Source: Monocercomonoides exilis PA203 (Eukaryota > Protista > Preaxostyla). From it: a DNA stretch of 64,000 bases. Of the stretch, positions 1 to 64,000 are shown piece by piece (the first letter of the stretch is position 1; each line of letters begins with the position of its first letter). A model generated the notes under the pieces. That model saw only the letters and a list, made by a program, of their open reading frames with translations. It did not search any database and was not told where the DNA came from. Location: NCBI GenBank assembly GCA_001643675.2, contig LSRY02000001.1, positions 1,550,001 through 1,614,000 of the forward strand. The letters are read 5' to 3'. Both the position numbers and the translations under genes were made by a program.

Positions 1-3000
1 ACAGACATTATATCCAAATGACAGAGGCAGAAAGCGTTTAAGATTTTGCTCCTTTATCAGATCTTGCTTGGGAGTGAGCTCAAAAGACGAAGATGGAGAT
101 AGAGAAGGCTTTTGTGAAGGCTCGTTGCTTCTGCTTGTTTGCAGGAAAGGAGATAAAAGTGAACTGCTTTGCATTTTTGATAGACTTGAGAATACACCAG
201 ATATGTTTGATCTTTGTAGTGTACCTGTCTTTGCTTGAAGTCGCATCGGACCAAATGAAGGCGATCCAACTCTTCGGACTTTCTCCATTTTGTGCTTCTC
301 AACCACATCTGTGATGATTTGCAGCTTTTTCAGTGATTCTCTCTCTTTCTTCTTTGCCATCTTTTCTTGGCTTGAAAACTTATCTCCAATTTCTTTTGCA
401 ACAGTTTTGATTTCAGTCATTACTGAGTTCAATTGCAATGCTATGCCTTTCACTTCTGATTGAATGTTCTGGAAAACTAGCAGAATATGTGAAAACATCT
501 CTGGATTGACTAATATTGACATCTTTCCCAATTCTACAATTGCTGATGTGCACAGTTGTTGAGCTATATCCTTCATCTGAAGATTGGTTGAAGTCGTGTT
601 CTGGGTATCATTTACAAAACTCTGTTTAGGTGAATTCCAAAATTCGTTTTGAAGAGAAGGAAGAGTTGGAAATGAACTTGGCGCAAACGACGAAACAAAA
701 GATTGACTTACAGATTGAACATTCTGTTGCGAAAATTGTTGCCTTTCAGCATTATTTTCTCCTTCTGAAGGCTTGCTGCTTTGCTCAGAGAGTTTGGTTG
801 ATGTTGACAGATGAGAAGGAGAGAAAGATGTGACAGAGACAGCACCTTTAACAGAAGGAAGCAAAAGAGAAGGAATTCCAGCTGGAATCGGAGGAAGTGT
901 TTCGAGAAACGGGATAGTCGATGGAGCCTTCGCTTGCTTCTGACTTGGTGCCACAAATGGAGATGGTCTCAAAGTTGGGCGTCTTGAATGTTTTCCCTTT
1001 GATTGGTGTGAATTAAGTTTTGGTGCTGCAACAGACGAAGATGATTTATGCGAAATAAACGCTCCTCCATCTGGACCGATGCTGTGGTTGTATGGAGAGT
1101 TGTGAGGCGAAATATAGACAGGTGTTGATTCAACGGCAGGCTGGATCTGTGTTGCTGTATGTGCCATCTGAGAGAACAATGCGGCCGCAGAAATTCTGCT
1201 CCTCTTTTGTGCAGGGAGGAATGTGACACGATTCTGTCTTATATAAAACAGCATGTTCAAAGTGAAGTCCTTGTCAACATGCTTTGCTGTTTCGAACTGT
1301 GTGATTTTTGAAAGATTCCGTGTAAATATCGTTGGATGAGGTGTTTCTGGTTGATTGCCTAAACGAGGTCCAGCTTGCTTTTTGCCCTTTGGCGCATCCT
1401 GAGCTTTCTCAGACTTCTCTGCCTTTAAGTGCTGAGCTTGTGTGGCAGAGGAAGGAGTAGTTGGAAGTGGCATTGGACGTTCCAATGAATTGCGCTGCAG
1501 CTGTTGAGTCCGAACATTCCCAGGAGCAGTCTGCATCGTGCGCGTATCTTGAACAGAAAGCGACAAATCACTGGTTGGATTTGGAATCACATGCAACGCA
1601 ACAGAAGGTTGACCAAGATGGTTCTTTCTCTTCACTCTCATTGGCTGATACACAACAGACAGTGACATTCCACAGAACTCATCCAGTAGAATTAAAGATG
1701 GCAGTGAAGATGCAATATGAGCGCGATGGAGTGTGAAAGTAATGTGAAAGGGAATGTGAAACAGACGAGGCTTCTTCTCAGATTGAGCTTTTTGTGAGCT
1801 CAACATAGTGCGAGAGGAAGATAGTGTTCCATGTGGAGAAGAAGACAATGGTGGAACATCTTGAATTCTTTGTCCGATTTCTGTGGGTGACTGCGAGGTT
1901 GGGATTGTAGTTCCATTGAATTGTTCAATTGAAATAGGAGCAGGCGGAGTGGGAATGCGAGGCAGAGGAGGAGTTGCTCTTCGGGTTGGCTTTGAATGAG
2001 GAGTCGAAAGCGGAGAAACTGTCAACTGAGGCAAAGGCACTGTTGACTGAACGCTTGGGACACGCTTTGAAAAAGAAGTGGTTGAAGATGAAAGTGAAGA
2101 TGAAAGAGAAGAGAAGAGAGATGAACGAGATGAAGAACTGGCAGAATCTTGAGAATTGTAATCCTTCAGCAACTTTTTCGCTCTAATTGTTGCGCTGCTG
2201 CTAGCGAGACCAGAATGCTTATCATCTTTCTTCCTTCTTTTTTCTTCCTCTGCGTTTTGGAGGAATTCAATCAACCCAGGTGACGGCCTCAGAGAAGAAC
2301 CTTCACCAAAAAAGCTCTCAAAATTAAATGATTTTTGTTCAGTTTGCGGAGGTGCATTCAACGGAGAAGAACCAATTTGTGCAGACTTCTGCGACTGATT
2401 GTCGGAAGCTGGAGACAATGTTGAAAAAGAAGAAGACAGTTGTGAACCGCCCTCAGGTGTGAGAGATGTCAAGTCTCCAGACAGTATCCGAGAGACATCA
2501 ACCAGATTTCTTTGTGACTTCAACCGCCGATGAAGACGGAGAGAACCAAACTGTTCTGGTTGGTTTCCTTTGCTGCTTAATGTCAATGGCTGTCCCAAGG
2601 ATGTTGATTGGTGATGACCAGTCAGTGTTGTAAAGTTAGAAGGTTCATCTCCTTCTATTGTGCTTGATAGAGGGCTTCTCTTGCCTTTAGCATTCGGATG
2701 AGGTGCAAATCCATCAGGAAGTTCAGAAATTGTTCCAGAGCTATTCAGTTTCTCATTTGGCCTTGATTTATTTCCTTCATTTTGAGAAGAAGCATTGATG
2801 CTTCCAGTGGAAGTGCACCCACCAAATTCTGGCGCTGGAGCAAAACCCATTTCGAAGTCTGATGGCTCATCCACAATTGGCTGTCCGAGCGGAGTGAGTG
2901 GAATAAGCCAGCCAGCAGCATCGCTTCCTTCCTCCGAGGAGGAAGCAGTCAACGGAGTGGTTGTTCTGGATGTGCCACCTGATGTAGATGCAGACATTCC

Positions 3001-6000
3001 AGTTGAAGACGCTGAGTCTGCATCAGTGTCTTCCCACACCTGGATAGATAGCTTTTTCTGAGACTTATATGCAGGCAAGTTGGCTGGTTGTGTGACAAGA
3101 GACGGATGGAATGAGCCTGTTTGAAGCATTGGAGGTTGTTGTTGTTGAGTGGCTGCTCGTTGCGTCCCTGTTGTAATAAGCAGAATTGATGTCTGAGGCA
3201 GCCAGGAACGGACAAATGCTTCGAGTGTCTTCAATCGGCGTGTGCTGAGCGGAATGCTGATAACAAATGAACCAACATCCATCATTGCATCAATTGGTAG
3301 TGTGGGAGGAATCACTTGTTGTTCTTGTGTTGGGTTTTCATTTCCATCAGCAGAAATTTGAGTATTGCCATTAGCATCTCTAAAAGCGAGATTTGTTTGC
3401 TGTTGCATTGCAGCAGAAGCTCCTGCGGTGATATTATTGCTTTGATTAAATGTTCTTGCCTGTGACAAATTCTGAGCAGTGGAAGTTGTCACTTGTCCTA
3501 TTTGTATAGTTGCAGCTGGCTGATTATTTGGCTGCGATGGTGGAGGCGTTGCTCCTTCTCCCCTTTCTTTTGTTTTGTTTCTCTTCGTATTCTTTTCTTT
3601 TGCTTTGATAAGAACAGAAAGTGCTGCAAGAATGTTGTTTACAGCCACGTTGATGTGAGGGGTGGTTTCTGTGCGATATTCGCTTTCATGATAGATCAGC
3701 TCAATCCGATCAACAGAAGGAGTGACAGATATGAATAAAGAGGGAGATGTATTTTTCTGCTCATTTTGTCCATCGGCCTGTTGATTGTTCTCTGAAGTGT
3801 TTGATGCCGAAGGGGTGTTTGATGAAGGAGTGGATGAAGCTGAAGTTGATGCTGTTTCAGTACGCATTTGATGTTCTGAACGTTGAGAAAACGTGCTTGG
3901 TGGAGTTTGTGAAACAGGCTGAATCGCATTGCTATGGAGAGGTGATTGAGCTATTGAAGCTTGTGTTGTGTGCTGAATGGTTGTTGTTTGCTGGTGCAAA
4001 GGCGATGACACACTCAACGCTGGTGTTAATGAAGAAGAATTCGAATTCGATTGCAAAGTTGTGGGAGGCTGAATAGCCAAAGATGCAGCTACTGGTTGAG
4101 TTGGACTTTGCTTCGACATGATTGGGACAACAACTGCAGAAATGAGACTTCTTTCAATTTGAATAGTGAATTCTCCAAGTTTCTCCACTTTTGACGAAAC
4201 GCGTGCATTGTCAATGGTAAACTGGCACAAAACAGAAAAGATTCGAGGTACTTTCTCAGAAGACACAAAACGGATGCTGTTTTGCTGGTTTGCCATCAGA
4301 GCAGAGGATGGAGAAGAAGCTGCGGAGGAAGGAATCTGGTTTGTCAAAAGACGACGTCTGGTCGCTTGCCTGGAATGCACATAAGCAATTGACCCCTTTC
4401 TGTATGCTCCTGTGGAAGCGGTACTGCGAATCCTACTGTCTTGCACTTCCTCTTCTTCGTCTTCGTCTTCTTCGCTGCCATCATCGCTGTCATCCCCAAA
4501 TCCGTAGAAATCCCAAGGCATTTTGCGCTCCTTCTTCATCTTCCTTTGCGAGCGTAGATATCTGTTCCGTTCTTTCCTCCGCTTTTGTAGCGATTTCTTC
4601 ACATGCTTCAATCGCTTCTGCAAAATATCTGCACCCCACATCGGATTAAACATGGCATTTTCGTCGATCTCTTCGTCTTCATCGCCAATCACCATTTGTC
4701 TATTGCCCATCGAGCCTCGTCGCCGTCTCAAAGAACGTGCCTGCCATCGGAGTGTTTTCTGCCTGCGATGTCGAAGTGCTCTTCTGTGTTCATAATCCAA
4801 CAGCATCTGCCCAAAGGCATACCTTTTTTGTGTCTCAGTATCAATCTGCTCGCCAGCTGCATCTCTCTCCTCGATTTCCTGCTGATCTGCAAGAAAAGCT
4901 TCAATCACAGTTCTTCTATTCAGCTTTCGACCAACTTGGAGCTCCAAAAACTGCCACAGCTGCCGTCTTTCCTCTTCCTCGTCTTCTTCGTAATCCAAAT
5001 CATCTCCAATGCTGTCGTAATCATCTTCATAATAGCTTTCATCTGGATCTTCGCTGTAATCGCTGTCAGCATATTCGTTCTCTTCTCTCATCTGTCCAGA
5101 GCGCCCTCTTCTTCTTCTGTGTCTCATTCGTCTTCTGTGCGAATAATCTCTCCTTCGATCATCTTCATCTTCATCTTGCTCGCTATCCTGACCGTTGTAA
5201 TCAAGCAAGCCAAACATAAGATCGCTTTCATCGCTTTCATCCTCTTCTTCTTCCTCATCGTCTTCATCGTCTTCATCTGTTGAAGCCCCTTTCCTTTTTT
5301 TCCGCCTCTTTTTGTATTCGACCCAATACACTTCTCCGTTCTCGTCTTCTTCCCATTGTCCTTCCTTTGAATCATCATCGTCTTCTTCTTCCTCTTCTTG
5401 TTCCTCCTCATCCTCTTCCATTGTTTCCTCATCCTCAACTTCCTCATCTTCTTCTTCAATATTATTCAACTTCAATAACGAATCGTCAACTTCTTTCCCT
5501 TTGACTTTTTCGTTCTCTTTTTCATCGTCATTATCATCAGATGGAAGAACGTGAATATCTTCTCTGGCTGGATGCGATGAGGAAGCTTTCGGAAGTCCAC
5601 GCTCTGATTTCTGTGGCCTGAGAAGAGGGGCATGCTCTGCCTCTATTTCTTCTTCTTCAAACACATCTAATGAATCCGATGGCAGCTCTTCCATCTCCAC
5701 ATTAGCTCCCCGAATTAGTGGATTAGCCTTCACAGACACTTTCTGCATTGGCGATTCAGACAAATGTGTGCTATGCCTCTTTGTCTGACTCACTTCAGAT
5801 GATGGCGGAGCAAAAGACGGGTTGGATTCGCGCTTTGCCATCGGAGGTGGTGTGGTTGATCTGAATCCCTTTTGAGCCAGTCGTGAAGATGCAGAAGTTG
5901 CTGCTGCTGGAGTGAACAGCGAGCGGTATGCTGCTCTCACCATCGTCCAGCAGGAAGATACAGACGCCTGGACAACTGCAGCTCTCGCTGAGAAGAAGTG

Positions 6001-9000
6001 GGGCCAGAGAGAAGGATGAAGCTTGAGAGAGATTGATGACACTTTCAGAACACCAGACAGGTTCTTCACCATCAGAATTGGCAGTCCTTTGCCGTCTGCT
6101 GTTCTCAGAGCATCAGAAGAGAGAGAGTCGCCAGCTGTCTGCAGCAGAACAAATGCTCCTTGCAAAGGAGACAGACGAGTTGTGTGGTCTGTTTGCAATG
6201 ACTGACTTGGGAAAGGCTGAAACATCGACGAAGGCAAAGTGGATGGAATCATCGAAGCAGTCTTCCGTGAGAAGTTCTTTTGTTGCGAAAACATAAACGA
6301 AGAAGGATTGAAAGTCAGAGGATTTGGACTCGGAGCAGCCGTGGCTGTTGATGTGGCAATGACAGAGTTTGAACTGTTGTGTGTGAGAGAAGGAAACAGA
6401 GTGAGTCCGAGTGTGGTCTGCCCAAGTGTAAATGCCGTGTTGTCTGAGTCGCCAATCCCAAGCAGAGTCACTTCAGTCAGACCAATTGATACAGAAAACT
6501 CCATCGAAGGATCCAACTTGAAGACTGGCTTGGGCGCCTTTGGCTTCTTCGTTGTGAAAGAAAACTCACGTTCAGTCATTAAGCCATTAGAACTTTGCTT
6601 AGGTGCAGATGTGACAAACGAAAGGAATGTTCTCCCGTGCTGTGCGATGGCGCTTCTCATTGTGTCGCTGCCTTGAAAACTGCTTTTGTCTGGCAACAAT
6701 GTGCTTTCCGCAGCATAACTCGCACTTGGTGAGAGATTCACCCCAGTTTTGCGTCGAATGTGGCTTCTCTGCGGGAAATGAGAAGGTGTTGCAGGAACTC
6801 CAGATGGAATTGTTGAATGGTGTAAACCAGACAAACCTGGTGATGCATCTCCTGCCCTGTCAGGCACACGAGGCTCATCAAAAAGCGACTGACGAGCTGT
6901 GGCAGCTTTCTGCATGAATCGTGCAAGGGTGGCTGTCCATTCCTGTGCACCGTGTGACAGAAACAGATAAAAAGAAGGAGTGACTTCGATAGTGAGATAC
7001 GAGACAGCTGTTCCAACACTCAAGAAGTTGGATGCAATGGCAGGTGAAAGAATTGGCTTGCTTGCTTCAGAGTTAGTAGAAGATGATGAAGCATTTTGAG
7101 CTGGTGCGTTAGTTGCCTCTTGTTCATCACCAATAGAAACACTCAGCTCATTCTGTTGTCTGATAATCCGAACTTTTGTTTTCTTCAAGTCAAACAGTAG
7201 ACACGGACGAGAAAGTGCATGTGCTTCATCAGGCGATGAAGAGGCAGAGGAAGCAGCAGAAGCTGATCCCAGCACAGGACTGATATCGCCTGGGGACAGA
7301 GGACTCAACGGCACTTGCTTTGCATCGCATTGATTTGTGCCATTTTTGGGAGCGATGACAAACAAAGGCACGGCAGACATTGAAAAACCTTCGACCGTCA
7401 GCAGAATGTGGATGGATCTCGACTCCTCTGATGAGTTGCGAAGAGACGGCGGGAGCTTTTCTGTTCTGAGGGAGAAGTCTTTCTTCCTGTCGAACTTGCC
7501 CCACCGGTCTTTGCCACCAGCCACTGAGGAAGAATACGAGTGCAGTGAATTCTGCTTGAGGATATCTCTGTCTTTGCGGATGTTGGCTGATGCCACAGCC
7601 GAGTTGAATGCGTAGCTGCTGGCTGTCTTCGAAGAGATTGCTGAAAGCGTCTTTGGAGTTGCAGACAAAGTTGACAGTTCTCCCAAATGAAGAGTCGATG
7701 CTCTTTGTGGCTGAGCAGTCTGCAGGCTGTCTTTGTCTACTTGTGCCACATTCGTCTTTGATGAAGAGAACGAGAAAACTAAGTTGTTCAGTGCGAACAT
7801 CTGGGCGAAGGATTTTGGAGGAGTCTGTTTGAAGAGCTGGGTGATGAACGGCCTCTGATAGCGGGGAAGAGCTATGTTGTGCACAACAGCCACATTCAGA
7901 GACTCAATTGAAACATGAATTGAAGGCATTCGATGCGAAATTGTGGTGATTGCTGTGGGTGATGAGGCATACATCTTTGTAAGTGCTTGATTTTTATCTT
8001 TATCATTGCTGTTGGCTTTGCTTTTATTGTCTTGTTTTGCAGAAGCAGAGCCATCAGTAGTGCCTGTTGACTGCTGACTTGTCAGTGGAATGGCAACAGT
8101 TGGCAGTGCTTGGAGGACATTGTGCATGTGTGTCATTGCCAGCAGCAGATAGTCTTCAAACACCCACAAAAAGTACGGAACACATAGCAGATTGGCACTG
8201 AAATCGACTGAAATGGCAGAAGGAACACTTATTTCGTCTGATTCTGCAGCAGATGGAAGCATAAGCTGAACAGAAGTTGGGGAAACAGTTGAAGAAAATG
8301 AAGATGATGAAGTGGAAGAGGAAGAAGAAGAAGAAGATGATGATGATAAAGCAGAAAATTGAGAGAAAGCAGTAGACTGAGAACGTGAAGGTGCAGGCGA
8401 AGGAGAGCTGGTGGCAGAAGAAGCAGGAGTCGGCTGGTCGGAAATGAAAAGGTTCTTGTTCAATATTTGATTGGATGCAAATGGTTTTGAAGAAGGCAGA
8501 AGTGACTGGTAGAACGATACAGGTGAAATGGTAGGAAGAGAAAGAGATGCATAATAAGATGAAGAATTAACGTCACGAAGCGCACTTTCAATCGAAAAAG
8601 AGCGAAGGATGTCGGGTGTGGAATGAGTCAGCAGGTCAGATGAGGATAGAGGTGAAAATGAAGGTTGGGCACGTGAATTGAATGAAGTGTAGAATGGAGG
8701 AGAAGGTGATGATGATGAAGCAGAAGGAGAAGCAGAAGCAGAAGCCGAATAAGAATGTTCAGGTGATTGACGAAGTGAGTGATTGTGTGCGTGTTGTGTG
8801 ATGTGAGTGATGTGCGGGAGTATCATCGAGTGCACAGCTCCACATGCAACCGTCGGGATGGTCTGTGGAGTGACTGAATACCAATGCAGGGCAAAGAAGC
8901 AGTCAGGATTGGATATTCGCGGAGGAGGCTGCTGATACGGAGAAAAGGGGGCTTTCATCTGAGAAGAGGTGGAGTCGTCTTCGGAAACTGCCTTTTTGCT

Positions 9001-11497
9001 TTCATAGGAAGTTGATTGGCTTGTCGAAGATGGGAAAGAAAGAACAGGAGACAATGAGAAAGCAGAGGAGGAAGAAGAAGAAGATGATGATGAGGAAGAA
9101 GAAGAAGAAGAAGAAGGGAAAGAAGAAGGCAGAAACGCAGCTGTTGAAGAAGCAGGGAATGAGAAGAAGGACATATCTTCACTCGTCTCTGTTGTATGCT
9201 TTTCAAGTGTTGATTCGCGACAAGTGCTGTTTTGGATCCACTGCTTTGAGACAAGATGAGGCTGGACAGACGGATAAGCAATGGAAGAATGAATAAGAAG
9301 AGGCTTTGGTGGGTATGCTGGATTTGTGATGGGGATGAGGTGCTGCTCATCTGCCAGTGCTGAATGAGAATAAGCAGACTCTGATGTTTCAACGGGGTTG
9401 CTGCCAAGCAACGAGGAAGGGACAGAATACTCCACATCCGATGTGGCTGAGAGTGGAACGATGGCTGAAGGAGACACGCCCATCACACGGGCAGCAGGAT
9501 ACATCCACGCAACAGCACTTTCATTGCGAAGGAGAGAAATGCGCTTGCTGTATTTGTCTCGCAGGGAGAGGAGCAGATGACGTTGCAGAAGCTCATTCTC
9601 TGCGGGAGGAGGGGAGGAGAAGTAGGTGAAGGATCCGTGTGTGCTGAAGGCAAACACCTCTGCAAATGTGTGTGGATAATGTTGTGAAGATGATGGCGAT
9701 TGAGAAGGAGGCGGCTTCATCTTTGCAGTACTTGCAGTCATCCGGGTGAAGTTTGGTGTCATCCACACTTTGTTGCTGAGCAGGGCAGAAAAAGCGAGAG
9801 AAGGAAAAGAGACGATAAGAGTAGACAGAGAACGCACTGTGGGTACAGAGGAGAACACAACTTGAAGAGGAAGCGACAAAGAGAGAGTGGAGATGGATGT
9901 TTTGCTTACAATAGACAGAGAGATTGGCTGCACAACAGCATGAACAGTGAGTGGAACAACAGAAAAAGAAGGAAGAGCCAACTTGTCTGGGATGAAGATG
10001 AGCGACAGATCGTTGTTAGAGGATGACGCTGCATCGCTGGCAGATGGCAGTGCAGAGATGAAAGCAGAGGATTCGCTGTGTGTTCGCATGGCTGAGGGAG
10101 AAGGCAGAGCGGACGGCGGAGTGATGAGAGAAGGCGTGTGAGTCGGATGGAATAGAGTGGACGGGTCAGACGCTTCGACCTCCTTGCCAGCTGCATATTG
10201 CGATGCTGATGAAGGCTTCGGCTTGAACAGCAAGAGCTTTGCCTTCTCAATGATAGGCACTTTGTGTGGTGTGGGCGGGCTGATGATGAGGGGAGTCTTG
10301 ACAGACGAAGGGATGTCCTTCTCGTCGACCGTGATGACGTTGTCTGCCACCAGCACTTTCTGTCCCAGTGTGGAGTGTTTGATGTTCTGGATGGAGCTTT
10401 TGAATGTCGACGACTTCAGCGGAATGAGCACCGGGTTCTGGGTGATCCACTCTCTTGTGTCGCCTGTGCTGTACTGATGAATAAACTTCACCACAAACTT
10501 GTTGATGTCTAATATTTGTGTTGGTGTCAATGAGCCACGTATTGTTCCAATCTGTGCATCAATTGCCGTGTGGTAGCGTGCACCGAAGAGCGAAGGGCCG
10601 CACTGATTGCCGAAGCTGAAGGAGAAGGATTGGATGACAATGAATGAGGGATGGGAGTAGATGATTGTGGGGGAGGATGTGGATATCATGGGAGATGTGA
10701 GCAAAGAGGAAAGAGAAGAAATAGAAGAAGACATCATCGAAGTCCACGAACTGTCTCTTGGCTGCGAAAAGTTGTTGAGCACATTTGCCGTGTTAGAAGG
10801 AGACGAAGAGGAGAACCTGAAACGAGGTACAGACATCAGCAGAGGAGAAGAAGAGGCAGACATTTTGAGGGAGCTGCCAGCTGAATACGCAGCATACACC
10901 CTCCGGCAGAGGAGCAGATACTGATTCAATGACAGTGTCAGAAGAGGGCGTGTGAATGGAGTCTCAGCTTCAGCTTCTGCTTCTGCCTCTGTTTCTGTTT
11001 CTCTCCCTCTTGCTCGGCTGCTGCTGGAGTGTCGCTGCATCACCTCGTCTATCAAAGACTTGCTTTCGCGTGTGGTGTCTTCGCCCAGTTTCAGCTGTGT
11101 GATGTCCTGTTCAGTGTTGATGCACTGGTTGAATATGCACAGCACCTCCTTCGCACTCAGCTCCACACCCAGCAGCTTCAGCGCTCTTCCAAAGTGGAAC
11201 ACACTAATCCTGCCGGTGGGGTGATAGAGCACATAATACATCGTCAAAAAGGGCGCATCGATGCCGCTGACCGACCGCTTCTCCATTTTGAATGTGATTT
11301 GCGAGCAGAGAATCTTCACTTTGGGGGGCTCTGAGGGAGAAGGCTTGACCGCAGCTGCAGACATCTGAGAAGCAGAACTCAAGAAGCGAGGAGAGCGCGT
11401 ATGTGGTTGTGATTGAGATTGTTGTGGCTGATGCTGCTGAGATCGTGTGAATGATGGCTTTGAAGTGGTGGTGGAGGAAGAGGATGAAGAAGAAAAG

Positions 11498-11577
<80 letters not shown>

Positions 11578-14500
11578 GGAAGAAGAGGAAGAAGAGGAAG
11601 AAGAAGATGTTGGGATTTGTGGTGAAGTGGCGCAAGGAGACTGGCTGAGTGATGGAATATCATAAGACACAGATGAAGATTGAGAGGCAGATTTGTATGA
11701 AGATGTGGTTGAAGAAGCTTCAAGCGAGCTTTCAGTTGAAGCAATGCTGGATATCCCATCAGGCGACGAGCCTAAAGAAGATGATGTGAATGAGCCTTCA
11801 GCGGAAGCAGAGTCCCCAATCAAACTGACTGCAGGCCTCTTTCTCCTTCGCGTGTTCAGCGTCGAATTCGCAAAGGAAGAAATGTGCTGTGTGAGTGTTT
11901 CTGTCTGAAGTGGCGTTGAGGGTTCTTTTGGTTGTGTGTCTATGGCTGCCTCTGGTGGGGGCACTCTTGTTGGTGATGGAGGCGCAGAATCAGGTGGAGT
12001 GGGTTCATCTGTTAGCTCTGTTGTTTCCTCTCTGTAATGTGACCTCAACAAAAATTGTTGCTGGTTAGCTGTCTGTGTGTGAGGAACTGTGCCGTTCGTG
12101 CCATTCTGTGTACCAGTCATTCCAGAAGGCAAACCAGCTGCTGTGCGCTTTCTTCGTGGCGGCAGCGCAGAAATGTCGTGGAAGAGCTCGCGATGCAGCA
12201 CAGCATACACAGAAACATTGGACACAGCGACTGTCAGGGTGATGTTGTTGACCATCCTCTCTTTTGACTCTGAAGAGAAGAATGAAAGATAAGGAGGGAT
12301 TTTCTCTTCTACGAAGCCTTCTGGAAGAGGAGCAGCAGGAGGCAGCAGGGCACTTCCAACAGACGACAAACCAGGCACATTCGACGCTGATGCGCTTTTC
12401 TGCATTTTGATGATGGAGTTTGACTGATACAGCACAAACTGCGGGGAGAACGGCAGCCGCGACGAGATCACCCGCTGGATGGCACAGACTGTTGTGCCTT
12501 GCAAGTCGAAGTCCAAATTCTCCACGCCAATGTGCATCGCAATGATGCTTGAAGGGAGAGTGGCTGAGGCTGGCGCCAGTGTTTCTAAGGGGGCAGCAGA
12601 AGGGATAGACACATCGCTGGAAATGCCGAAGGGGTCGCTGTTTGACTCGTGCAGATGGAAGCGGCTGTGTGATTGGTTGGCAGTGGAAACAGAGAGAGGA
12701 AGGAGAGACAGAGAGGCAGGGGTGCGGGGCAGAGCAGCAGAGTTTGGGCTGTTCATATCCAAAGTGAATACAAGAGAAGTGATACGGGCGAAGTTGATGG
12801 GGTCGAAGACAGGCTGAGGAAGGGCATAGTTCAGATCGATGGAGGAGGAGGCGAGGAAGAGGGAGTAAAGCGAGCGCTGTGGAATGAACTCGAACGAGGT
12901 GGAAGGAAACTGCATGTTGAGCTGGATGTTCTTCACAACGACATCCACAAAGGTGTTTCCGCCCATGTCGCCCAGCACATTCGGGTTTGGAATGAGTGAA
13001 TCGTTGTTGGCGTGCAGGTGGACGATGGCTGAGCTCACAGAAATTGACATCCTTCGCACCGATGGTACAAAGTCACGCATGTCTGGCGGTGTGCGGAAGG
13101 TGGAAATGCGCTTGATATTCTGCAAGGCTTGCAGAGCAGCCATGCTGCTCGACCAGAAGGAGTTGGAGGAAGGGACTGTTGATACAAAGGATGATGTGGA
13201 GGATGAGGAAGATAAAGAAGAAGAAGACGACGACGATGGTAATGAAGCAAAGGATGAAGTGGGTGAAGTGTCATTCGACTGCAAAGTTGGGTGCACCTGC
13301 TGCTGCAGCTGTTGTATTTGTGTCTGCTGGAGATGTGCAGCCGAGAGCATCGGGTTGCTCCAAGACTGGCCGAGCACTCGGAAGAACATGATGTGCTCCC
13401 ACAGGAAGAAGATCTCTGGCTTTGTCACTGTGATGTTCATATCCAGGTCACTCATGCCGTTCCATTTGAGAGGGCGGTGCAGCGTTTGTTGGTAGGTGGC
13501 ACCGCGGATGAGGATGGAAGGTGGAGATTCGACGGGGCAGGGAGGACGGAGTTGAGATGTGGAAGAGGAGGAAGAAGATGAGGAGGAGGAGGATGAATTG
13601 AATGAATATGGGTTTGAAGAAGAAGATAATGATGATGCGGTTGATGAAGAAGTGGAAGAGGAAGACGATGATGATAAATTTTGTGTTTGTGTAGAAAATC
13701 CAGCCGAGGAAAGATAATTGCTCAAATTCGAGTGGTAAAACATTGGCGTGTCGACAAGGCGCTTTGGAGGGAAAGAGATGGGCAGCGTCCACACACGGCA
13801 AGTGCCTACAGACACATCGATGCTGATTGAGGAGCCGTCGGGTGACAGACACGTTCTGGGTGTCTTTATCGCCACCACAGCCGGGTCGTTTGTGGCGATG
13901 AAGAGGGAGGCCTCACGGTGGTTCAGGTCGATAGGCAGACTGGCGCGTGTGTGCTTCTTCAGCCGGATGAAGATGTCCATAAAGGCACCTGGGCGTTTGG
14001 GGAGACGCTTTTGTGAGGTTGTCAGGGGGATGTCTCTTTGTGAAGGGGGCATGCCGTAAAATGACGATGAAGAAGGAGGCATCGTGTTGTCGTACAAGTT
14101 CTCAGTGGACGCAGAGTAAGGGAAGCCAGCGTGGATGTTTCCAGACAGCTCATCTTCTCTGAAGAACGAGGCAGGTGACAGATAGACCTGGTCGCGGTAA
14201 GTCTGCGGGAACAGGAAGTTCTGCACGATTGAGCGTTGCAGGTCGATCCATGGTGAGTAAATCACCTGTGTGTCGAAGAATGACACATCGATGACATACT
14301 TCGGCAGGTCTGCGATGTCCCACTCCCACTCCTCCATCGCCTCTGCCTCTGCTTCAGCGTCTGCCTCGCTGCCTTCAGTCTCATTCAGCACATCACTCGG
14401 CGGATAGGCAACGCTGCTGCATTCTTCTTCTGAGCTCAGCTCGCCTTGCTCTGCCTGTCTTTCGAGCTCTTTCCTCTTCTTCTCGCGCCATTGCACTTCA

Positions 14501-16179
14501 AAGTCCTCTGCCAGCAGTGGGCCAGGCGTGTCCCACTCGATCGTCCCCTCGGCACTCGGTACAAACAAAATCTGAGTGAGAAACTGCGCACTGTGGCGGG
14601 AGAGGTTCTCAATGCCGTCTTTTTTCCTTCGCTTCGGCCGATGCTTCGGCTTGACTTTGACAGAAGGGGTGTGATGCGAGGATTTTCGGCTTGGTTTTGA
14701 TTGACTATCCCTGCCCTCTTCTCCTTGAATCTTCATTTCAACATTTCCCTTTCCCTCATTTGCATTGTTCCCATTGGATGTTTCATTTGACGCTTCCTCT
14801 TTGCTTCCATCTCCTTCGACAGAGTCTGCATAGTCCTCTCCTTCTTCCTCATCGCTGTCGATTTCATCGTCCTCTTCTGCCCCGTTTTTTGGCTGTGCAG
14901 GGAACAGGTTGTGTATCCAGTGCCAAGTTGTGCGAAACCAGTTGTTGTTTCCTTCGATATCACTTATCGAATCATCGTTGTCAGTCATGGAAGAGGATGA
15001 AGGGCGAGGCGGTGGAGTGGAAGGAGACGATGCTGCTGAAGATGCTCTTGCTTGTGAAGATTGCGGAGTTGATGGCTCAATGCCTGCTGTTGGACTGAGT
15101 GGAGATGGAGTTGGACTGAGGGGTGATGCGAAAGATGAAGAGCTTGCTGGGGTTAATGAAGGAGATGCAGAGCCGGAAGAAGTCGAAGCAGAGGCTGATG
15201 ATTGTGAAGGAATATTCTCTTGAGTAGTGTCCTCAGTCGATGCTGAATGAGTATTTGCGCTTTGCTTTGCTGCTTCAGTTTCATATTTCAGCATCATCCA
15301 TTCTGATGGAGTGTAAAGCTTTCCTGTTTCAGAAGGAAATACCTTGCACACTTTTGAATTTCCAATCTCTTCGGCATATCCACTTATTTGCACAAATGAA
15401 ATTGCTATTTCATTTGTCCTGATATCCTTTGCATTGTCACAAGGACGAACACGATATGTTCCAGATGCTCTTGCAAAACTTATTTGGACCATTGCGGGCT
15501 CCGGATGAATGTGAGCAAGGGGAACTGTCTTTGCCCATTCGCAATCGCTAACATCTGATGCGATTACAAAAGAGCATCTGTCAATCGCAAATTCAATAAC
15601 AGGTGAAAGCCAAGAAATTGCAGTTTTGTAATTTGGAATAGCTCGATTCTCATTTGGAGATACAGAAATGGTAACTCTTTTTTTTGTCTTCCTTTTTTGA
15701 GGAATGCCAATTGTTTTTGTTAGAGATTTCAAAAAATTCCCCAGTTGAAGTTTTTGTGTCTTTTTCGTCTCAGTAACCATTCTTTCGAGTTCGGAATACT
15801 TTCCAACGCTATTAAAGTAGTCAATGTGCAGTCCAATGACAAAAACGCTAAGTCTACTCGAGTTTTTTAATGGAGCTGAAGGAGAATCATCAACGCGAGC
15901 CCACCATTTCAAACGTGCCACTAATTGGACAACTGTTATATGCATGTCAGGAGTTGTAAATGCAACATCTGAAACAACAACCTTACCAGAAAGAAGTCCA
16001 AATTGAAATTGTCCAAGTCTTATGCATTGCTTTTTGCGTCTGAAAGTGGCAGCATTTAAAATCCAAGAAACAAGTTGTCCGAACATCCTGGATTGGAGTA
16101 AAAATAGCAGAACCAAGCCCAGAAAGAACACAGTAACTGAAACAAAAAGATTGAACAATGACTGTGTTACTGTATCCAT
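1..16179 (-). CDS. BLTP1: Bridge-like lipid transfer protein, Csf1/KIAA1109/Tweek (BLTP1) family; 3' end lies outside the window (at least 5393 codons)
   Basis: ATG at 16179 preceded by an in-frame stop at 16183-16185. The ORF track lists nothing in this frame from 1 to 16 kb, as expected for an ORF with no stop before the edge; spot translations at 1-180, 11.5 kb, 14.2 kb and 15.4-16.2 kb are open. N-terminal TM helix then QSRMFGQLVSWIL...FQFGLLSGKVVV...RLKWWARV...RLSVFVIGLHIDYFNSVGKYSEL, and later YSPWIDLQRSIVQNFLFPQTY, match Csf1/KIAA1109 motifs as I recall them (ISLLGGRIFF, WRYW, YGPWADRQR...FFP..Y). Confidence 0.85.
11477..11607 (-). repeat. (GAA/GAG)n trinucleotide tract encoding poly-Ser within BLTP1
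   Basis: The plus-strand GAAGAAGAG run reads TCT/TCC (Ser) in the long minus frame. Confidence 0.9.
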
Positions 16180-16319
16180 ATCTTAGCTCAGAACTGTTCC
16201 GAAAAAGAGAATTTTGAACAAATTGATCTCTTATAAATGGTCCCATCAAATATTTTTGATTCAAAGACTGTACTAATTATGCATGTGATCGAAAGAAGCT
16301 TATCAAAATTTGAAGGGTA
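16180..16319. promoter_or_regulatory. Candidate bidirectional promoter between BLTP1 and arginine deiminase
   Basis: Only 140 bp separate the divergent ATGs at 16179 (-) and 16320 (+). Confidence 0.55.
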
Positions 16320-18297
16320 ATGCAAGATATTCACGTTCCGGAGACTGTTCCTGTTGAAAAAAGCTATTACAATTTGAGTGCCGTTCAAGAAAGCCTTGCA
16401 CAAAGCCCAATCTTTCAATATGATGAAAATGACATTCCAAGGCTCGTTATTACACATGAGCCTGAATTTGCACAAACTCTCGGAAGGTGTTATTTGAAAA
16501 TTAGCGTTGCATTGTGTTATCATCATTTTTAATTTTATAGTATTCATCCTGATGCATTTTTGTTTTCGAAAGCTGTTGATTTGAAATTGGCAAAGCAGCA
16601 GCATAGAAATGTATGATGTCTATCATTTAAAATGGCAAATATGTTTTTATTTTTTATTATCATGTAGTTCCGGGAAACTATAAGAAAGCACACAGGTGCA
16701 CTTGTTTTCACTGTTCGTGAGATCTTACTCATGGGATGCGATGGTATGGACCAACAAATTTAAATTTAAAAGTATTAAACAAACGAAAAATCTTTGAAAT
16801 TCTTTTTTGTAGATCTTCGCCATCGCGCTGAACTTGAAGAATTTGCTTCTCATTGCATCCATTACAGACTTGAAAATGGATTAAAACAGGAAGATTTATC
16901 AGAAAAAGAAGTTGCTCTCCTTGATGATGAATACAAAAGAGCATCACTTAAAAAAATGACCGACGTTCAACTTGTTGATGTTATTATGTCGCAGCCCACC
17001 ATCATCATTGAGAAACCTGATCCATCAAAGCATTTTGTCTCTCACAAAATTGAAATGGAGCCATTAACAAATTTGACATTCTGCAGAGATCAGCAAATAA
17101 CAACAGCCAAAGGTGTTGTGATGGGTTCGATGAATATGGTGCAAAGAGTTTGTTCTTTATTCTTTTATCTGTTTGTAATTTATTGATTTTTTGATATTGA
17201 AATGATGATTTATTCATTTAGCAAATGGAAACGTTGTTAATGTTGCATGTGTTTAAGAAATTGGGAATTCCAATCGTTGGAAAAATTCCAGCCGAAGAAG
17301 GAGCAACATTAGAAGGTGGAGATTTCCTTCCAGGTGGTTCAGATATCTGCTTCATTGGTTGCGGCCTTAGGACCAACATGAAGGCAATTGGTTTGAAATT
17401 TTAAATAATATTTTTTTTTTGCTTTTAAATGTATATATGTATAATTGACTGATTGTTCTGTTTTGAATTATTTTTATTTTATTTATTTTTTTTTAAAGAC
17501 TACATGTTAAGGAACGATCTTTTCGGTACCCGTCGTGTTGCTGTTGTGGAGGACAAGTGGGATATCAACCCTGATAGGCTTCATCTTGACACAGTGTTTG
17601 GCCTCCTTGATGCTCATAACTGTATTGTCTCTGAGGATATCATCGGAGAAGAAAGCAAAATAAAAAGATTGGTGACCGAATATGTGAAGAATGACATCAG
17701 CGGACAATACGAAATATCTGTTAAAGAAATGGAATTCACGTTTGTTTATACAAAATTTGAAGCTTTTAATTTGTTTCTGATAAACTTCAACTTTTATTTT
17801 ATTTCTACAGGCATTATTTGAGAGAAAACAAATACAACATCATTCCAATTCCAGCAGATGTTCAGCTTGTGCTTGGCTGCAACATTCTGAACATTGGAAA
17901 AGGACGTATCATCTGCACACACGAAACATGCGGCAGACTTATTGTGGAGCAGGCCATGAAAGCTTCAGCATCTTCTTCTTCATCTGAGCTGACATCTCCA
18001 CCATTCACAGGATCTGTGCATGTGATTCCATTCAGCGAGATTGTCTCGATGAATGGCGGAGTGCATTGTGCATCGTTTGTCTGCCGTTATCCTCCGGATG
18101 CGCAGTTTGTCACGCGAATGGCGACTCCTGGATTTGGCCCCATGTCAAATGTGCCTAATTTATCTTCGCCTGTGCTTTCTGTGTCTCATTCGGAACACAC
18201 TCTTCCTCCTGTTTCAACCACTCCCACCACAAAGACTTTTTCTGCCCCGCTTATTCGTGGTGTTGTTCATGGAATAGCATCTCTGGGAAATCAGTAA
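16320..18297 (+). CDS. ADI: Arginine deiminase, 7 exons: 16320-16486, 16541-16610, 16668-16743, 16813-17147, 17222-17390, 17499-17739, 17811-18297
   Basis: Six GT-AG introns splice in frame. Motifs NLTFCRDQQITT, LEGGDF, IGCGLRTN, RLHLDTVF and GGVHCAS retain the amidinotransferase-fold catalytic Asp/His/Cys residues. Confidence 0.92.
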
Positions 18298-18580
18298 TTG
18301 ATTTTACAGCTGTTGATAGAATAAAAATTTACAACGATTGTATGGTTTCCACAGGAATTTTCAATTTTTTGATTTTAAAAACAGTTATGTTTTTTCTACT
18401 TCAACTGTATGTATCTGAAATTCATTAATACACCCCAGTAAGTTTTTTGATGCAAACCACTTATTGCTTGCAATTTTTAAACTGAAAAACTTGGGGAATG
18501 AATAAAGATGATTTTTTTATTTTTATACAAGTCAGACATGAAAAATTACGTACATGTGCAAATGAATAATTTTAAAAAAC

Positions 18581-18581
<1 letters not shown>

Positions 18582-18634
<53 letters not shown>
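18582..18634 (+). repeat. Poly(A) tract, 53 nt
   Basis: Uninterrupted A run about 285 bp downstream of the ADI stop. Confidence 0.9.
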
Positions 18635-18636
<2 letters not shown>

Positions 18637-18997
18637 ATTTCGTGCAAACGAATTCTAATAAAAAAATCACTGGACCACTCTTTTTGGATAACTGTCGTTT
18701 TTTTCATGTTTTGAGGATATGATTCTTCTCGAAGAGAAGAAATGGATCTATACGGGATGTATTTTTTGCTTTATGAAATTTTTTTCGCAATGCATAAACA
18801 AAAAAATTTTTTTTGTTTTTTTGATTTTTTTCATTCTTAGAAAACACATAAGCGTGAAATTTTTCACAAGATATGATAGCATAAAAAGTTTGGAGCAAAG
18901 TTTTGTTTTATTTCATTAATGGAAATATTTTGCCAATCGTGAATTTTTATCACCCATATTATAATTCTGTGGAAGAAATTTAAGTTAAGAAATCGAG

Positions 18998-20894
18998 ATG
19001 TCTTCGACAAGGCCGACGATGTCTTGTATGCAACTTCATTTTATAATGCACACACATATTTTATTTACGGAAAATTATGTACATATTTTTTAGGGCAAGA
19101 AGAAGGTTAACTATAAAAATGATTCATTTTTCAGAAATTTTTATGTATTTCTTTTTGTATAGATGAGGATGATTTGTTTCAACCCGCACAGCCATCACAA
19201 TCGCAAAACGAAGCAGTAAAACCAAAAGTTTCATCGCCTCTTCATCAGACCGAAATTGGAATTGAAGCATCCGATAGTGATGAATCTTTATCATCTTCTG
19301 AACCAGGTGTTTTTGAAGGGCGTCCCTCGCTTGCCAAAACAGATTCAAAAATAAAGCGTTCTCCTCATTCGTCTCAAGAAAGATCGCACCAGAAAATGAG
19401 TTCCACAGTGCCATCAGATTCAATGATGACAAGAGGAAGAAGAAGAGAAAATCCTCGCAAAGAAGATGCTTATCTTCAAGATGATGATGATGATGATGAT
19501 TACATGGAAGATGAAGGGAATTCGTTTCCTAGACGTTCTGTTTCATTATCTCCATCTAATTCTCGTTCTTCAAAGCACAGATCCAGGAGTAGTGCTAAGC
19601 AAGCGAAAACTTATAAGCAACGAAATCTCTCAAGAAAATCTCCAACTTTATCTGGAAAAACAAGCAAAAGTGCATCTCTGAAAACAACAAGAAAGACAAC
19701 TCGACAGAAAGAAAAAACCATTAGAGTTGAAAATGAAGATGAATCAGAGTCAGAGCAAATGGAAAGAAAAATTACTACGCTTCCCCAACCTCCTCCACTT
19801 CGAAACCAGGTTGGTCCAAGCATCATGAGAATTCTTTTATCGTGGGCATTATTTCCGTTTCGGGGAATAGTTTTTCTTTTAATATGGCTAATACCACAAG
19901 TAATCTGGGGTTTGGTGGAAATTATCGTCGGATTTGCTTATATCAAGGCTCGGCCATTACTCAGAACAATACTAGAAGGAGAAAATGGAGACATCTTAAC
20001 TTTATCATGCCAGAATTCAACTTTGTTGCAGGTTTGCACAAGAATTGGAATGTGTTCAAAGTTTATAATTAATCCTCTTTTCGAAAATTGAAAAAAATAC
20101 AAATAAAGTCTTTTCTGTTTAAATTTCAATGCAATTATAATGTTTTCATTTATCTTTTTTTATATATATTTATCAACCTCACCACCTCTGAATGTCAGGC
20201 TTTTCTTATCGTAGATGGATTTATCTTACTTCTTGATCTTCTTCTTCATCTTTTTATTCTAAACAAACCAGCTGCATATCTTATAAATCATCCACCTTCA
20301 ATTGACACACCACTTTTTTCAATGATTCCGCCTGAAATAAAAACGGAAAAGATACTTTATTTGATTCGAATCATTTCACTCATTGTAATCCGTGCATTTC
20401 AGTTGATCTGGTACATTGTCGGAGCAGCTGCTTTGGCCACGCAACATTACTATGTATGATGAAGTGAAATTATGAAGCGTTTTGTATTTGAAAGAATATT
20501 TTTTTTTTTCTTGGAACAGCTTTTGTTTAACTTTTATTTGATTTTCTGCATTTTCTCCATGTTATTAATTTTCTTCTTAATCCAGTTCCTTTCATATCCT
20601 CCTTCCTCTGCTTCTGCGTTTCATTCCAACTCTTCATTGGCATCAGCTGCAAATATGTTTCATAACTCTTCAATCACACTCTCCGCACCAAAAACTCTCT
20701 CCGCGCTTTCTGCCAGGCCAGCGCCTGGACTTTCTGTCGTCTCAATGATGGCGCTTCTGATTGGATCTTTTTCGCTTGGATCTTACGTCGTGATGACACT
20801 TGGGCTCTTTCTTTTCGTCAAGAAGTTGTGGGAAGAGCTGGATCTCGTTATCTTCCCTTCTGTCGCAAGATTTCAAGGAACCGATCGCGTTTGA
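18998..20894 (+). CDS. Uncharacterised membrane protein (disordered N-terminus, several C-terminal TM segments), about 5 exons
   Basis: ATG at 18998. Two tiny exons splice in frame into the 19174 ORF (MSSTRPTMSWQEEDEDDLFQP...). Further GT-AG introns near 20032-20198 and 20454-20585 join the hydrophobic ORFs; stop TGA at 20894. Confidence 0.7.
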
Positions 20895-21209
20895 TGAAAT
20901 TTGACTGTATAATTTTGTTAAGCATACATTGTTTTCACTTCGAACCATGCATTTCATTCATTTCTCTGATTTTTCAATTTTTTTTTTTTTTGATTGATCT
21001 TTTTTGTGTCAGTTTTTTCTTTTCTTTAAAGATAGAACACAACCATTGAAAATAAATTCCTCTATTAAAAATTTCACTCAAAAAGAAGAGCATATCAAAA
21101 TCAAGCAAACATTTTAAAAAATGAATAAAAGCGAAGAAAAAGAAGGATTGTAACAGTTGAAATATGAACAATTAACAGATAAGATTAATTAAACTTACTG
21201 AAACATGAT

Positions 21210-22910
21210 TCACTGCTTCTTTTTCTCACTTTTTTGAATATCTTTTTTTCGTTTTGGCTTTGCAACAGGTGCACGGGCAACTAATGAAGACAGTTTCTGC
21301 TTCAGTTTCTTTTCTCTGCTCAAAATGCCTGGAGAATTCATAATCCTGCTTAATCCCAATTTGCTTGAAGGCGGAATCAAAGATGACGAGGCCGATGGCG
21401 ATTCTGCTGACAAAACAGATGTCCCTTGCGACAAGCGGAATTGAGCATTGCGGCTTGTGCTTGGATATGTCTGCGTTTGGGAATAAAGCTGCTGATCATT
21501 CAGTCCTGCAGATGTAATAGAAGAGTTGGCTCTCTTCTTTTCGGACGCTCTTTCCGCTCTTTTTTTGTTTTCTAAATGGCGATTAATGTTTGAAAACTGA
21601 GGGGGGGGGGGGGGATATTTCATATAATGAAAACCAGATAAAAATAATTGGGGAAAAAAGCATAAAATTTGATAAAATTCTATTAATTGCACCCAAACCA
21701 CTACACATAGAAGAGTACATAAAATGCCAATCCCGTTTGCAATTAGAGGCACAAACACATTTTCAGAATTCTGGAGCAGCGAACGTCTGCGCGGTGCAAG
21801 CATCACTTTCTTGCCCGTCTTCCCGTCCACAGCTGAATTGGCATACTGAAGCAAAAATCGTTCGATAGATCGAACTGGAGGAAGAGATCCGATAAATGAC
21901 GAAATAATTCGAACAAAAAGGAGAAATGTCGCCTTTATCATTGCGAAAAAGCATTCAATGAGGAAAATTGTCAGGCTTATAAAAGTTACCGGTGACAACT
22001 TAAAATCTGGAAGCGCAGGCAAATCACATTTCCAGTTCTTTATGATGAAATCGGGTGAAAATGATTTTAGAAAAGAAGCAAGCACTTGATAAATGAAGTT
22101 GAAGACAACGAAGTGAAATGGAGAGGTTTGAATGAAATGTGCTGATGATAAGGTAAAGATTGGAAGTGAAAGAACATACTCGCAAAGAAGATCAGGGTGA
22201 TATGAAAAAAAATAAACGAGCAAATTTGCTGCACATGAAAAATTTGAGCTATATTCCGAATTTCACGAAAAATAAAAAGATGATGAGAATGTAAGCAACA
22301 ATCATTTTTGTAAAAATGAATAAGACAAAAAAAGTTACACACAATTGGAGTTCATATTTCGATATGATAGGAGGATTTTGTAAAATCCAACAAGTCCAAA
22401 GTCCTCCGCAAATAAATTGAATTAAAGATGATACCCCAAAAGGATTGTTTGGGTATATAGATAAAGCCTTTGTGATGTATTTTATTGAAGTGAGATTGAG
22501 ATAAAGCATTGACGAGCAATTTAAGATTACAATAAAGCAAAAAGAATTAAATTGTCTTTTCCAAAAAGGAGGTAATTTTTGCGAGATTTCCCACACAATG
22601 AAATGAATGACGATTTTGTTAAATGAGCGGGTCCATTCTCATTTAAATAGCACAAAAGAAATTTTTCAATAAAAATAGAATTTCATTCAAAATAAAACAG
22701 CTACATACCTGGACTTTCTCGAAAAAAGATTATAGGAACAAGTGTTTCTCCGACAATCGTTAAATACAATGAGGAAAAAAAAGAATTCCATCGATTGTGT
22801 CTTTTTTCATCAATAATAATGCAATGAAATGAATGTAAAATAAAAAGCCATGGGAAAGATGCAGATAGAACAGATCCAAAAAGATTTAAATAACTTCCTT
22901 GATTTACCAT
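21210..22910 (-). CDS. Multi-pass membrane protein, weakly TRIC/TMEM38-like in its N-terminal half; start and second intron uncertain
   Basis: Three hydrophobic ORFs can be joined by GT-AG introns. The pattern GETLVPIIFFRESPEW...IVWEISQKLP...KALSIYPNN...ICGG resembles TRIC helices; low-similarity recollection. Confidence 0.5.
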
Positions 22911-23699
22911 CAAAAAAAGTGATTCAATACTTTTTGATCCAATTATCCATCATAAAATTCTTTGATTCGTTATTATTTTCGCTTCCCAAAAAAAATTTAA
23001 ATAAATAAATAAATACAAGGAAAATAAAAATAAAAAATAATAAGAAAAAAAATAAATATCATTAGAAAACAAATTTTTTTTATTGAAAAAGATTCGAAAA
23101 ACAAAATGAATGGTCAGTAATTTATCGGGACTCTTTGGCAAGAGTAGAAGATAGGTGTACCTAAAAATCTTAAAGCTAATCATTCATCCTGTATAATAAT
23201 CAAGCCACATGCAATTTATAAGATAAATAATAACAATTTTTTAGGTTTGGAGAAAAATTAGTGTGTATCAATGAATAAATCTCGAAAAAAAGAAACCCAA
23301 AATATTTACTAAAAAAATAATTTAGAAGTATCATGGCAATCAGCAACTTCAAAATCTTCTTTTAATGTGACACAATTGAAAACCATGATATTACGTCCTG
23401 CTTCTAGGTATTTGACGGTAATAATTTAATTTTTCCTATTCATATCAAATTTATTAAATGGAACAAAATATTAAAAACCTCTAAAATGAATTGGAATATG
23501 AAATTGTTTGTTTCATTTTTCCTTCATAATTTTCTTTTTTGATATGTAACTTATATGAAACACATGAATAAATGTGAATATCATATTTATTACAAAATAT
23601 TGCAAAACAATGAAAAAACTTTGATACCCTTATTTTCTGCATTCACCGACCCTTTTTTTTGTTTGTATTTTTATTGATGTGGAAAAAAAGTTGATAAAA

Positions 23700-25320
23700 A
23701 TTAAAAAAGCACAAATGACGAATCCAATTTACGTACAACTTTTCTTTTTCCTTTGATTCTTTCAATTTCATTGATTTCTTCATTTTCATTTTCATGATCA
23801 TCTTCTTTCACTTCTGATTTACTCTTTATTTTTTTCATTTTAACCAAAGACTTTTACTCATAATCTTCTTTTTGCTCTTCTTTTTTCATTTCTTCAGAAG
23901 AATTCTTTTCATCATTAACTTTTTCTTCTTCTTTAATTAACAAATGTTCACTCCAATCATTCAGAAGCTTCTCATCATTTATTAACTTTCCATAGAAGTC
24001 GAATCTATTTGAATGAGTTGAATGTTGATATTACTTTGTTTCTGGCAGCCTAATGATAATCGGCCCAGATTCGTTATGAAGAACTCCACTCGTTGCGAAG
24101 GCTTTTTTTTGACAGCAGACGAGAGGGAAGGATGAATTGCTTGAGGAAGAACATCAACAAGAGCTGTTCTTTTCGATGAAGATGTCGATGAAGATGGAGG
24201 TTCATATTTTGTTTGTAGTTCTGTTCACAGAACAGCGAACACTCCTCTATCAAGGGGCTGGGCGATATGTGTTCTGTGAGGAATGTAGGTGACGACGTCG
24301 ATGTTTTCTTTTTGAAATTCTCTCCAGATTGTCGGATCTGCGCGAGAAATGTGTGAGTCGATGAGAAGCAAGCAGCGAGAGTTTTCCAGTGACATGCGCT
24401 TTCTGCGATCGATAATTCCATGAAGGAGTGTTGAAAGTGCGTTCTTTTTGAATTGGTTGTATCCCATTCAACCACTTCCGTTCTGCCAGATTTCCAGAGT
24501 CTGTGACAGCAGCGGCTTCATTCCATCAGGAAGACTCTTTCTAGGTAATAGAATCACAGAAGGAAGTGTAAATCCATCAGCAGCCATAGCAGTAACCAGG
24601 GTTGTATTTGCCATTCTTGGTGGTTCTTTGCGAAATCCTGGGTTTTCATTTTTTGGATAAACCACGCTCAGCTTTGAATTGGTAGGGACTCTCAGTGATG
24701 ACTCATCCATGTTGAATATAAGTTCTTTACAGTATTCATTTTTTTCATGTCAGCCGTCCAGTAAAGAATACCAGGGCTGCAGAACACTTTGGCACGACAC
24801 CGCAAGGCGATTAACATCAACATTTTTGGAGTGCTTCTTTTCAGCTCAGGATGGTGCTTCACAAATTGGTGAGCGATGGACATTGAAACGTTAATGCATT
24901 GTGCTTCTTCGTCGTCTGTATCATAACTCACATTTTCCATTAAATATTTTTATTATTATTTTTAATTACTAAACTACAACTAAACAGTTCGCGAACTTTT
25001 TTAATAAACAAACAGCCTCCAGATCTTGATTCAATGATAATTTCTTCCAGCACAATTTGTTCTTTGTCTCCTGTCACAAATTGCTGTCTTCCAACTTTTG
25101 ACACCAGCCTTTTGCTTCTCAGCGCCCGAACAGCATTTTTAATCCTTTTGTGCGAAAACTCCATGGAGTTAATGGCATCTGTAATCCTGACAACTCCATC
25201 AACCACAATGCGCGCCATCCGTTCCAGCCGATTGTCAATCCTTCTGTAATCGAAAAATTTCATTGCAGCACGTAATTTCCTTTGTCCAGCAATTCTCTTT
25301 TGTTCCACAGCAATTTTCAT
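23700..25320 (-). pseudogene. pogo/Fot1-like (DDE_1) transposase pseudogene, copy A
   Basis: IFNMDES, AADGFTLP, LLLIDSH and THIAQPLDRGVF motifs; in-frame stops (e.g. 24468-24470 where Trp is expected) and frameshifts. Confidence 0.85.
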
Positions 25321-25529
25321 TTTTTTATTATGGTTATGATCAAAAGTCCAATTTATTAATTGATTAATTTTAATTTTCAATTTTCATAGAAATTAATTTT
25401 TTATTAACATTCAATACGAATATAAACGGTTTTTCACACCTTGTCACGTATCTATTTATTTATTTTTTTCGATGGAAAAGATTAACCTCCCCATCTCCCT
25501 TCCTTTGGAAATAGGCTTCGTATTCAAAT

Positions 25530-25797
25530 GGGACAAAACATTTGGCTTCAGGCATTTTCATTGAAAAAATATGCATCTTGGATAATCTTTTTGTGATCAA
25601 ATAATTTGAAGAAAATGGGCTTATTTTTTGAAATACATGTGAGGTCACAAAACATTTTGTAATTATTTTAATGATGTTTGTTTACAGATATGATAATCAT
25701 ATTTATTTTGAAATCTGGTTTAGTATAAAAATGGAGTGAGTGATACAATTTTTTCAAACTTTGTGAATAAAAATCTTGAAAGTCCATATATTCTTCC
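25530..25797. mobile_element. ~268-bp GGG-terminated MITE, copy 1 (AAAT TSD)
   Basis: Homologous to three other copies; imperfect TIRs; non-palindromic AAAT at 25526-25529 and 25798-25801. Confidence 0.8.
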
Positions 25798-25857
25798 AAA
25801 TGTGATAATCCTAATTTTCAGGGTTTGCTTATATACTGATAATGTTAATAAATATAT

Positions 25858-26124
25858 GGGGGAAAATACGGACTTTCAAGCTTTTTTTGCACAAAGAACG
25901 GAAAAATTGTTACTCATATCTCAATTTCCCTTTCTCAGATTTCAAAATAAATTTGATTTTCATATCCGTAAGCAGGTATTGTTGAAATCATAACTATAAG
26001 TTTTCCAGCATTTCACGAATGTCAAAAAATGGACCCATTTTTATTGAATTTTTTGATCACAAAAAGTCAATAAAAAGTTGCATAATTTTTCAAAGAAAAT
26101 TCCTGAAGTCAAAAATTTTGTCCC
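25858..26124. mobile_element. ~268-bp GGG-terminated MITE, copy 2, inverted (ATAT TSD)
   Basis: GGGGGAAAATACGGACTTTCA...TGAAGTCAAAAATTTTGTCCC flanked by ATAT on both sides. Confidence 0.8.
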
Positions 26125-26629
26125 ATATAAAAAGAAGGGATACAAATTTTCTATTTAAAAATTTAGGCACCGTTTTAAAAAGTTCCCGATAAATTACTGA
26201 CTCTATCATGATTCACTTGTTTTAATGTCTTTCAGAAATGATTGTGCATTCACTTTTCCACATTCATTTAATAACATTATAAATGTGTGATTATTTTTAA
26301 AATCATAATTTTTTTCTGTATATATGTTTTTCAAAGTTTGTTTGTCTAAGGAAAGAGATTTTGTATTTAGATGTAAAAAATAATCACAACTATTTTAAAA
26401 ACTTATGTTTTGGCTCAAATAAAGATGGAGATGTCTCTGATAAGCCTTTTCATTTTTCAGAATTCATTTGTTAATAATCAAGTGAATTTTTGGAGCTGAA
26501 AAATTTGATCGATGAAATTTGATTTCAAAAAAAATCACCCAAATAATCGTCAAAAAATTTTTTTATTTCAAAAAAGAGAAAGAGAAAGAGATGTTGTTGT
26601 TTCCTTTTCTTTCGATTCGTAGATATTAT

Positions 26630-26709
26630 GGTGAGGGGAAAAACCCGTACAAGGGAAAAAACCTGCACATATGACATTTTCTTTCGAATTAACCAACCAA
26701 TTTCATATA
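26630..26709. repeat. Left arm of an ~80-bp inverted repeat whose partner is 46865-46945
   Basis: GGTGAGGGGAAAAACCCGTACAAGGG...AATTTCATATA is the reverse complement of 46865-46945 with one mismatch seen. Confidence 0.9.
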
Positions 26710-27159
26710 CAGTCTAAACCGGATATAATCACATCGGATTTTGCACGACTTTTTGTGACTATATCCGATTGTGATAATACACGATGATGTTTTACACAGA
26801 AAAAAATAAAAATTTCTTAATAAATCAATTAATTTTGTGTCGATTTTTTAATTTTTGATAATTCTTCATTAAAACGCATTTTTCACTTGCGAAATTAATT
26901 TTTTGCGAAAATGCATATTATTTTAACTTATTTGAGCACATTTTTGAAAACGCGAAAAATTGAGATTTTTGATCAAAAAATCGATTTTTCATTGAAAAAG
27001 TCACCCATTATGATAAAAAACGTGATTATATATTTTCAGCCCTGTGATTATATGCGATGAAAAATGAATGAAAAACAAGCAAAAAATGTAGGTGCATCGA
27101 AAAATGTGACAATATACGAATGTGATTATATTCGACGTGATAATATCCGGTTTTGACTG
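26710..27159. mobile_element. Tc1/mariner/pogo-type MITE, 450 bp, CAGT termini, TA TSD
   Basis: TIRs CAGTCTAAACCGGATATAATCAC / GTGATAATATCCGGTTTTGACTG, TA on both sides, and many subterminal GTGATWATA-like motifs. Confidence 0.85.
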
Positions 27160-27161
27160 TA

Positions 27162-27367
27162 TGTGGAAAATTATTGCATTTCAAGTCATCCATTAACTTC
27201 TTTTTGTCCAACATTTCGTATTTCAATAAAAAAATTCAAAAACAAATATTTTTGATCTTTTTTGATCTGTTGATCAAAAATATTTGTTTTTGAATTTTTT
27301 TATTGAAATACGAAATGTTGGACAAAAAGAAGTTAATGGATGACTTGAAATGCAATAATTTTCCACA
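27162..27367. mobile_element. Fold-back MITE: perfect 96-bp arms, 14-bp spacer, TA flanks
   Basis: 27162-27257 is the reverse complement of 27272-27367. Confidence 0.88.
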
Positions 27368-27949
27368 TATGGGTGATTTTTTTTGATATCATAAAAAATT
27401 ACGAAGTTTGATCAAAAAATTATTTTATTAAGGGTTTGGTTAATGAGAAAATATTACTGTAAAAATTTGATAAAACATACGTTAAAATATTGTTATTATT
27501 AATTATTTGTTGATTTTAATTTGATTTTAATTGTTTTTATTACAAAATTTGAAGAAAACATAAAAAATTATTAGAAAATATCGATAATTCAATAAACAGA
27601 ACGATGCAAATGTTCACTGGTATTTTAAACGTGAAAACAATAATAACAATATGAAATCAATCAATTTTTTATTTAAAAAACTTGTTTTATGATGTTAATG
27701 CAAAGTAATTTATAAATTGACTATGAAGATCTTGAAACATTTATAGAAAACGAATAATTTTCATTAACACATATAGAGAAATATGATGGAAGCACATAAT
27801 ATTTGTCGAATAAACAATTGTTCATTGTTAATAATTGTATTTAAATTAATAATTCTTAAAATTAGTTATTTAAATTAATTGATCAAAGCTATTGAAAAAA
27901 ATTACAAAAGAAACAATATGATATTTAAGAATTTCTCATTCAGACACTT

Positions 27950-30900
27950 TTTAATCTTTCACAGAACGAAAATCTTCACTTGAACTTTTTCTTTTTCCCC
28001 TCTCTCAATTCTTCATCATCTTCCTCGTCTTTCATCCTTCATCCTGATACTGCCTCCTCAGTTGCTCGGCTTTTGCAGGCTGCTCTTTTTATATGCAGAC
28101 TCCACAAACACCTTTTTCACATACAACTGTGGAAGTGGTTGAAGTGCGTTTGTCTTATAACAACTGCGCCCTCTCCTTTTCATGTATATTGTGTCAGTTT
28201 CTGCATCCACTCCCTCTGAACTCAAATCCCTCTCAGTCTCGTTTTCTTTGCTCACTGTCGCTGCCCTCGATGTTGTCAGCCCACCCACACTGGCCTGAAA
28301 GACTGTCTCGAGGTTGGCGGCCACAAACATTAGAAATGTCTTCGCTTTGGGCTTTGCCAACATCACCAGCATCGTGCTGTCATGCAGCGGGACAGTTCTA
28401 GCGGGAAAGCTGAGAAGAGATGTGCTGAAGACTGTGCTGCCTAGGCGTGAGTGTTCACCAGTTGCGCGCATTGATTTGCATCCTCATCCAGTGCATCATC
28501 ACTTGCTCAACAAACAGCGACTGCCTCTTTCTCGACTGCTCCCACAAAGCTGTCGCATCTGTCAACCCCGTTTCCATCCTCGCTCTCCGCTAATCCTTGA
28601 ATAACGCCTTTGCTGGCAAGTGCATCTTTCTCCAGTGCTGCAGCATCCAAGCCCAAACAACGAGTTCCTCTTTTTCCTTCACTTTTTCCAACTCTCTCTC
28701 GTCACAGAAGCCTCCTTTTGCGACGCCATCTCCTCCCGTCCCGGCCTCAACTTCGATGTCGATCACAATCTCATCCTCTTCTTCTTCTACTGCGTCCAAC
28801 AGATATTCGTCGATAAAGCCACCAGATCGCCCGCTTGCCCATTAATCCTCTGCATCGACAACACTCGTCAATATCTTCTGGATCTCCTCCTTCTCTTTCG
28901 AAGCCCATATCTCTCTTTCCATATTCCGATTCTGGTTTATTTCCAGAAGTCTTGATCATGTTCATTTGAACACCATCAGGTGGCTTCCGTTGTGTTTCTC
29001 AATGACTGCACCATCCTTTAAGCCACCTCTCCTTCAATTGTTCCTTCGAATCCTCCCCTTTTTCTCCTTCCAACCAACGTGTCTGCTTCAACTCTAAGCT
29101 GCTTTGTGCCTGCAAAAACACCACTCACCTCTCCAACGCACCTGTTCATCACTTTCGCCTCTTTCCTTATGCTTCTTGTACTCTCACTGCTTACTCCCTT
29201 AATCTCTTCCACATCAACCTCTCAGTTCTCAAAGTTGCTTCAACTTTGCTTATGCTTGACGATGAATCAATAAGCATCTTTGAACATCTTTTAATAACAG
29301 TCCTCGCCATTGTTAGCAAAAGCATAGTTTTTCTTTATCTTTCTGGAATATAAATGTCAGAAATCTCCTTCATCATGATGCGCTTTATCTTTACTATCAT
29401 TTTTCTCGGCTAGCTCTGTCGAAGCATGCTCGAAGGCCACTTTCAACTCACCAACGACAGCCTCTCCATCCTGAATTACCCCTCCACCTTCCACAACAGC
29501 AACTGCTCTAACTTTTGTGTACTCCTCATTGCCTAACCCTGGAAAGGCTCCTGAATGCTCTTTCATTTACTCACATAGAAACGAAACGGTGGATATTCTT
29601 TCCTCCGCTTCGCCAATCAATTCCCTTCCATGATGATTGTTGCAATGCTCCAAAGAGCATATGAAAAAGAAGAAACGGACGGAATGGTTCTGACATTCAA
29701 CGAACTCTTCTTGCTTCATTGTCGCGTACTGTTACTGTTCGTCGACGTCTTCTCTTCAAACTTCTCTCCATTTCTTTTTAACTTTAACATTTATCAATAT
29801 CTTCATTTTTTTCTTTCAAATTTCCAATCATCATTTATTGACAAAACAAATTCTTCTTCTCTTTATCTTCATTCTCTTCATTCACTTATCATCTTCTTTT
29901 CATTTTTTTAAAAGAAGTTGATTTCTTCATAAATTCCATTCTTTTTAATTTCTGCTATTATCCATTATGAAGATGCAAAAAATGAAGAAATACGATTAGG
30001 AAAAGAAGAAAAAGTGATCGTAGTAGTAGAAGTGAAATAGAAAGAGGAAGAGGAAGAAGAGGAAGAAGAGGAAGAAGAGGAAGAAGAGGAAGAAGAGGAA
30101 GAAGGAGAAGTAGAAGAAGAAGAAGAAGCAGAGAATGAGGCATTAATTGTGCCAGCAGCAGCTGAGGCTGTTGAGAAAGCATCGACTGAACGGCTAGCTG
30201 TCTGCACACTCCGACGAGAATTCCGCAATGCGGCAGTGATCGCTCTTCTTTCCTCTCTTCTTTCTCATCTTCTGCTTTGTCTGCTGATATTCTCAACTTC
30301 TTCTTCTTCCAAACTTCTTTCTCTTTCTCCCTCATTTTCAATTTCAATATCGTCTCTTTCTTCTCTTTCGTTTGAACTTCCTTCATCATTATCGTTGTCA
30401 TTATCTTCTTCATTCTCTTCATTTTCAGCTTCTTCTGAATCCAGCGGTGTTGTATGCTTTCTATTTAAGCTGCTTTTGATGTCTGCAGGAATTAGTTCTG
30501 GAGGTGTTGGGGAAGCGATCGGGGCGATGAAGGGATTATTTTCTGAAGTTGCATTGTTTTGAGCAAAATTCGAAGGAGATAGCGGACTTGGGCTGAATAC
30601 GTGCTTTCTATCTGAATCTATGGAAGTTTCTCTTATATCACCTTCTTTGTTATTATCATCCACTTCTTTGTTACTTCCTTCTTCTTCTCCTTCCTCTTTC
30701 CTCTTCTTCGCATACGCCTCCCCTCCCATTCTTGTCATCTTCAGCACGATCCCAAAGATATCCATCTCCACCAGCTGCTTTCTAAAAGCCCTGCTAATCT
30801 CGCACACAACCGCCACAAAACTCAGCACATTCGCCAAGTTAATTCCCTCCATCGTCTCCAGCAGCTGCGGAACAACAGAAGAGAGCAAGATATGTGTGGA

Positions 30901-33900
30901 AGGCCAGGAGGGGAAACTGATTCTGATAGAAGACAAAGAATGTGCTATGCGTCTGTCTTGCTTGGCAAAGTGGGTTAAGGCGCGGGAGGCGTAGACGAGA
31001 GGAGGAGTTGAGCAGAGGCGGAGGTAGGCGTTGGGGCTGGTGGAGGAGAGGGAAGAGAGAGAGGTGAGGGAAGGGAACTTGGTGAAAAAGAGGGATATGA
31101 GAAGGCGGATGAAGCAGGTGCCGGAGTCGAAGTGAAGTTTTTAGTCGGAAGAGGAATATGAAGAGGGAGAGAAAAAGGGAGAGGAAGAAGAAGAATACAT
31201 TGCTTCCGTCGCATTTGCTGCTGATGTGATTCTTCCACTTCCACTCCCACCAGGAGAAGAAGACGGAGAAAAGAAAAACGACGCCCTTTCCTCCTGTTTC
31301 TGGTACAGCTGCAGCGCAATCCTGTCTTCCATCACATCTTCTGCTCCAAATCCCAGTTCAGCAAAGGCCGAAATGCTAGCAACAGCCAAAGAGACTGTGC
31401 GTGGTGTGTGTGTGAGCGGGTTGATCAGCTTCAGCATCGACTCGAACGTGAACGAGTACATCTTCACTGCCAGCATTTCGCAGGGGCAGCCAAACCGCAC
31501 TCCATTATATTCCCTCCTTCTTGTGATTGAAGTGATAGCGCTGTCAGCGTCAGGCCGGTTGTGTATCGTGCCCAGCATCACCACGAAGAACTGCAGGGCG
31601 CCAAAGATAAGCTCATCTGGAACTGATCTCAGCCCTGCAGACGCCCACTCGATGGCTCTAAGGGAATCCAGCGACAGACGCTCGCTTTCTCATCTCTTCG
31701 CTGCCTCCAACAGGATCTGCAGGACGATTGTCTGAAGAGCTGTGTTTGGGATACCAATAAAAGGAGCATGCGAGGCATTGCAACTGAAATGTGCTCAAAG
31801 CTGACAGCAGACGATGCAAACAGCGCGACAAGCGAGGCGGAGAGGGAGCGGTCGACCTCGCAGTACCTCTTCATCTGCTCTGCATTCAGTAGCTCAGGAA
31901 AGATCGGGTTCCACAAGTCGAAGTACTTTGAGGGCGGGTGAGTTTCAGCCAGGCGGTTGAGGGCGAGCAAAGCAGCGTGCTGGACAGTGGGGGAACTGAT
32001 GCGCAGGCATTCTTTTGCCCATTTGGCTCCTGTGATGTCAGGGTCGTCGATGCTGTCGCCGCCGCTGAAGAAAGAGGCGAGGACGTCTGTGGTAGCAGAG
32101 CTGAGGTGGCTGTTGCTGTTCCCACAGAATGTGCAGATGAGGAAGAGGCAGCTGCGCACGTGGAGGGTCACAAACTGTTTTAATCTTTCTCTTTCTGACA
32201 GGATCATCTTTCGCACACGCGCGGGGGAGGCGGCGGGGGAAATAGAGAGGAGACAGAAGGAGCAGGAAACGAGTGAATTTGAGTGCCTGGTGTGAGAAGA
32301 GAAGATGGCGACACAATAAAAAGTGCAGAACACCCAAGTGAATAGGATAAGTTGGAGTGATAAATCCACCTTCGCTCTGCGTCTGAGAGACGGGAATCAA
32401 GTTCGTTCAATGCCAGACGCTGCAGAAGAGCTGCTTCTGAGTCTTCGGCTGTGCCAAATTCTTTCATTGAATCACCTTCTATTTAAAGGAGAAGAAGAAG
32501 AAGATGATGATGATAAAGGTGTTATTTCTGTTATTGAAGAAGAAGGAGGAGGAGGTGAAGAAGAAGAAGAAGAAGAAGATTATGAATTAGATTGTAGCTG
32601 TGAGATAAGCAGAGCAAGAAGGACAGTTGCAGGTGTAGTTGATAGAGCATCCTTTAACAAATGAGAAAGAATTCGAGAAAGTTGACTTCTCATCGTCGAA
32701 TTCATAGGAATTGTTCCTGATGGATGGGAGAAAAGAAAAAGAAGGAGATGTTCGTTTTCCACTCTGAAGTGGATGAGAATGAGTCGAAGGAAAAGGGAGG
32801 GAAACTGAGGATGGAGAATTTATTGATGTGAATGACGGAGAAGAGGGAGAAGGAGAAGGAGATTGCGAAAGCAAAAAGAGAGGAAACTGAGAGGAGGTTA
32901 CGCTTATCTGAAGCTGATGTGGAAGAATTGCTGAGAATTGGTCAATCTTCATCCAACAGGGAAGTTCTCCTCTTCTTCCACTTGCTGTTCCTTATGCATT
33001 TATCGCATGCCAACAGAAGTTGTATTAGCTTCATCAGCAGCAGAATTTGAAGATCCACTCAGGTCCAGTGCATCTATTGTTATATTCGATGCCAATGAAG
33101 TTGACTGAGACTCAGATGTTTGCTGAGAAGATGCAAAAGAGGAAGGTGTGACTTGTTGTGTGAATGAAGCAGCAACGGCCTTTAACCGCTGAATGAGAAA
33201 GGAAGAAATGGACATCGAAGGAGAAGAAGAATGTTTCTGGTTTTGGTGCATCTCGAATATGGCTGATATTTTGTGGAACAAGTTCTTCTTCACCATTAGC
33301 AAGAGAGCAGCGATAACAATAGCATTGAGTACAGCGCGCGTGGCCAGTGAACGAAGCAGCAGGCGATTGGACTACGCGGCAGAAGGGCCGAGAAGTTGCA
33401 TGGAGTACGAGATGATGGAAGGTGATGTACTGGAAGATGACATGGACTGAGAAATGGAAATAGAAGCGACACAAAATGTAAATAGAGAAGGAAATGAGAA
33501 CACGAAGATGAAGTGAAAGATGCTGAAAGCAGCTTTGAAGGCAGAGTGCGGACGATTGAAGTGAGCAAATGAAAAAGCGGGAGAGGGAACATGTTGACAA
33601 GAGGCACACATGAAAACTTGAGAGAAAAAGGCAGAATCGAAGGCTGCTCTTCTTTATGTGGCTATTCAACGCGCAGCGGAGCAACATTGTGTGTGTTGAA
33701 TCTGTCAGTTCGAATAGAGTTTCTCCGATGGATGTGACGCATGTTATTCTCGACGGAGAAACAAAAAATGCATTTTCGGTTGCAGACTGCAATATTAACT
33801 TGTCTTTGATTAAGACAGACGAAGCAAACAGAAACGGGTCTACAAATAATCGTGTTGACGGCAAATGTTTTATTGTCAATTGTGTTAAAAGAGAAGCCAT

Positions 33901-36500
33901 TATCATTCTTTCTATTGATCTTATTCTGCACATCAGACACAGTGCCAAATGTTTTTCTCTCTTCGCAGAACAGCTCAACTGTCTCTTGCCTCGTCCCCTC
34001 CTTCAACAGCTGCCCTTCTTTCTCCTCTCCACACATTCATCTCCTTTCTCATATTCATAATCATTTGTGCATCTCTCACAGTATCTTCTCCTCCAAAGCT
34101 GAACAGCCTCGTTCCACACAACAGGCTCAGAAACGAGTTCGCATCATTCGCCAATATTCCTCCTGTTGCCCCAGCATGCGATGAAGGAATGGTTGTGGGC
34201 TTTGGAAGCTGAGGCGACCCAAGCTGGTTAAAAAAATGGAACAGCGCCTCTCCGTGTGAATGAAGCAAAACAGCACCTTCTTTCTCCCCAACCTGCTGCG
34301 TCAATCGCACAAACAGCTTCTTCAGCCCTGCATTCTATCTGTATTTACTCTCACACGGAGTGACATTCCCAAAATCATCCACTCCTCCTTCTCCTCCTCC
34401 GTCTTCTCCATTTGCATTGGCATGCCTGTCTGGCCAGAAAAACTCTCTCATAAAGAAGCCGTCGCAAACATGTTTACCGCAGCTGCTCAGAGGTGTGCCT
34501 GCGTTGCTCTGCCGAGTGATGCTCTGATGGCAGATAAGACAAGATGTCTTCGTGACACAGAAACAGCCACCAAGATGTGGCTGCTGTGTCTTCTGGCGGG
34601 TACTGCCTGTCTTTTCTGCTGCCTTCTGAGCCAATTGTGTTCTCGTCGTCTTCTTTCTCTCCATTTTCCTTTGTGGACTTGGCTGAAGTAAAGGCAAACT
34701 GCGGAGGGGTCGAACTGAGCTCTCCGCTGGAGATGGTTGAGGTGTGTGAGAAAGTGACATGCGACTTCTTCTGATTGCTCTTAATGTGTACAGATGAAAG
34801 CGTCTTTCGCTGCTTGCGAGAGAAGCGCAGGGAAAGGAGTGTATTTGGGTCTACTTTTCTTTCTGCTGCCTTGTCTGTTTTATTGGCATTTGATGCGTCT
34901 GAAGATCGTGTTATATCCAAACTGTCTTCATCATCACTAACGTCACTATCATCGCTATCGTCGTTGTCATCATCTTCACTGTCTTCTTCTGCTTCTTCAG
35001 TGTCTGCTGCACCTGCTCCATTCACTCACTCTTTCCTCTCTTCATTCCGCTTCAAATAATTCGCATTCTTCCCTTTGCCTCTCAGCCACATCTTTCTTTT
35101 TGGCGTCTTTTCCTTTCTTTCCTCTTCCTGAACAACATTAGTCGGAAGCAGAAGGTCGGTTGGCTTGATTGTTGGGATGATCTTTCCATATGTCAGTTTC
35201 TGAGTGTTCTTCTTCAGCTTCGTAACTGCCTCCTTCTTCTGCCTCTCCTTCATCTCAGCTTCATTAAATGTTGCTTCGACTGAGCTGTTTTCTCTCATTT
35301 TTGCCGAGTTGCATGTGTTCGAGGTGTCATATTCAAAAACAGATCTGCTCTTTTTCGGTGTCTACCGGCTGGCTTGTGTGCTAGTCAAAAAAAATCTTCA
35401 CACTAAGGATCCTGTCTAACTCCACGTTTTCTTCTTTTTCCTCTTCCTCATCATCATCATCATCCACTTCCTCGTCATATTCATTCCCATCAGTGTTTCA
35501 TTCACTTCTTCCACTTGTCTCACGAGTGTCAGATTCAGAAGAGTCAAATGTTAGGCTGCCTTCTGCCACACAAAGCAGCTCCAACTTTTTCGAAAGAAGC
35601 TCACTCAGGACAGCTTATGAACCCATCGTCGGACTTGTCTTTGATCGAAATACTTTTCCTTTTGCTTTTCCTTTCCCTTTCACATTCGCTTTGCTCCTCT
35701 TTGCCTTCCAAACTCCAATTCATCTGATGGAAGCTCTTTAAACACATAAATTATTCTTCCCTTCTCTTTCTCTTTCTCCTTTTCCTTTTCTCTCTCCTTC
35801 TCCTTCTCCTTCTCCTTCTCTTTGTTTCCAAGCTTCCTCTTACTCTCCAATGCCGTAGCAGCTGACTCCGAACACCTCGCATTCTGCGCTGTCGCATATG
35901 CATTTGTTCATCCTTCGCTCTTCTTCCCCTGCTGACTCAACCCCATCGCAGTCATCATCTTCTTCTTCCGCATCTTCTGTGGTCTTCCTCTTGAAATAGC
36001 CAGCGGTACTTGTTCCATCCCTACACGTAATAGCTTCTTCTTCTTGCTGTTATTATTGTTATTGCTGTTATTATTGCTGCTTCCACCCATCTTGTTTGCC
36101 AGTCCCAGCACTTCTGATTTGAACTCGGGTGGAGCAATCCTTGAGCCTGTGTGTGTCTTCATGCAGACTGTCCGCTTGAAGGCAGCAAGCGCTTTTCTCC
36201 CTCTGCTTCGTTTGAGTGCTCTTCCGAATGCAGTTGATGGCATGCTCAGCAGTGAAACAGAACAAGAAGAGGATGATGAAGAGGGATTCTTGGTTTGATC
36301 ACTTGAAATCGGGAAAGATGCAGCTGGAAAACCAACATTCAATGAGGCAGAAGAAGAAGAAAATAAAAGACTTGGAAATAAAATTAAAATTAAAAAATAA
36401 ATAAACAAACAAAATGCCTTGAAGGACAAACATAGAATAATTTGCTTCTCTCCATAAGAAACGGGAAACAACATAATTCAACTATGACTTCAGTCGAGAA
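27950..36500 (-). pseudogene. Mosaic of decayed host-like coding sequence, partly ARM/HEAT-like
   Basis: Coding-like composition with Ser/Glu-rich tracts, broken by TGA/TAG/TAA stops (e.g. 35026-35028, 34335-34337) and frameshifts; helical-repeat-like segments at about 30.3-32.3 kb. Confidence 0.65.
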
Positions 36501-36599
36501 AGAGCCACAGAATCTCCACAAAGAAAAGCGAAAGAAATATTCAAAAATGTATAATTGAATCTTTGGCAAATTAAGAAAAATTCCGAAAATTAAGTATCA

Positions 36600-36795
36600 A
36601 CACGAAATTTCAAACATTTTTCTTCATTGAAATCCCATTTCAATTTTCAATTTTTTTATTGATCTGCAATTTGCAGAAATGCTTTTTTTATACACCTAGA
36701 TAATATTTATATGTTGTCGAAGTGTTTCATGAGGTCCATAACCATTTCTGCAAATTTCCACGTTATAAAAAAGTTTTCATGATCATTGAGATCTT
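36600..36795. repeat. Inner diverged inverted repeat, left copy (partner 42115-42305)
   Basis: Blocks CCCATTTCAA...TTGATCTGCAATTTGCAGAAATG and ATTTCTGCAAATTTCCA...TGATCA recur reverse-complemented at 42115-42305. Confidence 0.75.
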
Positions 36796-37578
36796 TTTTT
36801 AATGCAAAAAATTTTTTGTTGATCTGTTTGTAAAAATTCATTTCTTTTAAATAAATATATATTGCTTTTAACGTTAATTTTAGTAATACGGAAAAAACTG
36901 AAATTGATTTCAAGGAGAAAATGATTGTATATTCGAATTTGAGTTTTCTTCAAAATGGAAAAAATATCAGTGAAATGAAAAAAAAAATGCGTTAAAAAAT
37001 AACAATTGTTCAACAATCAAAATGACATAAATAAACAAAAAGAACTTCCTGATATCAAACATAATAAAATTGAAAACTGTTAGAAATTTTCAAATCAGAT
37101 TCAATAACTTTCAAAATAACACAATTCTGTAACATCATCATAAAACAATCACCAAATATCAACTAAATATCAACAATTTTGAACAATGAAAAACATAAGA
37201 AGAAATAGCACGATTTCAACAAATTCATGGTTTCAAAGACAATTCCTAACAAAAAAGAATACTTATATAAAAAGTTCAAAAACTAACTTGTCTATTTTCA
37301 CACTATTTTCTATCCACTCTTCCCTTTCTGATATTTCTCTAACTTTGACTCTAAAAGATCAAATCCAACAAAGAAAAAAGACAGACACAATGATAAAACA
37401 ACATTTCACACTCTCAACAACTCTCTCTTCCAAAAACCTCACCCAAAGATCAATGAATTCCTTCACAACTCTCTCTATTAATGAATCTCGATATATACAA
37501 TAATTGTAGGGACAATAACCAATTTAATTATAGGGACATTATAGGGACAAAAACCACAAGAAAACAATCGGATTCTAA

Positions 37579-37708
37579 CTGTTGTGCACCTGGGAGGCTG
37601 TTCGTCGTATCCAGGTCCGGATAAAGCAGCCAGAAGGCTGCAATATCTAATACGAACAGTCATGTCCAGCACCCTTCCGATAGAGTGCCAGCTAAGCATA
37701 CACAACAA
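37579..37708 (-). ncRNA. Candidate structured RNA element directly 3' of the USP-transposase stop codon
   Basis: GC-richer 130-nt island with five nested stems; most wobble pairs favour the minus strand. Confidence 0.45.
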
Positions 37709-37716
37709 CAAGTTTC

Positions 37717-40700
37717 TTAATAGGGGACACCAAAAGAACAATTTTGAGATTCACAAATAGAAGAAGAGTCAAGAAGAAGCTCAAATCTCCTTGAAAGAAG
37801 ATTTTGAGAAGATTGAGAAAGAAGAGAAGAGTTTGATGATGTGAAATCAGAGTTGAAGGTCTTTCTTGAACGTTGAATTTTTTCTTTCATTGTCGAAGAT
37901 TCGAGGGCAACCAGAGAGCGTTGAGGAAGATATCCAACAGCTGAAGCACAGACAAATGAGCCTTTGCGCTCAAAATACAAGTAGTCCTTCATGTGAGGGA
38001 CTGACAGAGATGGCCATGAAATTTGCTGAGATGGTACATATTCTTCAAAGTACCTCTCATGCTCAAAGTTATTGACAGATGTTGAAGATGGTGAAGAGTT
38101 TGATGATGATGTTGAGAAAATGTTTGATTGTGAAGTTGAAGAAGCTGATGTTGAAGTGTTCATATTGTTTTCAAAGAAGTTGATCAAGTCATGAAGTGTA
38201 GTGATATGTTCAGTCGAAAGATTGTTGTCGATTGCATACACTAACGCACCAAATTCACTATCACAGATATTTTTTCCATGATGCTCAGCGAAGAAGTTGA
38301 GTTGAGTATTTTTCTTTTTAAGAAGTTTCGATTGTTTGGAGAGGATGAAATGAAGAAGGAAGCGATTTCGGTTGTGTGGGCCCGAATCGCAGAAGAACTT
38401 AAAAGTGTGAGTGTCTGAGAAGAAGTGTCTTTTGATCACAGATTCCAGACACTCAATAACAAATCTGTGATCATTTGAGAGGCAGTCGGAGAAGAAGTTG
38501 AAAGTTCTTTTTATTTGTTGATTATTAATTTTTTGAAGTGAAATAACAGTGAACTGAGATACTTGTTGATAATTAAAGAATTCTTGTTGAAGTTGGTTCT
38601 TTCTGATGGGGAGTTTCCATTTCTCTTTGAAGTCGAAGACGAAGACTGCTTCTCCCTCTTTCAAATTGTCGACAGTTGATTGATAGTGTTTTCGTTGCAT
38701 TTCTGCAACAAGTCGATGTTGACGAAGTAGTTTCAGAGTGTGAAACTCGGCAGAAGAAAGTCCATTTTTGTTTTGAGAAGATTTAAGTTTGTTCTCGAGA
38801 TAGTCCAACTTCTCACACATGCCGCAGAGATCCGTTCGTCTTTTCGCTTTGGAGAAGTTTGTTGTCAGTTTGTAGAAATGGGAAAGAGAAACTTTGATAT
38901 TTGTTTCTTCTGTAAACTCTTTCCATAATTTTGTCTTGGGCTTGAAGATTAATCTTTTCTCATTGGGGGAAAAGATGCCGGTTTTCTTTCTTCTTTCTTT
39001 TAGTGCTTCCAATCCATATGAAGATGTGATTGATGAAGAAAGTGGAGGAATGAAAGTTGAACGATGAGGTGGAGTGATGAATGGAGACGATGATGATGAT
39101 GTTGTTGTTGTTGATGTGTTATTTAAAGTGTTGTTATCAGATGTTTCTGAAGAAGAGGAGGAACCACCAAATTGAATAGTTGAAAATGTTGGTTTTGTTT
39201 TTTCTTTGGCATAGAATGAGAGTGATGGAGTGTAACCTTGTGCGTAAAGATCCTTCCATGCCTTTGTCCAATTTTCGATGTTCAGTTCTGTCACATCAGC
39301 ATCGTTGCAAATATTCCATGAGACATCGTTTCCTCTATTTCTTTTGATGACAGCGATATAATGGCCACTTCTTTGATCCAATTGTTTATGAAGAATCTGC
39401 CCAACAAAATGATAAAAATACACTTCTTTATTGTTCTCCAGGAGATGAGGAAAATTATTATTTGAAAACCCTTTGCAAAACGAGCGCTGATTCACTCTAT
39501 CGGTCTCCATGACGAAGGTTTTTGTAGGTGCAGAGCAAGCAGTTTCAGTGCATTCGTGACAGAGGGCTAGCACCTCTGGAAATGCAGCCATTTCCTCCCA
39601 TCGAGCAGCACAGCATTTATCTTTACATTCATCGCAATAAACGTTATTCTTTCCATCCAATATTTCTGTTGCAAAAAGTGAAGATAAACCTTTGTGAGGT
39701 GATGATGTATTGATGACAATATTGCAACAAGCTTCGTTGAAATGTGATGAAATTTTTTGACATTTTTGACATTTGAGATGAGTGATAAGAACAGGATTAA
39801 AAGTATCCTTTTCAATCATTCTATCGTTTTGAAGAAGTTGATGAAGATTGTCAAATGCTTCTATCACATTCTGTTGCTGCCTGCTGCTGTATCCGCAAAA
39901 TGTTTCCCATTTGTTGATCAGTGATGGGACCCACGAACGCACTGATGAACCATCTTTGGCAAGTTGCTGACAAACATTCAAAACACGAGAAGACATTGTT
40001 TTTATTGCTGTTTGCTTTTTAAAAAAGAATGGTTTTTGAGATGTTATCGAAGAGAAGCATTGAAGAAGAGATGCAAGATAGCATGTGTTTCCTAAATTGA
40101 TTAATCCTTTTATTGATGTTGATGAAGAAGAATTTGATGATATTATTTTTGAAGAGGTCGATGAAGAAGGAGAAGAATTTGAATGAGGAAAATCTGTTTG
40201 ATTGTTATTCATCGTGATCTGTGCAGTATTATCATGATGTGAAATAACATTCTCATCGGCTGGTGTGTTATGTTGAGACGAATAAGTGTTGTTCTCTTTT
40301 GAAAACGATGAAAAAAGGTTTTGAAATGCTTGTGGTGGAATAAGAGTCGGTGAAGTGGCATATTCAATTAATTGATCACTCACCCACACGTCATTGTTGC
40401 TGAAGGAAGAAGTGTTTGTTGTTGCATTTTGTTGCTTTTTGGAAGATGAGGAGGACGAGGAGGAGGATGATGATGAGGAGGAGGAGGATGAAGAGGATGA
40501 TGAGGAGGAGGATGAGGAGGATGAGGAGGATGAGGAGGATGAGGAATATGAGGAAGATGTTGATGATTTTTTTGTTTTGAAGAATTTGTAAATTGGAATT
40601 GGAGAAGGTGACGAATGACGTTTGTGTGGGCTTTTATTTGTTTTTCTTTTTGTTGAACCCTTTTCTCTCCTAATTGGAGTGCTGATTGGGGCATCAACGG

Positions 40701-41527
40701 CTTGAGATGGAGAAGAATTTGTTGAAGAAGAATTTTCATGTGAAATGGTATCAGATTTTTTGTTTTGTTGAGATGATGTTGAAGATAAAGAAGATTGTTT
40801 TTTATTTGAAGAAGTGTTTTCTGTAACAATATCATTTTCCCATGCATCTTCATCAATAAATCTGGCGTAATCTGGCTCAGCTCGCTGCTTTTTCTTTGCT
40901 GACTGAAGCGAAGTTGAGGCTTCAGTTGAATGGGCTAACATCCAGTTGTTGCCCTTTTCCCAGTCCTGTTCATTTAAGCCTAAAATAAACAGATAAAATT
41001 ATACAAAAAAAAATAAAATAAATACAAACCACTTTTGCAAGACGGAAGATGAGGTTTTTGAGGCTGAATGATTAATCCTTGGTTCTTTTTGAGTGTTTGC
41101 TTCGCATAAATAAATTTGCCTTCTGTCACATCATATCCATAGTCTTGTAAATCGGACAATGATGTGTTTCGAGACAACGCCTGCAGCATTGTTGTCTGAG
41201 TGTGCAATGGAGCGTTGTTGTACACCGCAGACAGGTCTTCCAGCAGCTTAATGTGATATTCTGTTTCAAAAAATAAATAATAAATAAATCAAAAAGAAAA
41301 AAAATAACAGAGAGTTGAAATAATAATTTTAACACAATACAAAAAAAATATAAAACCCAACCATTCAAAGACTTCAGCAAATTATTAATTACTGAAGATG
41401 ATTGCCTGTAAGTGTAAAACAAATAGGCAAGCAACGAATCCACGTCATCTCCACCGATGCGTTTTATTTCATTCCATAAAACTTTGCATCTTGAATTAAG
41501 AGTTGATTGAGGTTTTGACAAAAACAT
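37717..41527 (-). CDS. Sola-like DDD transposase with an embedded USP (peptidase C19) domain; exons 41527-41362, 41260-41030, 40979-37717; 1219 aa
   Basis: Two GT-AG introns splice in frame. USP Cys box GLINLGNTCYLASLLQC, CxxC...CxxC, and His box SGHYIAVIKR...WNICNDADV. Transposase motifs TDLCGMC...H, FVFDFKE, FFSDCLSND, FFCDSGPHNRN and NFFAEHHGKNICDSEFG. Confidence 0.85.
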
Positions 41528-42114
41528 TTTTGTTTTGAATGTATTTTTATAATGGTTAGATGATAAAATAAATATATATGCTTTTGCTCAAATATATGAA
41601 ACATTTTTCTTAATTCTTTAATAATGTTAGGGCTTTGAATTGACCCCAAGAAAAATTGACAAATCGAATATTAAAAGAGTTGGAGAGAATTAATTATTCT
41701 TTTTTAAAATAATCCTTCCAAAAATTATTGAAGAGTCAAAATTGACATGAATCTCAACTCCTTTTGGACTTTATCAAAAAAAAAAAAAAATCATCAAACA
41801 ACAAAATTTGAATTTCTAAAAAAATATTAAAAATGTCATTTATAATACAAAAAATCAGCATTACTGTCTCAATCAAAATTTAAATTATTATAATAGTTAT
41901 TTTTGTGTTTATTAAAAAAAAATGATTTAAGTTGAAATAGGACTATTTTTTAATAATTTTTTTTTGGTAAATGATAAGTTTTTGCAAAAAAAATTTTTTT
42001 TAATGATGATAAATTATGAACAATGAAAATTTATTGCATCGATTGAAATTTATAAATTAAGAATATTTATATAAAAAATGTTTCGAAAATTATTCTTTCT
42101 GAAAATTGTTCGAT

Positions 42115-42305
42115 TTGATCTTATTGATCAATGAAAGACTTTAATTACTTGGAAATTTGCAGAAATCGTTTTTGCATAAATGAATCTTTTCTTTATATCA
42201 TTTGTACCATTCACAGTCAAAAAATTATCATTTCTGCAAATTGCAGATCAACAAAAAATTCGAAATTTGAAATGGGTTTATAACAAGAAAAATAAAATTT
42301 GATTA
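42115..42305. repeat. Inner diverged inverted repeat, right copy
   Basis: Reverse complement of 36600-36795. Confidence 0.75.
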
Positions 42306-42564
42306 TCTTATGAAAAACTTCGTTTATTGAGGAAATTGCATAAGATATAATTCATATCGTAGTTTACTACTTCATCTTCTGTTGTGTTCTTCAAAAGATA
42401 CGCCCAATTCACTACTCTTCCATTTGACATAAACAATGCTGTTCTCTCCTTCGCTGCTTCTCGTTAGAAGCAACAGAAGAAAATTTTGTTTCAATCTGAT
42501 AGAAAATTTGAATATTTTTTTTCTTCTTCATCTATTTCACCTCCATCCTCCTCTCTCGTTCAAG

Positions 42565-43380
42565 ACATTCCCACACAATCCTCTTCGGCCCTGTTGGCTA
42601 TGGCAAATCAGCGCTGCTTGCATCAATTCTGGGAGAGACTATCTGTTTGGAAGGGAAGGGTTATTTGAAGGGAAAGGTGGCTTATGTGCCTCAGGTGTGT
42701 AATTAAAGATGAATAAAAGAAAATTAGTTATTATTTATTATTATTATTTTAATAACTTTATCTCTTCTAAACATTATATTTATCATTTCTTTTTCTGATT
42801 ATATTTAAGTTTTTTATTCTCCTTCTAATATACATCACAAATCTGTTCCTCCATCATTTCAATCACAGATTCCCTTCATCTTCAACGATACCATCAAATC
42901 CAACATCCTCTTCCACACTTCCTTCGACCCCGTCCGCTACACTCGTGTCATTCAAGCATGTTGTCTGGAACAAAACTTGGTCATTCTTCCTGGCGGAGAC
43001 GAAGCAGAAGTGGGCAAAAGAGGATACAACCTGTCGGAAGGGCAGCGAATGAGGATAGCTCTTGCAAGGGCTGTCTATTAATCTTCTGAGGTGTTTGTGT
43101 TGCATAACATTTTGGTGAGTGTCGATGCTCATGTGGGACAAACACCAGTCGCAAAGTGCATCATCCAGCTGCTGAAGGGGAAGACTGTCTTGTTCACACA
43201 CACCACGCGAAATATTTGGCTAATTTTGACACAGCCATCGCGATGGAGGAGGATGGGAGGATCAGAAAGATAGGCGTGGCGGAGGAGTTTAAGGGGATTG
43301 TGAAGGAGATTATGGTGATTGTGAAGGAAAAGAAGGAAGAAAGGAAAGGAAGAGGAGAAGGAGAAGAGGAGGAGAAGTGA
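42565..43380 (+). pseudogene. ABCC/MRP-type ABC transporter NBD1 fragment, with intron 42695-42868
   Basis: Walker A GPVGYGKS, VAYVPQ|IPFIFNDTIKSNILF, degenerate signature LSEGQRMRIALARAVY, stop at 43079-43081, degenerate Walker B, frameshift near 43200; no TM domain. Confidence 0.88.
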
Positions 43381-43599
43381 GGAGAAAGAGAAAGAGAAAC
43401 ATTGGGAGATAATTTTGAAAACAATTGTGAGAAGAAGATTAAAGATGCAAATGACATTCCTTCTCCACCACCATCATCTTCTTCTTCTTCTCCATTCAAT
43501 TTGACTCACTCAAACACTTCACATTCTCCACCCATTTCACCCATTTCACATTCACCTTCACTATTATCTTCTTCTCCTTCTTCTTCCATTCAAACTCCT

Positions 43600-43975
43600 C
43601 TTTCTCTTTCTCCTTCTCCATCTTCTCCTTCTTCATCATCCTCATCCTCTTCCTCTTACTCTTCCTCCTCTCCTTCTCCCTTTTTTTCTTCCATTATTTC
43701 TTCTTCTTCTTCCTCTTCTTCCTCCTCCTCCTCTTCCTCTTCTTCTTCCTCCCTTTCTTCTTCTTCTTCTTCTTCTTCCTCTCCTCTCACTCCTGTCATC
43801 TCCTTCAGTCGTTCTGGTGCCCTCGCCTTTTCTCCTTCCACCACTCGATCTTCCATCACTTATCCCCTTCTTCCTCTTCAGCATATGAATCTAAATTGCT
43901 CAAATGTTTCTTCTTCTTCTTCTTCTTCTTCTTCTTCTTCTCTTCTTCTTCTTCTTCTTCTTTCTTCTCATCCTC
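43600..43975 (+). repeat. (TCT/TCC)n low-complexity tracts
   Basis: Long pyrimidine trinucleotide runs. Confidence 0.85.
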
Positions 43976-43999
43976 CTCTTCCTCCCCAACCAACCTCCT

Positions 44000-45530
44000 A
44001 TCAATCAAGCACAGCTTTGGGCGTTCGTTCAAAGAAAAGCGGTGGAATGTGATTGAGCTGTGTGCCAGTGTTGTTTACAGGTATTTTTTGTCGATAGAAG
44101 TTCCACCTTCGCTGCGCTGTGTGTTTTCTATTGAACAGTTAATGGTCTGCGGCTTCGACGACATCCGCAGGCTGAGGGGACTCAACGCCATGTCCAACGT
44201 GGCAAACCAGAATTGTATGGGAAATTTTGAATTTATTTTATAAAAAATAATGTATTTGATTAATTGTTTCATTTATTTTTTTTTAATCTGTATTTCACTT
44301 TTCAAATATTTATCTTAATCAAAATTTTTTGTTCACTCTCAAATGATGAATAGTGATGATGGTGGACTAATGGCAATGATTTTACAATTGTCTTGCAAAG
44401 CAATAAAGATTATTTGCTGAATGATGCTGTTGCAAAGCAATTGATCAGATTCATGAGGTTTGTCAGAAAATATTTATTGAGATTTTGTTCACAAGTTTTT
44501 CTTTCTTTCTTCTTTTTGATCAAATTCTTTTTCTTCTTCATTTTAACGCTCACTTTTTCGCTAGTTCGTTTCATTATACAAAAATACGCAAATATATTCA
44601 CATTCAGTTTTCGATGGTATCCTCTTGTCTCTTCTTCTCTTCGTGTGACCAACAAGTTCATCACAAACTGTGCTGTGTTCCACTCCGTGTTCCTGCGCAA
44701 AGGCATTCTCCAGCCCATCCACCTCCTGCTGTACTCGTGTTGCGCCTAATACAGCAACAAGGCTTCTTCTATTCTTCTCTTGCTGACCAGCAAGTCGTTC
44801 AATCTGTTTGCCAGCTCGCATGACAAGGCGCTGTTTAACGAGCTGGTCGAGCTGATGTACTCACCACAGGCAATTGTGCGGAACAACGCGTCTGAAATCG
44901 TCGAGGCGCTTGCTGAAGGAAGAGGGCTGGATGAAGAAGGAGAAGGAGAGGGAAAACGGGATGGAGGATATGGTGGAATGCCACGGAGGGGATATGATGG
45001 AAGTGTGATATTTGGGGATACGAAGGAGAAGAGAAACGAGAAGGATAAAGAAGCCAACAACGAGCCAACAGTTACGAAGGAAGAGCTGCTGCGTCGTTTG
45101 CTGAGCTGGGGCGTTGTTTCGAATCTTGTTGGCGTCCTGGCGTCGCCAACGGCAACTGACATAGCAAAAATAGGAGCTGATGGTACTTTGCTTAATCTGT
45201 ATGCAGCTGTTTGGAAAAAGAAGAATACGAGAAGATACGGAGGAGGAGGAGGATGAAGAGAATGAAGAAAAGGAGAGTGTTACGAAAGAGATGAAGAAGA
45301 AGAAGAAGATTGGTGTTCATATCCAGCTTCTCCTCAACGCAAGGTCATTCGCCCACTTTGTATCGACTGCGTTCTTTTCTGTGCTCATCTTTGCCGCAGA
45401 TTGCATAGATAGCCTCAGTACTAATTCTATGCTACTCCGATCCCACCATTACATGCTCCACCCACAGCCTGAAGAAATCATGCAGCTTCTCCACATCAGT
45501 AGAAGGCGGAGCAAAACAGCCACAGTGTAA
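44000..45530 (+). pseudogene. Decayed ARM-repeat-like gene fragment with intron-like AT-rich gaps
   Basis: Same-frame ORFs split by TAA at 44747-44749; LFNELVELMYSPQAIVRNNASEIV and WGVVSNLVGVLAS look like armadillo helices. Confidence 0.55.
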
Positions 45531-46864
45531 CATGGTCCAATGAGAAGAGAAGAACTGCCATATCTGAGTCACCGAGCGCACTCCTCAATAACAAGAATGA
45601 TTTTCTTCTTTCAGATTCGTATTTGAAAGAGGGAATAATCAATTCCTCAACCATTTGCTTCTTCTCCTTCATTCCCTTCCTCTTCTTCTTCTCCCAAGCT
45701 GCAACTTATTCCACAATCTGAATTCTTGCTGATTGGTAACGCTCACAGAACAGCAAATTGAACAGAACTTATTGGCTTCTCAGAAAGCTCCGATGAAGCT
45801 CAATATATTTAATTCTGTAAGAGAACATGGGCGAGAGCAGTGGGATCAGAAGGGAAAAGATAAAGCGTTCAGAATGAGTCTCACTTTCAAGGGAGGGAAG
45901 AGCTGTGCATGCCATTGTTTAATTGCTGCTGATGCCGAGAGCCTAAGGAAGAGAAAGAGAAGATAGAAGGTTTGAAAGTAGAGCGGAAGGATATTAATTT
46001 TGATCATCAAAGCGAGTAGCTTGTTTAGTGATAGATATTGTTGCTATAGTGAGAGATGAGAGAGATGATGGAGAGAGAGTCAAAGGAAGTGGAAGCAAAA
46101 ACGAAAGAAAAGGAGAACAAGAGAAAGAGGAAGAGAAAGATGAAAAAAAGAAAAAAATGGCATAAACAAAAAACGAATGATGGCTCAGGCGAATTCAATG
46201 ATAATTTCGACACATGAGCTGCTAGAGCAGGAACTTTGGAAAAGAACGCAGTTAACGAAATGAGATTTTGAAATATGTCGAGTAGAAATGATGGGAAACG
46301 ATGAAGTGAATCGAGAAAAAAATAAAAACTGTATTTTCATAAAGAACAAAAAGAGAAGCGAAGGAGTTGAGTCAATTATTTTTATAAACTGCAGTTTCCA
46401 AAATAGCACAATCTTCGTTTGCTGAATCTGTTGAGCAGATCAGCAGATATAGAAATTTTTTGATGAGGTTTCAGATTGATAAATGGAAAACACATTTCTT
46501 TTTCTTCGGATAAATGAAAAATTATATATTTGTTTCATTTTTTAAAGTTCTTTAAATATTTTTTCCCCTTTCATTAGCTTTGTTTAACAGGTTAAGTATC
46601 TTTTTTTTCTTTTTTTATGTGTTTTATTGGTTAACTTTATTAATTTTTGTTTATTTAAATTAAACTTGATCAAAAAATCCTTTTTAACGAAAAACATTTT
46701 AAAGGTGTGGTTTTTGCATATGAAAATAAAACAAATATTTATAACAGAAATTAAAGTTAAATACTTGCAAAAAATCATTTTTAACTTGATGATCAAAAAA
46801 TACCACAATAGATTTTATTTTTTCGATTTTTGATCTTTTTTTATGATATCAAAAAAAATCACCC

Positions 46865-46945
46865 ATATATGAAATTGGTTGGTTAATTCGAAAGAAAATG
46901 TCATATGTGCAGGTTTTTTCCCTTGTACGGGTTTTTTCCCTCACC
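46865..46945. repeat. Right arm of the ~80-bp inverted repeat (partner 26630-26709)
   Basis: Near-identical reverse complement. Confidence 0.9.
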
Positions 46946-47362
46946 ATTTGACAATTAACATTTATGATAAATCTCGATAAATTTTTTGTCTCGTATTTGT
47001 TGCAATTCTTTTTCTTTTAAGCTTTTCAGCTAATCCGTAGAATAATAGTGCTATCGGCACATGAGTTACTAAGATAAGCTAATATGACTTCTTCACCATT
47101 TGGCAAGATTGATAAAAAGGGTAAATTGCTAAACAATTGAATAATAAAGAGATAAATTTGTCCTTTCACAGTGCAATTGGATTTCATTTCATTATTTCGT
47201 CAAAATGTTTAAATTTTTTTGTAAAGTTCCTTTAGTTGAATTTTCAAATAAAATAAGAATTTCATTTTTCAATCTAATTTCTGTTCCCACTCACCATATT
47301 TTTCTGTCAAGAAAATAAAATCTTGGCATTGGTATTATTTTTTTTGTGAAGTTTCATGTATA

Positions 47363-47745
47363 CCTCTGTGACATGACAAGAGAAAATTGAAAAAATGACA
47401 AAATGACTGACAAGATAATTATGACTAGTCAAAAAGGGTTATTCATAATGATTTCATAATTCTTAATTACAATAATAATTAATTTGAAAATCTTCTTGAA
47501 ATAATTCTTATTATTTTGATTAAATAATATTTTTTTATTAATGTGATCAAGTTCCCAATATTTATTTTATTTGACACGAAATGTCGGTTGAGGAATATTT
47601 TTGTCACAATTTGTCATTGACTGTCACTGACAGTCACTGACAAAATACAAAAAACGACAAAATATTACAGATGCTATCAACAAATCTTTTCCATAGTGCT
47701 TTGAAAAGTCTTTAGAAGTTTTCGCAATATTTTATTTTATATTAT

Positions 47746-47802
<57 letters not shown>

Positions 47803-47841
47803 GACAGACGAGGCTTCAAGTTATTTGTCAGGTCACAGAGG
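47363..47841. mobile_element. 479-bp MITE with 17-bp TIRs, TA TSD and an internal 51-nt poly(T)
   Basis: TA|CCTCTGTGACATGACAA ... TTGTCAGGTCACAGAGG|TA (16/17 match), with many internal TGACA motifs. Confidence 0.75.
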
Positions 47842-48290
47842 TATTGTTTCATGAAAAAGAACAGAAATTTGATTGAAATATGAAATTTTTTTTTGAAAAT
47901 TAAACTAATGGAACTTTTCAAATAAAATTTAATTAAATAAAAGTTTAAGTTTGAATTTATCCAATAATTAGATTAAATTTTTTTGTTTTTCATCAAATAA
48001 CGAGAAATAATTTTAAAATTTCATCAAATTTGCAATATTTTTATCCACATTTCTGAAACTCGAAAGATGAATTCTTAATTCATTGAATGCTTCCCTGTTT
48101 TGCATTCCTTCTGGAAAAATAACAGAAATTTGCTAAATAAATGCAAGGTGAATGAATTATTCTTTTTTGATTGTGTGAATATAACAGATGTTGGCATTTG
48201 AGGCTTAACCAAAAGTTATTTGAATTCGCAAAAAATATTTAATAATATATTTTTCAATGAGTAAAAAACCCGTCACAAAGTTAAAAACCC

Positions 48291-48292
<2 letters not shown>

Positions 48293-48355
<63 letters not shown>

Positions 48356-48394
48356 GACAGACGAGGCTTCAAGTTATTTGTCAGGTCACAGAGG
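48293..48394. repeat. Second copy of poly(T) plus the identical 42-bp tail of the 47363-47841 element
   Basis: T60 followed by AATGACAGACGAGGCTTCAAGTTATTTGTCAGGTCACAGAGG, identical to 47800-47841. Confidence 0.9.
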
Positions 48395-48949
48395 AATAGT
48401 AAAAATTGTTAATGTTATATTTTTTTAAAAAAAAATGAAAGTTGTCACAGACGCAACAGAAGTTACTTCTTATCTAATGTTCAATTTATTACATCCTTTG
48501 TCTTTATTGCATTTAGTGAATAAGAATAAAAGAAATTATTGCATAAAACATTCAATACAAAACAAACAATTTATTTTAAGCCATATGGGTGATTATTTTT
48601 GAAATCATTACTTTTTTCGGGATGCTGATTATTTAGATAATTCATTGTCAGAGAGAATCAATTAACCTTTGAAATGAAAAAATCATTTCAATTGTGTCAA
48701 AAGCCAATATTTGATGAAAATGGAATACAACGATTGTCTTTATTGGATTTATCACTTTTCTGTGTCCATTTATCAATATTCAAAACGATATTATCAAATC
48801 GAATTTTTTGTTCAAAAAAATATAATTTCAAAAATAATCATCCAAATGTTCAAAAGTTGGGCAAAAAAAGTAAATATGATTTTTAACAAAAAGAATTATA
48901 AAACAAACTAATTAATATTTCCATCTATTCGTTATCATCATGCTGTATT

Positions 48950-50420
48950 TTATATTTTTTGCTTTCAAATTGAGTTGTATCTTCTGCGCTTTCCTTATGC
49001 TCACTTTTCCATTCATCTTTTTCGTAATCTTCGTCATCTTCATATATAAAATCGTTGTCAATTTTTTTTCTTTCTTGTTCTGATGATTCTTTTGGTTAAA
49101 TTGCGGTTGTCAGAATTAGTGTAGTGATCATTGTCATTGAATAAATCATCTTCTGTTTGTGTGGTTCAATCAATGCTATGTTTTTCAACGATTTTCATAT
49201 CCATTTAATGCTTTCTTGATGATTTTTCTTTGCGTTTTAGGGAAAATGAACCAATCAATTCATTGTTAACTTCATTAGAAGAAATTCCTGAAGAAGATTT
49301 TGAAGGAGATCCACTTATTTTGGTGAGAACTTGCGAAGCTGCCAGTGGCCAGATTCCTGTGTTGAGAAATGCAGTTTTAATTACCGATGGAGTGGTCGCT
49401 GCAGGGATTGCGTCTGGTAACACCCCAGCAAGAATCTTTCTATTTGAAGAAGATGAATTATCGATTGGCACTTTGTAATTATTGTATAACGTTCTTTTCA
49501 ATCTGGCGAAAATTTCATTATCACATGGCTGGAGGAGATGAGTCATGTTTGTCGGAAAAATTTTAATGAAGATTCCGTTATTTTCAGCATCACTAATCAC
49601 TTCTGGACATGGATGTGTAGAATGGTTGTCAAGAAGAAGAAGAAGAGCCTTTTTCGAAGATGTTGATTGTATTTTTTGATGAATGAGAGGAATCCAATTT
49701 TTAAGCATGATGATTTTGAAAATTTCAGTTGTAATCCATCCTAAAGGCTCAGGAATATAATTTATTTTTTAATATTTCTAATATGAAAACTCTTCAGGCA
49801 TTTTTTTCTTTATCAAAAGAAAAATATGATATAGACAAGAACCATCAGAATATAAACAAATGCAAAAAGTTGCGATGGAAGTTTTTCGAGGATCTGGAGG
49901 AGAAGGAGGGATCTGATCTTTCAAACAGATTACTAATTTTGACGAACTTTCTCCGATTCTCACAGAAGATTCGTCAAAATAGAAAATATGTGTAATTCTT
50001 TTTGAAAAGTCGCAAATGTTGAATTTTCAAATAAATTTAAAAATTCACATTTTGCTCACATTTCGGTTTCCACTCACGAATCTTCCTAAGAATGTTTGAA
50101 ATAGCATAATTCAGAAATAGATTCCATATTCGTGAAGTTTGATGTATGTCAACGAAAATTTGAGTATTATATGAAAATTTTGATTTATTTGTTTAATAAA
50201 ACATTTGCAACTTTTCAAAAAGAATCACACATATTGGAAACTTCGATGTTGTTATCTTTGACGATTCTTTTCACTTCTTCAAACCAACTCGTCATACTTT
50301 CAGGGTTCTGTGATCGAATTTGTGCAATTTCCAGTGGTCTCGCCAGGACCGCTTATTATATGGAGCTTCTTTGAACCAAATAATTAAATAAATTCGAATG
50401 GAATTTTTCGTTTTCTTCCT
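48950..50420 (-). pseudogene. pogo/Fot1-like (DDE_1) transposase pseudogene, copy B
   Basis: GWITTEIF, LLLLDNHSTH and THLLQPCDNEIF motifs; upstream part fragmented. Confidence 0.8.
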
Positions 50421-50482
50421 CATTTGTTGATTCAGTGTTCAGTATTTTCATTGCCTATGAAAATTAAGATTTGAAATAATAT

Positions 50483-50751
50483 GGGATAAAATATTTGACT
50501 TCAGGCATTTTCATTGAAAAATTTTGCATCTGAGATGAACTTTTTGTGATCAAAGAATTTGAAATAATTGGATTTATTTTATGCAATACAAGTGAGATCA
50601 CAAAACATAATGTTGTCATATCAATGATGTTTGTATTCATATTTGAAAATCAAATTTATTTTGAAATCTGAAAGTTATTGAAAAAAATTATTTGTTAATC
50701 AATTTTTTCTTGCTTTGTGCATAAAAAGCTTGAAAGTCTATATTTTCCCCC
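50483..50751. mobile_element. ~268-bp GGG-terminated MITE, copy 3 (ATAT TSD)
   Basis: Homologous to copy 1; ATAT at 50479-50482 and 50752-50755. Confidence 0.8.
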
Positions 50752-50774
50752 ATATTATAAAAAATACGAAAACC

Positions 50775-51094
50775 ATTTCCTGTATCTGCTTCATTTTAAC
50801 AACAACTCCTTCTGATAATTAAGACAAAACCTGATTTTCAATTTATTCCAGTTGCTCAGAATTGATGAAAGATGGGATTCCTTCTTTTTTAATATCTCTG
50901 TTTTCCTTTTCAGCTGTTTGGCCTCTGTACCAAGCCTGCCTTGTAGTTGCTTTTGCATTGACTGCCACATTCACTGTCAATGGATATGTTTTCTTAATTT
51001 CAAAAATTTTTCGAGATCTGGAATGAATTGTCCGATATTCTCTTGTAGCAGCTATCCGAAGAAGCTCTTCAGAAGAAATTGATTTCTTTTCCAT
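50775..51094 (-). pseudogene. N-terminal fragment of a pogo-like transposase
   Basis: Basic N-terminal segment similar in layout to exon 1 of copy A; contains stops and ends next to MITE copy 3. Confidence 0.45.
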
Positions 51095-51615
51095 TTCAAA
51101 AAAGGGAATGATCACAATGAGTAAAATGGCTAAAATATTGTTTGAAAGTCAAATCAAATAAACCAACCGAAAACAGTTAAAAATTTGGTATGATAATTTC
51201 CTTTCACTTTTAATTTGCATAATTTTATTTCAAAATTTCAACAACAAATATGGAATTACGAATTATCATTCTATCAAGTGAATAACAGTTAAAGAGAAGA
51301 AATACATCGAAATAATATGAAAAGTTTTAAATTTCCAACTTCAAATGTTTCATCAGTCAACATTCAGTTTGAACAAGCTAATGTTTTTTATGAAAGAAAA
51401 AAGATCTTTTTTTTAAAGTTCCGGTTTTTTTTTTTTTTTTTTTTTTCTTTGTTCTGTGTTTTTTACTCATTGAATGAAAGGAAAAGTTTTTTAACGCTAT
51501 TTAATCAAAAATGTCATTCATTGCCATTGTATTCATCAAAATATTTTGAAAATAATCTCGAAAATTCGTTTTCACTTGGTGTTGAGCGTATTGAATAATT
51601 ATCATAATGAAAATA

Positions 51616-51993
51616 CAGTTTGCGCAAAAAATACAGGACAAGATAGATTCCAAAATAACTGCAAGACGAATAATTCTGACAATTTTCCTCAAAATGTATC
51701 TCATCAAAACAAACTCAATTGATAAACGAGACTCACAAAATAGCTTTATTTGTGCTCAGAAAAATTAATTATTAAAAACTCGGAGAAACAGAATTTTGAG
51801 TTTCTCAAAAATTTCGATATATATTTTTTTCTGAGCACAAATGAAGCTATTTTGTGAGTCTCGTTTATCAATTGAGTTTGTTTTGATGAGATATATTTTG
51901 AGGAAAATTGTCAGAATTTTTCTTTTTGCGGTTGTTGAGAAATCGATCCTGTCTAGTATTTTTTGCGATGTCCGGGATTTTTTGCACAAACTG
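51616..51993. mobile_element. Fold-back MITE with CAGT termini and ~145-bp inverted arms
   Basis: TA|CAGTTTGCGCAAAAAAT ... ATTTTTTGCACAAACTG; 51620-51765 is inverted at about 51826-51970. Confidence 0.78.
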
Positions 51994-52480
51994 TGATGTC
52001 AAAATTTGTATTTAATTTTTAACAAATAAAGAAGTTGCTCGATTATTGTTAACACAAGAGTGCAAGTTGAGCTTTATCAATTTCCATCAACTTCAAAACA
52101 CATTTCGAAAAATTACACTTTTATAAAAAAAGACAAAATATAATTTGTTTTTCTAAAATTGCATGCGAATCAGCTAAAGTTAAAAAGAAAAAAATGCTAG
52201 AAAATAATATCGTTTTTATTTTTAAATGATTGAAAAAGAAAACTTTTAACAAACCAAAGATTGAACAAATGCAAAATCTATTTGATCAAATTTACCATAA
52301 AAATTATTATTTTTTGATCGCAAATAAGATAGAAAAATTAAAGAGATTGAGCCAATTGATATTAATTTTACAAAATTCAAATTGATCAAATCAATTAGAA
52401 TTAACTGAATAATTTCAAAGCATGTACAATACGAACAATTAATCTTCAACGATTCTTATATATTTATAAAACCTTCAGAA

Positions 52481-54295
52481 ATGGATGTACATCAAAATGC
52501 TTCTTGTAATTTAAAGCAATGTGTTATTCGTTTGAAGGACATTTCGTATGTACATTTTTAAAGCAAAAAATATTTATATATTGTTGTTGAAAATAATTTT
52601 AGTGAAACTTCATCAAAATTGCAGTCTCAATCAATATTGCACGATTTACAAGTTTCAATTTGTGAATCTTCAAAAATCGTGCTTGAAAAAACATTAAATA
52701 CGTTGTTTTTTGACACGCTGTCAAAATTTTTGGATATTGACATTGAGATGGAAAAGAATATTTTTCATCTTTTATATGTAATTGCCGTGCAATTTATGCT
52801 TTTGAACGGACAGACATTTTGTGAGTTTTTGCATTCTAACCTTTGCTTAAAAATGAAAACGTCACTTGTAAAATTTATAACTGACAACTATTTTGAAAAA
52901 AAATTTTTCAAATTTAAGTTAAGGCCATTTTCACAAGGAAAAGAAAAATCAAGTAATTATTTTGATTATTGCTTCGAAGGTTGCATTTCATTGGCACTTT
53001 TGTCAAGAACCTACCTTTATGATGATGATCTTATTAAACGATTCATTGCGAAATGTCTTAAACATTATCTTTGCACGTATGACCAAGACGAGGACTTAAT
53101 AAGGAAAAGAGAAATTTTACTGTACACAATTGAAACAATGAAACAAAGTTTGTTGGAATGAGCTTCCTTTTTATAATTTTAAAGTAATAATTTCAATTTT
53201 TCAAAAATTCAAATAGATGGACTTAGATTTTTCAACAAATTTGACATCCATAAACTCGTCATGGATGCTCTCAAACTTCACAAAATATACAATCATCTTT
53301 CACTATTATCTATCATTAGTGCTATTGGCATAATGAGTATCAATTGTTTTTCAAAAAAGGAGATGGATTCATGCTATTTGTGCTTTAGGCAGATGGACAT
53401 TGTTGCTTTATTGGGTAAAATCACAAGTCAGCTCATTGAAAAAGAGGAAAGCGAGATAACTGATGCCATATGGGAACGATTGTGCTCAACATTACGCAAA
53501 TTTATTTTAGTTTTTCCACTGCTTCTCCCTGACTTCTTATTTGCCAAACGATCTGATCAGTCTGGCAAAGTGGCACCTTCTTTGTTGTCTTCAGATTCAG
53601 ATGGCACAAACCTGCGAGAAGTCGGAATTTCTGGGTTTTGTTCAAGATCATCATCACAATTATTGACATCAACTTCATCTTTTGATGCATCGCCAGCAAT
53701 TAATAATTCATCCACAGTGAGAGACAAATACTTTCCGATAGGCTCTAACTTTGTGGACAGTACCGTTGCAAGAACGGAGCATTTTTGTGAATTCTCTCTT
53801 CTTCATCAAAATCTATTGAAAATCCAAGCTAAGCAGTTTTCAAGCAAAAAATCGCTTCTTTCTTTCGTTTTGTATATTGAAGGCAAAATTAATCCTAGGG
53901 ATATTGAACCATATTATTTAAGATATCTACCAATTATCAGGGCTGATAATATGTCAGAATTGCTTTTTTCTTTGTGGGAAAGCTGCCTGGTGCGTAGCAC
54001 ATGCTTTAATGAATGTTATGCTATTTGCAGAGAAGGCGGATTTGGACAGTGCATCCGTTCTGTTCCTTCTCTTTCAAACACGTCAGCTTTTTTTTTGTTT
54101 AGATATTTCCATTTATTGATAAATTTGTTGTTCCCTCGGAAATTAAAATGCGGAAACACGATTGAAATTTTATTGAAGAATGAAATAGAGTCTTGCGGAG
54201 TTCATGACTTGCTATATGCATGGAAGGGAATTTTTAAGAACAAAGAAGCTATCGTGTCAGATATGTCCAAATTGTTTTTTATTTTGAAATGTTGA
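52481..54295 (+). CDS. Hypothetical protein, 3 exons, predicted helical
   Basis: ATG at 52481; introns near 52546-52602 and 53148-53216 splice the 180-aa and 344-aa ORFs in frame. Confidence 0.7.
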
Positions 54296-54715
54296 AACAG
54301 AAATGGAAAAATCTGTAATTGCGTATATTTTCTAACAGCTTAATCATGATTACCTCAAACAATGTGTTTATGAAAACTATTTTTTATTTTTTTATTTTTT
54401 TAGCAGAAAATTGGAAATATCAAAAAAGCAAGGTTTCACGAACTCTCTCATGTTGTGAAAGGAGTTATTAACAAGACTTACGCAATGATTACATATTTTT
54501 GGAGTTTTTAATAAGGTCAATGTTACCTTGGGACGAATATTGTATGAGTGAGAAAGACGCTTTTCAATGGAACAAATAATTTATTTAATTTTCTAAACAT
54601 TCAAAAAAAAATATCATTCAAAAACAAAACAAAAGGCATTTTCAAAAATTATAAGATAAAACAAATCAAAACAAATGGAAACCAAACGCAAAATCCACTA
54701 AAACTTTATAAGACG

Positions 54716-57700
54716 TTAATTCGGCTTCACTTTTTTCACAATAAACATAATGAAACACAGACTCCCAATGACTTTAATTGCAAACAGGCAGCACCAGCAG
54801 AGAAGCACAATCAGCACACCATCCAACGTGTGTGGAATATATTGCAACAGAAAAGCCACAACCAGAGAAGCTACAGGAATAGGTGAAAAGCCAATCTGTA
54901 TGGCAACACTGTTTGTATTGTCATATGTCAATGAGAGTGAACCTCTCACACACTCATTTAGAACAAAATGAGATCTAATGATTGAGTAAGTGTTGGTCGG
55001 AATAGAATTCAGCTGACAAATGAATGAGTGTTTCAGCCAGTCAACAGCACACTCCGCGCAGAAGAATAGCAGCGCATAGAAGACAAGTGACGAGTGCATC
55101 AGCTGCTCTCCCAAAAAGGAAAGGTGTGATGCGAGGGACTTCAGCGACATGTTGCGGAGTGATGACAGCAGCTGCCGGGCAGAAGACGTGCTGAATGAAA
55201 ACGACTGCGATGTTGGGGAAACAGTTTCTGAGATGGTGGAGATGATTATGAGAGATATCTGCACAATCAGGTTGACACGCTGCACAGCATCACCACATGT
55301 GAGCTGATGCACAGAAGATGCCACATTCTTCTTGAACACATTGGACTTCAATTCTGAGAACTGTGATGAAATGATCAATGCAAAGAGATAAGTGGAGTTG
55401 GAATGGAAAGCAACAAGGAGAGTGACAAGATGCAGAAGAAGGACGAAGCAGTGGACAGCTGAAGCGATAGCTGTGAGAGAAAAGGAAAGAGGAAGCGCAT
55501 AGCTCGGAATGGTATGGATTGATGGATCGCAATCCTCTTCTTCGATATCTTCAATGTCCTCTCTATCTGCCCAGTCTGTTGCTTCTGTTGCGTCTGCTTC
55601 AAAACTTCTGGCTTCTTCTTGTTGAATGTCAACAAATGAGTCATCTTTTGTTTCTTTATCAATTTTTGCGTAGTTGATAATGTGAATATCATCAGTTGCC
55701 TTCTCTTTCTTGTTAATTTTCGCTTTTTTCTTTGCCATTTTGTCTTCTGTTCCGATTGAAGAATCAACAACTTTCCCTGGAACTAACTGGACTTTTCTAT
55801 TTTTATTCATTTTTTGATTATTTTTTTGCTGGTTCTCGCTTCCATCAGAGCGTCTCATTCTCGCAGTATTCATTACAGGCGGAAAAATTGTACTTGAATC
55901 AGAGCAAATTGAATGAGTTGTCACAGAAGAAGGTTGAACAAAAGAAGCAGTTGGTGAATGCGAACGAGACGACAAATCTAAAGGCAGCTCAAAAGAGTCT
56001 TCTTCAGAATCCAAAGTTGCACTGTTCGTTGGATGGAGCGGAACTGGGGAAACTAAAAGAGGACTGTCTTCATCATCAGTCTGAATATTTGAGTCGGATT
56101 CTTTTTGGCTGCTGAATGGAAGCAGTGAAAGAACAGACTCCCCGTTTTGATCAACAAATTTGACGTGCTCTCCTTTTTCGAGATTCGAACATGTGATTTG
56201 TGGAACAGAAGAATTGTGTGCAGGTAAGTGTTTGCTTTTATAAGATGGAGAAATAACAGAAGAAGTTGAATGAAGCAGCAAATGCGAAGGTGAAGTGGCA
56301 AGTGGAGGTGATCTTGAATGTTTGCGATGGTGCCTTTTCGAATGGTTATGTGATGAGCGAGAAGGCGAGTGCTGAAGGCTGAATGAGAGCGAAGAAGGGG
56401 TCTCAGCTTCTGCTCTTTTGCCGGCTTCGTCGCCTTCGCCGCTGGGAGGTGTGTTGATGAGGCGCGGAAAGCCAAAGAGAGAAAGCGTGGACGAAGCCGA
56501 TGAAAGTGTGCGGTGGTCTTTGCGATGTGTGTAGGAAGTATTCGGAAGCTGAGATGACGAGGCAGATGAAGATAATGAAGATGAAGAAGAAGAAGAAGAT
56601 AATGATGAGGAGGAGGTGGGTAAGGTGGATGAGGAACTAGCTGATGATGAAAAAACATTAAAGGCTTTTAAAAATGAGCCTTTTTTTGTCAAAAACGAAG
56701 AAGATCTGCTAAGTTTCATGGGATTTTGCTTTTCATTGTCTGGGTGAGGAGAATTGGATACTGTGCGTCTGCTGCCGTGTGAAGGAGATGGAGAGCGAGA
56801 TTTATGTGACAAAGAAAGAGGTGACTTATGAGATCCTTCGACCAAGCAATTTCGGGGTTCCTTCTCTTCCTTCTCTTCATCTCTTCCAATGGATGCTGCA
56901 AAAGAATTATCAGAACTTATTTGAACTTGCAAATCATCAGGAATGTCATTGTTATTATTCTTTGTCATATGATGAGAGGAAAGAATTCTTTTTTCATCTT
57001 TGCCCGATGAAGAATTGTTTCCAGAGCAAACGCCTAAATTTGACGCGTCTTCTTTGTTTATCTCAGTGTTTTCTTGCAATTTAATTCGACTTCTTTTGCG
57101 TTTGTAAATCCACTTCTTCAATTTAGTAAGTTGTGAGCCATCCATCATCACTAATTCCTCTGTAAGTTCCAAAGGAACGACAGTAAACACTCCAAGCATC
57201 TTATCTGCAACGTCACCCATGTTATATAGGAAAAGGGTTTTTAGTGAAGATTGTTGCTTCAAAGTGTGATATAATGATGGAATGTCGACAATTTTGAATA
57301 TGAGCAAAAAAGTAAATATAAACAACACAAAGCGTAAGGTATCCGCCTTTATTGAGGGATGAAATACAATATTCCATAACTTTGAAATATTTGTTTTTTG
57401 TTTGTGGCAAAATCCCTTGACTGTACCAAAGCATAATGCAATAAGTGAAACAATGAATACAGTAAATGTAGAGAACAGGCGAAAAGGAAGTGTTGTAAGA
57501 TAAAACAACACAGAATCGAGGCACACATACATCCCAAGCCAAATAGTTTTTTCGCACTCAAAAATATATCGAACCCAATTTGTTTCGATTTTTAGTTTTC
57601 TTTTAATGGATTCAATCTGTTGAAATAATTGTGGAGAAATATTTGGATGCGCGTAATGATTTTTGATTTGTTTATTATCATTAGAATACTTCCTATCTTT

Positions 57701-57841
57701 GTGCGTCTCGAAAGAAACTGATTCATATGAGAAATTGCTTTTCTGAGACGGTGAAAAGGCCTCTATTTTTGGTGATGTTAGACCAACAAGATTCAAAAAT
57801 GATGAGGATGTTGGAGTTTTAGGGGCATTGATTGTTTCCAT
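54716..57841 (-). CDS. TAPT1: TAPT1/Emp65/POD1 (DUF747) ER membrane protein with a long low-complexity insert
   Basis: GMYVCLDSVLFYLTTLPFR, LYHTLKQQSSLKTLFLYNM, SQFSELKSNVFKK, ECAVDWLKHSFI and IGFSPIPVASL match DUF747 motifs. Confidence 0.88.
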   Translation of the reverse strand: METINAPKTPTSSSFLNLVGLTSPKIEAFSPSQKSNFSYESVSFETHKDRKYSNDNKQIKNHYAHPNISPQLFQQIESIKRKLKIETNWVRYIFECEKTIWLGMYVCLDSVLFYLTTLPFRLFSTFTVFIVSLIALCFGTVKGFCHKQKTNISKLWNIVFHPSIKADTLRFVLFIFTFLLIFKIVDIPSLYHTLKQQSSLKTLFLYNMGDVADKMLGVFTVVPLELTEELVMMDGSQLTKLKKWIYKRKRSRIKLQENTEINKEDASNLGVCSGNNSSSGKDEKRILSSHHMTKNNNNDIPDDLQVQISSDNSFAASIGRDEEKEEKEPRNCLVEGSHKSPLSLSHKSRSPSPSHGSRRTVSNSPHPDNEKQNPMKLSRSSSFLTKKGSFLKAFNVFSSSASSSSTLPTSSSSLSSSSSSSSLSSSASSSQLPNTSYTHRKDHRTLSSASSTLSLFGFPRLINTPPSGEGDEAGKRAEAETPSSLSFSLQHSPSRSSHNHSKRHHRKHSRSPPLATSPSHLLLHSTSSVISPSYKSKHLPAHNSSVPQITCSNLEKGEHVKFVDQNGESVLSLLPFSSQKESDSNIQTDDEDSPLLVSPVPLHPTNSATLDSEEDSFELPLDLSSRSHSPTASFVQPSSVTTHSICSDSSTIFPPVMNTARMRRSDGSENQQKNNQKMNKNRKVQLVPGKVVDSSIGTEDKMAKKKAKINKKEKATDDIHIINYAKIDKETKDDSFVDIQQEEARSFEADATEATDWADREDIEDIEEEDCDPSIHTIPSYALPLSFSLTAIASAVHCFVLLLHLVTLLVAFHSNSTYLFALIISSQFSELKSNVFKKNVASSVHQLTCGDAVQRVNLIVQISLIIISTISETVSPTSQSFSFSTSSARQLLSSLRNMSLKSLASHLSFLGEQLMHSSLVFYALLFFCAECAVDWLKHSFICQLNSIPTNTYSIIRSHFVLNECVRGSLSLTYDNTNSVAIQIGFSPIPVASLVVAFLLQYIPHTLDGVLIVLLCWCCLFAIKVIGSLCFIMFIVKKVKPN

Positions 57842-58366
57842 TTCTGGTGAAACAAGAAAAAAAAAAGATATTTAACAAAAAAATTAGGGGTAAAGAAAAT
57901 TGAGTCAAAATGCGAAAAGGTTCAAAACATAAAAAACAAATAATGTGATTGATATTTTATTGAAAGTTTTTCATATTTCTTGTTTCGTTTCTGATATAAG
58001 AACATATTTCTTTCAGAATTAATTGACATAAAAATTATATACTCTTTTCACAGTCTCATGTCAACCAGTGAACCACTTAGGTTGAAATTTTATCAAATGG
58101 ATGACGAATACAATTTAATATCACAAAATCGGATATAAATAAATGAGATTTTATTCTTGTTGATTTTATAAGAACAAAGAAATTGTAAGTGTCTAATAAA
58201 CATTTCTTTTAGCACGCAACTGTTGCAGTATATAACAAAATTAGTAGATCAAATAGAGATATAGACAAAAATCACGCAAAAATAAATGAAATGCATTTAA
58301 TACACTTTAACTTTTTCTTTTCTTCATTTCTTTTTTATTCATTGCAATGGTTTTTTTTTTTTCCTC

Positions 58367-59779
58367 TTACAAATCGTTAAGATAAAATTCATCATCCTCA
58401 TCGCCTTGTGGCACTTCGACATCTTCTTCATCGTCATGCTTCAGATCAAAGCGCTTCTGCAGTTTCTCGTCTCTCTTCTTCTTGTCTCTCACTTTCCTAT
58501 CAGCCTGTCTTCTCAGTTCTTCTGCTTCCCATCCAGGCTCTTCTACTTCTCTCTGCTTCTTAAACGTTGCATTGAAAAAGGCATCAAACTCTGCTTCATC
58601 GTCTCCAATAAATATGTTATCGAAGATGGTTCCTGATTGAACTTGCCAGATATCAATAGCCACATATCTGAACCAAATGCTCTGCCTTCTTTCTTTTTCT
58701 TCAGTGAGTTGCATGTTTGGCACACGAGGCTTTTGCCAAGGACCCATCCACATCGGATTGGCAATTGTTTTCTGAATCCACTCACCTCTATATAGAGGAT
58801 TACGAATAATTGGACGATACCATTCTCCATCAACAGTATCATTCCAATCCTTCATCTTTGTGGCATTTGGATCTGGAATATACTTCGGCTGATCCCAATC
58901 AGCTGGTTTAATATCTTTTGGATCTGGTATTTCTTCTCGGTCATCCCATTCTTCTGGCTTCTCTGCATCAGGATCCTCAACCTAGAATGTTTATCATAAA
59001 TAATGGAATATTAATTTTTCTTTTTTAAAAAAATTGAACATACAAATCGAGGTGTGTACCAATTGCCCCACTGATCCTGAAATTCACCCCAATTCTCTTT
59101 TTTGATATCTGTTTGCAAAACATATGATCCGTTTGCGTACAATTTGATTGCATACAAATGGGTCTCTTTGTCATCCTTGGATCTGATACGTGCTCTTGAT
59201 TTCTGTTCTCTTCCTTCATGTCTGAAAATCGCATGAACTTGATCGTTGATTGATCCACATGTATCAGGCCCAAACATCAATTCAAATGGAGTATCACCGT
59301 TAAAGTTTTCTTGGTCAAATGGCTCATTGAAAAACTTCAGATATGATCCTGAACATTTAATATCTTGAGTTTGTGTCACTGTAAATCCAATGAAAAGATT
59401 CTTTCGAAAGTTTGTGACAGTTTCTCCAATGTCTGCGCTGATATGATAATATCTTTCATCTTGCGATGTCTTCAATCCTTTTGAAGCTTCGAGATGATAG
59501 TACTTTGGAGGTCTTTCCCATGTGAATTTACCAGCTTTGTTTTCCTCTTGATGTGCAGTACTATATTTCCATCTTTGTGGCCATGTGTCTATAAAATATC
59601 AAATTTAGAAATCCCGTTTTTGCATTAATATTGTTTTTAAAACAATTTTTAAAAATCATCAAATAGGAAGCAAATAAATATAATAAGCACTAAAATGAAA
59701 TAAACATACAATCAAATTGTTCAGCAAAATAAACTTTTGCTTCCACTGAAATGAGAAAACCCAAAAAAGCCAAAAACAT
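58367..59779 (-). CDS. CALR: Calreticulin, 3 exons
   Basis: Signal peptide then KVYFAEQF, GLKTSQDERYY, CSGSYLK, LMFGPDTCG, P-domain repeats (DPDAEKPEEWD, GEW..P.I.NP.Y), DIWQVQSGTIFDNI and an acidic tail. Confidence 0.93.
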
Positions 59780-60303
59780 GATCGAATATTGATCCGTTGC
59801 ATAAAATGATTATCAGCGAAACGAATTTTTCAAACTTTTTTTTGTCAATAAATCTGCAACAAGGAATGAAGAAGAACAATAATGTCTGTTATTTGTTATT
59901 TTTGTTTTTATGTTTTGAAAATTGATTTTCTCTCATTTAAGTTTTTTTTGAAATTTTTGTTTTCAATAATTAAATACTACTCATAAGCGCACAAATAATT
60001 GTTCAATCTCAGCAAGTGCATAATTTTTGTTCTGGTTTTGTTGGAAATCTCTGATATTCAATTAAAAGTTTATATCATTGTCCCCTCTTATTTTGGAGAA
60101 AAATGTTGAAAAAAATCTTATTTAGCTGCTTATTAAATTAGTAAATCTCAATAACTCTCGTTAAAAGCAGTAAAACAAAATAAAAGAAAGTTAAAAAAGA
60201 AAAAGAAAATACAACGAAAAAGTTACTAATGCTAACTAAACAATAACTCTGGTTAATCATCAAGGCGTTATGCCAATCTAAAAGTTATAATCTCAAAATT
60301 CAT

Positions 60304-61653
60304 TTACGCAACGACTGAATACTTTCCTGCATCTCTGGTGTCGCCTTTGCCAGTAAATTTCAGTGTGCTCTTTCTAACAGTTCCGGAAGTTGCCCATTGT
60401 TCAACAACAACCATGCCAGAGGACGTCATGCTGTGGAAGAAGCATCCGTGATTTCCGTGGTTCCAGTTAGGATATCTTCCATCGAAGAAAGTTGCAATGG
60501 CACAGCCCTTTTTCGGGTATTGGGTAGGTGTGATCTTTGGCCCTTCTCTCCATGTTTTTACCAGACCAATATCTTTGCAGAACCACTGAACAAGAACAAC
60601 ACATTGGCCATTGCCATATGTTTTGTGTCCAACGATTGAGTCAACATCCCCAGGGAAATAGTGCCCTCCTGTTACTGGTGCATCTGGTTCCGGTTGTGGC
60701 TTTGGAGGTTGAGGTTGTGGTGGTTGTGGTTTTGGTGGCTGCGGCTTGGGTGGCTGAGGTTTTGGTGGTTGAGGCTTTGGGCCATTTCCGGGAATCTTCA
60801 ATTTTTGTCCAACATATATTAAATTCGGATTAGAGATACCATTCAAATCAGCAATAGCTTTGACTGTTGTTCCATATTGTTTTGCAATTTTTGATAATGT
60901 ATCTCCCGCTTTCACAGTATATATAATATAATCATCACTTGGTGTTGGTTTTGGAGGCTGGGGCTTGGGAGGTTGTGGTTTTGGTGGTTGTGGTTTTGGT
61001 GGTTGAGGCTTTGGTTTTGGTGGTTGAGGCTTTGGTTTTGGTGGTTGAGGCTTTGGTTTCGGAGGTTGTGGCTTTGGTTTTGGTGGTTGTGGCTTTGGTT
61101 TCGGAGGTTGTGGCTTTGGTCTTGGTTTGGGGGTTGGTTTTGGAGATGGCTTTGGTTTCGGAGGTTGTGGCTGAGGCTTCGGTCTTGGTTTTGGAGATGG
61201 CTTTGGCTTGGGTGAAGGTTTAGGCTTTGGCTTTGGTGTGGGTTTTGGTTTTGGTTTTGGAGTTGGTTTTGGTTTAGGCTTTGGAGATGGTTTTGGTTTT
61301 GGCTTTGGCTTTGGTGATGGCTTTGGTTTAGGCTTTGGAGATGGCTTAGGCTTTGGCTTAGGCTTTGGGGATGGTTTGGGCCTCTTTGCTCCATCAATAT
61401 CTTCATCTTCTTCGAGATCAACTTCGTTATTCGCAAAAGAATCGCCTCCGTTTTCATCAAAATCATCCTCATCTATCATTTCATCTGCTTCTTCATCTAT
61501 GGTATCTTCGAATACAATGGAAGGCTCATCTTGAAAAGCAATCTGCTCCTGAACAAACTCAGTTCCATTTATTTTATAATCATCATTCTCTTGTTCAAAT
61601 TCGACGAATTCTTGGGCAAACGCCGAAATGAAAAATATGCTCCACAAAAGCAT
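60304..61653 (-). CDS. Secreted peptidoglycan amidase: signal peptide, acidic segment, Pro/Lys repeats, LysM, Tae3-like (NlpC/P60-fold) domain
   Basis: Lys[46 protein letters not shown]-terminal [10 protein letters not shown]...TWREG...[11 protein letters not shown]...GNHGCFF...VVEQW with Cys at 60601-60603 and His at 60448-60450. Confidence 0.85.
60940..61380 (-). repeat. Coding tandem repeats (PKPKPS / PKPKPQP units)
   Basis: Short tandem units encoding a Pro/Lys/Gln linker; a second block lies at about 60680-60785. Confidence 0.9.
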
Positions 61654-62054
61654 CTTTCAATTATATGATCAGAACAACCTTAGTTTATATGAAAACTGTT
61701 TCTATTCAAATTTGTTCATCTTATTAAACGAAATTGATAAACTAATTATTCAAAATTAATTAAATTGAATATTTTTTATTAAATAACATTTTGTGAAAAA
61801 TTTGTTTTTGGTTGAGTGCCAGAAAGTGATAAAAATATTATATTTTTACATTATTTGTACAAAAAATGAGAATTTGAATCCCGATTTTAATTGTTTTTCT
61901 ATAAATAGAAAATTTTCTGATTTTTTCAGAAAAAAATCATCATTATGGAAATAAGATAATTGACAAATTATTTCTCCTCACATTGAAAAATTATTAATTA
62001 CACAATCAAGAAACAATATTTATGAAAAATTGAATTTTGATAAACAATTTAATA

Positions 62055-62230
62055 CAGATATCGCATAAAATACAGAACAAGATCGATTTCATAATAACTG
62101 CAAGAGGAATAATTCTGACAATATTCCTCTAAATACATCTCATTAATGCAAACTCATTTTATATGTAAGACTTTCAAAGTAGCTTCATTTGTGCTCAAAA
62201 ATTTTTATTATTGAAATCTCAAATAAACTA
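62055..62230. repeat. Diverged single arm of the 51616-51993 fold-back family
   Basis: AACTGCAAGA.GAATAATTCTGACAAT...TTTGTGCTCA is shared with 51655-51760. Confidence 0.7.
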
Positions 62231-62318
62231 AAAAAAATAATTTTTCACAAAATATTTTTTTAAAAAAATACTCAATTCTTTTAACTTTGAATAATTAGTT
62301 TATCAATTTCGAATAATT

Positions 62319-62587
62319 GGGACAAAATATGAGACTTCATGCATTTTCTTTGAAAAATTATGGACCTTCGATGAACTTTTAGTGATCAAAAATTTTGAAA
62401 AAAATTTGTTTATTTTTTGACAAATAAGTGAGGAAACAAAATATTTTGTTGGAAAGTCAATGAGACCTGTTTGCAGATTTGAAAATCAAATATATTTTGC
62501 AATCTGATGTAGGATTATAATGTTATAAAAGAAAAAAAATTTTTTTGTTTTGTCCAATAAAGGCTTGAAAGTCCGTATTTTTTCACC
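62319..62587. mobile_element. ~268-bp GGG-terminated MITE, copy 4 (AATT/ATTT flanks)
   Basis: Homologous to copies 1-3 along its length. Confidence 0.75.
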
Positions 62588-62699
62588 ATTTGTTTTTGTT
62601 TTCAATTTATTTAATTCAACTTTGTTTGAAAATGTGATTGAAGATGAAGAATCAGAGATTATTGAAGATGCTTCACCAATAAAAAAAAATTCAAAATCT

Positions 62700-63852
62700 G
62701 CGGTTTATTCCTTCTTGCGAAATCAACTCGAATGAAAATTACAAAAGCCAAAAAAATTTTGGAATAAAATCATCTTGAAGCATCTTGGCAGGACGTTTTG
62801 AAACATTGGGATGAAACGCTTGACAATCTGCATTCAAAACACAAATACCGAAGTGAGTTGATCTATGATGAAGATGAAACACCACTGAGATTATCTGATA
62901 ATTGCATAAAACCAGTTGCGATATCCTCGGAGTCTCCATCAGCCTATTGCCTTGATCCTTCTGGAGTGAGAAATGCGAAACTTGTGGCTGGTGTTGCCTC
63001 AGATGGGTTTTCTATGCCCACAATTGTTCTTTGGTCGAGTTCCAATATTCAGAAAGAGTTGACTCCTTTGCTATCTCCCTCGCTTTGTGTGTTGAGCAAT
63101 ACTAACTGTTTGATGAACTTTAATCTATTCAAACGATACTCTTTGCGTGATCTGCTTGAAATAATATTAGAAAGAAAGAAAAGAATAAAATTAACGAAAG
63201 AATGATGTTTGCTATTTGTTAATTCGCACAGTTCTCGCACAAACCCTGTTATTTGGGGAAAGTTTATCGAATCAAATGAAGACGTTATCACATTTGTTCC
63301 TCACATATCACATATTTCACAGCCTCTCGATAGAGGTGTTTTTGCTATTCTTAAATCAGTTTTAAATTCATCAATAGAAGTCCCTCAATCTTCAACTGCT
63401 TCTTTCAACAGAAAGGCTTTGTCAGACATCCTTCCTCAAGCTCTTCACTCTGCATTCGCTCCATCAGTTATAAAGAATGCCTTTGATGCAAGCGGAGTTT
63501 TTTTCAAATCATCAGGCCAGTTTTACGTAAAATGCCCAAGCACTTTTCATTTCCTTTGTCAACTTATTCAAATCATTTTGATTTTTACGGAAAACTGCTC
63601 ACAAACGAAGATTTCTGTGAAAAGTGGGGAGAAGATATTTTTATTCGAAAAAGAGCGAAATATTTTGATGCCGAAGAAGAAACAGATAACATTGAAGAAA
63701 CTCTTCCATTAAAATCAAAGAATAAAAGAGTTTATCGAAGAATTTTGCATGATGATTTGGAAAATATCGAAGAAGAAAATTTTGCAGATCAAAGTTCAGG
63801 AAAAAGAAAAATTCGAAGACTATTTGACCCAAGTTTTGTTTATTTTTGCTAA
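62700..63852 (+). pseudogene. pogo/Fot1-like (DDE_1) transposase pseudogene, copy C, 5'-truncated
   Basis: DETPL, ASDGFSMP, LFVNSH (catalytic Asp replaced by Asn) and SHISQPLDRGVF; stop at 63203-63205 and a frameshift; C-terminus homologous to copy A. Confidence 0.85.
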
Positions 63853-64000
63853 TTGAGTCTGCATTTTTTGTTCTTTTTTTCTTTCAAAAAATTGGTTCCA
63901 ACAAAAACACTGACCTATTCACATTCATCATCAATTTTTTTAAAGAAATTATTTCACTTAAAAATTTTTTAAATTCATATCCACACATACAATTATTTTT

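What the first reader, a model, noticed from the sequence alone, without database searches (positions are those of the whole stretch)
60304..61653. Secreted LysM + Tae3-like amidase: probable domesticated bacterial T6SS toxin
Seen: an intronless gene with a signal peptide, LysM and a C-terminal domain with the Cys/His dyad. [21 protein letters not shown] closely resembles the type VI amidase effector Tae3 as I recall it (IATFVNGRYPN..GNHAAFF). Known: Tae genes have been horizontally transferred to eukaryotes as domesticated amidase effectors (Dae), and LysM binds peptidoglycan. Inference: a horizontally acquired antibacterial or digestive enzyme with an added cell-wall-targeting module, possibly an independent transfer into this lineage.
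Basis: partly seen in the sequence, partly recalled or inferred. Interest (0 to 1): 0.8.

Follow-up and report, generated by a model that had tools for sequence, protein, structure and literature searches.

The report
Gut protist's captured bacterial wall-cutting toxin
A single-celled gut eukaryote (likely an oxymonad) transcribes a gene whose business end belongs to the Tae2 family of toxins that bacteria use to kill each other, joined to a bacterial cell-wall-binding LysM domain, and it likely uses the protein to cut open the walls of the bacteria it eats.

Summary
The ORF is real (60304-61653, minus strand, 449 aa): a hydrophobic leader, an acidic stretch, a Pro/Lys linker, LysM and a C-terminal Cys/His hydrolase domain. 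RNA contigs show a polyadenylated, intron-free transcript beside a spliced calreticulin gene, so it is a eukaryotic gene. The domain is Tae2/BPSL0067 (6WIN: Z 18.9, rmsd 1.6 A; Cys351/His402 match Cys23/His73), not Tae3 (4HZ9: Z 4.3). Its nearest named relative is an uncharacterised Monocercomonoides exilis paralogue (93%). These two and three unnamed metagenome proteins form a 100/100 clade; genome-derived bacterial homologues are at most 46% identical to it. The LysM is about 70% identical to endolysin LysMs of Gram-positive phages, so the protein is likely a two-source chimera. It is most likely a horizontally acquired peptidoglycan endopeptidase for digesting prey. Activity, location, the donor and independence from tick Dae2 are untested. 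Verdict: a new variant of the known Dae phenomenon; my searches found no paper on it.

The parts
60116..61674 (-). Transcript: about 21 nt of 5' UTR, intron-free CDS, about 188 nt of 3' UTR, poly(A) at 60116
   Evidence: RNA contigs begin at 61674 and end at 60116 in X3, X4 and X5; 26-T loose end in X5 and X3; no joints inside the gene for contigs matching it exactly. Contigs cannot prove exact starts.
60304..61653 (-). CDS, 449 aa
61615..61653 (-). Probable signal peptide, aa 1-13
   Evidence: Hydrophobic core (max 8-residue Kyte-Doolittle mean 2.56) and A-F-A end; judged by eye
61390..61614 (-). Acidic stretch, aa 14-88; starts with a short [ED]F-x2-[FL]E-x1-2-N motif shared with P0004 and P0005
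   Evidence: 32 D/E of 75; motif in the first 40 aa of 3 of 197 stored proteins, all in the clade (motif derived from these three)
60931..61389 (-). Basic Pro/Lys then Pro/Gln repeat linker, aa 89-241
   Evidence: 79 P, 48 K/R of 153; not bridged end to end by one listed short-read contig
60790..60921 (-). LysM domain, aa 245-288, of Gram-positive endolysin type
   Evidence: Pfam E 2.7e-21; 67-73% identical to LysMs of Lactobacillus, Streptococcus, Bacillus and Microbacterium phage lysins
60676..60786 (-). Pro/Gln linker, aa 290-326
60307..60675 (-). Tae2/BPSL0067-family papain-like (CHAP/NlpC-P60 superfamily) peptidoglycan hydrolase domain, aa 327-449
   Evidence: NF033857 E 1.2e-23; 6WIN E 2.8e-15; AlphaFold pLDDT 95.8; Foldseek E 1.9e-8, TM 0.85; Z 18.9
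60601..60603 (-). Predicted catalytic Cys351
   Evidence: Aligns with Tae2 Cys23; Cys in 67 of 68 family rows
60448..60450 (-). Predicted catalytic His402
   Evidence: Aligns with Tae2 His73; His in 68 of 68 rows

Best explanation
This is an expressed eukaryotic gene encoding a Tae2-family Cys/His hydrolase domain fused behind a LysM, and it is likely a horizontally acquired peptidoglycan endopeptidase that the protist routes through its secretory pathway to digest the walls of engulfed bacteria. Shown: the gene, its transcript, the family and the intact dyad. Inferred steps: the leader sends it into the ER and on to the food vacuole. LysM holds it on the GlcNAc-MurNAc strands. Cys351/His402 cut the peptide cross-link, by analogy the mDAP-D-Ala bond modelled for Tae2 and Dae2. 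It would act with other acquired wall hydrolases (lysozymes, GH19) once outer membranes are breached. One tae2-family gene entered an oxymonad ancestor, left its partner gene behind, gained a leader, duplicated, and some copies picked up LysM (and in P0003 also SH3b) from a Gram-positive-type source.
For: Family and fold. Dyad conserved in 67 and 68 of 68 rows. Eukaryotic gene: poly(A), spliced calreticulin neighbour with GT-AG-type introns in the same RNA runs, TAPT1-like (DUF747) neighbour; the domain's GC3 of 0.43 is near the 0.32-0.39 of five neighbouring ORFs. Bacterial origin: 69 of 69 genome loci found are bacterial, 57 of them Pseudomonadota. 50 of 65 loci with room downstream have an STY0301-like partner gene (36 of 51 outside the seed set); the window has none. 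Two loci sit inside T6SS clusters (TssC-Hcp-tae2-STY0301-TssE; TagH/TssK-tae2-STY0301-TssL). Clade of window, MONOS_7044, P0003, P0005 and P0020 at 100/100. Paralogues MONOS_7044 and MONOS_9726. A published orthogroup pairs MONOS_7044 with Blattamonas BLNAU_6536 (PMC10703272 supplement). M. exilis is a bacterivore with wall-digesting enzymes (PMC12308965). Tae2 and Dae2 hydrolyse peptidoglycan (bioRxiv 2020.04.10.036376).
Against: There are no activity or localisation data. The signal peptide was not run through a predictor. The vacuole-versus-surface choice rests only on lifestyle. The sister group of the clade is unresolved (74/71). P0020 has no leader, is of unknown origin and is 56% identical to an Asaia homologue over 109 aa; its place in the clade had only 61% support in the 218-row tree. 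Only 7 of 69 bacterial loci showed Hcp, TssC or TssK within about 5 kb (three single-sequence queries). BLNAU_6536 did not turn up by name in my protein searches, so I could not check that it holds the hydrolase domain. Dae2 cannot cross an outer membrane alone, so killing of intact Gram-negatives would need help.
Confidence: 0.72

Rival explanations
1. The same enzyme is released or held on the cell surface as an antibacterial weapon that thins or shapes the surrounding gut bacteria, as tick Dae2 and Trichomonas NlpC_A1 do. The long basic linker would act as a stalk or bind anionic bacterial surfaces.
For: Tick Dae2 is in saliva and kills Gram-positives. T. vaginalis NlpC_A1 is on the surface (bioRxiv 320382). 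LysM and SH3b suit exposed Gram-positive walls.
Against: There is no transmembrane or anchor segment at the C-terminus. The likely host feeds by phagocytosis.
Confidence: 0.17
2. The domain is a bacterial wall hydrolase but did not come from a stand-alone T6SS effector. It came from another carrier of the same domain (phage baseplate, Rhs, T4SS or eCIS fusion), or reached oxymonads from another eukaryote that shares an origin with arthropod Dae2. This rival concerns origin and is compatible with the enzyme function.
For: The domain is fused to Rhs, VgrG, WXG100, eCIS-core and T4SS proteins and to large phage baseplate proteins (L081-L093). The sister group is unresolved.
Against: The phage baseplate forms fall far from the clade. 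Most named bacterial relatives are short stand-alone genes with a partner gene. The loop before the catalytic His has the commonest bacterial length (12 residues, 48 of 68 rows), whereas tick and mite Dae2 are reported to differ from Tae2 in the loops around the active site.
Confidence: 0.2
3. The protein binds peptidoglycan or chitin as a receptor or adhesin and the hydrolase domain is inactive or repurposed.
For: More than half of the protein is low-complexity linker. One paralogue model, MONOS_9726, lacks a recognisable catalytic Cys region.
Against: Cys, His, Trp and Gln family positions are all kept, and the model overlays Tae2 at 1.6 A.
Confidence: 0.06
4. The gene is bacterial contamination or an assembly chimera.
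For: It has no introns. No single listed contig spans the repeat between the N-terminal part and LysM, and paralogues with similar N-termini and repeats exist.
Against: Poly(A) tail; RNA ends fit the gene while a DNA contig runs on into the AT-rich flank (61360-61935); LysM and hydrolase lie on one RNA contig and one DNA contig; annotated M. exilis paralogues sit on Mb-sized contigs; best genome-derived bacterial match 46%.
Confidence: 0.02

Closest known systems
Tae2 T6SS amidase effector (PDB 6WIN; NCBIfam NF033857 BPSL0067)
   Same: Fold (Z 18.9, rmsd 1.6 A over 119 residues), Cys/His dyad, loop length before His, HMM score far above the cut-off.
   Different: Here it is eukaryotic, has a leader, an acidic stretch, a Pro/Lys linker and LysM, and has no downstream STY0301-type partner gene.
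Dae2 of ticks and mites (domesticated amidase effector 2)
   Same: Same enzyme family, eukaryotic host, N-terminal signal sequence, same catalytic residues.
   Different: Host is a unicellular gut protist. Dae2 is reported to broaden its range through active-site loops and is single-domain as I recall; this one adds wall-binding modules. Shared or separate origin was not tested.
   Same: Distant papain-like superfamily fold with a Cys/His dyad.
   Different: Z 4.3, rmsd 4.0 A, 10% identity; absent from PDB sequence searches down to E 10.
Laterally acquired wall hydrolases of metamonads (Trichomonas NlpC/P60, GH19, GH25)
   Same: Bacterial wall enzymes in a gut or mucosal metamonad; GH19 homologues, including in M. 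exilis, carry SH3b or LysM modules (bioRxiv 2025.04.21.649813).
   Different: Different catalytic family: NlpC1 of T. vaginalis aligns at only Z 6.4, 11% identity.

Membership tests
Tae2/BPSL0067 family | Scores above the NF033857 cut-off | tested here: met
   79.4-83.6 bits against 27
Tae2/BPSL0067 family | Tae2 fold with Cys23/His73 dyad | tested here: met
Tae2/BPSL0067 family | Cleaves peptidoglycan cross-links | not testable with these tools
   Needs sacculus digestion
Working T6SS effector Tae2 | Adjacent immunity-type (STY0301-like) gene | tested here: not met
   A profile of the partner genes finds nothing in the window's six frames at E up to 1; the immunity role of STY0301 is recalled
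Tae3 family | Closest sequence and structure match is Tae3 | tested here: not met
   4HZ9 is listed at Z 4.3, rmsd 4.0 A, 10% identity, rank 50, against Z 18.9 for Tae2
Dae (domesticated amidase effector) | tae-family gene resident and expressed in a eukaryote | tested here: met
   Poly(A) transcript, spliced eukaryotic neighbour, annotated paralogues
Dae (domesticated amidase effector) | Eukaryotic secretion signal gained | tested here: inconclusive
   Hydrophobic leader with an A-x-A end by eye; no predictor available
Dae (domesticated amidase effector) | Nested among bacterial T6SS tae genes in a tree | tested here: inconclusive
   Clade 100/100, surrounded by bacterial or unnamed rows, but the sister is unresolved and the trees are unrooted
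Dae (domesticated amidase effector) | Retained antibacterial or wall-cutting activity | not testable with these tools
   Bench assay needed
Arthropod Dae2 clade | Groups with tick and mite dae2 | not tested
   No arthropod Dae2 was identified among the stored proteins; most of the top 150 of 409 hits are unnamed
Trichomonas-type or eukaryotic NlpC/P60 | Pfam NLPC_P60 match and close structure | tested here: not met
   No NLPC_P60 hit at E up to 1; 6BIM Z 6.4, 11% identity

The most novel reading that the evidence does not exclude
Oxymonads captured a T6SS Tae2 toxin independently of ticks and re-engineered it by domain addition. A Gram-negative-directed toxin domain was fused to Gram-positive endolysin-type LysM (and SH3b) modules and a cationic stalk, reaching the widened, Gram-positive-inclusive range of tick Dae2 by a different route. 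The gene family (bare, LysM, LysM+SH3b forms) would be a natural series for testing how an interbacterial weapon becomes a digestive enzyme.
Probability: 0.35. Interest if true: 0.7.

Novelty: new variant of a known kind. Interest (0 to 1): 0.52.

Why it matters
Capture of T6SS amidase effectors by eukaryotes is known, and so are laterally acquired wall hydrolases in metamonads. The papers I could read describe Dae2 only in ticks and mites. This would extend the Tae2 family to a gut flagellate and add a modular form that joins parts from likely two bacterial sources. It names a testable prey-digestion enzyme in an organism whose paralogues are annotated only as uncharacterised, and it offers a clean comparison of two routes to domestication: active-site remodelling in ticks and domain addition here.

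Tried and rejected
Tae3 assignment: rejected. No whole genome is held, so copy number in the host genome was not counted. Metagenome scan with the 5-sequence alignment: 242 pattern matches, 0 relatives. The scan with P0020 gave 22 loci, none in the clade, so the contigs of P0003, P0005 and P0020 stay unseen. Viral scans with P0002 and P0078 found 0 relatives; GenBank phages gave no match for the hydrolase domain; plasmids gave 7 weak ones. The 'longer' protein search covered only 435-2000 aa, scored a capped 7992 candidates and gave 3 hits; lengths 217-245 were not covered by the word-based searches. The single-sequence fold of LysM plus hydrolase failed (pLDDT 41) and was not used. My notebook entry on a '255-nt insertion' in a second copy is withdrawn: 255 recurs as the length of unrelated loose ends and looks like a ceiling; the data show only that paralogues with related N-termini exist. 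The LysM identity printed (3 of 46) was a register slip; one search gives 34 of 46. Run X11 has only partial matches, and run X9 only two 151-nt pieces at depth 2; neither is used. Contig depth was not used to rank expression. The careful 100-row tree did not finish (quick tree shown); the 60-row tree left out 40 of those 100 rows, including the long branches P0129, P0059 and P0078. The 218-row tree dropped 22 of 241 hits for low coverage and one duplicate. Earlier-findings look-ups returned nothing. No complex prediction was run.

Full report
Observation. The ORF at 60304-61653 (-) encodes 449 aa. In order it has a 13-residue hydrophobic leader, an acidic stretch (32 D/E in aa 14-88), a Pro/Lys-Pro/Gln linker (aa 89-241), LysM (aa 245-288, Pfam E 2.7e-21), a short Pro/Gln linker and a 123-aa C-terminal domain. 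The leader looks like a signal peptide by eye and hydropathy; no predictor was available.

It is a real eukaryotic gene. The neighbours are calreticulin and a DUF747 (TAPT1-like, name recalled) gene. RNA contigs from three runs of one study cover 60116-61674 with no splice joint in this gene, and two carry a 26-T loose end at 60116 that the genome does not template. In the same runs the calreticulin transcript skips introns of 62 and 121 nt. One RNA contig joins the poly(A) end, the hydrolase domain and LysM. No single listed contig bridges the whole repeat, so its length and the pairing with this N-terminus rest on the assembly. A second study (X10) holds near-identical pieces, including LysM with 2 differences in 158 nt.

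Family. The domain scores 83.6 bits on BPSL0067_fam (cut-off 27). Its only significant PDB sequence match is Tae2 6WIN (E 2.8e-15 alone, 7.7e-42 with a 68-row profile). The AlphaFold model (pLDDT 95.8) matches 6WIN by Foldseek (E 1.9e-8, TM 0.85) and VIA-align (Z 18.9, rmsd 1.6 A). Next come phage endolysin CHAP domains at Z about 8, Trichomonas NlpC1 at 6.4, Tse1/Tae1 at 4.9 and Tae3 at 4.3. Cys351 and His402 correspond to Cys23 and His73, the catalytic residues named in bioRxiv 2020.04.10.036376.

Relatives. Among 1.84 billion cluster representatives, 409 hit at E up to 0.001; I saw the top 150. The closest are M. exilis MONOS_7044 (93%; LysM truncated in the gene model), P0003 (78%; LysM, SH3_3 and hydrolase; partial, unnamed), P0005 (68%; leader and hydrolase only) and P0020 (50%; no leader). 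MONOS_9726 is a divergent further M. exilis copy. An X3 contig with 47 differences over the domain runs on into sequence matching MONOS_7044. So the window is likely M. exilis or a close oxymonad, though its exact protein is not in the collection. A published orthogroup table pairs MONOS_7044 with Blattamonas BLNAU_6536, and MONOS_9726 with MONOS_2870 (PMC10703272 supplement rows); I could not see those two sequences.

Trees. In a 60-row tree the window, MONOS_7044, P0003, P0005 and P0020 form one group at 100/100, and its sister is unresolved at 74/71 (40 of 100 rows left out). In the 218-row quick tree the first four held at 97, and adding P0020 gave only 61. Genome-derived bacterial homologues reach at most 46% identity to the window's domain. 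P0020 reaches 56% to an Asaia homologue and may be bacterial.

Bacterial context. All 69 genome loci are bacterial, 57 of them Pseudomonadota. 50 of 65 with room downstream carry an STY0301-like gene directly behind (36 of 51 outside the seed set); the window has none. Two loci checked by HMM lie within T6SS clusters, but only 7 of 69 showed Hcp, TssC or TssK nearby with three single queries. The domain also occurs in Rhs, VgrG, WXG100, eCIS-core and T4SS fusions and in phage baseplate proteins. 'T6SS-effector family' is therefore shown, while 'taken from a T6SS effector' is only likely.

The LysM. It is 67-73% identical to LysMs of lysins from Gram-positive phages (12 of 344 records listed) and 74% identical to the LysM of P0003. 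Among 182 stored proteins and the ORFs of 115 loci, only P0001, P0003 and P0004 matched it. The fusion is thus confined to this clade in what I sampled, and likely joins parts from two bacterial sources. Short LysMs are poor markers of origin, so this is an inference.

Mechanism. Shown: gene, transcript, family, dyad. Inferred: entry to the secretory pathway, LysM binding to glycan strands (established LysM property), and cleavage of the cross-link, modelled for Tae2 and Dae2 at the mDAP-D-Ala bond. Tae2 was restricted to Gram-negative walls, while tick Dae2 also cut Gram-positive ones and could not pass outer membranes. M. exilis eats bacteria and has lysozymes, so a food-vacuole role is my best reading (0.72). 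A surface or secreted weapon is the main rival. Whether the acidic stretch masks the basic linker until processing is speculation.

What is known. Repeated eukaryotic capture of tae genes is established (PMC8713801), and metamonads hold other acquired wall hydrolases, some with LysM or SH3b. I found no paper on a Tae2-family gene in oxymonads; several listed only the top 10-20 of many hits (20 of 141).

Papers and what I saw. bioRxiv 2020.04.10.036376: passages and main text parts 1-2 of 3. PMC12308965: passages, plus a search of 2 supplements with no hit. bioRxiv 2025.04.21.649813: abstract and passages. bioRxiv 320382, PMC9779611, PMC8713801: passages. PMC10703272: term search and supplement rows. 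PMC6759080: passages; its supplement with the LGT table S9 could not be read and may list these genes. PMC13342648: search listing only. Chou 2015, Russell 2012 and the Cell version of Hayes 2020 were not held; anything on them is recalled.

Verdict. Real, and a new variant of a known kind: a Dae2-like gene family in an oxymonad with added wall-binding modules. Interest 0.52; 0.7 if independent origin and LysM-dependent Gram-positive activity are shown.

Noticed in passing
L081, L082, L084-L093 (viral contigs), e.g. L081:1532-5224: Large (1200-1300 aa where complete) phage baseplate proteins, one with a weak Phage_base_V OB match, carry an internal Tae2-family domain. It may stand in for the tail lysozyme, a virion-associated use of this family.
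   Followed up: partly
P0059 (unnamed JGI protein, 317 aa): Hydrophobic leader, Tae2-family domain and phage-tail-lysozyme domain; it falls away from the oxymonad clade and may be a separate eukaryotic capture. Origin unknown.
   Followed up: partly
window 61349-61674 and the repeat 61000-61390: RNA and DNA contigs show other genes with related leader, acidic and Pro/Lys regions, suggesting a wider family of secreted proteins with the same N-terminal scaffold.
   Followed up: no
P0004 (MONOS_7044), aa 24-46: The annotated LysM lacks about 26 residues. An X3 contig has 301 nt upstream of the domain, enough for a full LysM, so the gene model may contain a false intron; not verified.
   Followed up: no
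window 58215-59710 (-): Intron-containing calreticulin gene; RNA and DNA contigs also show a second diverged copy or allele.
   Followed up: no
window 62798-63852: Broken DDE_1-like transposase remnant (weak Pfam hit, E 0.012), with very high DNA depth starting near 62050, suggesting a repeated element upstream of the gene.
   Followed up: no
P0171, P0173, P0110, P0039, P0136: The Tae2-family domain is fused to Rhs, VgrG, WXG100, eCIS-core and T4SS (VirB5/TrbJ-like, name recalled) proteins, so it is used by several delivery systems.
   Followed up: partly
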